Part shown: in pieces, positions 1 to 49,872 of the stretch
Layout of the letters: each line of letters begins with the position of its first letter
Numbering within the stretch: the first letter of the stretch is position 1
Assembly (NCBI GenBank): GCA_043825875.1
Contig: JBDRRF010000055.1
Coordinates: forward strand, 1-49,872
Length of the DNA: 49,872 nt
Direction: 5' to 3'
From: Pseudomonadota bacterium
GTDB taxonomy: Bacteria > Desulfobacterota > Desulfobacteria > Desulfobacterales > RPRI01
Position numbers and translations under genes: made by a program
Notes under the pieces: generated by a model
The model's database searches: none
Told to the model about the DNA's origin: nothing
The model's input: the letters and a program-made list of their open reading frames with translations, nothing else

Positions 1-76
1 CCAGTTTTTTTGCAACCTTCTCTGCAACCTCCTCTCCACCGCTGTAAGAAGCTCTGGAAATGGTTATGATTGACAT
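1..76 (-). CDS. 5' part of a cytidylate kinase-like family protein (runs off the window edge)
   Basis: Reverse strand reads MSIITISRASYSGGEEVAEKVAKKL, the typical IITISR..SGG N-terminus; SD AGGAGGAG at about 81-88. Confidence 0.75.
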   Translation of the reverse strand, partial: MSIITISRASYSGGEEVAEKVAKKL

Positions 77-220
77 GACACTCCTCCTTTCCCGAATTAA
101 ATGGTATGTGCTGTCCATAAGCTTAAAGCCCCTGAGCAGAAGGGCCAAGCCCCATATGGGACCACAACTATAAATACTATCTTTTTTTAATAATATACCC
201 GACTATGCTAAAAATCAAAG

Positions 221-261
221 AAATAAGGGGTATGAAAATAATATTTCCATACCCCTTATTT
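221..261. terminator. Intrinsic terminator-like hairpin downstream of the TauE gene
   Basis: AAATAAGGGGTATG (221-234) is the reverse complement of CATACCCCTTATTT (248-261), with A/T tails. Confidence 0.7.
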
Positions 262-342
262 TGACTTAACCCGTATTATTTATTATATCATAATATGGTA
301 TAATTGATTGATATATAACAGAACGCCTTCCTTCTCAATATA

Positions 343-1407
343 TTATACCTTCCCATAGCTTTCTTCTGTTGCAAACCTGGGTGATCTTGCTTTCCACATA
401 CTCCCAAGTATGATAACTGCGCCGGTTACAAGGGCAAAACACATTATTCCAAAGCTTATCTTCGTCATCAGATTTATATCTCCCGCGTTCATAGATACCA
501 GCCCGAGCTGATCTAAATACTTTGGTATTGCAAGCCCTCTACTGACCGCAACAAGAAGCATGATTGTACCCATTACAATTTTGATCATATGATCTTTTAC
601 ATATGTTGTTCCTATTGCCCCCAACTGAACACCAAAAAGAGATCCTGCAAGAATAAGAAGAGTAAGACGTATATCAATCATTCCATGCATTGCCCAGTTT
701 ATAGAACCCCCTAAACCCATAATAAATGCTATTACCAGCTCCGTTGCAGAAGCAATGATACTTGATGCACCTATAACATATATCATTCCTGGTACACCTA
801 CAAAACCACCAACAGCAATGGTTGCAGCCAGCATTCCTGCAGCAAAACCAACAGGTATAGTAAACCATAAGGATATTGTTAGATTTGCCTTTTTAAAATG
901 AATCATAGGTGGAAGATTTATAGACTGGAGTTTCCGAGCCAGCATGGTTACCTTCTCAACACCTCCGGTTTTTGCTATTTTCCATGCATCAAAAAAGACA
1001 TATCCACCAACTAATACAAGAATAACAACAAAAGCCAAACTTACATACAGATTGGATCCGGCTTCACCCCATTTTTCGAGGATGTAATGCTGAATCTGAA
1101 TTCCGACCTGAACACCCACTACTGCTGAAGCCGCCGTAACAATTCCAAGCTTTAGGTCCACCTGACCGTATTTAAATCGTTTAAATGCTCCCACCATGGC
1201 TTTTGGAAATTTATGGCACATATTGCTTGCCACAGCTACTGTGCCCGGTACTCCAAGACTCATCATGCCCGGAGTAAGAACAAATGCTCCACCTGATCCG
1301 ATAAAACCGCTTACAAGACCTCCGATAAAACCAATTACAAACAAAAACAATATCGACATAAGATTTAAATCAATAAATTTTAAACTCTCCGCTGCTAAAT
1401 CCTGCAT
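343..1407 (-). CDS. Sulfite exporter TauE/SafE family membrane protein
   Basis: GLVSGFIGSGGAFVLTP and GMLAATIAVGGFVGVPG repeated motifs; multiple TM helices; SD GAGGAGG. Confidence 0.85.
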   Translation of the reverse strand: MQDLAAESLKFIDLNLMSILFLFVIGFIGGLVSGFIGSGGAFVLTPGMMSLGVPGTVAVASNMCHKFPKAMVGAFKRFKYGQVDLKLGIVTAASAVVGVQVGIQIQHYILEKWGEAGSNLYVSLAFVVILVLVGGYVFFDAWKIAKTGGVEKVTMLARKLQSINLPPMIHFKKANLTISLWFTIPVGFAAGMLAATIAVGGFVGVPGMIYVIGASSIIASATELVIAFIMGLGGSINWAMHGMIDIRLTLLILAGSLFGVQLGAIGTTYVKDHMIKIVMGTIMLLVAVSRGLAIPKYLDQLGLVSMNAGDINLMTKISFGIMCFALVTGAVIILGSMWKARSPRFATEESYGKV

Positions 1408-1480
1408 ATTTCCTCCTCAAAATATTTATTAGCGATATAACTTAATATATACTCTACAATTTAAATGCTGTTTGTTTAAT

Positions 1481-2251
1481 TTATAGTCTGTGAAAAGGAT
1501 TGATGTATGCACGAGCCCGCGGTCTTTTTCTTGCAGCTTTTTTAGTTCGCACATCATCTTTAACACTCTTTTCAATAGTCACAACCTTTGTATCAGCATG
1601 AGCTGCTTCAATTCCCATAAGAGACCAAAAATTACTGGCAAATGCTCCATGGGCAAACGAAAAAGCAAAAACAGTCAAAATCGGCAATGCCGAATACCAC
1701 CCGCCTCGTGTGAAATAATCTGTTATTGTATCGGTATTTGTAAAAACAGCTGCATAGAGAGCTAAACTTATTGCACCATAGCCCAATGTTTTACCTACCG
1801 GCTTCTTTTTCTTAATTTCCTTTTCCATAGCCTTACCTCCTTTTATATTTTTATTTGTAAAAACACTGAAAACCGGTATCGTAACTTCTGCCGCGATCTT
1901 TTCTTTGCTTTCGTCAGATCCGGTTATTATAAATTCTATCCTTTTTACTTCATGGATAACTTTTTCAACTACTTCTCCTGAATCACCAAATCGTTGCTGA
2001 TAGTCACAATTTACTCCACCGGATGCAGCCCTGATCCCAAATAATTTGTTAAAATATTTTTCAGACTTACCGGATATTTCATTCAAACTTTTTTGAATAA
2101 CACTTAATGCAATAATGTCATAATTAAGGCGCTTCGCCACTTGAACGGCATAATCAATTAAATTTTCAGAAAACAATCCATCTTCACCAACAACTATAAT
2201 TTTTCTGTGCCCCTGCATTTTGCTGTTTTCTGAATTACTTTTTGAATTCAT
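1481..2251 (-). CDS. Universal-stress-protein-like N-terminal domain fused to a small 2-TM membrane domain
   Basis: RKIIVVGEDGLFSENLIDYAVQVAKRL is USP-like; hydrophobic C-terminal half; internal SD+ATG at 1828. Confidence 0.6.
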   Translation of the reverse strand: MNSKSNSENSKMQGHRKIIVVGEDGLFSENLIDYAVQVAKRLNYDIIALSVIQKSLNEISGKSEKYFNKLFGIRAASGGVNCDYQQRFGDSGEVVEKVIHEVKRIEFIITGSDESKEKIAAEVTIPVFSVFTNKNIKGGKAMEKEIKKKKPVGKTLGYGAISLALYAAVFTNTDTITDYFTRGGWYSALPILTVFAFSFAHGAFASNFWSLMGIEAAHADTKVVTIEKSVKDDVRTKKAARKRPRARAYINPFHRL

Positions 2252-2319
2252 AAATCAATTAACCTTTTTTAAAAAAATTTCAGCTATTCAGAGAAAAAAT
2301 GCTGTACGTTTAAATACAA

Positions 2320-2335
2320 TCCAAGTATTGTGCCA
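2320..2335 (-). promoter_or_regulatory. Sigma54 (-24/-12) promoter for the USP/TauE operon
   Basis: Reverse strand TGGCAC-AATAC-TTGGA matches TGGCAC-N5-TTGC with one change at -12; about 70 bp upstream of the ATG at 2251. Confidence 0.7.
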
Positions 2336-2413
2336 TATAAGAACAATATCTATAACTATCTATAATATTAGCATAATAAGATACTATCATATATCTGCTC
2401 ATTTCCCAGCAGT

Positions 2414-2517
2414 TATTGCACTATGCAACATAATATCAGGCAGTAATATATTTTATTATAATATCAATATTTTATAATCGTGTTACATCTTGCTAATAAC
2501 TGTTGCTAAATGCAACG
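2414..2517. promoter_or_regulatory. Palindromic enhancer-binding-protein sites, consensus TGTTGCA-N3-TGCAACA
   Basis: TATTGCACTATGCAACA (2414-2430), TGTTGCTAAATGCAACG (2501-2517), weaker TGTTACATCTTGCTAAT (2481-2497); IHF-like TATCAATATTTTA at 2462-2474. Confidence 0.6.
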
Positions 2518-2604
2518 TAGCCATCAGGATTGGAAATCATTGCTATTGTGCGTATTTTTCGGTAGTATCAGAAACATTTTCCAATATACAAAAAGGATGG
2601 AATT

Positions 2605-4626
2605 ATGATTTTTACAAAAAAGTCTGAAAAACAAATAGGAGAAGACAAAAGATCCAACCAGGAACTTTCAGAACTTCGTACTTCAATAGAGAAAGCAGGA
2701 TTATCCGATTCTCTTGTTTCTGTTGCAATAAGAGAGCTGGAACGCATGGAGAACATGGATGTTTCTGCGCCGGAATACAGTATAGGCTTTAATTATATCG
2801 AATACCTCCTATCTCTGCCCTGGCATAATTTCACAGATGACAATCTTGATTTAAAGCATGCTGAAAAAATAATGGAGTCCAAACATTATGGTTTGAATGC
2901 CATCAAAGAACGTGTGCTTGAATATCTTTCAGTAAGAACCCTTTTCAGTATCCAGAAATTTCATATAATGGTTGTTGATGATGAAGAAATAGCAAGAAAC
3001 AACCTTGAATATATATTACGCAAAGAAGGTTATGCGTTAAGTACGGCCGCAAACGGGCTTGAAGCATTAAATATTTTAAAAGAACAGCATATAGATCTGA
3101 TATTAACCGATCTGAAAATGGAAAAAATGGACGGCCTTCAATTGCTGGAATCGGCAAAAAAGATATCTCCTCATACCGAACTTGTTATGATAACCGGATT
3201 TGCAACTGTTACTTCTGCTGTAAACGCATTGAAAAAAGGCGCATTTCATTATCTTCCCAAACCTGTTAATCTGGATGAACTGCGCCAAACTGTGCGTCAG
3301 ATAATTGAGAAGAAAAAACATATGCAAATGACCCGAAGCCCTATACTTTGCTTTGCCGGCCCTCCCGGAACCGGGAAAACTTCGGTCGGAAAAGCTATCG
3401 CAGAAGCTTTGGGAAGAAATTTTGTTCGTATTTCTCTTGCAGGATTAAGAGATGAAGCTGATTTGCGTGGGCATCGAAGAACTTATGTAGGTGCAATGCC
3501 GGGAAGAATTATTAATGAGATAAAACGCGCAGGATCATGCAATCCTGTTTTTATGCTCGATGAAATTGATAAAATCGGGCAGGATTTTCATGGTGATCCG
3601 GCTTCGGTTCTATTAGAAATTCTCGATCCAGAACAAAACAGTAGTTTTAGCGATCATTATCTTGATGCCCCTTTCGATCTGTCGGGAGTAATGTTTATCT
3701 CAACAGCCAATATGGTTGAAAAGCTTCCTGCGCCTCTTTTAGACAGGCTGGAAGTAATTCGTTTTTCAGGTTACACGGAAAAAGAAAAAAGAAATATCGC
3801 AAAGCTTCATCTTATTCCAAAACAGATCAAAGAGCATGGTTTATCCGGCTTCAATATAGAAGTTTTAGATAATGCCATATCAAAAATCATAAATAACTAC
3901 ACACAGGAAGCAGGACTTCGCAATTTTGAGCGCGAAATTGCAACAATATTCCGAAAAATGGCAAGACTTTTTCTTCAAAACGGCAATGGTCCTGACAATA
4001 CAAATTCGATAACAGTTGATGATATACTTATTGAAAAACTACTGGGTCCCGTAAAATTTACCCATGAAATCGCTGGAAGAGAAAATACAGCCGGCATTAC
4101 AACAGGCCTTGTGTGGACTGAATTCGGAGGAGAAATTATCTTTATTGAAGCAAGTATGATGAAAGGAAACCGGCAACTTATCCTGACAGGATCAATGGGA
4201 AATGTTTTGCAGGAATCCGCCCAGACTGCCCTAAGTTTTGTAAGAAGCAATGCCGGGCAATTCGGAATAGATCCGGATTTTTTTAACGAAAAAGATATTC
4301 ATATTCACATCCCTTCAGGAGCAATACCTAAAGATGGCCCATCAGCAGGTATCACAATTGCCATTTCCCTTATTTCTCTTTTAACAGGAAAACCGGCAAG
4401 AAATGATATTGCTCTGACAGGTGAGTTAACTTTAAGCGGAAGGATATTAGGTATAAGCGGAATACGTGAAAAAATTCTTGCTGCTCAACGAAGCGGAATA
4501 AAAATTGTGGTTTTTCCTAAGCGTAATGAAACAGACATTGCCAATCTGGAACCGGAAGCCAAAGAAGGAGTTGAGATAGTACTTGCGGAAGACATTCCTT
4601 CTATTGCAAAGCTTGTAATGCAATAG
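2605..4626 (+). CDS. lon: Lon (endopeptidase La) protease lacking the N-domain, with an inserted response-regulator receiver domain
   Basis: HYGL..IKERVLEYL, Walker A GPPGTGKTS, GHRRTYVGAMPG, Walker B MLDEIDK, catalytic KDGPSAG and GIREK; REC (VVDDE, LILTDLKM, ITG, LPKP) at about 2959-3312. Confidence 0.93.
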   Translation: MIFTKKSEKQIGEDKRSNQELSELRTSIEKAGLSDSLVSVAIRELERMENMDVSAPEYSIGFNYIEYLLSLPWHNFTDDNLDLKHAEKIMESKHYGLNAIKERVLEYLSVRTLFSIQKFHIMVVDDEEIARNNLEYILRKEGYALSTAANGLEALNILKEQHIDLILTDLKMEKMDGLQLLESAKKISPHTELVMITGFATVTSAVNALKKGAFHYLPKPVNLDELRQTVRQIIEKKKHMQMTRSPILCFAGPPGTGKTSVGKAIAEALGRNFVRISLAGLRDEADLRGHRRTYVGAMPGRIINEIKRAGSCNPVFMLDEIDKIGQDFHGDPASVLLEILDPEQNSSFSDHYLDAPFDLSGVMFISTANMVEKLPAPLLDRLEVIRFSGYTEKEKRNIAKLHLIPKQIKEHGLSGFNIEVLDNAISKIINNYTQEAGLRNFEREIATIFRKMARLFLQNGNGPDNTNSITVDDILIEKLLGPVKFTHEIAGRENTAGITTGLVWTEFGGEIIFIEASMMKGNRQLILTGSMGNVLQESAQTALSFVRSNAGQFGIDPDFFNEKDIHIHIPSGAIPKDGPSAGITIAISLISLLTGKPARNDIALTGELTLSGRILGISGIREKILAAQRSGIKIVVFPKRNETDIANLEPEAKEGVEIVLAEDIPSIAKLVMQ

Positions 4627-4628
4627 TT

Positions 4629-5987
4629 TTAACTGTCAAGGTCATATCGTCTCAATTTTCTCCATAAGGATACCCTGTCTATACCAAGTATCTCCGCTGC
4701 TTTGGTTTTTTTATTTTCAACCTGTTCCAGCACCCATGAGATATACTCCATTTCGTTTTCTTCCAGTGTAAGAAATTCCCTTTGCCGTCTGCTTTGTATT
4801 CTGAATTTTAACTGCTGGAAATCCGGCGGGAGATGACGCATTGCAATAATATCTTTTTCAGCCATTGCCACAGCGTGTTCCATAATATTTTCCAGTTCAC
4901 GTATATTGCCGGGATACTCATAGTTTTCAAGCATTGCCATTACATCATCAGCAATATTGTCAATCTTTTTGCCCTGCATTTCAGAATATTTTATTAAAAA
5001 ATATCTACACAAAACCGGAATACTCTCTTTTCTTTGTGCAAGAGGCGGAACATGCAGTGTAATGACATTAAGCCGGTAAAACAAATCCTGACGAAAATTT
5101 CCTTCTTCGATCTCAAGTAAAAGATTTTTATTTGTTGCAGCAATCACCCGGATATCAACCTCAACTTCATCAGTGCCCCCTACCCTGATTAATGTCCTGT
5201 CCTGCAAAACCCTCAAAAGTTTTACCTGCATAGAAAGAGGCATATCCCCTATTTCATCTAAAAAAACGGTTCCGCCTTCGGCAGCCTCCAATAAGCCTTT
5301 TTTTACTCCGCGCGCGCCTGTAAAAGCTTCTTTCTCATGGCCGAATAGTTCATTTGCAAGCAGTTCCTCATTGAAAGCCCCGCAATTAACGGCAAGAAAT
5401 CTTTTCTCATAGCGATTACTCTGCTGGTGAATCATTTTAGCTACCAGTTCCTTGCCGGTTCCAGTTTCACCGAGTATAAGCACCGTACAATCCGTTGGTG
5501 CAATCTGCGCTACAGTCTTTTTCAGACTCTCCATTTTAGAATTGTTACCGGTAATAAAAGTAATTTCTTTTTTGTTTTCAATACGAAGCTTAAGTTCTGA
5601 AACTTCTTTTTTTAAAGATTTTTTTTCAAGAGCTTGTCTTACAAGTAACCTGACTTCATCTATTTTAACCGGTTTTGGTATATAATAAAAAGCACCTCCC
5701 TGCATTGCTTCTACTGCCGTAACTACTGTTGCGTATCCTGTTATAATGATAACTTCCGTATCAGGATACAGCTCTTTTGTCTTTTCAAGAACCTTAATGC
5801 CATCAACTACCTGCATTTTAAGATCTGTGAGCACAAGATCATATTCGGTTTTTTCAAGCTCTTTTAAGGCTGCAATACCGCTTTCTACCGGTACGGTTTC
5901 ATACCCTTCTTTTTTAAGGATATGATCCAGATTTTCTCTTGCAATCTGTTCATCATCCACAATTAATATCCGGGCAGTTTTTAACAT
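4629..5987 (-). CDS. Sigma54-dependent NtrC/AtoC-family response regulator (REC-AAA-HTH)
   Basis: REC domain; GETGTGKE; EAFTGA loop; FLDEIG; FRQDLFYRLNV; YPGNIRELEN; C-terminal Fis-type HTH. Confidence 0.95.
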   Translation of the reverse strand: MLKTARILIVDDEQIARENLDHILKKEGYETVPVESGIAALKELEKTEYDLVLTDLKMQVVDGIKVLEKTKELYPDTEVIIITGYATVVTAVEAMQGGAFYYIPKPVKIDEVRLLVRQALEKKSLKKEVSELKLRIENKKEITFITGNNSKMESLKKTVAQIAPTDCTVLILGETGTGKELVAKMIHQQSNRYEKRFLAVNCGAFNEELLANELFGHEKEAFTGARGVKKGLLEAAEGGTVFLDEIGDMPLSMQVKLLRVLQDRTLIRVGGTDEVEVDIRVIAATNKNLLLEIEEGNFRQDLFYRLNVITLHVPPLAQRKESIPVLCRYFLIKYSEMQGKKIDNIADDVMAMLENYEYPGNIRELENIMEHAVAMAEKDIIAMRHLPPDFQQLKFRIQSRRQREFLTLEENEMEYISWVLEQVENKKTKAAEILGIDRVSLWRKLRRYDLDS

Positions 5988-5998
5988 TATTATCTCCT

Positions 5999-7435
5999 TT
6001 ATGCCCGCTGATGCAGAGGAAGATGGATTATAAATCTGGTGCCTTCTCCGACCTCACTCTCAACCGAAACTAAGCCTTTATGCTGCTGAATAATCCCGTA
6101 GACGATCGAAAGACCCAGGCCTGTTCCTACACCAACTTCTTTTGTAGTAAAAAAAGGATCAAAAATCATATCAAAATTTTCTTCAGGAATGCCGACTCCT
6201 GTATCTTCAAAAGTTATAACAGCCATTCCGGCGCCATGATCCGGCTGGGCCGATATTTTTATCAGCCCGGACAAGCTTTCAATAGCCTGAACAGCATTGA
6301 TAATTAAATTCAGAAAAACCTCCTGAATCCGTTGTGTATCTATATCAATGACTAAATCTTTTGGTATATCTTTTTGAATTTCGATTCCGGAAGGCACCTG
6401 GCTTGAAACAAGTCTTATTGAGCGTTCCACCACTTCATCAAGAGAAGCAGGTACCAGGGCAAAATCCCTGTCACGTGAAAATTCTAAAAGCCCTTTTACG
6501 GTATCTCTGGCCCTGTTAACTTCCTGTTCAATATTTAAAAGCATCCTGTGCATAAATTCAGGTTCCGCTTTACTTCCTTCTTCCAAAAGTATCTGGCAGG
6601 AAGTTGAAATATTGTTTAGTGGATTGTTAAGCTGATGGGCAACACCTGAGGTAAGAATCCCTATTGATGACAGTTTTTTTGTTTGAACCAGTTGTTCCTG
6701 GCGTTTTTCAAGTTCTGCAACCATGCGGTTGAATGCTTCAACTACACGCTGTGTTTCATCCCTTGTATTTTGAACAGGAATAAAAGAAAAATTCCCATTT
6801 GCTATCTGGACCGTTGTTTTCTCAATAATCCTCAAAGGCTTTATTATCTTTCTTGCCATCATTGGTATTAAAAACATACCCATTGATAGAAATAATGTAA
6901 CATTAATGACAATATGTTTTTTAAGTTGACCGATTATAACAAGAATCCTTTCCCTTTCAAAACTTACAAGGGCTATTGACCTGTCTACAAGATTTTTCCC
7001 TTCCGCCCGCAGCCTGTCTTCCAGATCATTTTCACAGTCTTTCCTTCCCCCTACTACACAAACAGCCATTTGATCCATCAGCTTTTCATACTTTATTAAT
7101 CCCTTTTCAATCAATCCGATCTGAGGCGCACCTTTCATTTTTTTCATACCGGCGGGAATGCTTGAAAGCACTTCAAGGCCCTTTTTAATATAACTCCTAT
7201 TCTCAGATAGATCGTCCTGTGAACCGTAGAGAAGAAAGTTTTTTTCATACCGCCTTATTTCAAGTACTGTATTGCTAAGATCATCGGCAACTTCAACAAG
7301 GTGCTGTTTCTGTTCTATCTGATGCAAAAACCGATATGAATTTCCCCCGACAAATCCTATTACAAGAAGGCATATGGTAAGACCAACAATTATTTTTTTG
7401 CGTATATTTAAGGAGAATGTTTTGACTCTAAACAA
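5999..7435 (-). CDS. Membrane sensor histidine kinase (2 TM, HAMP, HisKA, HATPase)
   Basis: H-box AHQLNNPL, N-box [32 protein letters not shown] start with SD GAGGTG. Confidence 0.93.
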
Positions 7436-7478
7436 TTTATCACCTCATATAGGTCTCTAACTGTTAATTCCCGCAGCA

Positions 7479-8873
7479 TCATATCTTCCGTTTTAGACGC
7501 ACAACAAAAAAGCCATCCATATTATTAATATGAGGGTATGTTTTAATAAATCCTTCACTGTTCAAAAATGGCTTAAAAATCTTTTGGAAACAACGCACAT
7601 CATCAATTGTAAAATCAGAATGTTTTAATAAAAATTTACTTATTACTTCTTCGTTCTCTTCCGGTTCAGTGCTGCACACTGCATACACTATAATTCCCCC
7701 CGGTTTCAGAACCATTGCAAGATTGTCTAAAAAAAGAAATTGCCTTTTTTGATAAAATAACAGTTTATCTTCGGTCAGTTTCCATTTAATATCAGGATTT
7801 CTGCGTATAACACCCATACTTGAACAGGGAGCATCAATTAGAATCCGGTCAAACTTTCCGGAATAATTTTTAAGAAAAACAGGATCACCAAGATCTCCCA
7901 TGGATGTTTTAACATTTGTTATGCCAAGTCTTTCCATATCAAGGCTTAGCTTAAGCAGTTTTTCTTTCTCGTAATCTATTGCTGTAATACTGCCTTTGTT
8001 TTTCATTAATTGACCGATATGTCCTGTTTTCCCTCCAAGTCCTGCGCAGGCATCCATTATGGTTTCCCCTGGTTGCGGATCCAAAAGAAAAGCTACAAGC
8101 TGGGCGGCTTCATCCTGTACCTGAAACCATCCATTTTTAAAGGCTTCCATTTCGGAAATAGAATTCTTTGGGCGCAAAAAAGAAACTCCGTTGGGCGAAC
8201 AAACTGTCTGGCTGACATCCTGGACTTCTTGTTCAATACAATCAATAAGCTCATTACGGTTTGTTTTAAGTGTGTTTACCCGTATTGTGATAGGAGGAAT
8301 GTTGTTAATGGCATCGCACAGATCAATAGTCGATTTTTTTCCAAGGAGTCCGATCCATCTTTTTATCATCCATTCAGGAAAAGATTTGTTTACAGAAATG
8401 GCATATTCGGGCTTATTATTCAAATCAGGAAAACAAAGAGATTTATATTCTCGTCCGGTTCTTCGTAATACAGCATTAACATATCCTGAACTTTTAATTC
8501 CTGCTACATGTTTTGCAATTTCAACGGAAGTATTAACTGCCGCAGAAATGGGTATCCTGTTTAGATGTATAATTTGAAATAGTCCAAGGCGCAGAATATT
8601 TAAAATTTCAGTATTGGTTTTTTCCAAAGGCTGTTTGGAAAATTGTTGTATTATCCAGTCCAGCCGGCTACGCCATCTTAGTACTCCATAAACAAGGGCG
8701 TTAAATAAAGCCTTCTCCCTTTTAGGAAGATCATATTTTCTTTGGAATTCTTCAAGAAGATTATCAAGAGTATACTTTTTCTTATCTATCTTGTTCAATA
8801 AATGAAGAGCCAAAGTGCGGGTATCGTTTACAAAAAGCGAATCATTATTGCCATTTATTTGGAATTTATTCAT
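7479..8873 (-). CDS. rsmB: 16S rRNA m5C967 methyltransferase RsmB/Sun
   Basis: NusB-like N-terminus; QDEAAQ, DACAGLGGKT, ILIDAPCS, YAVCST.PEENE. Confidence 0.93.
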   Translation of the reverse strand: MNKFQINGNNDSLFVNDTRTLALHLLNKIDKKKYTLDNLLEEFQRKYDLPKREKALFNALVYGVLRWRSRLDWIIQQFSKQPLEKTNTEILNILRLGLFQIIHLNRIPISAAVNTSVEIAKHVAGIKSSGYVNAVLRRTGREYKSLCFPDLNNKPEYAISVNKSFPEWMIKRWIGLLGKKSTIDLCDAINNIPPITIRVNTLKTNRNELIDCIEQEVQDVSQTVCSPNGVSFLRPKNSISEMEAFKNGWFQVQDEAAQLVAFLLDPQPGETIMDACAGLGGKTGHIGQLMKNKGSITAIDYEKEKLLKLSLDMERLGITNVKTSMGDLGDPVFLKNYSGKFDRILIDAPCSSMGVIRRNPDIKWKLTEDKLLFYQKRQFLFLDNLAMVLKPGGIIVYAVCSTEPEENEEVISKFLLKHSDFTIDDVRCFQKIFKPFLNSEGFIKTYPHINNMDGFFVVRLKRKI

Positions 8874-8896
8874 TTTTCAAGGTTCATATTTTTTAT

Positions 8897-9838
8897 TTAC
8901 ACCAAAACAGTTCCTTGTGTAATATTATTGCAGCCGCATAAATAATTTTTTATATTTTGACGCTTTCCGGATTCTTCCTGAATTTCCTTTATTGACAAAA
9001 TGCCGTCACCTGTTGCAACAAAAAGATGATCTCTTGTCTCACCAACTATCGTTCCGGGAACCTGCTTTGCGTTGCCTGGAATAACATCTGAATCAAAGAT
9101 CTTGAGCCGTTTATCCCCATGCATGGTAAAAGCGCCAGGCCATGGGTTTATACCCCGAATGAAAGCTTCAATTTCTTTTGCTGTTTTTGACCAGTTTATA
9201 CGGCCATCTTTTTTTTTCAGCAAAGGTGCATATGTAGCAAGAGAATTATCCTGAGGCACCGGATTTAAGGTGTTTGCTTCAATTCCGGATAAAGTCTTTA
9301 TTAAAAGATCGGAAGCTGTGAGTGCCAGGCGGTCATGAAGTGAAGAATAAGTGTCTTCAGAAGAAATTATGACTTCGGCAGACAATAAAATATCACCGGT
9401 ATCAAGCCCTTTATCCATAAGCATTGACGTTATGCCTGTTTTCTTTTCCATGTTTATCACCGCCCACTGAATGGGAGCAGGCCCGCGGTATTTAGGAAGC
9501 AAAGAGGCATGGAGGTTAATTGCGCCTTTTTTTGGTATATCAAGGATCTTTTTCGGTAGTATATGGCCAAAAGCTATTACTACAAACAAATCCGGACAAA
9601 GCGAAGATATCAGGTCGGAAAATTCAGGAGTTTTAATGGATGAGGGTTGAGCGATACTATAACCTAACTCAAGCGCAGTTTCTTTAACAGGAGTAAATAC
9701 CAGTTTTCTGCCTCTTCCTTTGGGACGATCAGGTTGTGTTACAACAAGCACAACTTCATAACCGGTATTATGCAAAGCTTTTAAAGACGGTACAGCAAAG
9801 TCCGGAGTACCCATAAATATTATTCTTTGCTTATTCAT
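8897..9838 (-). CDS. fmt: Methionyl-tRNA formyltransferase
   Basis: FMGTPDFA, VTQPDRPKGRG, NLHASLLPKYRG.API, LDTGD. Confidence 0.97.
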   Translation of the reverse strand: MNKQRIIFMGTPDFAVPSLKALHNTGYEVVLVVTQPDRPKGRGRKLVFTPVKETALELGYSIAQPSSIKTPEFSDLISSLCPDLFVVIAFGHILPKKILDIPKKGAINLHASLLPKYRGPAPIQWAVINMEKKTGITSMLMDKGLDTGDILLSAEVIISSEDTYSSLHDRLALTASDLLIKTLSGIEANTLNPVPQDNSLATYAPLLKKKDGRINWSKTAKEIEAFIRGINPWPGAFTMHGDKRLKIFDSDVIPGNAKQVPGTIVGETRDHLFVATGDGILSIKEIQEESGKRQNIKNYLCGCNNITQGTVLV

Positions 9839-10343
9839 TTTGTTTCAAAAGCTTCTTAACGCGCCTTTTATAAAGTTCGCGCTTTAATGCGCTAATCCTG
9901 TCTATAAACAAAACTCCATTCAAATGATCTATTTCATGCTGCAAAACAACGGCAAGATGATCATTTGCTTCTATTCTTAATGGATTTCCTTCCCTGTCTA
10001 CAGCTTCAACAATTACTGACTCTGCTCTTTTCACATCCGATCTTAAATCGGGAACACTTAAGCAACCTTCACTTTGCGAAAGAGTTTCTCCTTCAGCTTC
10101 TATGATTACAGGATTTAAAAGCACCTGTATCGATTTTGGTTTTTCTGCCTGATCTATATCATAAACGATTATACTTTTATCGCATCCGATCTGGATTGAT
10201 GCAAGCCCGATTCCGGGTGCCCTGTACATAGTCTCTATCATATCATCTATAATTTTTTGGAGAGCACCGTTAATATCCGTTACCGGCTTTGCGGCATTTT
10301 TTAAAAACCTGTCAGGATATGTAAGTATATCAAGTAATGCCAT
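9831..10343 (-). CDS. def: Peptide deformylase
   Basis: GIGLA, EGCLS, QHEIDH motifs. Confidence 0.97.
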   Translation of the reverse strand: MALLDILTYPDRFLKNAAKPVTDINGALQKIIDDMIETMYRAPGIGLASIQIGCDKSIIVYDIDQAEKPKSIQVLLNPVIIEAEGETLSQSEGCLSVPDLRSDVKRAESVIVEAVDREGNPLRIEANDHLAVVLQHEIDHLNGVLFIDRISALKRELYKRRVKKLLKQNE

Positions 10344-10346
10344 TTG

Positions 10347-11420
10347 TTAACCTTCTTGATTTATAGATGCGGCCTTTCTTATTGTTATGCCTGTTATCAT
10401 TGCAGACACAAGACCCATTATTACTACCGGAATAATTTGTATAAAATGATTTATTAAAGTATAGCCTGCGGCATCCTTTGCAGATACACCGAAAAGGGCC
10501 ATAGAAAATATACCGCCTGCTTCCCAAAGCCCCCAGTATCCGGGAGCTGAAGGAAGGGCTATAAAAAAACCAACTATAATCATTACTACAGTAAATTCCA
10601 TAAAAGATATATCAATTCGTGGACAACCAAACGACAGCAGGTAATATGAAATAGCGCAAAGAAACCAGATAATCATTGTATAACAAATACAAATCAATAT
10701 GATCTTTGGACTTTTTATAAGTAAAAAACCATCTGAAAAATTTTTAAGGATTTTTTGTGCCGGAATACAAATCTTGTCTTCAATTTTTTTTTTAAAAGCT
10801 GCCCCGGCCAGGAAAAAAACAACAGGCAGTTTAGATATCAAATAGTCTATGATACTTCTTGTTTTATCAAATAATAATAAAAATATACCCAAAATAATCA
10901 TTGTGCCCATTACAATAATATTTTTTCCTGCTGATGTAAGAACATCTTTATTTAAATGGTAGCCTCCGAAATCAACAACCAAATCAGGTTTTATTGTAAT
11001 ATTTGCCATTATAAGCAAAAAAATCAGAAGCATAAAAATAACATCAAACAAACGATCTACAGCCACTGTTGCCAATCCTGTTGAAAAAGGCAGCTTTTCA
11101 TTCTTTAATAGTATGGCAGGTCTTGCAGCTTCCCCTACCCTGCCTGGTAATATACAGTTTATCATAAAACCTATCATTAGAGGATGAAAAGACTGAACAA
11201 AGCTTATTTTTCGGACTGGTTTCAGTATTGCCTGCCATCTTAAAGCTCTGAAAATAAAAGTTGATAATCCTACCAAACCCGCCGGTAATGCCCATAAATA
11301 GTTTATAGATTTAATATATTCCAACAAATCATCAACAGGAATATTTCGAAATGAAATATAAATTGCTGCAACAGATATTGCTGTTCCGATAACGAACGAA
11401 ATTGTTTTGTTTTTGTTCAT
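10347..11420 (-). CDS. Lysylphosphatidylglycerol synthase TM-domain (flippase-like) protein
   Basis: RALRW, N.ILPGRVGE..R, DRLFD, PSAPG..G motifs; multiple TM helices. Confidence 0.85.
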   Translation of the reverse strand: MNKNKTISFVIGTAISVAAIYISFRNIPVDDLLEYIKSINYLWALPAGLVGLSTFIFRALRWQAILKPVRKISFVQSFHPLMIGFMINCILPGRVGEAARPAILLKNEKLPFSTGLATVAVDRLFDVIFMLLIFLLIMANITIKPDLVVDFGGYHLNKDVLTSAGKNIIVMGTMIILGIFLLLFDKTRSIIDYLISKLPVVFFLAGAAFKKKIEDKICIPAQKILKNFSDGFLLIKSPKIILICICYTMIIWFLCAISYYLLSFGCPRIDISFMEFTVVMIIVGFFIALPSAPGYWGLWEAGGIFSMALFGVSAKDAAGYTLINHFIQIIPVVIMGLVSAMITGITIRKAASINQEG

Positions 11421-11430
11421 TTTATTGAAG

Positions 11431-12366
11431 CTACAATGAAAGTATGCTGCGTGCTTTATCTATATCTTTTTTTATTTGTTCCGAAAGTTCCGAAATTCCG
11501 GAAAATTTTAATTCATCTCTGATTCTTTCCACAAAATTTATCCGGATATTCTTGCCATAAATGTTTTCATTAAATTCAAGCATATGAACTTCGATAGTGA
11601 AAATATTATCATCAAATGTGGGACTGTAACCAATGTTTGCCACGCCTTTATACTTTATTCCATTATATTCAACAGTTACAGCATAAACCCCTTTTTGGGG
11701 ACATAACTCATCTACTATCTGTAAATTTGCAGTTGGAAAACCAAGAAGTTTGCCTCCCCTGTCGCGGCCTGTGGCAACTATCCCTCTTACCTGATAATAT
11801 CTGCCAAGAAGCTGTTGTGCATCTGCCACTTTGCCATCTTCTACAAGCTTGCGAATTTTTGTGCTGCTGATTCGTCCGGGCATTGTGTTTGTAACCGATA
11901 CCCAGTCAGCCACAATAACTTCAAAGCCATATTCCTTAGAGCAAGCTTTTAAAAATTCGGTATTTCCTTCCCGATTTTTACCGAAAGCATAATCGTTTCC
12001 AACAACAATAGCTTTCATTCCTATCTTATTAATAAGCAAATCCCTTACAAATTCCAATGCCGGTAATTGAGCAAATTCTGGAGTAAAAGGAATACATATC
12101 AAGACATCCAGCCCTGTTTTTTCAATAAGTTCAACTTTCTGTTCATGAATGGTAATAAGCGGAAGACGCCCGTTTTGTCTTAAAATCTTAATCGGATGCG
12201 GATTAAAGGTAATAGCTACTGATGTTCCGTTTATTGCATCTGCTTTTTCAATAACTTCATGAAAAAGTGCCTGGTGACCTATATGTACTCCGTCAAAATT
12301 TCCTATAGTTACTACGGCATTTTTAAATGGATTTTTAATTGATTCAATGTTATTTATAACTTTCAT
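11431..12366 (-). CDS. ribF: Bifunctional riboflavin kinase / FAD synthetase
   Basis: TIGNFDGVHIGHQ, ISSTKIR, LGFPTAN, GVYAV. Confidence 0.97.
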   Translation of the reverse strand: MKVINNIESIKNPFKNAVVTIGNFDGVHIGHQALFHEVIEKADAINGTSVAITFNPHPIKILRQNGRLPLITIHEQKVELIEKTGLDVLICIPFTPEFAQLPALEFVRDLLINKIGMKAIVVGNDYAFGKNREGNTEFLKACSKEYGFEVIVADWVSVTNTMPGRISSTKIRKLVEDGKVADAQQLLGRYYQVRGIVATGRDRGGKLLGFPTANLQIVDELCPQKGVYAVTVEYNGIKYKGVANIGYSPTFDDNIFTIEVHMLEFNENIYGKNIRINFVERIRDELKFSGISELSEQIKKDIDKARSILSL

Positions 12367-12456
12367 TATATGTTAAGACCCCAATAATAAACTTGACAAA
12401 ATACTTAAAAGAAATTAATTACCTTAACCTTGAATTTAAAGCAATGTTTTATTTGT

Positions 12457-12543
12457 GCCGAAGTGGCGGAACTGGTAGACGCGCTAGGTTCAGGGTCTAG
12501 TGGGGGATTCTCCATCGGGGTTCAAGTCCCCGCTTCGGCACCA
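12457..12543 (+). tRNA. tRNA-Leu (CAG)
   Basis: GCCGAAG/CTTCGGC acceptor stem, CTAGG-TTCAGGG-TCTAG anticodon arm, long variable arm, GTTCAAGTC T-loop, encoded CCA. Confidence 0.95.
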
Positions 12544-12559
12544 CACAACTATAATCATA

Positions 12560-13786
12560 TTACTGAAATATTACCTTTACCATTGAACCTTTTGCAAGCC
12601 CTTCAGTGTTTACACCGATTTTTATGAACCCATCTGCTTTGACCATAGTATTTATTAGACCGGATTTCCCCAAAACAGGTTCTGCCAATATGATACCTTC
12701 TTCTTCAGTCAGTCGAACCCTGATATAATCGGTTCTTCCCTGGGCTGAAGCAATATTTCTAGTAAGTTTTGCAGAAATAGAGGGAATGTTAGGCTGTAAA
12801 TTATTCCCACTAATCTTTTCAATAAAGGGCTTAACTACTGCGGTAAAAACAACCATAGCGGAAACCACATGTCCGGGAATACCCCATAATGCCTTTTTGC
12901 CTGACCTTGCAAGAATTGTCGGTTTACCGGGACTGATAGAAATGCCATGGACAATTATCTCGGAATCCGGAAGATCTGATAACACCTCAATTGTAAAATC
13001 GCGGGCACCTACAGAACTTCCTCCGGAAATCAAAACCATATCGGATTCAAAAAGAGCTTTTTTGCATATATCAAAAAGATTTTTATAATTATCTTTCACT
13101 ATTCCAAAGGTTAAAGGAATCCCTCCTGCTTCTGCAACCTGGCCTGAAAGAGTATATGAATTCATATCTCTTATTTGTCCTGAACGAGGAATTTTTGAAA
13201 CAGGCACTACCTCGTCTCCGGTTGAAATTATACTGATTACAGGCTTTTTATAAACTTTTACTTTTTCTATTCCGAAAGCGGCAAGCAATCCGGTTTCCTG
13301 CGGTCTTATTTTTCTACCCTTTGCAAGTATAACATTTCCTTTAAGAAAATCTTCTCCTTTTTCGATTATATTATGCCCGGGTGCGATGCTTTTATATATT
13401 TCTATAGTTTTTTCATCAAGAGTCTCCGTATGCTCAATCATAATAACGCTGTCAGCACCATTTGGAAGCATTCCTCCGGTTGATATTCTGGCAGCTTCCC
13501 CCTGCATAACCGAAAACGAAGGGGTTTCGCCCATTGCTATTTGCCCTGCTATATTCAGATATGCCGGATTTTCCTCTGATGCGCCAAATGTTGAAGAAGC
13601 ACAGACAGCATAGCCATCCATAGTTGAACGAAGAAAAGAAGGAAGATCGGCATCTGCAATAATATTTTCTGCAAGAATCCGCCACAGTGTGTTTTCAAGA
13701 GAAATTTCCTCTGTTTCAACAGTCTCAAACAAAGAAATATATTCAAAAACTTTATCCAGATCTATAACTTTAAAAAAATCTTTCAT
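12560..13786 (-). CDS. moeA: Molybdopterin molybdenumtransferase MoeA (gephyrin-like)
   Basis: RSTMDGYAV, TGG.LP.GADSV, ISTGDE, SGGSSVG..D, PGKPT; start placed at ATG 13786. Confidence 0.93.
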   Translation of the reverse strand: MKDFFKVIDLDKVFEYISLFETVETEEISLENTLWRILAENIIADADLPSFLRSTMDGYAVCASSTFGASEENPAYLNIAGQIAMGETPSFSVMQGEAARISTGGMLPNGADSVIMIEHTETLDEKTIEIYKSIAPGHNIIEKGEDFLKGNVILAKGRKIRPQETGLLAAFGIEKVKVYKKPVISIISTGDEVVPVSKIPRSGQIRDMNSYTLSGQVAEAGGIPLTFGIVKDNYKNLFDICKKALFESDMVLISGGSSVGARDFTIEVLSDLPDSEIIVHGISISPGKPTILARSGKKALWGIPGHVVSAMVVFTAVVKPFIEKISGNNLQPNIPSISAKLTRNIASAQGRTDYIRVRLTEEEGIILAEPVLGKSGLINTMVKADGFIKIGVNTEGLAKGSMVKVIFQ

Positions 13787-13994
13787 TAACAATCCTGTGT
13801 TTAACAATTTGTTTTTATTTTTTATTTGAATCTTTCATCAAATATTTTGTTTTACTAACAATATCGATGACTTTATTAAATGTCAAAAGAATAGATTGCA
13901 GATATCAAAAACTTGTAATAATAAGATAACAGTGTATAATTTACTAAATTCAAACAAACTTTTTCATATTCTTGATAATATGCCGAGGGAAATA

Positions 13995-15500
13995 ATGCCG
14001 GATGAGGATGAGCTTTTGGAAACTTCGGTTCCAAAGCGTGCTGAAAAACCAAACTTTCTTACAAATACTAACTTCGATGAGTTCATAATCCCATCAAAAG
14101 TATTAATGGGATTAAAGGGTGCAGGCTTTACTCTTTGCACTCCCATACAAGCCAGAGTACTTCCATTATCACTTGCAGGACATGATGTAGCAGGGCAAGC
14201 TCAGACAGGCACAGGGAAAACAGCGGCCTTTCTTGCGACCATTGCTTCACGCCTTCTTTTGCTTGAAAATATAATGCCCGGTTTGCCGTCTGCTCTTATC
14301 GTAACTCCAACAAGAGAGCTGGCTCAGCAAATATATGATGAGGCAGTTATACTTTTTAAGCATACAGAACTAACGCTTATGCAGGTAATAGGGGGAATTG
14401 ACTATCAGAAGCAGGCTGATACTCTCAAAAAAGGAGTAGATGTTGTTATATGTACTCCTGGCAGAATTATTGATTATTTTAAACAGGGCATATTTAAGAC
14501 AGAAGGGATAAAGATCGTTGTAATAGATGAAGCCGATCGCCTTCTTGATCTTGGTTTTGCAAAGGATATGCGATATATTCTGCAAAAACTTCCCAATTAT
14601 TCAAAAAGACAATCCATGCTTTTTTCAGCCACCCTTTCTCACAGAGTTCTGGAATTAACTTATGAATACATGAATCTGCCCGAATTTATTTCTGTTACTC
14701 CGGAAGATGTGGTCGTTGATGGTATAAATCAGATTCTTTTTCACGTTTCCAAAGAAAGCAAGCTATCTCTTCTATTGGGGCTTCTTAAGCGTGAAAACTG
14801 GGAAAGAATTCTCGTTTTTGTGAATACAAAATCAGGTGTGGAGTGGCTGGCCAGAAAGCTTAAAGGAAACGGATATCCGGCAGAAGGAATAACAGGAGAT
14901 CTGCCTCAGACAAAACGCTTTAGTTTGATGGAAAGATATAAAAAAGGCAATATAAAGATTCTGGTTGCAACCGATGTTGCATCCCGCGGTATACATGTGG
15001 AAGATATATCGCATGTATTTAATTATGATCTTCCTCATGATGGAGAGATATATGTTCATAGGATTGGCCGAACCGCCAGAGCCGGAAAAGAGGGAATCGC
15101 AATTTCTTTATCATGCGATGAATTTGTCTTAAATCTGGAAAATATAGAAAATAAAATCGGCTATAAAATCCCTGTGGTTTGGGCTGATGATGATTGGTAT
15201 CTTGAAGATAAATGCAAGACTGATTTTATCAAAAAGCGGTATGAAGGGAAAAAGCAAAAAAGACCTGAGAAAGAAGTTTTAAGAACAAAAAGCATTCAAA
15301 CTATAAAAACTAAAAATAAACCGAAAAAAGGTTATTTCCCGGGAAGTTTTTTCGGGTTTACGCCTCCTGTTCCGAAGCAACAAGAAACAACCGTATTGGA
15401 AGATAAACAACAGCAAACAGTACAGCCCCAAAAAAAGCACCGATACAGAAAAAAAAGTCATTTAAAAACCTCTGAAATAGCTGAAGACAAAGAAACTTAA
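13995..15500 (+). CDS. rhlB: DEAD-box RNA helicase, RhlB-like
   Basis: TPIQ, AQTGTGKT, PTRELA, DEAD, FSAT, HRIGRTARAG; basic C-terminal tail; start uncertain (13980 or 13995). Confidence 0.85.
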   Translation: MPDEDELLETSVPKRAEKPNFLTNTNFDEFIIPSKVLMGLKGAGFTLCTPIQARVLPLSLAGHDVAGQAQTGTGKTAAFLATIASRLLLLENIMPGLPSALIVTPTRELAQQIYDEAVILFKHTELTLMQVIGGIDYQKQADTLKKGVDVVICTPGRIIDYFKQGIFKTEGIKIVVIDEADRLLDLGFAKDMRYILQKLPNYSKRQSMLFSATLSHRVLELTYEYMNLPEFISVTPEDVVVDGINQILFHVSKESKLSLLLGLLKRENWERILVFVNTKSGVEWLARKLKGNGYPAEGITGDLPQTKRFSLMERYKKGNIKILVATDVASRGIHVEDISHVFNYDLPHDGEIYVHRIGRTARAGKEGIAISLSCDEFVLNLENIENKIGYKIPVVWADDDWYLEDKCKTDFIKKRYEGKKQKRPEKEVLRTKSIQTIKTKNKPKKGYFPGSFFGFTPPVPKQQETTVLEDKQQQTVQPQKKHRYRKKSHLKTSEIAEDKET

Positions 15501-15587
15501 ATATAGAATACAGGCTATCAGATAGTAAAGAGCAAATCATATCGCAAATAAAAAACTTACAATTTTACAATTCTATAGATAATCATA

Positions 15588-16391
15588 ATGGGCTATGTTT
15601 TTAATTATAAAGATACCATTGAATACAAAAAATGGTTTGAGAAACCTCATAACAGATCTGTTTACTCCCTTGAAAAAAAACTCATGATAGATATGCTAAA
15701 ACCTGTAAAGGGTGAAACTCTTCTTGATATAGGTTGCGGAACCGGTGAAAGCATCACACCCTTTATTGAAAAGGGGCTTTCAGCAACAGGTATCGATCCT
15801 TCAAAATATATGTTGGATTGTGCTATAAAAAAAATCGGAAACCGGGCAGAGTTTCGCCTATGTTTTGCAGAAGATCTTCCATTTGATGATAATTCCTTTA
15901 ATTATGCTTCATTTTTTACTTCACTGGAATTTGTTGATGATCCGAAAAAATCACTGCAAGAAGCTTGCAGAGTGGCAAAAGACAAACTATTTGTCGGTAT
16001 TCTAAATAGTTATTCGATAGATGTTTTTGGTATTCGTATCAAAAAATATTTTTCCGAAACATTGTACAGCCATGCAAATTTTTTCAATATCCTGGAAATC
16101 AAAAATATGATAAGGGAGCTTTTGGGAGATGTTCCGGTATCATGGGGAACAGTATATGGGTTTACTTTTAAGTCCGGTATAATTACCAGCAAATTTGAAA
16201 AACCCGACTTTATAAAAAAATATCCTTTTGGGCCATTTGTTGGAATTGTTGTTACTCTGGTTCCGCGATTCAGAACAAAACCTCTTACAATTAAATACCC
16301 AGGCAAACATACTACTGGTGCAATCAGCGGAAAGCCGGTACTTGGAGAATCGATTGGTGGAAGCTCTTCTTTACGAAAAACTTCAAAATAA
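15588..16391 (+). CDS. Class I SAM-dependent methyltransferase
   Basis: LLDIGCGTG, GIDPS, AEDLPFDDNSF. Confidence 0.88.
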   Translation: MGYVFNYKDTIEYKKWFEKPHNRSVYSLEKKLMIDMLKPVKGETLLDIGCGTGESITPFIEKGLSATGIDPSKYMLDCAIKKIGNRAEFRLCFAEDLPFDDNSFNYASFFTSLEFVDDPKKSLQEACRVAKDKLFVGILNSYSIDVFGIRIKKYFSETLYSHANFFNILEIKNMIRELLGDVPVSWGTVYGFTFKSGIITSKFEKPDFIKKYPFGPFVGIVVTLVPRFRTKPLTIKYPGKHTTGAISGKPVLGESIGGSSSLRKTSK

Positions 16392-17367
16392 TAAAATAAA
16401 ATGCGACCTATGCAACCATAGATGTGTTATCGATACCGGAAAAAGAGGAATCTGCGGGGTCAGAGAAAACAAAGACGGAGTGCTTGAAACACTGGTTTAC
16501 GGCAAACTTATTGCATCACATATCGATCCGATAGAAAAAAAACCTCTTTTCCATTTTTTGCCAAAAAGTCTTACTTATTCAGTTGCAACTGTAGGTTGCA
16601 ATTTCAAATGCCTTTTCTGCCAGAATTCTGATATTTCCCAAATGCCTTCTGATCATAAAGGTTTAATAGCAGGGGATTTTTTCACTCCTGAAGATGTTGT
16701 TACTTCGGCTATAAAGGGAAAGTGTCAAAGTATTTCCTACACTTATACAGAACCGACAGTGTTTTTCGAATTTGCCCGTGATACCGCAATTCTTGCGCTA
16801 AACAATGGTTTGAAAAATATTCTTGTAACAAACGGATACATGACGAAAGAAGCTCTTTCCATGATACACCCAAATATTGATGCAGCAAATGTTGATTTAA
16901 AATCTTTTAATGAAGATTTTTATAAAAAATATTGCGGCGCAAAGCTTGAACATGTCAAAAATACTTTAATGGAAATGAAATCCCTTGGGATCTGGATAGA
17001 AGTTACTACTCTTATCATTCCCGGATTAAACGATGACATTAAAGAGCTCGAAAATCTGGCCAATTTTCTTGTTGAATCCATCGGACCTGAAACTCCATGG
17101 CATATAAGCAGGTTTCATCCAACATATAAACTGTTAGACCACAAGTCCACTCCTCTTGAAACTCTGCTTTTGGCAAGAGAAACAGGCATAAAGTGCGGCC
17201 TTAAATATGTTTATATCGGAAATGCTCCTGGTGAAAATGGAGAAAGCACTTTCTGTTATAATTGCAAAAAAATCCTTATCGAGCGGCTTGGATTTTTTGT
17301 TAAAAAAAATATTATCAAAAATAACAAGTGCCCTTCCTGCGGAGTTAATATAGACGGTATGTGGTAG
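16357..17367 (+). CDS. amrS: AmmeMemoRadiSam-system radical SAM enzyme
   Basis: C..C...C......G.CGVREN, DPIEKKPLFHF, GCNFKCLFCQN, YTYTEP, WHISRFHP; GTG start at 16357 after GGAGA. Confidence 0.9.
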   Translation: MEALLYEKLQNNKIKCDLCNHRCVIDTGKRGICGVRENKDGVLETLVYGKLIASHIDPIEKKPLFHFLPKSLTYSVATVGCNFKCLFCQNSDISQMPSDHKGLIAGDFFTPEDVVTSAIKGKCQSISYTYTEPTVFFEFARDTAILALNNGLKNILVTNGYMTKEALSMIHPNIDAANVDLKSFNEDFYKKYCGAKLEHVKNTLMEMKSLGIWIEVTTLIIPGLNDDIKELENLANFLVESIGPETPWHISRFHPTYKLLDHKSTPLETLLLARETGIKCGLKYVYIGNAPGENGESTFCYNCKKILIERLGFFVKKNIIKNNKCPSCGVNIDGMW

Positions 17368-17463
17368 AAGATATAAAATGGTAATGTTTTATCTCTTATA
17401 GTCGCAGATAATTAGCATGATGTTAAATTACAGCTCAACAACAATGAAAAGGAGATAAAATCG

Positions 17464-18372
17464 ATGAATCGGAAATCAGTAACTATAAAGTGGGGTAAAT
17501 GCGGAAATGGGAACAGTTTTATTAAACATTATTTATTTCAACAAAGAATTCTTTTTAAAACTTTGATATTATTTGTGTCGACATTTATCATGCTTTCGAG
17601 CACTTCATTTGCAACTCAAAAAACTTTGGCTGGAAAAGATGCAAACAGATTACAATCCGGACATAGTTTTGAGATAGGACCTGTTTTTAATTATTTTGAA
17701 TATAAAGAATCTGATGTTGATTGGACCGGAAACATGGCTGGAGTAATGGGTAAATATACATACTGCTCTCCCACAGGTTTTATTTTTTCCGCTGAATTGG
17801 AATATACTCAAGATCTTGATGTCGAGTATGATGGCCAAACACAGAGCGGAACGCCTGTTAAGGAAGATTCCAAAGTCTGGATAGTCGAACCAAGGCTTAT
17901 TACCGGAGGCAGGCTGCAGATAAATAAACATTCTATCATAAACCCTTATTTTGGACTTGGCTATCGTTACTGGTATGACAATATTGAAGGAGTAGGAAGT
18001 TATAAAAGAATAACAGAATATTTATATCTGCCTATCGGAACAAATTTCACCCACAAGGTTTCTGAAAACTTTAAATGGGGGATTACTCTTGAATTTGATT
18101 TTTTTCTCTGGGGACGTAACAAAAGTTATTTAAGTGATGTGGATCCAGGTTTTAACGATCTTAAGCTTGATCAGGATTCCGGTTATGGCTTAAGAGCTTC
18201 ACTGCCTTGTACCTATAGATTCTTGCAGATTGAACCTTATATTTACTACTGGGATATAGGTAAATCAGATATTGATTTTATAACGTATTACGGAATACAA
18301 TCTGGATGGTATGCTGTGGAGCCTGATAATGAAACAACCGTATATGGTATAAGGCTTTCTTTTCTGTTTTAA
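17464..18372 (+). CDS. Outer-membrane beta-barrel protein (autotransporter-domain-like)
   Basis: Signal-like hydrophobic stretch; aromatic alternating strands (PYFGLGYRYW, YLYLPIG); C-terminal GIRLSFLF. Confidence 0.7.
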   Translation: MNRKSVTIKWGKCGNGNSFIKHYLFQQRILFKTLILFVSTFIMLSSTSFATQKTLAGKDANRLQSGHSFEIGPVFNYFEYKESDVDWTGNMAGVMGKYTYCSPTGFIFSAELEYTQDLDVEYDGQTQSGTPVKEDSKVWIVEPRLITGGRLQINKHSIINPYFGLGYRYWYDNIEGVGSYKRITEYLYLPIGTNFTHKVSENFKWGITLEFDFFLWGRNKSYLSDVDPGFNDLKLDQDSGYGLRASLPCTYRFLQIEPYIYYWDIGKSDIDFITYYGIQSGWYAVEPDNETTVYGIRLSFLF

Positions 18373-18402
18373 AATATTATTAAGGCACGTAACAAGTAGC
18401 AA

Positions 18403-18432
18403 GGTGGCGCGGCGCAAAGCGTCCGCGCCACC
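18403..18432. repeat. GC-rich hairpin
   Basis: GGTGGCGCGG / CCGCGCCACC perfect 10-bp stem. Confidence 0.75.
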
Positions 18433-18454
18433 AATTTAATGGAGATATTTTTTA

Positions 18455-20383
18455 ATGAGTAACACCCGCAATGTATATCTTGCAATGAACACTCTTGCAG
18501 AGGCAAAAAATATTTTATTCAGCAAATTTTCCCACCTTGAAAGACTTTCAGGAGAAATGATTTATGTTCCTGATTCGGTAGGCCGGGTTCTTTCAGAGCC
18601 TGTTTTTGCCAGACTTTCTTCCCCTAATTTTCATGCTGCCGCAATGGACGGCATAGCAGTAAAGGCGGAAACCACCTTTGGCGCAAGTGAAACCAACCCA
18701 AAAAAACTTATAGTAAACAAAGATATTTTTTTTCTTAATACAGGGCATGTTCTTCCAGAAAATACAAACTCTGTAATAATGATAGAAAACGTAAATATTA
18801 TAGATGAAAACTCGGTTGAAATCGAAATGCCTGCCGTACCATGGCAACATGTAAGGAAAATGGGCGAAGACATAGTGGCAACCGAACTGCTGTTTGCCCA
18901 GAATCATATAATAACACCATACTGTGTCGGAGCACTTCTTTCAGGCGGAATATTTTCTGTTTCCGTAAGGAAAAAACCAAAGATAGCCATAATACCCACT
19001 GGCTCCGAACTTGTCGACTGGGAAAATTCCAACATTGATCAGCTTAAACCGGGCCAGATTTATGAAACAAATTCTTTTGTCTTAGGCAAAATGGTTGAAT
19101 CTACCGGAGGCATTTATGAAAGATATGATAAAATCGCAGACGATACCGATAAAATTAAAGAAGCTGTCCTTAAAGCAGTTAATGCCGACTATGATATAGT
19201 ACTTATTCTCGGCGGTTCATCAGCCGGATCCGAAGATTATGCAAAAAAGGTTATTTCAGATATCGGTGAGGTCTTTGTTCATGGAGTTACCATGATGCCT
19301 GGAAAACCGGTAGTAATAGGCAAAGTTAAAAACAAACCGGTTTTCGGAATTCCCGGCTACCCTGTATCTGCGATAGTTGCATTCGAACAACTGGTACAAC
19401 CAATAATATGTAAACTGCTGGGGCAACCGGAAAAAGAAAGACAAAAAATTCAGGTCGTGCCTGCAAAGAAAATCACATCCAAGCTTGGTGTAGAAGAATT
19501 TCTGCGTGTAAAACTGGGAAAAGTTGGTGAAAGGATAATAGCAACATCTCTTCCAAGGGGAGCCGGATGTATAACCACAATCACAGAAGCAGATGGAATT
19601 ATTCGCATACCTAACAACGTTGAGGGAATAAACGCACAAGAGCCTGTGACAGCAGAGCTTATTCGCCCTCTTTCTTCTATAAACAATACAATTGTAGTTG
19701 TTGGAAGCCATGATAATTCAATAGATGTTCTTGCAGACAGCATGAAAGCAGGTCAAAACAGCTTAACTCTTTCTTCAAGCCATGTGGGCAGCATGGGTGG
19801 CCTTATGGCAATTAAAAACGGTGCATGTCATATTGCCGGTTCCCATCTTCTTGATACAACGGATGGTTCTTACAATATATCATACATTAAAAGATATCTT
19901 CCCGATATTAAAGTAAAGCTTGTCCACCTTGTTTTCAGGGATCAGGGACTCATTGTTGCAAAAGGAAATCCAAAAAATATAATTGGAATTGAAGACCTTG
20001 CCCGTAAAGATATAAAATTTATAAACAGGCAGGGCGGCTCAGGAACAAGGATTCTTCTTGATTACAGGTTAAATCAGCTGGGAATAAATCCTGCACAGAT
20101 AAACGGATACGATAACGAAGAATTCACACATATGTCTGTTGCAGTTAATATTTTAAGCGGTGCTATTGATGTGGGTCTTGGTATATTTGCAGCAGCAAAA
20201 GCACTTGGTCTTGATTTCATACCGGTAGTAACAGAACAGTACGATCTTGTTATCCCGGAGATTTATTTTGAAACCGAAAACATTAAAATACTTCTTGATA
20301 CAATTAATAGCACAGATTTTAAAAAACATGTCGAAACATTAGGCGGCTATAGCACAAAGAAAACCGGCGAAATATTGTTATGA
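18455..20383 (+). CDS. Molybdopterin biosynthesis protein: MoeA fused to a periplasmic-binding-type (PBP/LysR substrate-binding) domain
   Basis: AAMDGIAV, PTGSEL, GGSSAGSED, PGKP, PGYPVS; C-terminal GSHD, HVGSMGGL, FINRQGGSGTR. Confidence 0.92.
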   Translation: MSNTRNVYLAMNTLAEAKNILFSKFSHLERLSGEMIYVPDSVGRVLSEPVFARLSSPNFHAAAMDGIAVKAETTFGASETNPKKLIVNKDIFFLNTGHVLPENTNSVIMIENVNIIDENSVEIEMPAVPWQHVRKMGEDIVATELLFAQNHIITPYCVGALLSGGIFSVSVRKKPKIAIIPTGSELVDWENSNIDQLKPGQIYETNSFVLGKMVESTGGIYERYDKIADDTDKIKEAVLKAVNADYDIVLILGGSSAGSEDYAKKVISDIGEVFVHGVTMMPGKPVVIGKVKNKPVFGIPGYPVSAIVAFEQLVQPIICKLLGQPEKERQKIQVVPAKKITSKLGVEEFLRVKLGKVGERIIATSLPRGAGCITTITEADGIIRIPNNVEGINAQEPVTAELIRPLSSINNTIVVVGSHDNSIDVLADSMKAGQNSLTLSSSHVGSMGGLMAIKNGACHIAGSHLLDTTDGSYNISYIKRYLPDIKVKLVHLVFRDQGLIVAKGNPKNIIGIEDLARKDIKFINRQGGSGTRILLDYRLNQLGINPAQINGYDNEEFTHMSVAVNILSGAIDVGLGIFAAAKALGLDFIPVVTEQYDLVIPEIYFETENIKILLDTINSTDFKKHVETLGGYSTKKTGEILL

Positions 20384-20793
20384 ACTATAGGACAATAGAT
20401 CATACCGCCGATATAGGAATAGAGGTTTTTGGTTCTGACCTTTCAGATCTTTTTGAAAACGCAGCCTATGCATTGTATGATCTTTTAATGGATACCAGCA
20501 ACACGCTTTCTTTGTCGGAAACTTCCATCACTGTGACAGGCCAGGACTGGCCAGATCTTATGGTTAACTGGCTCAGGGAACTTTTGTATCTTTTTACAGG
20601 AAAAGGCCTGCTTGTTAAGAGTACAAAGATAATTTTTCTTTCGGAATTTACCATAACCGCAAATATTAAATATGAAGACTTTGTGCCCGGCTGCCATATA
20701 ATAAAGAACGATATAAAGGCTGTCACTTACCACCAGATCAAGGTTGAACCGGAAGGTTCAAAATGGAAGGCAAGGGTTATATTTGATGTTTAA
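20380..20793 (+). CDS. Archease
   Basis: DHTADIG, IKAVTYH, C-terminal FDV; ATGA overlap with upstream gene. Confidence 0.93.
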   Translation: MNYRTIDHTADIGIEVFGSDLSDLFENAAYALYDLLMDTSNTLSLSETSITVTGQDWPDLMVNWLRELLYLFTGKGLLVKSTKIIFLSEFTITANIKYEDFVPGCHIIKNDIKAVTYHQIKVEPEGSKWKARVIFDV

Positions 20794-20800
20794 ACCAAAA

Positions 20801-20898
20801 GGAATCAAGGGTTCAAGGATTCGAGGGTTCGAGGGTTCGAGACATAGATGCACGTAAAATTTCCACTTGAACCCTTGCCCCCTGGAATCCTCGAATCC
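20801..20898. repeat. Inverted arrays of 8-bp tandem repeats
   Basis: Five GGRTTCRA-type units (20801-20840), 26-nt spacer, four reverse-complement units (20867-20898). Confidence 0.85.
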
Positions 20899-20934
20899 TC
20901 AAATCATCGGCTTTAGTCGGGAACAATTGATTGT

Positions 20935-22368
20935 ATGGAATTAAGAAAAATAGACGATTACAGGTGGGAAGTTCCCAAATCGGGACAAATGCGCGTTCCA
21001 GGTATTATATATGCCGGCAATTCATTGATTGAAAGTATAAAGCAGGAAGAAGCAGTAAAACAGGTTGCAAATGTGGCAACTCTTCCCGGAATAATAAAAG
21101 CATCCCTTGCAATGCCGGATATCCACTGGGGATATGGTTTTCCCATAGGAGGTGTTGCGGCATTTGACTGGGAAACCGGAATCATATCTCCCGGAGGTGT
21201 AGGTTATGATATAAACTGTGGTGTACGCCTTGCAAGTACAAAGCTTTGCCAAAAAGATGTAAAAGAAAAACTGGAAGATCTTGTCAACGCGCTTTACCAA
21301 AATATCCCTTCAGGTGTTGGTTCCACTGGCAACATAAAACTTGCTTATTCTGAAGAAAAAAAAGTGTTAAAAGAAGGAAGCAAATGGGCATTGCGACATG
21401 GCATGGCCAATGAATCCGACATAGAACATACGGAAGATTATGGATGTATGCCAAACGCTGATCCTGATACAGTTAGTGATAAAGCACTAGGACGCGGGCT
21501 GAAACAACTTGGGACTCTTGGTTCCGGGAATCATTTTCTTGAAATCGGATTGGTTGAAAAAATCTATGATTTAGATGTTGCACGAGTATTCGGTCTTTTT
21601 GAAGGCCAGGTTACTGTTATGCTGCATTCAGGTTCAAGAGGATTGGGATATCAGATTTGCGATGATTTTCTGGCACACATGGCAAAAAATATTAATAAGA
21701 CCGGAATAGAAATCCCGGACAGACAGCTTGCCTGTGCAATGATTCAGTCTTCTGAGGGAATGCGCTATTTTAATGCAATGGCATGTGCTGCCAACTACGC
21801 ATGGGCAAACAGGCAAATACTTATGCACAAAGCACGGGAAGTATTAATGCGCGTTCTTAAAATAGGACCAAAAGATCTTGGAATGAATCTGGTTTATGAT
21901 GTTTGTCATAATATTGCTAAAAAAGAAACTCACATAGTAGATGGGAAAAGCAAAGTTTTATGTGTTCATAGAAAGGGAGCTACAAGAGCTTTTCCTCCCG
22001 GGCACGAATCAGTTTGTGAAAAGTACAGAGCTGTAGGTCAGCCGGTACTTGTTCCTGGTGATATGGGAAGGGCTTCTTATGTCCTTGTCGGATGCGAAAA
22101 CGCCATGAAAGAAACTTTTGGATCAACATGCCACGGCGCAGGACGAGTGTTGAGCAGAACAGCTGCTTTGAAGAAAAGCAAGGGGCGATCCATTGCCCGC
22201 GAGCTGGAAAATAAAGGAATATATGTCAGATGGACCGGAAGATCAACACTTGGAGAGGAAATGCCGGAAGCATACAAAAATGTTTCCGAAGTAGTAAATA
22301 CTGTCCATGGAGCAGGTATTGCAAGAAAGGTTGCAAAGCTTAAACCAATGGCCGTTTTAAAAGGATGA
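20935..22368 (+). CDS. rtcB: RNA ligase RtcB (archaeal/eukaryotic-like type)
   Basis: MPDIHWGYGFPIGGV, GVGYDINCG, GTLGSGNHF, HSGSRG, HNIAK, HRKGAT, STCHGAGR, EEMPEAYK. Confidence 0.96.
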   Translation: MELRKIDDYRWEVPKSGQMRVPGIIYAGNSLIESIKQEEAVKQVANVATLPGIIKASLAMPDIHWGYGFPIGGVAAFDWETGIISPGGVGYDINCGVRLASTKLCQKDVKEKLEDLVNALYQNIPSGVGSTGNIKLAYSEEKKVLKEGSKWALRHGMANESDIEHTEDYGCMPNADPDTVSDKALGRGLKQLGTLGSGNHFLEIGLVEKIYDLDVARVFGLFEGQVTVMLHSGSRGLGYQICDDFLAHMAKNINKTGIEIPDRQLACAMIQSSEGMRYFNAMACAANYAWANRQILMHKAREVLMRVLKIGPKDLGMNLVYDVCHNIAKKETHIVDGKSKVLCVHRKGATRAFPPGHESVCEKYRAVGQPVLVPGDMGRASYVLVGCENAMKETFGSTCHGAGRVLSRTAALKKSKGRSIARELENKGIYVRWTGRSTLGEEMPEAYKNVSEVVNTVHGAGIARKVAKLKPMAVLKG

Positions 22369-22396
22369 CAGTTTTAAAGAGGAAGACTAATTTCAT

Positions 22397-23218
22397 ATGA
22401 ATATCTTTCAGGCAGCAATCTTAGGAATCATACAGGGAATAACCGAGTTTCTTCCGGTAAGCAGCTCCGGGCATCTTGTGCTTTTTCAAAATCTTTTCGG
22501 ATTAAAAGAAGCTGAATTACTTTTTGATATAAGTGTTCATCTTGGAACACTGGCAGCAGTTATTATCTTTTTTTATAAAGATATCAATGCAATTTTTGTT
22601 TCAGTTTTTAGTTATTGCAAAACGGCATTTAAAACAGGCTCATTTGCTCTTTCAAAAGATGATTTAGAAACCAAGTTCGCACTATTGATTGTTATCGGAT
22701 CAGTTCCTACCGCAATAATAGGTCTAATGTTTAAAAAGATAGCAGATCAGCTTTTCTCATCGGTTTTGATTGCAGGTCTAATGTTTATCCTTACAGGCCT
22801 GATTTTACTTACTACCAGCCTTATAAAAATCCCACCAAAAGAAAATGCACTTTTTTCAATTAAAGATGCACTAATTATAGGCATATCCCAGGGTCTTGCG
22901 ATAATGCCTGGATTATCAAGATCAGGCACCACAATATCTACAGGTCTGTTTCTGGGGCTGAATCACGAAACCGCTGCAAAATATTCTTTCCTTCTTTCCA
23001 TACCGGCTATTGTGGGAGCTTCATTTTTAAGTTTTACAGACATTTCCAATAGTAATTTAATACCTTTAGGAACAATTTTAGCCGGAGTCATTTCATCATG
23101 TGCGTCCGGTTATTTTGCTCTCAAATTTCTTTTATATATAGTAAAAAAAGGACGGCTCCATTATTTTTCGCCGTATTGTTTTGCAATCGGGATATTTAGT
23201 ATAATTTTAGGATTTTAA
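22397..23218 (+). CDS. uppP: Undecaprenyl-diphosphate phosphatase
   Basis: QGITEFLPVSSSGHL, PGLSRSGTT, YSFLLSIP. Confidence 0.96.
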   Translation: MNIFQAAILGIIQGITEFLPVSSSGHLVLFQNLFGLKEAELLFDISVHLGTLAAVIIFFYKDINAIFVSVFSYCKTAFKTGSFALSKDDLETKFALLIVIGSVPTAIIGLMFKKIADQLFSSVLIAGLMFILTGLILLTTSLIKIPPKENALFSIKDALIIGISQGLAIMPGLSRSGTTISTGLFLGLNHETAAKYSFLLSIPAIVGASFLSFTDISNSNLIPLGTILAGVISSCASGYFALKFLLYIVKKGRLHYFSPYCFAIGIFSIILGF

Positions 23219-23233
23219 ATAAAGGCTTAATTT

Positions 23234-24586
23234 ATGAACCCGGAGATTTTCAGAGAATACGATATAAGAGGCATAACAAATAAAGATCTTAATGAAGAAG
23301 ATGTTGTTCTGATAGGAAAAGGAATTGGCACCTATCTTCATAAACACTGTAAATCAAATATTTCTGTCGGGCGCGATTGCCGCTTAACTTCAGACAGATA
23401 TTCGGATAAGCTGATTGAAGGTCTGCTTTCAACAGGCTGCGATGTAACAGATATTGGAATTTGCCCGACACCTGTCTTGTATTATTCTATACAGCATTTA
23501 AAGAAGCAAGGCGGCGTAATGGTAACCGCAAGCCATAATCCACCGGAATATAATGGTTTTAAAGTTTGTATTGGTCCAGATTCGTTATATGGGAAAGAGC
23601 TTCTGGAAGTACTTAACATAATCAATAATAAAACTTTCCTTTCAGGAAATGGTTTGCTTTCTTCCTCTGATGTGATTACTCCCTATAAGGAATTTGTGCA
23701 AAATAATATATCCATTTCCAAAAGCCTTAAGGTTGGAATTGATGCCGGAAACGGCACAGCAGGAGTTATTGCCGTTCCTGTTTTAAAAAATCTTGGATGT
23801 GAGGTCCTTGATCTTTACTGTGATATGGATGGGGCATTTCCCAATCATGAAGCCGATCCGACGGTATTAAAGAATATGGAAGACCTGATAAAGCTTGTTA
23901 AGGAAAAGCAACTTGACCTTGGCATTGGTTATGACGGAGATGGCGACCGTTTAGGTGTAGTTGATGAGAAAGGCGATATAATTTACGGCGATCAGCTCAT
24001 GATTATATTTTCAAGGGAAATTCTGTCAAGAAAACCAGGCGCAACTTTCATATCTGAAGTCAAGTGTTCAAAAACCATGTATGACGACATAGAAAAGCAT
24101 GGTGGCCATGCAATCATGTGGAAAACCGGACATTCTCTGATTAAGAAAAAAATGAAAGAAGAAAAAGCAGAGCTTGCCGGAGAAATGAGCGGGCATATGT
24201 TTTTTGCAGATCGTTATTTCGGCTTTGATGACGCAGTATATGCTTCTTGCAGGCTTCTTGAAATTATCGCAAAAACAGGAAAAAAGATTTCCGAACTTTT
24301 ATCGGATATCCCTAAAACTTATTCAACACCTGAAATAAGAGTTGATTGCCCTGACAACAAGAAATTTGCACTTGTTAAAAAAGTAACGGAGCATTTCAGG
24401 AAATCAAATAATATCATAGATATCGATGGAGTAAGAGTTCTCTTTGATGATGGATGGGGCCTTGTACGCGCATCCAACACACAACCTGCTCTTGTGCTTA
24501 GATTTGAAGCAATGTCGGAAAAAAGGCTTACAGAAATAAAAGATCTGGTTGACTCAACTCTTGCTAAAATCCGTGAACAGATCTGA
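23234..24586 (+). CDS. Phosphomannomutase/phosphoglucomutase (AlgC-type)
   Basis: FREYDIRG, TASHNP, DGDGDR, GEMSGH, VRASNT. Confidence 0.95.
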   Translation: MNPEIFREYDIRGITNKDLNEEDVVLIGKGIGTYLHKHCKSNISVGRDCRLTSDRYSDKLIEGLLSTGCDVTDIGICPTPVLYYSIQHLKKQGGVMVTASHNPPEYNGFKVCIGPDSLYGKELLEVLNIINNKTFLSGNGLLSSSDVITPYKEFVQNNISISKSLKVGIDAGNGTAGVIAVPVLKNLGCEVLDLYCDMDGAFPNHEADPTVLKNMEDLIKLVKEKQLDLGIGYDGDGDRLGVVDEKGDIIYGDQLMIIFSREILSRKPGATFISEVKCSKTMYDDIEKHGGHAIMWKTGHSLIKKKMKEEKAELAGEMSGHMFFADRYFGFDDAVYASCRLLEIIAKTGKKISELLSDIPKTYSTPEIRVDCPDNKKFALVKKVTEHFRKSNNIIDIDGVRVLFDDGWGLVRASNTQPALVLRFEAMSEKRLTEIKDLVDSTLAKIREQI

Positions 24587-24757
24587 GGTTTTTGTTTTCT
24601 TTCTTGTAATACCAAGTTGCATTCAAAAAGATAGCAAGGAGGTAAGAAAGTTTTCCAACAGGTATAAATTTGTTGGTAAGGAGTAGTGAAAGAACAGGGG
24701 ATGAGGCAGGCTTTTGTTTCGTTGATATACAATATATTTAGCATGTTAAATATTTAA

Positions 24758-24778
24758 TCACTATTCAAGATGTGACCC
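24758..24778 (+). repeat. Left member of an inverted 21-bp motif pair
   Basis: TCACTATTCAAGATGTGACCC matches the reverse complement of 26532-26552 at 18/21 positions. Confidence 0.65.
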
Positions 24779-25124
24779 TGATCTTCCCCATAGCGATTTA
24801 GATTATTCTCTTACATCATAAACCCCAAATCGATACTTCCAGGCCATGAACAGCCGGATCAACGAGATTCAGCATTATTTACAATTACAGAATATCAAAT
24901 CCATTAAAAGGTTTGCTTATAAGCATCTTGTGGCGTTTGCCGGGAACTTTCAAAACCCGTCCATTCACGTCACAGATCAACTGGGGTCACCCATTAAAGG
25001 GTTCGTCAAGGTTCGACTCCGATCTGTTTTTTCACTGAATGCCAACACCCGCTCAAAGCGGCACTCATGCGGCAGTACAGTCTGAACACAGCACATCACG
25101 CTCGAATCGTAAACCCAGAATTTG

Positions 25125-26117
25125 TTATAACGCCACTTCGTGGATTGCCAGTTTGTTAGACTGGACCTTTTCTCCATCTATCTCCAGCTTCGCATCGACA
25201 TCAGACAGATATCGGAAATATTGATATTGCCTAGAAGATGACAAATTGGGCGTAATAGGGACGGGTTGCCTGCTGATAATGTGCTTTAGCTTGTGAGTTA
25301 TCGTGCCTTTGATACCGGGGTGATCAAAGGTTAATACAACCTTATGAGGGCACATAATACCTGATTTAGCGTCTAGTTCAAGTTCGCTTGCCTCTATATA
25401 ATATTCACCATTTCTGGAATAATCAAATAGCTTATCACCTTTTAACGCCCACAGCCATTTGGCCTTCTGGCACCCCAAAGGATCTGTCATTTGTACCTCC
25501 CAGTATACCAACGTGTGATTAGGTAAGTAGGGAGACCCCCAATACCAATAATCGAAAATGTCTCCGATTTTCATATTGGTCCATTGATGATCGGCATATC
25601 CCTCACCGCTGACTGGTATTTCTTTGCCGGCTAAGATTAGTTTGCCAGTAACCCTGGATCGCGGACGTATGAAATATGTGAAGAAGATAGGAGTAGTCGG
25701 TGCGCACACTCGCCCAATATAGGCCCCGTCGGGAGGCTCTCCCAGTAGCGGTTGGGTGAGGGATTCGAAAACAAGCTCTACACCCATATCACCGGTGAAA
25801 AATCGATACTCGTACTTGGGAAACTTGCCGCGATAGTAGTTATCGCCCATCTTAATATCCAGAGTTTCAGTTGAAGCGCTCACATCTTCACGCTCAAAGG
25901 GAACATAACTCTCTATCGTCATATTTCCTTGCGGATCGCATATCTGAAAACCAACGGTAGCACTATAATCGGTAACGAACCATGTACAAGATAAGTTATA
26001 TCCGTTATCGAAAATGGCATTTGTATGCCACCACTGCATTTGTTCCGGGTACCCTGTTAAAGGATGAAAAGCCCAGTGCTTCTCTTTGGTTCTATAGACT
26101 TCCGGATTTCTATTCAT
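25125..26117 (-). CDS. Lipocalin-like/AttH-CrtC-type double beta-barrel protein (putative hydratase/cyclase)
   Basis: QWWHTNAIFDNG, G.L.L.GK.IPVSGEGYADHQW, YWYWG; SD GGAGG; visibly higher GC than flanks. Confidence 0.6.
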   Translation of the reverse strand: MNRNPEVYRTKEKHWAFHPLTGYPEQMQWWHTNAIFDNGYNLSCTWFVTDYSATVGFQICDPQGNMTIESYVPFEREDVSASTETLDIKMGDNYYRGKFPKYEYRFFTGDMGVELVFESLTQPLLGEPPDGAYIGRVCAPTTPIFFTYFIRPRSRVTGKLILAGKEIPVSGEGYADHQWTNMKIGDIFDYWYWGSPYLPNHTLVYWEVQMTDPLGCQKAKWLWALKGDKLFDYSRNGEYYIEASELELDAKSGIMCPHKVVLTFDHPGIKGTITHKLKHIISRQPVPITPNLSSSRQYQYFRYLSDVDAKLEIDGEKVQSNKLAIHEVAL

Positions 26118-26323
26118 GGTTTTGGCCTCCTCTTATTACTGGATGTTTACTAGATGTATTAATCATCTTGCCATCTGTGCCCCTTAGGGTCAGTCCCTTA
26201 TTGGAGCTTATGCCCCCCTGTTCGGTTTCTTTACCCCCTTTCAATCCCATTTTAGCAGACAATCTACAGTCTTTTCATATCTGCGCGCTGCTTTTATTTG
26301 TTTGACAACACTGTCCCACCGAT

Positions 26324-26389
26324 TGCTAACCCACATCAATAGAGAGCAGGGCTTCAGCCTTACGAATCAAGTGCATGTAGTGGTTAATT
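26324..26389 (-). other. Degenerate integron attC-like site
   Basis: Reverse strand AATTAAC-CACTACATGCAC...TTGATGTGG-GTTAGCA at the 3' end of a gene fragment. Confidence 0.45.
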
Positions 26390-26495
26390 GAGTATTTATT
26401 TTTTCAAGAAAATCAGCACACTCTTCCGGATGAGTTATTGATAGAAGATGTCCTGCACCCTTTATCACAATGCAATCATTTTTCGGGCACAAAAT
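26367..26495 (-). pseudogene. C-terminal fragment of an alpha/beta-hydrolase
   Basis: Reads ILCPKNDCIVIKGAGHLLSITHPEECADFLEK..., the GAGH...HPE catalytic-His tail; no N-terminal part present. Confidence 0.6.
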
Positions 26496-26542
26496 TATAG
26501 ATTACTGGTGTCAAATCTTTATAGATTACTGGTGTCAAATCT
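26495..26542 (+). repeat. Exact 24-bp tandem duplication
   Basis: TTATAGATTACTGGTGTCAAATCT x2. Confidence 0.9.
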
Positions 26543-26552
26543 TGAACAGTGA
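26531..26552 (-). repeat. Right member of the inverted 21-bp motif pair
   Basis: GGTGTCAAATCTTGAACAGTGA on the + strand. Confidence 0.65.
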
Positions 26553-26572
26553 ATAATAAATAATTAATGGTG

Positions 26573-26594
26573 TATTTTAACAAATCTATCAATT
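26573..26594 (+). repeat. 22-bp direct repeat, left of the R-M genes
   Basis: TATTTTAACAAATCTATCAATT; 21/22 identical to 29383-29404. Confidence 0.75.
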
Positions 26595-26795
26595 GGTTAT
26601 CTAAATTATATATCCTTTTGATTTTTCTAAGGAGTACACCACTTCACAATTTTAAACAATTTATCCTAAATCCAAATATGTCTACTAATGGCTCCAGCCC
26701 TTACACGAACCATCTCTTTACCATGATATTACATATTGTCCGGAAGGCATCCTTTCTGATGCTCTTAGCATAGATTGTCTAATATCATATCCAGG

Positions 26796-27764
26796 CTATT
26801 GTTCATAAGGCCCCAGAAAACGTTCGCCGTTAAAATGAATCAAATGTGTTGGTGATTCGGCAATCCAGACTTCAGTCTCCCACGAAATGTCATTTAAATA
26901 TTTAAGCATAGCCTTTCGATCAAGAAATGCAGTCACAAAAACCAAACCGGCAGTCGATCCCGAAAACAACTCCTTCAATTCCTGCCTGCGTTTCGGATCT
27001 ACTGGTCCATGACTGGTTACAGCCTCAATCAGTACAAGCCAATTTTTTTCTGTATTGCGTATCACGATATCTGGCATTTTACCGTGTTCTTCAATATTAA
27101 CGCCCAGTGATGCCAGAGCTTCCAAGTCAAAGTATGCCCACTTCTTTTCAGTATCCCCAACATAAATGACAAAACCTTCAGGCGTAAACAAGGGGCAGAA
27201 ATCATCTATAATCTTTTTAACAAGGACATTTTGTCCGCCAGGGGAAAGATTGATTTTATGGCCCTTCGATAGATTAACGGGCAGTCGCCTCATCTCTCTT
27301 TCGCGTGCATAAAGCTTTTTCAAGGTATCCACAGTTTCAAGATATTTTTGTAAATACTTCTTCCATACAGGTTTTCCAAAATCACGAAGAAGTTTTAACG
27401 CAGATGGTTCGATTTGATAAACTGCTTTTGGGCTATTAGTTGGTCTTGAAGGCTTGTCAGGATTAGCTACGACTAAAGCGGCTTGCAAAAACTGGTGAAT
27501 GGTTTGACGGCGTACCGTCTCACGGGTGTTGGGTGCATATTTCTTTCCGTACTGTTCCTCAAAGAAATACATCATAGGTGTGATACCCATTAATGGATTA
27601 GTTGCATCCTCCCATTTGCCTGCAGGCTTGAGATCAAGCAAAGACAGAAGAGTCAGAGCAGACCGTTCGTTTTGTTGCTGTCTCGGAAATCCCAAATCGT
27701 TTAATATCGAAAGCGCTTCCTTTATTTTATCTTCTGCTTTCTTTTTGCTTGTCTTACTGCTCAC
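26796..27764 (-). CDS. BsuBI/PstI-family type II restriction endonuclease
   Basis: YAPNTRETVRRQT, RPTNSPK, HGKMPD, LIEAVTSHGP, ISWETEVW, HLIHFNG. Confidence 0.93.
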   Translation of the reverse strand: MSSKTSKKKAEDKIKEALSILNDLGFPRQQQNERSALTLLSLLDLKPAGKWEDATNPLMGITPMMYFFEEQYGKKYAPNTRETVRRQTIHQFLQAALVVANPDKPSRPTNSPKAVYQIEPSALKLLRDFGKPVWKKYLQKYLETVDTLKKLYAREREMRRLPVNLSKGHKINLSPGGQNVLVKKIIDDFCPLFTPEGFVIYVGDTEKKWAYFDLEALASLGVNIEEHGKMPDIVIRNTEKNWLVLIEAVTSHGPVDPKRRQELKELFSGSTAGLVFVTAFLDRKAMLKYLNDISWETEVWIAESPTHLIHFNGERFLGPYEQ

Positions 27765-29277
27765 TGCTCAGGCACTCCTTTTCTATCATGGCATCAATAG
27801 TTTCCTGATCCGGCATTTTATCGTTTATATGAGCGCCAAGCCGAACAAGCTGTTCATAGGTTGGATATGGCATCTTTCTGAGATCGGTGGCATTTACCTG
27901 GGTGTGTCCGCTAAATAGACGGAAATACTGATCTGCGATAGTAGAATTAAGATATACCGATAATCCTTTTGCCAGCTCAGCAGACAATCCTCTTCCACTT
28001 TTATGGAAGTAGTTCAGGTGATTTTCGAATCCTACAAGGTTTGCGTTGATCTTTGTGGGATCATATATAGCTGCCATAACCCGCCTGGGTTGTTCCTTGG
28101 ACGAAAATCTTTTTGTAAGTACATAGAATCCGGCTTCAATAAAAAGACCAAGCGTTTCTGACGACACCCGGATTGCATTGGGTTTCTTTCCTGATTCAAC
28201 AGGCCAATTAATAAAGCCATCCTGAAAATGACATGGATAAATTAAAGGAACTGTTTCTTGCGCAGGGATCTGGATGAGGTACTCCCTTGCTCTGAAATCG
28301 ACAACCTTTCCTGTGGAAACAGTCAAACCCAGTTTACCAAGAGATGAAGTAAAGCATTTTATTCGCTCTGCCGGGCTATCGTCAGGACCATTTACGCCAA
28401 GATGGATGAACATATCCGTATCACTCGGATATACAACACGATTGTATGGAACTGACAGGGAATGTACCCTATCGAAATCGAAACCATCTGACGTGGAAAT
28501 TTTGATGGACTTTGGTTTATTCACCCCCCGGATGGCATGATAGATGATGTTTTCCTGCAACACATTATCATCACCAAATGCCTTCTTGCGTGATTCGAAT
28601 ATATGAATATGCTTAAGACTCATGGTTCGTAAGAATGCAATCCGGAACTTTCGGAAATAAGGGCCATTGCAAAAGCTGCGAGGTGTTATTGCCACCATTT
28701 GCCCGCCCGGTTCTATCATAAGCATTGACAGCCAAACGAAAACTGCATACAGGTTTGCCACTTCAATATCTGAAGAATAAAGTTTTTTACTCATGGCAGT
28801 CCGGCTATTTATCTTCATATAGGGAGGGTTGAGAATAACATGGGTGAATTGCTCGCCAGGCACAGCAAAAAGAGGCTCTTTTATTTCTTCAATGGCAACT
28901 GAAACAAAATCTTCACTCCTGATAATTCCTTGAAACGCAATATCATATGATGTGCACAGCGATTGACATCTCTCCATGGTCTCTTCCAGGTGAGGCAGAA
29001 TTGCAGCATCTGTTTCATAAGCAACAACCTTTATGGAAAGTGGGCGATTCTTTTGAAAAACCAGGGTTTCAACGCACATGGCAAAAAGCACGCCGGTTCC
29101 TGCACCCGGGTCCAAAATCCTTACCTGCAAAGATCTGCTTTCAAACATAGAAGCCATAAACTTAGCTATGGAGGCAGGTGTCAAAAACTGACCGATCTTG
29201 GAACGGTCAGTTCTGCTGGTTGCGCCATTAAATGATTCACGAACATGGTCAAGTGTATGTAAGGATTTAAATATCAT
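27754..29277 (-). CDS. N6-adenine DNA methyltransferase (M.BsuBI/PstI-like, gamma order)
   Basis: GQFLTP, ILDPGAGTG, NPPY, PRSFCNGPYF, FSGHTQVNATDL; start uncertain. Confidence 0.92.
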   Translation of the reverse strand: MIFKSLHTLDHVRESFNGATSRTDRSKIGQFLTPASIAKFMASMFESRSLQVRILDPGAGTGVLFAMCVETLVFQKNRPLSIKVVAYETDAAILPHLEETMERCQSLCTSYDIAFQGIIRSEDFVSVAIEEIKEPLFAVPGEQFTHVILNPPYMKINSRTAMSKKLYSSDIEVANLYAVFVWLSMLMIEPGGQMVAITPRSFCNGPYFRKFRIAFLRTMSLKHIHIFESRKKAFGDDNVLQENIIYHAIRGVNKPKSIKISTSDGFDFDRVHSLSVPYNRVVYPSDTDMFIHLGVNGPDDSPAERIKCFTSSLGKLGLTVSTGKVVDFRAREYLIQIPAQETVPLIYPCHFQDGFINWPVESGKKPNAIRVSSETLGLFIEAGFYVLTKRFSSKEQPRRVMAAIYDPTKINANLVGFENHLNYFHKSGRGLSAELAKGLSVYLNSTIADQYFRLFSGHTQVNATDLRKMPYPTYEQLVRLGAHINDKMPDQETIDAMIEKECLSSEQ

Positions 29278-29382
29278 ATAAATATTAGCTGCAAAGTTAT
29301 ATTTGGCAGAATTTACCGCTGTTTGTTTCAGGAAGTTACCAGTTGCAAATTCCAAATTAAGAACATTTAATGCTTAATATTA

Positions 29383-29404
29383 TATTTTAACCAATCTATC
29401 AATT
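29383..29404 (+). repeat. 22-bp direct repeat, right of the R-M genes
   Basis: TATTTTAACCAATCTATCAATT. Confidence 0.75.
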
Positions 29405-29444
29405 AATTGTTTGGATATGCTCTGCTTTTTATTTATACTAAAGT

Positions 29445-30440
29445 ATGCAAAGAAAACTTCTATTCATACATCAGGGAGCAATTGGAGATATCGTCTCTTT
29501 ATTTCCTGCAATAATAAAACTTAAAGAAAAATTTAAACAAATTGATGCAATCTGCAATAAAAGTATTGGTGAATTAGCCTGCTTACTTAGATTAACAGAT
29601 AAAACCTATCCGGTTCAAGCCGCATTCTTTTCTTCGATATTTTCAAATAATGCTGATCCGGTTGTATCAAAGATTCTCAGGTCATACGATGAAATTATTC
29701 TTTTTTCATATTCCAATGAAGTAGAAAAAACCATAAGCAGTATTATCAAAAAAAGAATATACCGCATACCTCCACGTCCAGATGCAACTTTGCAAATTCA
29801 TATTTTAGATTACATCTTAAAACTCCTTGCACAATACAACCTGGTAGAGAATGATAGTCTGCCTGAAAAAGAATATCATGATTATCTGAAAAAAGAGATT
29901 GGAAATACAAAAGCGCAAGACAACGACTCTAAAATCATAATGCATCCGGGATCAGGAAGCACAAGGAAAAACTGGCCGGCTTCAAATTTTATCAAGGTTT
30001 GCAGAAATCTTGAATCAAAAAAAATATGTTATGAAATTATAATAGGCCCGGCGGAATATGATCTTGAAAAATATTTCAAGAAACATCTTCCTTCAAACAG
30101 CATAATTCATACTCCTGCATCACTGTTGGAACTTGTGCCATTATTAAAACAAAGCAGCGGATTTATCGGAAATGATTCAGGGATAAGCCATCTTGCAGCA
30201 TTTATGGGGATTCCTGCGATTGTGATATTTGGTCCTTCAGACCCGAAAAGGTGGAAGCCGTTTGGTCGCTTTGTTAAAGTTATCCAATCTCAGACCGACT
30301 GCATGCCATGCTTTGAAACCGGAAAATCAGACTGTAAAGAAATTAAATGCCTAAGCGATATAACACCTGCAACTGTTATAGACACATTATACATAGACTT
30401 TCTATATTCTAGCATGCTCAAGCACAACATTGTTTCTTAA
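29445..30440 (+). CDS. Glycosyltransferase family 9 (heptosyltransferase-like)
   Basis: GAIGD, HPGSG...KNWP, IGNDSGISHLAA, FGPS, C.PC.....C....CL. Confidence 0.9.
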   Translation: MQRKLLFIHQGAIGDIVSLFPAIIKLKEKFKQIDAICNKSIGELACLLRLTDKTYPVQAAFFSSIFSNNADPVVSKILRSYDEIILFSYSNEVEKTISSIIKKRIYRIPPRPDATLQIHILDYILKLLAQYNLVENDSLPEKEYHDYLKKEIGNTKAQDNDSKIIMHPGSGSTRKNWPASNFIKVCRNLESKKICYEIIIGPAEYDLEKYFKKHLPSNSIIHTPASLLELVPLLKQSSGFIGNDSGISHLAAFMGIPAIVIFGPSDPKRWKPFGRFVKVIQSQTDCMPCFETGKSDCKEIKCLSDITPATVIDTLYIDFLYSSMLKHNIVS

Positions 30441-31187
30441 TGTTGCTTTTGCCGTTTTTCCAAATTGTTCAGTTATATCAGATACGAATATTTTTGTTTT
30501 TCCGTTTTTGCCCAAACGTTTGTCAACTTCCGGATGTTCTTTAAGATAATTTTCCAGTTTATTTGCAACTCCTATGGAAGAATCAATTATATTAACTTTC
30601 TTTCCGATTTTCCGGGAAATTATATGCTTTAAAAGCGGATAATGCGTACATCCTAAAATCAGAGTATCTATCTGTTTTACTTTAAGGGAATGAAGATACT
30701 TTTTTACTATCATTGCCGTTTCAGGCTTATTTATCCAGCCTTCTTCAACCAGTGGCACAAGAAGAGGACAAGCAACCGAATAAACTCTGGCCGCAGTATT
30801 TACAGCCTTAATTTTACTTTCATATATACTGCTTTTGATTGTTGCTCTTGTTCCAATAACACCTATAGACATTTTTTTGGAAGATTCCAGGGCAAGCTCT
30901 ACTGCAGGAGTAATAACCTCAAAAACCGGAACATCAAAATTATTAACTATAGTCTCGGTTGCAACACTTGAAGCTGTATTGCAAGCCACAACAATTACAT
31001 TTGCTCCATTGTTTAATAAAAACTTAGTATCTTCTATAGCATATTGAATTACAGTTTCGGAACTTTTGCTACCGTATGGCGTTCGGGCGGTATCACCAAA
31101 ATATATAATATCATAACCGGGAGTTTTTTCCATTACTGCTTTAACTACTGTTAACCCGCCGATTCCTGAATCAAAAATTCCTATCAT
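30402..31187 (-). CDS. murI: Glutamate racemase
   Basis: GIFDSGIGGLTV, PYG.KS, VACNTAS, LGCTHYP. Confidence 0.97.
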   Translation of the reverse strand: MIGIFDSGIGGLTVVKAVMEKTPGYDIIYFGDTARTPYGSKSSETVIQYAIEDTKFLLNNGANVIVVACNTASSVATETIVNNFDVPVFEVITPAVELALESSKKMSIGVIGTRATIKSSIYESKIKAVNTAARVYSVACPLLVPLVEEGWINKPETAMIVKKYLHSLKVKQIDTLILGCTHYPLLKHIISRKIGKKVNIIDSSIGVANKLENYLKEHPEVDKRLGKNGKTKIFVSDITEQFGKTAKATLRNNVVLEHARI

Positions 31188-31292
31188 TTTTTATATTACC
31201 GACTATCTTTTATATTGATTTTTATTTTATGGGCTCATAAACTTAAGGTAAATTGTTACAAACAACTACTCTCTTAACCAAAGGAATACCCC

Positions 31293-31571
31293 GTGAATAA
31301 TGACCATACAAAACCTTCTATGAATCAGGATATCTTTAACCTCGGATTAAGTGTTGAAACTATTTCCGTCTATCTTTTATGCTGTGGTTTAACAGACCAG
31401 GGAGCCGTTGTCTCCACAAAAAATCTTCTGGGTGTATGGAACGGCAGCCCGGAAGCTCTTTATGAAGGAATAAAAAACCTTGAAGAAAGAAACATTCTCC
31501 TTAAAATAATATCCGATGGAGAAGATAAAAACGTTTTTAAGCTTACCGACATAAAAAGCTGGAAACCATAG
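31293..31571 (+). CDS. Small hypothetical protein, possibly winged-helix
   Basis: 92-aa ORF with SD AAGGA; helix pattern S.EAL...IK.LEERNIL. Confidence 0.55.
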   Translation: MNNDHTKPSMNQDIFNLGLSVETISVYLLCCGLTDQGAVVSTKNLLGVWNGSPEALYEGIKNLEERNILLKIISDGEDKNVFKLTDIKSWKP

Positions 31572-31692
31572 ACTTCCAGATAAACTTTTTGGACTGCGTT
31601 ATCAGTCGCCCCCCTTCGTCAACATACCAACTGTATGTCTTACTCATGGGAGCTCCTTCTGGCCTTGCCAAAAACATTATCTGAAAGTCTAT
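31568..31692. repeat. 125-bp fold-back (MITE/REP-like) element
   Basis: Terminal IR ATAGACTTCCAGATAA / TTATCTGAAAGTCTAT (15/16), inner TTTTTGG/CCAAAAA, apical ACATAC-CAACT-GTATGT. Confidence 0.75.
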
Positions 31693-31726
31693 AAGAATTA
31701 CTGCTTCGTAAAAAGTCTATCTTAAT

Positions 31727-32134
31727 TCAACTATTTTTAGAAAGCTCTTTTGCAACACAGTCTAACACAGCGGCAGGAGGAACATCCGTATGGATACCGG
31801 CGCACAAACCGCCCATAACATACCAGTTATCAACATCGGCAATAATACTATCTATAAACGGCCACTTTTTGCACATACGAGGTTTAACAGGGTGAATAGT
31901 GCAAACCTTGTCCCAGAATATACAATATTTGTTTAGGCCCTGTTTTAGTAAAGGTTTCCCGCATGATATATCACAATATTTACTGACAAAGCTTTCAGGA
32001 TCTGTATTTATATATTCTGCGATAGCATCAATATCTTTTTTTGTTACATATGTTCCGCCATATCCCTTACAGCAATCGCCGCACATTTTGCATTTAAATA
32101 TATCATCAGGCTGAAAAATATGTTTAGACCGCAT
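31727..32134 (-). CDS. YkgJ-family cysteine-cluster (zinc/iron-chelating) protein
   Basis: FKCKMCGDCC, CIF...CTIH.VKP.MC..WPF. Confidence 0.88.
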   Translation of the reverse strand: MRSKHIFQPDDIFKCKMCGDCCKGYGGTYVTKKDIDAIAEYINTDPESFVSKYCDISCGKPLLKQGLNKYCIFWDKVCTIHPVKPRMCKKWPFIDSIIADVDNWYVMGGLCAGIHTDVPPAAVLDCVAKELSKNS

Positions 32135-32726
32135 GTCTGGTCTCCATCGCTTTTCTCAACGTTACCTGATCAACATATTTCAGATCACTGCCGATCGGAA
32201 CACCGGATGCTATGCGTGTAACCTTTACAGGGTATTTTGAAAGACACTGAACAATGTAGGAAGCAGTTGCCTCGCCTTCAACACTTGTGCTTGTGGCAAT
32301 AACAACCTCTGTGATTTTCCCTTCATCAATTCTTTTGATAAGCTCTCTTATCTTAATATCGTCAGGCCCGATACCGTTAATCGGAGATAAAGCTCCTGAA
32401 AGTATATGATAAAGGCCGTTAAATGACCCGGATTTTTCTATTGCAACCATATCGGCAGGCTGTTCCATCACGCACAATAACGAGTTATTTCTGGATGGAT
32501 TGCTGCATATGTGACAAACTTCAGTTTCGCTTAAGGCAAAACATATATTGCATATTCTAACCTTCTGCTTCATATCAAGTATGCTGTCAGCAAGCTGCTC
32601 GGCTTGTTTCTGTGAAGATCGCAGAATATTTATAGCGTAACGTTCGGCTGTTTTTTCTCCTACACCCGGAAGTTTAGTAAGATTTTTTATCAGATTCAAA
32701 ACGGACAAAGGGTAATGCATATTCAT
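32124..32726 (-). CDS. recR: Recombination mediator RecR
   Basis: LPGVGEKTAER, C4 zinc finger, EGEATA, VTRIA.GVP.G. Confidence 0.96.
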   Translation of the reverse strand: MNMHYPLSVLNLIKNLTKLPGVGEKTAERYAINILRSSQKQAEQLADSILDMKQKVRICNICFALSETEVCHICSNPSRNNSLLCVMEQPADMVAIEKSGSFNGLYHILSGALSPINGIGPDDIKIRELIKRIDEGKITEVVIATSTSVEGEATASYIVQCLSKYPVKVTRIASGVPIGSDLKYVDQVTLRKAMETRHAV

Positions 32727-32800
32727 GCCTCTGTATCGACTTATAAGACAAATAATTATATTATACTGTCATCAAACATTTATAATGATCACAAGCAAAA

Positions 32801-33112
32801 TCACATCAGGCCCGGAATATTCATACCGCCTGTTAATTTGCCCATTTCCTGTGAAACCATTTCCTGGGATTTCAATAAAGCATCATTTACCGCAGCAAGA
32901 ATAAGATCCTGAAGCATTTCAACATCATCAGGATCAACAACTTCTTTTTCTATAGTTATTGAAAGCACCTGTTGCTTACCATTTGCCTGTACTTTTATCA
33001 TGCCTCCGCCAGCAGTTGCTTCAACAGTTTTTAAGGCCAGCTCTTCCTGCATTTTTGCCATACTGGCCTGAAGCTTCTGGGCCTGTTTCATCATATTCCC
33101 CATTCCCTTCAT
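32801..33112 (-). CDS. ybaB: YbaB/EbfC nucleoid-associated protein
   Basis: [28 protein letters not shown]; between dnaX and recR. Confidence 0.95.
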
Positions 33113-33127
33113 TAAAACTTCCTCCTC

Positions 33128-34807
33128 CTATAAAATTTTTACATCATGTAAACTGCCATTAAAAATATTAAGCGCCTCTCCAACAATAGGGTTGTTTAAG
33201 GCTTCATCTTTTAATTGCGCTGATTTATTTTTTTTATGTACATTAACATCCGCAGATATCTTCTTTTCAAAAACGATTTCAATATTTTTTGAAAAATAAT
33301 CGTTACATATCTTCTTTAAATTATCCAGGTTTTTGCCACTTGTAATTCTGCTGAAATTAAACCCGTTGCCATCAACCTCTATTGTAATGCTATTATCTGC
33401 AATATCTTTTATTGAACACTTTAACATATTAGCAGCAAGTGATGGATATTTCTCTGAAATAACTTTATGAAGATTATTCCATATTTTTACATAATCATTT
33501 TCCTTGCTCTCAGAATTCGTTTGGATTTTCTTTGAGCCAGTCTCCTCTCCTGGTTCATTATAAGAATCGGCAACCTTTTCGCATATTCTTTCATTTAAAG
33601 ATTCTTTTTCAATATTTTTATAAGTAATTTCTTTTTCAAAAGTATTATTCTTATTTGAATCAGGAATATTTTTCAAAAGATCGTCAATTTTTTCTATCAA
33701 AAGCTCTATAGGTAATGCAGGTTTTATTTGAAGTAATTTTAAAAAAATGATTTCAAGGGTAAGCTTTGGATTTGTCGAATACCGCATAGCCGATTCTTCA
33801 TTATAAAGAATATCAAAGATCTGGTTTAAAAATGTTACCGGAACATTTTTAGCCTGCTCAATCATCAAATTTATTTCATGTGAAGGCAAGTTTATCAGCT
33901 TATCAATTTTTTTGCCCATCTTAACAACAATCAGGTTTCTCAAATGCTCGGTTATTTCCGAATAAAGCTCTTTAAAATTATGCCCGTTTTGATAAAGATC
34001 ATCTAAAAGATCAAGCAACATCACAATATCCGAATTTAAAAGAGCATCAGTAATTTTAAAAATTGTTCTTCTGTCAACAAGGCCAATGATATCGGAAATA
34101 TTTTCATCGGCTATACTGCCTTCGGAACAGCTCAATACAAGATCTAAAAGACTTAAGGCATCTCTCATGCAACCCCCGGCGGCACGGGCAATTGCGGCCA
34201 GACTTTCTTGAGAAATATCAATATTTTCTTTTTTGCATATATAAACCATCTGCTCTGTAATATCATCAAGACCTATTCTCTTAAAATCATGCCGCTGACA
34301 TCTTGACAAAATTGTTACAGGAATTTTTTGCGGTTCAGTTGTTGCGAATATGAACATCACATGAGGTGGTGGCTCTTCAAGAGTTTTTAACAAAGCATTA
34401 AACGCTGCTGTGCTTAGCATATGCACTTCGTCTATTATATAAATCTTATATCTGCTGTATGCGGGTTTATATTTAATATTATCTCTTAAATCACGGACAT
34501 TCTCGACTCCGTTATTAGATGCTCCATCTATTTCAAGAACATCCACAGCATTGCCCAAAGTAATTTCTTTGCATGATCTGCATTCATTACATGGAGATGG
34601 AGTAGTGCCTTCTAAACAATTCATTGCTTTTGCAAGTATTCGGGCTACAGTTGTTTTTCCGGTACCGCGTGGGCCTGATAACAACACAGCATGCGCAACA
34701 CGACCAGCCGATATGGCTTTGGATAAAGTCTCGGTAACATGCTTCTGGCCAACAACAGTATCAAAATTTTGAGGGCGATACTTGCGGGCAAATACAAGAT
34801 AGGACAT
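33128..34807 (-). CDS. dnaX: DNA polymerase III subunit gamma/tau
   Basis: ARKYRP, GPRGTGKTT, EIDGASN, IIDEVHML, NALLKTLEEPP, SRC. Confidence 0.97.
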   Translation of the reverse strand: MSYLVFARKYRPQNFDTVVGQKHVTETLSKAISAGRVAHAVLLSGPRGTGKTTVARILAKAMNCLEGTTPSPCNECRSCKEITLGNAVDVLEIDGASNNGVENVRDLRDNIKYKPAYSRYKIYIIDEVHMLSTAAFNALLKTLEEPPPHVMFIFATTEPQKIPVTILSRCQRHDFKRIGLDDITEQMVYICKKENIDISQESLAAIARAAGGCMRDALSLLDLVLSCSEGSIADENISDIIGLVDRRTIFKITDALLNSDIVMLLDLLDDLYQNGHNFKELYSEITEHLRNLIVVKMGKKIDKLINLPSHEINLMIEQAKNVPVTFLNQIFDILYNEESAMRYSTNPKLTLEIIFLKLLQIKPALPIELLIEKIDDLLKNIPDSNKNNTFEKEITYKNIEKESLNERICEKVADSYNEPGEETGSKKIQTNSESKENDYVKIWNNLHKVISEKYPSLAANMLKCSIKDIADNSITIEVDGNGFNFSRITSGKNLDNLKKICNDYFSKNIEIVFEKKISADVNVHKKNKSAQLKDEALNNPIVGEALNIFNGSLHDVKIL

Positions 34808-34911
34808 AAATAAAATTTCCTGAAACTAAAAAACGCACCTAACAAATAAAATTATGAATTACAGCTTAGTTAAAAGTCTTAATAGGAATGGTTTTTTACT
34901 ATGATTTTATC

Positions 34912-35004
34912 TGGCGGAGAGAGAGGGATTTGAACCCTCGGTGCCGCTATTAACAACACACACGATTTCCAGTCGTGCTCCTTCAGCCGCTCGGACATCT
35001 CTCC
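34912..35004 (-). tRNA. tRNA-Ser (GGA)
   Basis: GGAGAGA acceptor, CACGA-CTGGAAA-TCGTG anticodon arm, long variable arm, encoded CCA. Confidence 0.95.
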
Positions 35005-35126
35005 TTATAAAAATAAATGTATCCCAGTTTTCTATCTCACAGCAAGACCTTTGTATAACACCCAAATATAAAGTCATATCAGGGCATGCGAGTTATTCAA
35101 AGTTCAGGCCAACCAATTGCTTTAAT

Positions 35127-35219
35127 TGGCGGAGAGGGTGGGATTTGAACCCACGATCCCGTTTTTGACAGGATACCGCTTTTCGAGAGCGGGGCCTTCA
35201 GCCGCTCGGCCACCTCTCC
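35127..35219 (-). tRNA. tRNA-Ser (CGA)
   Basis: GGAGAGG acceptor, CCGCT-CTCGAAA-AGCGG anticodon arm, long variable arm, encoded CCA. Confidence 0.95.
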
Positions 35220-35248
35220 TAAAACCCTCCGGATTTTACGGAGCCTTC

Positions 35249-35276
35249 AGTATAACGTTTGAATGCTATATGTCAA
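35249..35276 (-). promoter_or_regulatory. Sigma70 promoter for the tRNA-Ser pair
   Basis: TTGACA-16 nt-TATACT on the reverse strand, about 30 nt upstream of the tRNA. Confidence 0.7.
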
Positions 35277-35374
35277 TAATGTTCTTTATTTTATTGGCTG
35301 CTATCTGGAAGTAATTGGCAGCATAAAGAATCCTACTACTACATAAGCTGATAAATAGCATATCCATACAGATA

Positions 35375-35415
35375 AATATATAAACAGATTGTTGTAAATA
35401 ATCTGTTTATATATT
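35375..35415. repeat. Perfect 16-bp inverted repeat
   Basis: AATATATAAACAGATT-9 nt-AATCTGTTTATATATT. Confidence 0.8.
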
Positions 35416-35505
35416 ATATAATTTCAAGTTAATTTAAATGATTGCTTGTTGTTTATAAGAATTAGGGCATACAACCGAAACGATTTGATAAAGGAGCCCC
35501 AATCT

Positions 35506-36168
35506 ATGAAAACTTCTATAAATATCTTGCTGGCCATATTGCTGATTCCACCATTATGCGGATGTGCTAACACCAGAGGGTATTTGACAGATCGCGGGCG
35601 AGACGCTGCAGACATCATAACCGTTACCGGAGGGATGGGAATAGGCGCAAAGGCTCACATTGGGCCATTTCATGGCGGGTTATTGGCCGGTGCCGATACA
35701 GCCGGATTGAGAGGAGGCAGGTTTTACGCAACTAATATTAACCCTTTGAAATATAACCCTGATGAATCGAAACATTCATTTAAACTACATAATGACCGGC
35801 CATCAATGTTCTTAGAATTATTGTTTTTCAGTCTCGAAAGCACTTACCCCCGCGTAATCGATTGCAGAGGAAAGAATTACGATGCTTTTGGCATCCTTTT
35901 GCTTTCCATGGTAAATAATGATAATTCTTCAATAGCTGATTATCCCAAACACATGGGTCTATTTCATCCGTATTATACACAGATTGAAGTAGCTGTGGGT
36001 TTTACCCCTATGGTTTGTGTGGGATTTAACCCCGGCGAGTTATTCGACTTCTTAATAGGTTTTGTAGGATTAGACCTCTTTGGAGATGACTTAGAGAAAC
36101 AGAAAAGAGAATCTATGGTTTCCGGTGACCAAGAAGGGGCTTCATCTCTTGACCCTTGTGGGGATTGA
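35506..36168 (+). CDS. Hypothetical lipoprotein
   Basis: ATG 35506 after AAGGAG; MKTSINILLAILLIPPLCG-C lipobox. Confidence 0.7.
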   Translation: MKTSINILLAILLIPPLCGCANTRGYLTDRGRDAADIITVTGGMGIGAKAHIGPFHGGLLAGADTAGLRGGRFYATNINPLKYNPDESKHSFKLHNDRPSMFLELLFFSLESTYPRVIDCRGKNYDAFGILLLSMVNNDNSSIADYPKHMGLFHPYYTQIEVAVGFTPMVCVGFNPGELFDFLIGFVGLDLFGDDLEKQKRESMVSGDQEGASSLDPCGD

Positions 36169-36294
36169 AACCTATATTAACCTTAACAGCTTTAGCATCT
36201 GCCGGATACAGAATTGATAGAACTCATATAGATGATATCCAAAATGTGATTCAGAACAAAGCCCAACTTCGCGAATGGTTTGACGAGCCCTAAG

Positions 36295-36687
36295 CTAATA
36301 CCAGTCAACCAAATCCAGGTTTTTGATTCGATTAAATTCTTTTATATTGTGGGTAACCAATGTACTTCTATTTGACACTGCAATCGCCGCAATAAGGATA
36401 TCATACGGCCCGATGGGCGTTCCGCTTTTTTCAAGTTTTGTTCGAATTGCAGCCGCAATTCTTGCTTCATCATATCCAAATGGAAGAATGTTTATGATAT
36501 TCGTAAGATTTTGTAGTTGTTTTGTTCTTTTTTGTGGAAAACTTGATTTTGCAATTCCAACTTCAAGCTCATAAAGTACTATTGATGGAATTGCGATATC
36601 TTTGGGGTATGTTGCAAAAAGATTCTTTGCAATTTGGCCTTTTCCTTTAAAGAAATAAATCAAGGTGTTTGTATCAAGTATATACAT
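36295..36687 (-). CDS. vapC: VapC PIN-domain toxin
   Basis: YILDTN, VLYEL..G, GTPIGPYD.LIAA, LVTHN..EF.RI. Confidence 0.93.
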   Translation of the reverse strand: MYILDTNTLIYFFKGKGQIAKNLFATYPKDIAIPSIVLYELEVGIAKSSFPQKRTKQLQNLTNIINILPFGYDEARIAAAIRTKLEKSGTPIGPYDILIAAIAVSNRSTLVTHNIKEFNRIKNLDLVDWY

Positions 36688-36914
36688 TACAGTGTTTCCC
36701 TAGAATCCGTCCCCAGTAAACTTCTGATTTCCTCTGCTGTCGGCAAATCGGACCAGGCACCCGCCATTTCGACAATTTCATCCGGCCAGACTGACAATGT
36801 CTTCTCTCTTATCAATTCGGAAATCCACTTACTTTTTGGAGTACCTTTGGCCTTGACAATATTGTTCAGCTTTTTTTCTGTTTCATCATCAAGGTATATT
36901 GTGACTTGTCCCAT
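36687..36914 (-). CDS. CopG/RHH-type antitoxin (VapB-like)
   Basis: QVTIYLDDE...SKWI..LIRE RHH pattern; TAATG coupling to vapC. Confidence 0.85.
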   Translation of the reverse strand: MGQVTIYLDDETEKKLNNIVKAKGTPKSKWISELIREKTLSVWPDEIVEMAGAWSDLPTAEEIRSLLGTDSRETL

Positions 36915-36950
36915 ATTTTCCCTCCGGAAATTAAATTCATTGCTAATAAT

Positions 36951-36981
36951 TATATGTACACATATATGTGGAAAATGTCAA
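36951..36981 (-). promoter_or_regulatory. Putative vapBC promoter with palindromic operator
   Basis: TTGACA (36976-36981, reverse) followed by overlapping palindromes TATATGT-AC-ACATATA and CACATATATGTG. Confidence 0.55.
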
Positions 36982-37053
36982 ATGGAAATATGGAATATAA
37001 TTGACCTGATTTTTTTCTTCTATCCCCTTCTTTTTATGATATATCAATAAAAA

Positions 37054-37079
37054 AAGGCAAAGCCATTTGACTTTGCCTT
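37054..37079 (-). terminator. Intrinsic terminator of the upstream lipoprotein gene
   Basis: AAGGCAAAG / CTTTGCCTT stem followed by a T run on the reverse strand. Confidence 0.75.
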
Positions 37080-37124
37080 ATAATAAGCAATCATCAATTA
37101 TCGAAAACCACATACCACTTTTGG

Positions 37125-37823
37125 TTATCTTTGCGAAATTTCAGAGGTTCGAGTTCTTACATCCTCAATAAATTTATTGTATACATCCTTTAGCATAGCC
37201 GGATAATTGAATCCATTAGGCATAACATAAAGCCATCCCACTTTGCTATATTTAGGCGCAGCATAGGTGTTTGACAATATTACCTTGTCAGATTGATTGT
37301 CTAGCAGGCTTAACTCGATTATTAATTCATTTGACACTGTCCCGGACGGAAACCCAACAAACCAAAGCATCGGGCCATAAACACTTAAACCATAGCTTAT
37401 TATTGTGCCACTGTATCTTGTAGATATAATTTTACCTTTTATAGTAAAATCGCTATTCCCTTTTTTATAATCAAAATATGCTTCCTCAAATAATCTTGAA
37501 CCGTTAAGCTCCTCTGCCAGCGCTTTTGGATAATCTTCTGTAGGTTTATAGTTTACCCACATCCCCGAAAAGATATGCATCGCCTGTCCTTCCGGAACAT
37601 CTAATGTTTGCCAGCCAACCGGCATTACAGGAATCATATACAATAATGTATAGTTGCTATTACTATTTGGTCTATTATCCTGGAAAGGAAGAACCACAAC
37701 GGATTTGTTAATTGTAGTTGATGTATCACTATAACTGTTCGGGGAATATACCCATGATTTTTGAGTTGCGCAACCACTTGCAAATAGTAAAACAAACAAC
37801 GATAAAACAACATACTTCTTCAT
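37125..37823 (-). CDS. Hypothetical lipoprotein
   Basis: MKKYVVLSLFVLLFASG-C lipobox; SD AAGGGGG. Confidence 0.75.
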   Translation of the reverse strand: MKKYVVLSLFVLLFASGCATQKSWVYSPNSYSDTSTTINKSVVVLPFQDNRPNSNSNYTLLYMIPVMPVGWQTLDVPEGQAMHIFSGMWVNYKPTEDYPKALAEELNGSRLFEEAYFDYKKGNSDFTIKGKIISTRYSGTIISYGLSVYGPMLWFVGFPSGTVSNELIIELSLLDNQSDKVILSNTYAAPKYSKVGWLYVMPNGFNYPAMLKDVYNKFIEDVRTRTSEISQR

Positions 37824-38160
37824 ATTACCCCCTTCTATTCAAATCTAATAAGTTTAGTTGTGATAAAACTTCTTTATATAAACAAATTACTGCTAAAAAA
37901 TTACCCGTAATCTTTCAAAATATTTCTATCGGTTAAAATAAAATAACAGCTTTAAGAAGCAGTGGCAATTCTGCTTTGTGAAAAATTCTCACAAAAGGCA
38001 TCCTATTCTCGGTAGTGTTAGCTTGGTTGCTTTAATTTGCTGATAGTGATTTGCTTCTTATCAAAATTAATTTCCTAATGTCAATATATGTATTCACCAA
38101 GATATATTCGTGTATTTTGCAAAGCGAATTTTTTCGATTCCATCCCATTCAAATTGTTGC

Positions 38161-38188
38161 TTGACATTGATATTATAAATAGTACTAT
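38161..38188 (+). promoter_or_regulatory. Sigma70 promoter upstream of tamB
   Basis: TTGACA-16 nt-TACTAT. Confidence 0.55.
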
Positions 38189-38263
38189 TAATAACTATCT
38201 AATATTCATGAACATAGCACCTACAAACTAACATGCTAAAAGGATTCGATAATTAATCTTTTT

Positions 38264-38299
38264 AAGCCTGATGGGCTTTTTGACAAGTTCATCAGGCTT
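38264..38299 (+). terminator. Leader hairpin upstream of tamB
   Basis: AAGCCTGATG / CATCAGGCTT stem, extendable with G-U pairs, followed by T-rich sequence. Confidence 0.5.
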
Positions 38300-38344
38300 T
38301 GTAATTTATTTCATACTTTAATTCTAAAAATCATTGAATCATAT

Positions 38345-41300
38345 ATGCCGAAGAAATTTAAAATTATATTGATCAGTATTGCTGCCTTATTTTTTCTATT
38401 AATAATAGGAATCGCAGGACTGGTGTTTTCAATTCAAACGGATTTCGGCAAACGTTTTATTGAATCACAAATAGATAAACAGATTAAAGGCTCTATCAGT
38501 TTCGATCATCTGCAGATTTCTTTGCTTAAGGGACAACTCGAACTAAATCATGTTAATCTAAAGGATGACAGCTTAGAAGATATTGCAGGTATAAAACGGC
38601 TTTTTATAGATATCTCATGGGACTCTTTTTTAAAAGGCTGCTTGATTGTAAGACAACTCACGATAGAAAATCCTTGGATTTTGCTTCGTCCGGATAAAAG
38701 CGGCAATCTTAATCTGACAAATGCCCTATCATCTGTCAAAAATTCAAAAGCGGATGAACCTAAAAAACCGTTAGAGTATAAAGTCTGTCTGGAAAAATTC
38801 AACCTGACAAATGGAAAATTTCAGTTCCAAATTCCGGATTCGGCTATGTCAATTACTGCAAATGGAATAGATCTTATAGCAAACGGTGATTGGCCTCAAA
38901 AGACAGGCTCTTGTAATCTTAAAATAAAATCCGGGAACATAGATCGTAAATCTTCCAATCTGAGATTTGGTCCCATTAAGCTTGAAGCATCATTTGCTAA
39001 AGAAGTAATTTCTTCTTTGAATCTACAAGTTACTTCCGGCAATTCTCATATAGATATAGCCGGACACATAACTAATGTTTTTGATAAACCGTCAATAGAT
39101 CTTGCCGGAGATTTTGACATAGCTTTGTCTAAATTGCAAAATGTCCTTGGAATCGAAGGTTTATATAACGGCCAAATCAGTTCCCATCTTGAGGCAAAAG
39201 GTTATATAAACAATCCTGAAGTTTCGGGAACTGCTACTTATAATGGTGGCGTTATTGCCGACAATAAAATTGATAAAGCAAAACTTTCGTTTTCTTTAAA
39301 GAATCGACTTGCGGAACTAAAGCCTTGCAGCTTATGGGCAGGTGGTGGTCAGATAGACCTTAGCGGGACAGTTGATCTTATGAAAGTTTTTCCTGAAGGA
39401 TTTATATCTGATAAAAGCTATCCCGATGAGCTTACTTACGACATTGTTCTTGACGGGAAAAATGTAAACCTTGAAAAACTATGTCTTGATGATAAAAAGA
39501 TGCGAGGTTTGGTTCAATCCAATATTTCAATCCGGGGCAAAGGAATTAAACCAGGGTCTGCCGAAGCCTTTGCAGGCTGGAAGGTTCAGGGACAAGGGGT
39601 TACAGTTGATCGACTGGCAGCACCTGTTGACCTGCTTTTTTCAGGAAAGGCCGATCTGAGTCAGGGCATAGCAACTCTTAAACAGGTACAATTCAGTTCC
39701 GGTAAAACGGATCTTCGGGCAGCCGGTCAATACAACATAATTTCCCAGGCTCTTGAAGGTAAAGTTTTCATAGCTGCTCCTGATCTTACCTCAGCATTAT
39801 CTCCATTGGGAATTAAAGATATTAAAGGAAGTGTACGGTTGGATGCGGCGGTTTCAGGATTTCTTAAAGCACCGGTATTTATCTGTGATGCAAAATCGGA
39901 AGCACTTTATATTCGAGGCATATCTATTGGCGATGTCTGGCTTAAGGGCGGCATTGACAACTCCGGTATTCTTGATGTCAACCGGCTTGAGTTGGTTAAC
40001 AAAAACTCTGTTTTATCTGCTTCCGGAAAGATTCAGGTGTTTGCTCCAAAATCAGTTAAAGCTTCTGTAGGTACAGATCTTAATATAGAAAAAGCTACCG
40101 TTTTCTTAAGTGATTTTCATAAAGATTTCAAAGGATCTTTATTTGTAAAAGGTCATGCGAAAGGCCCATGGAAGCATCTTCGCGGAAGTTTTAATATCCT
40201 GGGTCAAGATCTCATAATTGCAGGACAACCTATACATGAGGTTAAACTGAACCCTGAACTGGATGGAGATACTATTAAGGTTAAACCTCTTTCCATCCAG
40301 ATTGCACCCGGAGAAAGCATCACAGGGGAAGGCTGGATTTCTTTCGATAAGAAATACCAGGTTAACCTTATATCGGAAAATATCTCCTTAAATTCAATTG
40401 AAGCTATCCGCAAGCAAGGCCTTGTAGAAGGAAGACTTCGTATTGATATTTCCGGTGAAGGGTCTTTAGATCATCCCATGCTTTCAGGCAAAATATTCAT
40501 AAACCGGTTAAATTTAAAAGGGCAAGAATTTAAAGATTCTATAATCAACTTTGATCTGAACCAAAATATTATCAGTTGCAACACCGATCTTGGTTTTCAG
40601 GCAAATGGCAAAATGAATCTTAAAAGCAGTACTTTTGATATAAACGCAGTTTTTGATCATTCCGATCTTTTACCTTACCTAACTATAGCCGGATATCCGG
40701 ACTGGTCGGGAAAACTTACCGGTAGCTTTGAAGCACAAGGAAATGCAAAAAATCTTGAAAACATAAGCGCTCGTGCAAATATTTCAGATATGGAACTATC
40801 CTTTGGAAACAATAAAGCAGTTAATGCAAAGGATGCAAACCTGTCATATCAAAACGGCAACTTATTGATTCCTGCTTTCGATTTATTTTTTATGGATAAT
40901 GCTAAAATTACCATCAACGGAACAGGCAGGCTAAATGGGCCGATAAAGATCCATGCCCATGGGGATATCCCGGTTTCAATACTCGGTTCATATATTGAAG
41001 ATCTTGCCGATATAAAAGGAGGATTGAATCTTTCCGCAGATCTTGGCGGATCATTTGCACATCCGGAAATAAGCGCCAAAGCAGATCTTAAAAACATTTC
41101 TTTTACTATTCCGTATCTTTTCCAGAAGCTGCACGATTTAAATGGGTCCATTCTTGTTAATTCCAAAGATTTACTTATTGAAAATATATACGGCAAGATT
41201 GATGATGGAATATTTAATGTTGACGGCAAAATAGAATTGAAAGACCTTCAACCGGGAAAAGGTCAGATCAACTTCAAAGCCACTGCCCTTCCGATACAGA

Positions 41301-42232
41301 TTCCCGATACAATGGATATGGTTCTTGATGCAAATCTAAAGCTTTCCGGTAGTAAAGATAAATCTCTTCTTGAAGGTGAGATTATCCTGATAGACGGGCT
41401 GTACTACAAAGATGTAAAACTGAATCTACTCCAGGAACTGACAGAGAAAAAGCGCAACGCTATAATTGCAGGTGAGGAAAGTACATCTTCTTTATTAAAA
41501 AATATGTCTGTAGATGTGGACATAAAACACAGAAATCTCCTCCGGGTGGAAAATAATCTTGCAAAACTTGAAATTGCACCAAATATTAAAATTCAGGGTA
41601 CAGCTGATAGCCCTTTGATAAGAGGTAGAACTTCAGTCGAATCAGGAACAGTAGATTATCTGCGAAAGGTATTTGTGGTTAAAAAAGGAACTATCGACTT
41701 TTTAAATCCATATAAAAATGATCCTACCTTTGATATAAAAAGCGAGGTTCAGGTACGGCAATGGAAAATTTTTCTTGAAATTTCAGGTACCAGAGAAGCG
41801 ATAGTGCTCAAGCTTACATCCGAACCGGCTGAAGAACGTGAAGATATCCTGTCTTTGCTGCTGGTCGGAAAAACAAGCCGCGAGTTGATTAAATCCGGAG
41901 GTGGCGTTAGCCAATCAACGGAACAGATACTTGCGGAAATGATCGCATCGACTCTGGGTGATGACATAAAAAAAACCACGAGCCTCGATTACCTGGAAGT
42001 TGAAACCACTGATAATAAAAACGGTGAAAACGAGGGCTACGTCAAAGTAACAATAGGTAAGGATCTTTCTAAACGTTTGACAATTAAATATGCGGTCGCA
42101 TCGGAAAAAGGAGAATTCATCAGGCGTGCAATTGCAGAATACAAACTATTGCAAAACCTTCGATTGAGCGGATATCAGGATACAAGTGGACTGTACGGTG
42201 GAGAGCTTAAGTACAGGATAGAATTCCGATAA
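38345..42232 (+). CDS. tamB: Translocation/assembly module TamB (AsmA-like, C-terminal DUF490)
   Basis: N-terminal TM anchor; long beta-rich body; C-terminal L.SEP....EDILSLLL.G, VTIGK.LS, Y.IEF. Confidence 0.88.
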   Translation: MPKKFKIILISIAALFFLLIIGIAGLVFSIQTDFGKRFIESQIDKQIKGSISFDHLQISLLKGQLELNHVNLKDDSLEDIAGIKRLFIDISWDSFLKGCLIVRQLTIENPWILLRPDKSGNLNLTNALSSVKNSKADEPKKPLEYKVCLEKFNLTNGKFQFQIPDSAMSITANGIDLIANGDWPQKTGSCNLKIKSGNIDRKSSNLRFGPIKLEASFAKEVISSLNLQVTSGNSHIDIAGHITNVFDKPSIDLAGDFDIALSKLQNVLGIEGLYNGQISSHLEAKGYINNPEVSGTATYNGGVIADNKIDKAKLSFSLKNRLAELKPCSLWAGGGQIDLSGTVDLMKVFPEGFISDKSYPDELTYDIVLDGKNVNLEKLCLDDKKMRGLVQSNISIRGKGIKPGSAEAFAGWKVQGQGVTVDRLAAPVDLLFSGKADLSQGIATLKQVQFSSGKTDLRAAGQYNIISQALEGKVFIAAPDLTSALSPLGIKDIKGSVRLDAAVSGFLKAPVFICDAKSEALYIRGISIGDVWLKGGIDNSGILDVNRLELVNKNSVLSASGKIQVFAPKSVKASVGTDLNIEKATVFLSDFHKDFKGSLFVKGHAKGPWKHLRGSFNILGQDLIIAGQPIHEVKLNPELDGDTIKVKPLSIQIAPGESITGEGWISFDKKYQVNLISENISLNSIEAIRKQGLVEGRLRIDISGEGSLDHPMLSGKIFINRLNLKGQEFKDSIINFDLNQNIISCNTDLGFQANGKMNLKSSTFDINAVFDHSDLLPYLTIAGYPDWSGKLTGSFEAQGNAKNLENISARANISDMELSFGNNKAVNAKDANLSYQNGNLLIPAFDLFFMDNAKITINGTGRLNGPIKIHAHGDIPVSILGSYIEDLADIKGGLNLSADLGGSFAHPEISAKADLKNISFTIPYLFQKLHDLNGSILVNSKDLLIENIYGKIDDGIFNVDGKIELKDLQPGKGQINFKATALPIQIPDTMDMVLDANLKLSGSKDKSLLEGEIILIDGLYYKDVKLNLLQELTEKKRNAIIAGEESTSSLLKNMSVDVDIKHRNLLRVENNLAKLEIAPNIKIQGTADSPLIRGRTSVESGTVDYLRKVFVVKKGTIDFLNPYKNDPTFDIKSEVQVRQWKIFLEISGTREAIVLKLTSEPAEEREDILSLLLVGKTSRELIKSGGGVSQSTEQILAEMIASTLGDDIKKTTSLDYLEVETTDNKNGENEGYVKVTIGKDLSKRLTIKYAVASEKGEFIRRAIAEYKLLQNLRLSGYQDTSGLYGGELKYRIEFR

Positions 42233-42236
42233 TTAT

Positions 42237-45038
42237 ATGAAAATAATAAGTACAATATATGGTCTTTTGATCTGTTTGATTAGCGGAGTTATTTTTTCTT
42301 TGCCTGCTCATTGCACTGATACAAAGCAAGTAATGGATAATATCCTTATTATTTCGGAGATAAGGATTACAGTTGCTGACAAAACAGATACCGGTCTTCG
42401 GGAAATGGCCTTCAATCTTATTTCACTTAAAAAGGGAGATAAATTCTCTCCTGTTCTGCTGGATGAATCCATACGTTTTTTACAACAGAGCGGAAAATTT
42501 AAAGAAATCAGTGTTGATTCAAAAGAAGAAGATGGAAATATCATTCTTTTCTTTCAACTTATCCCTTACCAATGGATTAAGGATATCAGTATTTACGGAC
42601 GATACCCTGTATTTGAGCGCGAAGTGCTTGGTGCTATGACGATATATCCCGGAAATGCTTATTTGGCAGAAGAATTAAAGAAACAGGAAACAGGAATAGT
42701 TAAACTTTTTGAAAAGGAAGGCTATATAGCGCCGCAGATCAATGTTACTTCAAAACAAGATCCTGTTGACGGTAATTATACAATTAAAGTCATGATTAAC
42801 AAAGGTCCGTTTTACAATCTCAAGAAGCTTGTCTTTACCGGGAATAACATTTTTTCCGCTACAAGACTCAAATGGAAGATGAAAACATGGCGTGCTTCAC
42901 TTTACCCCGGCAGTTCCGGCAGGTTTATTGAGACCGATTTCAAAAAAGATGTTGAGGAATTGACAAAGTTTTACAGAGATAATGGTTTTGCAGATATAGA
43001 AATACAGCCGGTTATTGAAAAGGATACAAAAAACCAAACAATTGCTGTTACATTGGCAATCAATGAAGGTCCCTGTTACCGGATTTTCTTTGATGGAAAC
43101 CATGCCTTTTGGGATCTTACTTTAAAAAAGGATCTGTTAATTTTCCGTGATGGAAACCGCAACGGCTTAGGACTGAAACGAAGTATAAGAAAAATCAAGG
43201 ATAGATATCTTTCCTCGGGTTATCTTTCCACAAAAGTAAAGCTGGAAGAACAAGCACTCTCCGGCAAGGAAAAAACCGTCCGGACAATTCGTATATTAAT
43301 TGAGGAGAATCCCCAAACTATTGTAGATTCTATCGAAATTAAAGGAAACTCCTCATATGCCAAAAGCATAATCAGAAAACAAATGCTTACCGAAACCAAC
43401 AGTATTACGCAGGAAGGCATTTTTGTCCCAAAAATCTTTGAGGAAGACATTGCCGGCATACAGTCGTTTTATGTCAGCGAGGGCTTTATAAGCCCTGAAA
43501 TTAAACATGAATTGGAATGGAGCCAGAATCGAAGTCGGGTAAAGATTCTGATTCTTATCAATGAAGGTGTCCGAACCCTGGTTTCTTCTGTTAAGATAAT
43601 TGGTTCAAGATTGCTTTCTTCTGATGATGCTTTAAGAGTAATTGCATTAAAGGAAAAAGAACCTTTCAGGAAATATATGATCAAAGGAGATGAAAATGCT
43701 TTGTCCCGGTTGATTTCCCAAAAGGGATACCCATATGTAAAAGTTAAAGGAGAACAAATTCTCAGTAATGACAAGACACAAATTCAAATTACATACCGGA
43801 TAACAGACGGGATATTCGTATCAATGGGAGATATTTATTTAAAAGGCAATCTTCGAACAAAGAATCGGGCAATCGAAAAAGAAATGGAAATCCGTTTTGG
43901 CGAACCCTTCTCCCTGGAAAAAATGCTTTTAAGCCAGAGAAACATTAGAAACATGGATATCTTCAAAGATGTTCGTTTCAAAACTTTTGGGCTTAAGGAA
44001 GAAAAAGACCGTATCAACCTTATGATCGATGTTGAAGAACAGAAACCCTATTTTGCCGAATTAGGCGGCGGTTATGACTCATCGAAGGAGTTGTATACAC
44101 GCATAATGGCAGGAGATCATAATCTGTTTGGATTAAACAAATACGGATGGATGAGTGGAGAAATCAGTCAGATCGGTTACAGGGCAGAAGTCGGTATAAG
44201 TGAACCACGGTTTCTTGACACATATATTTCTGCTTCCAGCAATCTATACACAGAGAAAGTGGAAGATTTTAACCAAAACTTTGGTTATAAGGCTATCGGA
44301 GCATCTTTGGGTTTTTCCCCAAAACCATTTAAGAACATTACTCCGGGACTTAATTTCAGCCTGGAAAGAAGAGACCAGTATCGGATAGATACCTCTCTTC
44401 CTCTTGGAGATTCAATAACTGAAGAGGAATTCGAAAAGCGCAGCATACTGATTGTTACGCCTTCTTTAACTTATAATACGAGAGATTCTTTTATCCGCCC
44501 CAAAAAAGGGATTTTTTCTTCTCTGCATGTTGATATTTCAAAAGGCATAGAAAACTCTTTTGATGATTTTATCAAATACCGGTATGACCTGCGTTATTAT
44601 TATACTCCGCTTAATCCCCTGACGCTGGCTTTCCGGGGAAAAGCCGGGTATATAAAAGCTTATGGCAATAAAGGGCAAATTCCCCAGGACCAGCTCTTTT
44701 TTCTTGGCGGCGCTCTTGATGTACGGGGTTTTGAAGAAAACCTACTCAGGTTCGATAGTGCGGGAGATGCTGTGGGAGGACGTTGTGCAATTTCCGGCAG
44801 TGTTGAGGCCAGGATAGACCTTGGTGCTAATATTGAGATGACAACATTTTATGATACCGGAAGTATATCAAAAACATTTGTTGATGCCGGTTCCGATAAA
44901 TTCCGATCTTCGGTAGGACTGGGGCTTAGATATATCACCCCGATAGGGCCTATCGGACTCCTATACGGACATAAGCTTGACAGGGAAAAAGGAGAAAGTT
45001 CCGGTCAGATTCATTTTTCTGTAGGATACACATTCTGA
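42237..45038 (+). CDS. Omp85-family outer-membrane assembly factor (BamA/TamA-like) with multiple POTRA domains
   Basis: Repeated I.GN ... Y...GY POTRA patterns; FFLGG..DVRGF; GLRYITPIGPI; C-terminal GYTF. Confidence 0.92.
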   Translation: MKIISTIYGLLICLISGVIFSLPAHCTDTKQVMDNILIISEIRITVADKTDTGLREMAFNLISLKKGDKFSPVLLDESIRFLQQSGKFKEISVDSKEEDGNIILFFQLIPYQWIKDISIYGRYPVFEREVLGAMTIYPGNAYLAEELKKQETGIVKLFEKEGYIAPQINVTSKQDPVDGNYTIKVMINKGPFYNLKKLVFTGNNIFSATRLKWKMKTWRASLYPGSSGRFIETDFKKDVEELTKFYRDNGFADIEIQPVIEKDTKNQTIAVTLAINEGPCYRIFFDGNHAFWDLTLKKDLLIFRDGNRNGLGLKRSIRKIKDRYLSSGYLSTKVKLEEQALSGKEKTVRTIRILIEENPQTIVDSIEIKGNSSYAKSIIRKQMLTETNSITQEGIFVPKIFEEDIAGIQSFYVSEGFISPEIKHELEWSQNRSRVKILILINEGVRTLVSSVKIIGSRLLSSDDALRVIALKEKEPFRKYMIKGDENALSRLISQKGYPYVKVKGEQILSNDKTQIQITYRITDGIFVSMGDIYLKGNLRTKNRAIEKEMEIRFGEPFSLEKMLLSQRNIRNMDIFKDVRFKTFGLKEEKDRINLMIDVEEQKPYFAELGGGYDSSKELYTRIMAGDHNLFGLNKYGWMSGEISQIGYRAEVGISEPRFLDTYISASSNLYTEKVEDFNQNFGYKAIGASLGFSPKPFKNITPGLNFSLERRDQYRIDTSLPLGDSITEEEFEKRSILIVTPSLTYNTRDSFIRPKKGIFSSLHVDISKGIENSFDDFIKYRYDLRYYYTPLNPLTLAFRGKAGYIKAYGNKGQIPQDQLFFLGGALDVRGFEENLLRFDSAGDAVGGRCAISGSVEARIDLGANIEMTTFYDTGSISKTFVDAGSDKFRSSVGLGLRYITPIGPIGLLYGHKLDREKGESSGQIHFSVGYTF

Positions 45039-45162
45039 TTATCTGTTGCATAATGTGTAAATCTGTACTTTACTCTCTAATAAAAGCTGAATAGATGGGC
45101 ATGGTCGTTCGAAACCCTCTGTATAAACTGAAAAGGAAGATCAAGGACAAGAGGAGCATAAG

Positions 45163-46716
45163 TTGAATATACCATTTATACTGGAAAAGGCCATCGGCCT
45201 TTATGAAGAAAAGGAAGCGGTTGTTTGCAGCGGCAAGCGGTTTTCTTATAGCCAATTCGGCAAACGTGTTTTTAGTCTATCGCATCTTCTAAAGGCCCTT
45301 GGGCTTAAGAGGGGAGATAGAGTTGCAATAATTCACAGAAACGCTCATCAATATCTTGAGGTATATTTTGCGGCGGCACAGCTTGGCGCAATACTCAATC
45401 CATTGAACTACAGGCTTTCGGCAAGAGAGCTTGATTTCATCCTTAAAGATTCAGGCGCAGGGATTTTATTAGCAGAAGACATTTTCAGCGAAACAGTAGA
45501 TGCCCTCAAGGGACTTAAAAGTAATATAGGTAAGATAATATGGACAGGGACAGGGGATGTCCCCGACACATTCGAGTCAGTGAAATATGAAGATGCAATT
45601 GCAGGGGAAAGCCCTGACTTTATTTCCCCGCCTGACATCAAGGATGAAGACACCGCCCACCTTTATTACACAAGCGGAACCACCGGGAGGCCAAAAGGAG
45701 TTATGCTGTCACACAAAAATGTGTGCACCCACGCCCTTGCGGCAATCGCTGAATTGAGTCTTTCAGATCATGACAACTGGATACACGCGGCCCCTCTTTT
45801 TCATCTGGCGGACGCCTGGGCAACATTTGCAATAACCTGGATAGGGGGCAAACATGTGATCGTCCCGGAGTTTGAACCATCAGTTGTCCTTTCTTCCATC
45901 CAGAAAGAAAGGGTTACCATAACAAACATGATTCCTACCATGCTCAACATGCTGGTGAACACGCCGGGTGTTAAGAAATATGACCTGACAAGTCTCCGGG
46001 CAATTCTGAGCGGCGGCGCACCCATTGCCCCTGAAGTTGTAAAGAAGATTATGGACACGTTTAAATGTGATTACATCCAGACATATGGCATGACAGAGAC
46101 AAGCCCCTATCTCACACTTTCATTATTAAAGGAAAATCTTTCAGTACTTCCCCCAAAAGAACAATTTGTATTCAAGGCAAAGACAGGCAGGCCCATTATG
46201 GGTGTGCTCTTAAAGGTTGTAAGAGATGACGGAAAAGAGGTGGATCGCGATGCAAAAGAAGTGGGCGAAATAATTGTGAAGGGTGACACAGTTAGCAAGG
46301 GTTATTGGAACCAACCTGATGAAACCGCCAAGGCCATTCGTGATGGCTGGCTGTATACCGGCGATATAGCAGTTATTGATCGTGAAGGTTATGTTAATAT
46401 TGTGGATCGTAAAAAGGACATGATCATAACAGGGGGTGAAAATGTCTACAGTATTGAAGTTGAAAACACACTCTATAATCATCCGGCAGTGCTGGAAGCA
46501 GCTGTCATAGGAGTTTTTGACAGCAAGTGGGGTGAGGCTGTAAAGGCATTTGTTGTGCTTAAGCCAGGGTGCAGTGCAACTGAAGACGAAATCATAAAAC
46601 ACTGCAAGGAGCAAATTGCCCATTATAAGGCCCCTAAGTCTGTTGAGTTTATTGCCGAGATTCCGAAGACGGGTTCGGGCAAAATATTTAAGAAGGGGCT
46701 TAAGGATAAGATATGA
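45163..46716 (+). CDS. Long-chain-fatty-acid--CoA ligase (ANL family)
   Basis: YTSGTTGRPKG, YGMTE, GWLYTGD, DRKKDMIITGGEN, PKTGSGK; TTG start after GAGGAG. Confidence 0.92.
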   Translation: MNIPFILEKAIGLYEEKEAVVCSGKRFSYSQFGKRVFSLSHLLKALGLKRGDRVAIIHRNAHQYLEVYFAAAQLGAILNPLNYRLSARELDFILKDSGAGILLAEDIFSETVDALKGLKSNIGKIIWTGTGDVPDTFESVKYEDAIAGESPDFISPPDIKDEDTAHLYYTSGTTGRPKGVMLSHKNVCTHALAAIAELSLSDHDNWIHAAPLFHLADAWATFAITWIGGKHVIVPEFEPSVVLSSIQKERVTITNMIPTMLNMLVNTPGVKKYDLTSLRAILSGGAPIAPEVVKKIMDTFKCDYIQTYGMTETSPYLTLSLLKENLSVLPPKEQFVFKAKTGRPIMGVLLKVVRDDGKEVDRDAKEVGEIIVKGDTVSKGYWNQPDETAKAIRDGWLYTGDIAVIDREGYVNIVDRKKDMIITGGENVYSIEVENTLYNHPAVLEAAVIGVFDSKWGEAVKAFVVLKPGCSATEDEIIKHCKEQIAHYKAPKSVEFIAEIPKTGSGKIFKKGLKDKI

Positions 46717-46766
46717 TATTTTCGCACAAAGACACAAATAATCAAACAAAGTTGTGGAGGTAAGAT

Positions 46767-47216
46767 ATGTCCAGTTTGAAAAATAATATGAATTATATTT
46801 TATGTGTAGTTATTCTATTAATCTCGGTTTCTTCATATGCCGGAGAGCAATCTCAAAATAAATATTACAAGTATGCAGAACTTAGTGTAGTTAACAGATT
46901 TTATGATGAAAATGGCGGGATAGCAGAAATGTCTACAACCGTATTTTTAAATGACGGTTCAGGAAAAGAAATTTCATCTTATAGCAAAGAGAGTATAATT
47001 GCCAATAAAGATGCGAAACACGAAGCATTTAAAGATTTTATTCAAAAATACACCAATAACAAACCGAAAATCTCGAAAATATCGGAAATGAATGTATTAA
47101 ATGTATTGAGTATTAATGGGTGGGAAGTTATTCACTACAACAACCAGGAGCTAACTTTTAAAGATGGAAGCGGCTCAAAGGCAAGATATTTACTCAGAAA
47201 AGAAGCAAACAAATAA
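46767..47216 (+). CDS. Hypothetical secreted protein
   Basis: SD GGAGG; signal peptide ending SYA; C-terminal LN.L...GWEV pattern. Confidence 0.7.
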   Translation: MSSLKNNMNYILCVVILLISVSSYAGEQSQNKYYKYAELSVVNRFYDENGGIAEMSTTVFLNDGSGKEISSYSKESIIANKDAKHEAFKDFIQKYTNNKPKISKISEMNVLNVLSINGWEVIHYNNQELTFKDGSGSKARYLLRKEANK

Positions 47217-47296
47217 CTGCATTCAAGTGTTTATATTGATGGACTTTCCACAAGTCCATCAATATTGTCATTTCTCCACAAGAACATATCTTTGCC

Positions 47297-47839
47297 CTAA
47301 AAACTATTATAATGGACAAAATCCAGAATTTCTCTTCTCTTTGGAGCAGAGCCTGATTTTGCCGGATATCCGATGGGAATAAGAGCAACAAGTTCATACC
47401 CATCCGGAACATTAATAACTTTTTTTGCCTTGTCATGATCTAAAAGCCCGACTATAACTGTACCTAACCCAAGATCATGTGCCGCAAGACAAAGGGTCTG
47501 GGTAAATATGCCAAGATCAAACATGAACCAGTCCACAAATTTTGTCGGAGCTACATTATTATACAATCCCGATGAATTTAATTTGCCGCAAACTGCAAGA
47601 ACAACAGGAGCCTGAGTAATTGCATTTGTAGCAGGATTTTTTGGCAGGATTGTTTCCCTAAGATTTTCTTTCATAGCCTTATCTCTTATTACAACTATTT
47701 CCCAGCACTGCGTATTTGCCCAGGAAGGTGACCATCTTACCGCTTCAAATATAATATTTAATTTTTCATCAGGAACATCTTTTACATCATATGTTCGTAT
47801 ACTTCTTCTTTCTTTTATAACTTCCATAATATCCGACAT
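47297..47839 (-). CDS. Nitroreductase family protein
   Basis: ERRSIR, SPSWANTQCW, LAAHDLGLGT, IPIGYP. Confidence 0.93.
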   Translation of the reverse strand: MSDIMEVIKERRSIRTYDVKDVPDEKLNIIFEAVRWSPSWANTQCWEIVVIRDKAMKENLRETILPKNPATNAITQAPVVLAVCGKLNSSGLYNNVAPTKFVDWFMFDLGIFTQTLCLAAHDLGLGTVIVGLLDHDKAKKVINVPDGYELVALIPIGYPAKSGSAPKRREILDFVHYNSF

Positions 47840-47884
47840 AAATACCCTCCTGTAACAAATTAAATTCGTTATGTCTTTACATGT

Positions 47885-48026
47885 GAGCCAGTTTCAAAAC
47901 GCCCCATTTTGGCCGATCTCTGCGTTGGGCTCAAATTTCAATCCTCGAAATACTAAATGTATTCCTGCGGTTGAAATTTTCGCCCGCCTTGAGCTTGACC
48001 AAACTGAAACGTTTTGAAAGTGGCTC
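47885..48026 (+). mobile_element. 142-bp fold-back MITE-like element, copy 1
   Basis: TIR GAGCCAGTTTCAAAACG / CGTTTTGAAAGTGGCTC (16/17); ATGT on both sides (possible TSD); near-identical second copy at 49736. Confidence 0.8.
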
Positions 48027-48036
48027 ATGTGGCTGA

Positions 48037-48222
48037 TTAATGTTTATGTGTTTTATCTTCTTTGTAGCAATTGCAATTATTTTCACCGCATTCTGTACAT
48101 ACATAAGTTACTGCTATATCTTTTGTTTCTTTTTCTACTTCTTCTTTTTCTTCCGAAGCCGGTTTTCGGACAATTATAAAAATTACAAAAACTGTAATAA
48201 GTAATATAAGAATTTTAAGCAT
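48037..48222 (-). CDS. Small single-TM protein with C-terminal Cys cluster
   Basis: SD AAGGAG; N-terminal TM helix; CTECGENNCNC. Confidence 0.65.
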   Translation of the reverse strand: MLKILILLITVFVIFIIVRKPASEEKEEVEKETKDIAVTYVCTECGENNCNCYKEDKTHKH

Positions 48223-48235
48223 TTTCTCTCCTTTT

Positions 48236-49216
48236 TTATATGCCCTTTTTCAACGAGTATATGATATTCTTTTCAAGCTTTTCTTTTTGCAAATGATCTT
48301 GTTCAAGATATTTTAAATGGGCAATAGCTTCACCTGTAGCAATCCATTTTTGCGCACCGGGAAATGAATCCCAACTCTCATAATTTGTGTCCCAGCTCAT
48401 CTGCGAGGCTATTTGAAATGCATTTTTGTTTCCGTTTTTCAGTATAGAAATAATATTTTCAAGCCTTTTTTGATGGTGATCCTTTATTTCCAGAATCCTT
48501 TTTCTGGTATTTGTTATTAAAGATCTATGGCCTGGAAGTGTTAATTTTATATCAAGCCCATAAATATTATCAAGACTTGCCATATAGTCATTTAAAGGAT
48601 TTTGCTCATCAGACCATAATTGAATTGTAGCAGTAATATCATTAAGGATATGGTCCCCTGCTATCAGTATTTTTTTGTCTGGTTCATACAGGCACATATG
48701 CCCTTTTGTATGGCCGGGCGTTTGAATGCACTTGAACTGATAACCGGATATGCTGATTATAGTGCCATCATTTATAATATGAAAGTTTGCCAATCCTTCT
48801 GAAGCATATTTATAAGATTTAAATCCGGGATGATTGTAAAGTGCTTTAAGCTCTTTTTCCGGAAAACCGTTTTGGCATGCAGAGTCAGTATATTCATCCA
48901 GGAAATATCCCGATCTGAGCATATCTGCTTCTATCTGATTAAAATATATTCTGGAGGTATCCGGAGCAATTCTTAAAGCAAGGCCAAGATGATCAGGATG
49001 CATGTGAGTAATAAAAAAGTCAGCTTTTTTTATATCAATTTCCAGTTCTTTTAAACCGGACAGCATTACATTCATGCATTCATCCTGAGCAAAACCGGTA
49101 TCAATAATTATGCTTCGCTCGCTATCTTTTATTATATAGGAGTTTAAAGCTCCAAGCGGATTCTTGGGAAGCGGAATTTTAATCCTGTATATATTTGGTA
49201 AAATTTCATCAATCAT
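48236..49216 (-). CDS. MBL-fold metallo-hydrolase
   Basis: IIDTG, THMHPDH.G, TPGHT.GH, AGDH, LPGH. Confidence 0.92.
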   Translation of the reverse strand: MIDEILPNIYRIKIPLPKNPLGALNSYIIKDSERSIIIDTGFAQDECMNVMLSGLKELEIDIKKADFFITHMHPDHLGLALRIAPDTSRIYFNQIEADMLRSGYFLDEYTDSACQNGFPEKELKALYNHPGFKSYKYASEGLANFHIINDGTIISISGYQFKCIQTPGHTKGHMCLYEPDKKILIAGDHILNDITATIQLWSDEQNPLNDYMASLDNIYGLDIKLTLPGHRSLITNTRKRILEIKDHHQKRLENIISILKNGNKNAFQIASQMSWDTNYESWDSFPGAQKWIATGEAIAHLKYLEQDHLQKEKLEKNIIYSLKKGI

Positions 49217-49290
49217 ATTTTGTTCCGGTAGGTGTTGATTTTATCCTTTATTATAAAAAGTATTATCTAAAAGTTCCAATATATATATTA

Positions 49291-49692
49291 CTACTTTGTT
49301 TTAAGTATGTCTCTGATCTCTGTTAATAAATTTTCTTCTTTAGATGGAGGAGGAGGAGCTGCCGGCGCAGCTTCTTCTTTTTTCTTCAAGTGATTCATCC
49401 CTTTTACAAGCATGAAAATGGCAAATGCTACAATAACAAAATCGACAATAGTCTGAATAAATTTTCCATAATTTAGTGTAACTGCCGCAACGTCACCGGC
49501 TGCATCTTTTAGAGTTATAACCAGATCTGAAAAATTAACATTTCCCAGTAAAAGACCGATTGGAGGCATAATTACATCTGCAACAACAGATGATATTATT
49601 TTACCAAAAGCTACACCAATAATTATACCTACAGCCATATCAACTACATTGCCCTTCATTGCAAATGTTTTGAATTCACTCATCATACTCAT
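49291..49692 (-). CDS. mscL: Large-conductance mechanosensitive channel
   Basis: [29 protein letters not shown]. Confidence 0.97.
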
Positions 49693-49735
49693 GGATAGTC
49701 CTCCTGTTGTTTTAATATTTCAGTATTTGTTTATT

Positions 49736-49872
49736 GAGCCACTTTCAAAACGTTTCAGTTTGGTCAAGCTCAAGGCGGGAGAAAATTTCAACCACAGGAA
49801 TACATTTAGTATTTCGAGGATTGAAATTTGAGCCCAACGCAGAGATCGGCCAAAATGGGGCGTTTTGAAACT
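49736..49872 (-). mobile_element. MITE-like element, copy 2 (inverted; cut by the window end)
   Basis: Reverse complement of copy 1 with two substitutions seen by eye. Confidence 0.85.

Follow-up and report, generated by a model that had tools for sequence, protein, structure and literature searches.

A Lon protease that carries a receiver (REC) domain inside its ATPase module raises the question of whether an AAA+ protease is coupled directly to a sensor kinase and, if so, in which direction and against which target. The gene, here called REC-Lon, lies on a bacterial contig of 49,872 nucleotides, the whole of which is referred to as the window (Table 1). The initial annotation of this DNA had proposed that phosphorylation of the REC gates the protease. 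Phosphorylation control remains the most likely reading after the analysis reported here, whose observed basis consists of the protein architecture, the intact residues, the orthology, the gene linkage, the DNA sites and the kinship between the inserted REC and that of a neighbouring response regulator.

Table 1. Features of the REC-Lon locus, with positions in the window
Feature	Position	Strand	Remark
Start of cytidylate-kinase-like gene	1..76	-	cut by contig end
TauE/SafE-family transporter, 354 aa	343..1407	-	DVU3299 counterpart by place and length, not by full-length alignment
Usp-like domain fused to small hydrophobic domain	1481..2251	-	equivalent to DVU3301 together with the following gene (DVU3300 by position)
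Sigma-54-type -24/-12 site directed at the Usp/TauE operon, non-consensus -12	2320..2335	-	80 bp beyond distal box
Distal DVU3305-type palindromic box, one mismatch	2415..2429	.	published motif
Proximal DVU3305-type box, exact	2502..2516	.	87 bp from distal box, 103 bp before lon start
REC-Lon protease, 673 aa, DVU3303 orthologue	2605..4626	+	TIGR00763 705 bits (cutoff 608)
Lon pre-ATPase helices, residues 17-113	2653..2943	+	no N-domain ahead
Inserted receiver domain, residues 120-242	2962..3330	+	Pfam core 121-231
Predicted phosphoacceptor Asp169	3109..3111	+	120/120 close relatives; 20/20 distant loci
AAA+ core and lid	3340..3984	+	Walker A K258, pore Y294, Walker B D319/E320, R381, R439
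Lon protease domain	4015..4620	+	Ser580-Lys623 dyad
Sigma-54 response regulator (REC-AAA-HTH), DVU3305 orthologue	4629..5987	-	
Sensor histidine kinase (HAMP-HisKA-HATPase), DVU3304 orthologue	5999..7435	-	

Architecture of the REC-Lon protein

Pfam places in REC-Lon a Response_reg domain (residues 121-231, E 2e-29), an AAA domain (248-388), a Lon_lid (409-460) and a Lon_C domain (471-672), and the Lon N-domain family is absent among the eight Pfam matches of the protein. Solved Lon structures align to residues 8/17-114 and again to 242/243-669, bypassing the REC, and no solved Lon among those listed spans the insert. The alignment to the M. taiwanensis Lon begins at residue 234 of that protein, of which the laboratory construct without N-domain starts at 242. 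The EYL and GPPG motifs are 143 residues apart in REC-Lon versus 17 in the three full-length Lons of the same genome, and the insert therefore comprises 126 residues. Pfam, the alignment to solved Lons and the motif spacing together bear out the arrangement first annotated, a complete REC within the ATPase module of a Lon devoid of its N-domain.

The insert has the features of a canonical receiver, with acidic pair, Asp, Thr, aromatic residue, Lys-Pro and a fold of five strands and five helices, its motif residues being D125/D126/E127, D169, T197 and K219. The remainder of the protein passes as LonA in TIGR00763 on score, Walker A and B, pore tyrosine, arginine finger and Ser-Lys dyad. A LonB-type assignment was rejected, both scores (90 bits for TIGR00764, cutoff 517; 71 bits for TIGR02902, cutoff 723) lying far under the family cutoffs. 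With LonA proteins of known structure (B. subtilis, 3M6A; M. taiwanensis, 7FD4) REC-Lon shares the pre-ATPase helices, the AAA+ motifs, the lid and the Ser-Lys protease, and it differs from them by the missing N-domain and long helix and by the 126-residue REC insert. Judged by these sequence features it is a derived LonA and not a canonical one, because the N-terminal substrate-binding domain is missing.

A monomer model of REC-Lon, built with 148 more varied sequences, reached a pLDDT of 91.6 and a pTM of 0.87; an earlier one, based on 116 close sequences, was discarded (pLDDT 72, below 50 at residues 318-386). The retained model has a normal REC fold, whose helix 5 (residues 223-242) is separated by three to four residues from the Walker A strand (247-251) that follows; as a monomer it is a model from which a phospho-switch cannot be read. 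In fold comparisons the whole model best matches ordinary Lons, and the best solved matches of its REC are NtrC1-type receivers. In regulators of the NtrC family, helix 5 of the REC leads into the AAA+ module. The NtrC1/DctD activators thus resemble REC-Lon at this joint, and differ in that the predicted output of REC-Lon is a protease ring and in that its REC lies inside the Lon module and not at the N-terminus.

Conservation of the insertion and reality of the fusion

The family alignment was made from the 120 top-ranking proteins of 8000 scored; every one has the REC family, and in none is a Lon N-domain family listed. In every one of these close relatives the distance from EYL to GPPG is 143 residues, 6-45 residues stand ahead of the first helix, and the acidic pocket, Asp169, Thr197, Tyr216, Lys219, Walker A and B, the pore Tyr, both arginines, Ser580 and Lys623 are invariant. 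The REC, Walker, pore and Ser-Lys residues named in the initial annotation were all found and belong to this invariant set. Column conservation among the 120 amounts to 0.86 in the REC, 0.91 in the AAA core and 0.83 in the protease domain. In a sample of 20 more remote REC-Lon loci, at 52-63% identity, the insert is always of the same length and neither the Asp nor the Lys is ever lost; the acidic pocket is altered in two of these (L095 and L101), and a third (L108) has His in place of the pore Tyr. The phosphoacceptor, whose loss in homologues would have spoken against phosphorylation control, is accordingly present in all 120 close relatives and at all 20 distant loci.

Of 409 candidate stretches from public genomes, 338 proved to be relatives by a query spanning the REC junction, and the 80 that were kept belong by title mostly to Thermodesulfobacteriota or "deltaproteobacteria", with one from Acidobacteriota. 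REC-Lon is matched at E 1e-40 or better in 47 of the 401 sampled genomes of the phylum, two of the matches being partial. Of the 150 best-matching clusters at 50% identity, four extend through the REC as one continuous match, and no REC is present in 94 others that were aligned. When the REC was excluded, 25 REC-Lon cores formed one branch against 32 ordinary Lons in a quick tree (SH-aLRT 99), which is consistent with a single origin of the family.

The possibility of a misassembly, raised when the fusion was first annotated, is ruled out: the junctions are sound, given the same 143-residue spacing in all 120 relatives, the junction in 338 of the 409 stretches and a Logan contig that covers positions 1400-7500 without difference, from a run that may itself be the source of the present DNA. 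A passenger REC, or a fusion produced by assembly, in a protein that serves as a spare housekeeping Lon is very improbable. The decayed acidic pocket of two distant members would fit such a reading, which is largely refuted by conservation, namely by one family with one insertion site, REC conservation that matches the protease domain, presence in the 47 sampled genomes and a DVU3303 copy of the same design.

Some residues are specific to the family. Ala279 (3439-3441), beside the pore loop, is Ala in 93% of 54 REC-Lons, the corresponding residue being Gly in 99% of 94 ordinary Lons; E305, Q326 and G61 are further examples.

The counterpart in Desulfovibrio vulgaris

The architecture of REC-Lon is not new. 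In the excerpted text of Rajeev et al. (2011; PMC3333781), DVU3303 of D. vulgaris is a response regulator "containing a lon protease" and forms a three-component system with the kinase DVU3304 and the sigma-54 regulator DVU3305, and one sentence already proposes its phospho-gating; the window gene adds one member to the family noted there. In the excerpts of PMC4641369, DVU3303-3305 are marked as having no sigma-54 promoter. Growth in chlorate is improved in mutants of DVU3303, DVU3304 and DVU3305, whose cofitness exceeds 0.9, and impaired in mutants of DVU3299 (-2.3), according to the fitness data excerpted from PMC10102598, which concern D. vulgaris only. The D. vulgaris genes are co-transcribed with lon first, and the cofitness may therefore be partly polar. 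The initial view that no characterised example is known thus fails for the architecture, described in the excerpts of PMC3333781, and stands for the biochemistry, for no biochemical or structural study of REC-Lon (phosphorylation, activity) was found in the open-access literature, subscription papers being outside the scope of the search. The shared-kinase evidence, the coupling of helix 5 to Walker A and a target within the module were not found in print in the papers searched.

A scan of metagenome contigs with the published DVU3305 primer gave 66 loci, of which 65 have no Lon-core match and one, L150, carries the module. Of the published marks, this locus carries the two boxes (at -89 and -8), the sigma-54 site and both regulator primers, and its gene lengths equal those given for DVU3303, DVU3305, DVU3302 and DVU3301; the reading frame of its kinase ends some five codons early, so that L150 is to be taken as a near-identical copy and not as the proven type strain. 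Its Lon matches that of the window at 51% identity over 648 aa, the insert being aligned without a gap, and the best matches of its Lon, kinase, regulator and DVU3301-like protein in the present genome are the window genes (comparison run in one direction), the kinase matching 5999-7435 at 46% and the regulator 4629-5987 at 51%. The window gene is, on this comparison of sequences, the orthologue of DVU3303. The conserved start of the family (M-I-F-F-R-K) is found in L150 (1421-1481) at residue 21 of the DVU3303-type frame; the annotated start is therefore probably 20 codons early, which would move the -8 box to about -68.

The window and D. vulgaris have in common an N-domain-less LonA with the REC at the same site, the same boxes and a sigma-54 site only on the TauE side. 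In the window, unlike in D. vulgaris, the kinase and regulator genes do not follow lon in one transcript but converge on it from the opposite strand, the small hydrophobic domain is fused to the Usp-like one (they are separate genes in L150), and a cytidylate-kinase-like gene follows TauE. The sigma-54 contact loop reads EAFTGA in the window regulator and GAFSGA in DVU3305; EAFTGA occurs in 50 of 65 related regulators versus one of the 32 such loops found in the genome.

Gene module and operator sites

The initial annotation had recommended a look at gene neighbourhoods, and had itself missed what was found there, that is the kinase, the sigma-54 regulator, the TauE/Usp operon and the operator boxes. 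Among 45 related loci with full flanks, TauE is present in 43, the Usp-like gene in 43, the regulator in 36 (at 55% identity or more) and the kinase in 35 (at 50% or more), and seven loci have neither a regulator nor a kinase orthologue within 7 kb. At the 20 distant loci, under looser thresholds, the corresponding numbers are 18 for the kinase, 17 for the regulator, 13 for the Usp-like gene and nine for TauE. Since the surveyed loci are related, none of these counts is independent of the others. The Usp-like gene is the most tightly linked to REC-Lon and is a candidate adaptor or substrate; its assignment to Usp is weak (E 0.026), its family having no confident Pfam match and weak Usp links in the Atlas.

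Four loci (L018, L019, L026 and L031) have, downstream of lon and in its orientation, a kinase and a regulator that are more diverged (33-46%). A cytidylate-kinase-like gene stands after TauE in 29 of 80 loci and a tandem Usp gene in 16 of 80, by rough gene calls, and the missing tail of the cytidylate-kinase-like gene (PF13189) that is cut at the start of the window appears to be located, with a tandem Usp gene, on contig C49 at about 90943-91903. Beyond the kinase, minus-strand genes at 7479-12366 are presumably of housekeeping type (RsmB-like, fmt, def and ribF-like, named by reading their translations); the RsmB-like gene matches none of the 80 related loci, and the module is therefore taken to end at the kinase. 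A comparison with one RNA run gave short pieces of unrelated sequence, without bearing on expression.

Within the window alone, two DVU3305-type boxes were found where 0.86 are expected, and 19 of 100 shuffles reach two; this count is not above chance, and it is where the boxes lie and how well they are conserved that speaks for them. Upstream of lon, 67 of 76 loci with enough flank have a box (no more than one mismatch) within 400 bp, versus none of 76 coding controls, and 12 of the 20 distant loci have one within 600 bp. At loci with two boxes, a sigma-54-type site is found on the TauE side in 53 of 57 and on the lon side in one of 57, a post hoc though controlled count, as the pattern had been relaxed after two poor scans (2 of 76 loci with a wrong spacer and 4 of 74 with too strict a -12). 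The -12 element departs from the consensus in nearly all members: of the 57 loci, 33 have A after TTG, 19 have T, two have G and two have C, and one has no site; the published DVU3302 site is of the same kind, also with T after TTG. Given its sigma-54 site on the TauE side, the Usp/TauE operon is most likely activated by the regulator. On lon, which has no mirror-image sigma-54 promoter, the effect of the regulator could be repression.

Two receivers and a probable shared kinase

Among the 113 RECs of the genome, the best match of the Lon REC is the REC of the neighbouring regulator (52%, 134 bits; next 105), and the relation is reciprocal. At nine positions chosen in helix 1 and the beta5-alpha5 region, presumed to face the kinase as in known kinase-regulator interfaces, the two RECs agree in six, and every other REC in at most four. 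The I-A-N core of this surface is common to both RECs at 47 of 51 loci having both genes; at the other four (L018, L019, L026 and L031) the surface of the adjacent regulator differs and the Lon REC retains I-A-N. In quick tree searches without bootstrap, 13 Lon and 13 regulator RECs group apart from 38 other RECs (SH-aLRT 92), and a larger tree groups the Lon and regulator RECs with a support of 83 and one other REC inside. One kinase serving both RECs fits these observations; common descent alone, such as a duplication of the REC of the regulator, would also yield the likeness.

The kinship of the two RECs can be read in other ways. If the Lon REC were a docking module that replaces the N-domain, binds the regulator REC or the Usp-like domain depending on phosphorylation and hands this partner to the pore, the motor itself remaining unswitched, one would understand why N-domain loss and REC gain coincide in all 120 relatives, why the REC is 52% identical to that of the regulator with a highly conserved alpha4-beta5 face, and why a Usp-like gene is a neighbour at 43 of 45 loci with full flanks and at 13 of the 20 distant ones, including some without a TauE match. 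We consider this docking role unlikely: the REC is fixed by two short linkers of constant length and has no flexible tether, and a Lon that destroys the regulator predicts opposite fitness of lon and regulator mutants, which are alike in the excerpted data of PMC10102598, unless the effect is polar. Less probable still is that the REC acts mainly as a phosphate sink or competitor tuning the phosphorylation of the regulator, with a protease independent of it. Such a role requires neither an insertion of fixed length by Walker A, as kept in the 120 close and 20 distant members, nor the protease dyad that is conserved throughout, even though the presumed kinase-facing residues are common to both RECs and at 30 of 66 loci no more than 55 bp separate the proximal box from the lon start, on a side without sigma-54 site, an arrangement resembling feedback.

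A possible branched two-component output

The most likely reading, with nearly an even chance of being right, is the allosteric activation of REC-Lon by kinase-driven phosphorylation. The neighbouring sensor kinase would phosphorylate two receivers with near-identical kinase-facing surfaces. The first belongs to the sigma-54 activator, which would bind the two boxes and drive the divergent Usp-like/TauE operon; the second, inside Lon, would provide a second output, making REC-Lon a response-regulator protease. Phosphorylation of Asp169 may shift helix 5 of the REC, which is joined through a linker of fixed length to the Walker A strand, and this shift would switch ATP-driven proteolysis, most likely on. 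Devoid of the N-domain, the protease would ignore general damaged proteins, which the three ordinary Lons could handle, and would act on a narrow target in the module, limiting or resetting the TauE-operon response. The separate steps carry different weight: phosphotransfer from the kinase to the Lon REC is quite probable, gating of the protease by phosphorylation is somewhat favoured, and, if the protease is gated, the direction "on" is clearly the better supposition.

In the excerpts of PMC8087443, N-domain-less M. taiwanensis Lon retains ATPase, peptidase and casein activity and is inactive on a heat-damaged substrate; by analogy, the natural REC-Lon should therefore be active and narrow in scope. 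A Lon that is active by default also suits a gate of the opposite sign, in which a module protein is held at a low level by the unphosphorylated protease until the signal lifts this restraint, and the inhibitory serine phosphorylation of Lon in Xanthomonas citri (excerpts of PMC5784255) provides a precedent. This inverse gate is rather improbable, since loss of the kinase and loss of lon change fitness in the same direction, which activation fits better if the kinase acts as a kinase in chlorate, polarity aside (PMC10102598, excerpted data). The X. citri case (Ser654) resembles the phosphorylation control supposed here and differs from it in that the modified residue is a serine on an ordinary Lon and not the Asp of a receiver in the chain.

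The same excerpted fitness data contain a paradox that simple activation leaves unexplained: in chlorate, growth benefits from losing DVU3305 and suffers from losing DVU3299, the target of this regulator (PMC10102598). A protease that limits a product of the TauE operon would explain the results for the lon and kinase mutants, and the DVU3305 mutant needs an added assumption, such as lon expression depending on the regulator, or polar effects. It is conceivable, if a little less probable than activation as such, that the kinase directly switches a Lon with a motor-embedded REC, in parallel to an activator with the same kinase code, and that this Lon, once switched on, removes a product of the operon induced by the activator, or the activator itself.

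Receivers also serve proteolysis elsewhere, CpdR and RssB being receiver adaptors of ClpXP. Both names occur among the family matches of REC-Lon, with the difference that there the receiver is a separate adaptor protein and here it lies within the protease chain.

Significance of the family

If the gating is true, REC-Lon would be a natural single-chain coupling of a sensor kinase to an AAA+ protease, and regulated proteolysis would be a direct output of a two-component system, with no separate adaptor. It would also offer a clean system for the control of the Lon ATPase without the N-domain. The protein is tractable, being soluble and 673 residues long, with a named kinase and a model host in which a mutant phenotype is available. 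Its value lies in the family as a whole and not in the copy of the window.
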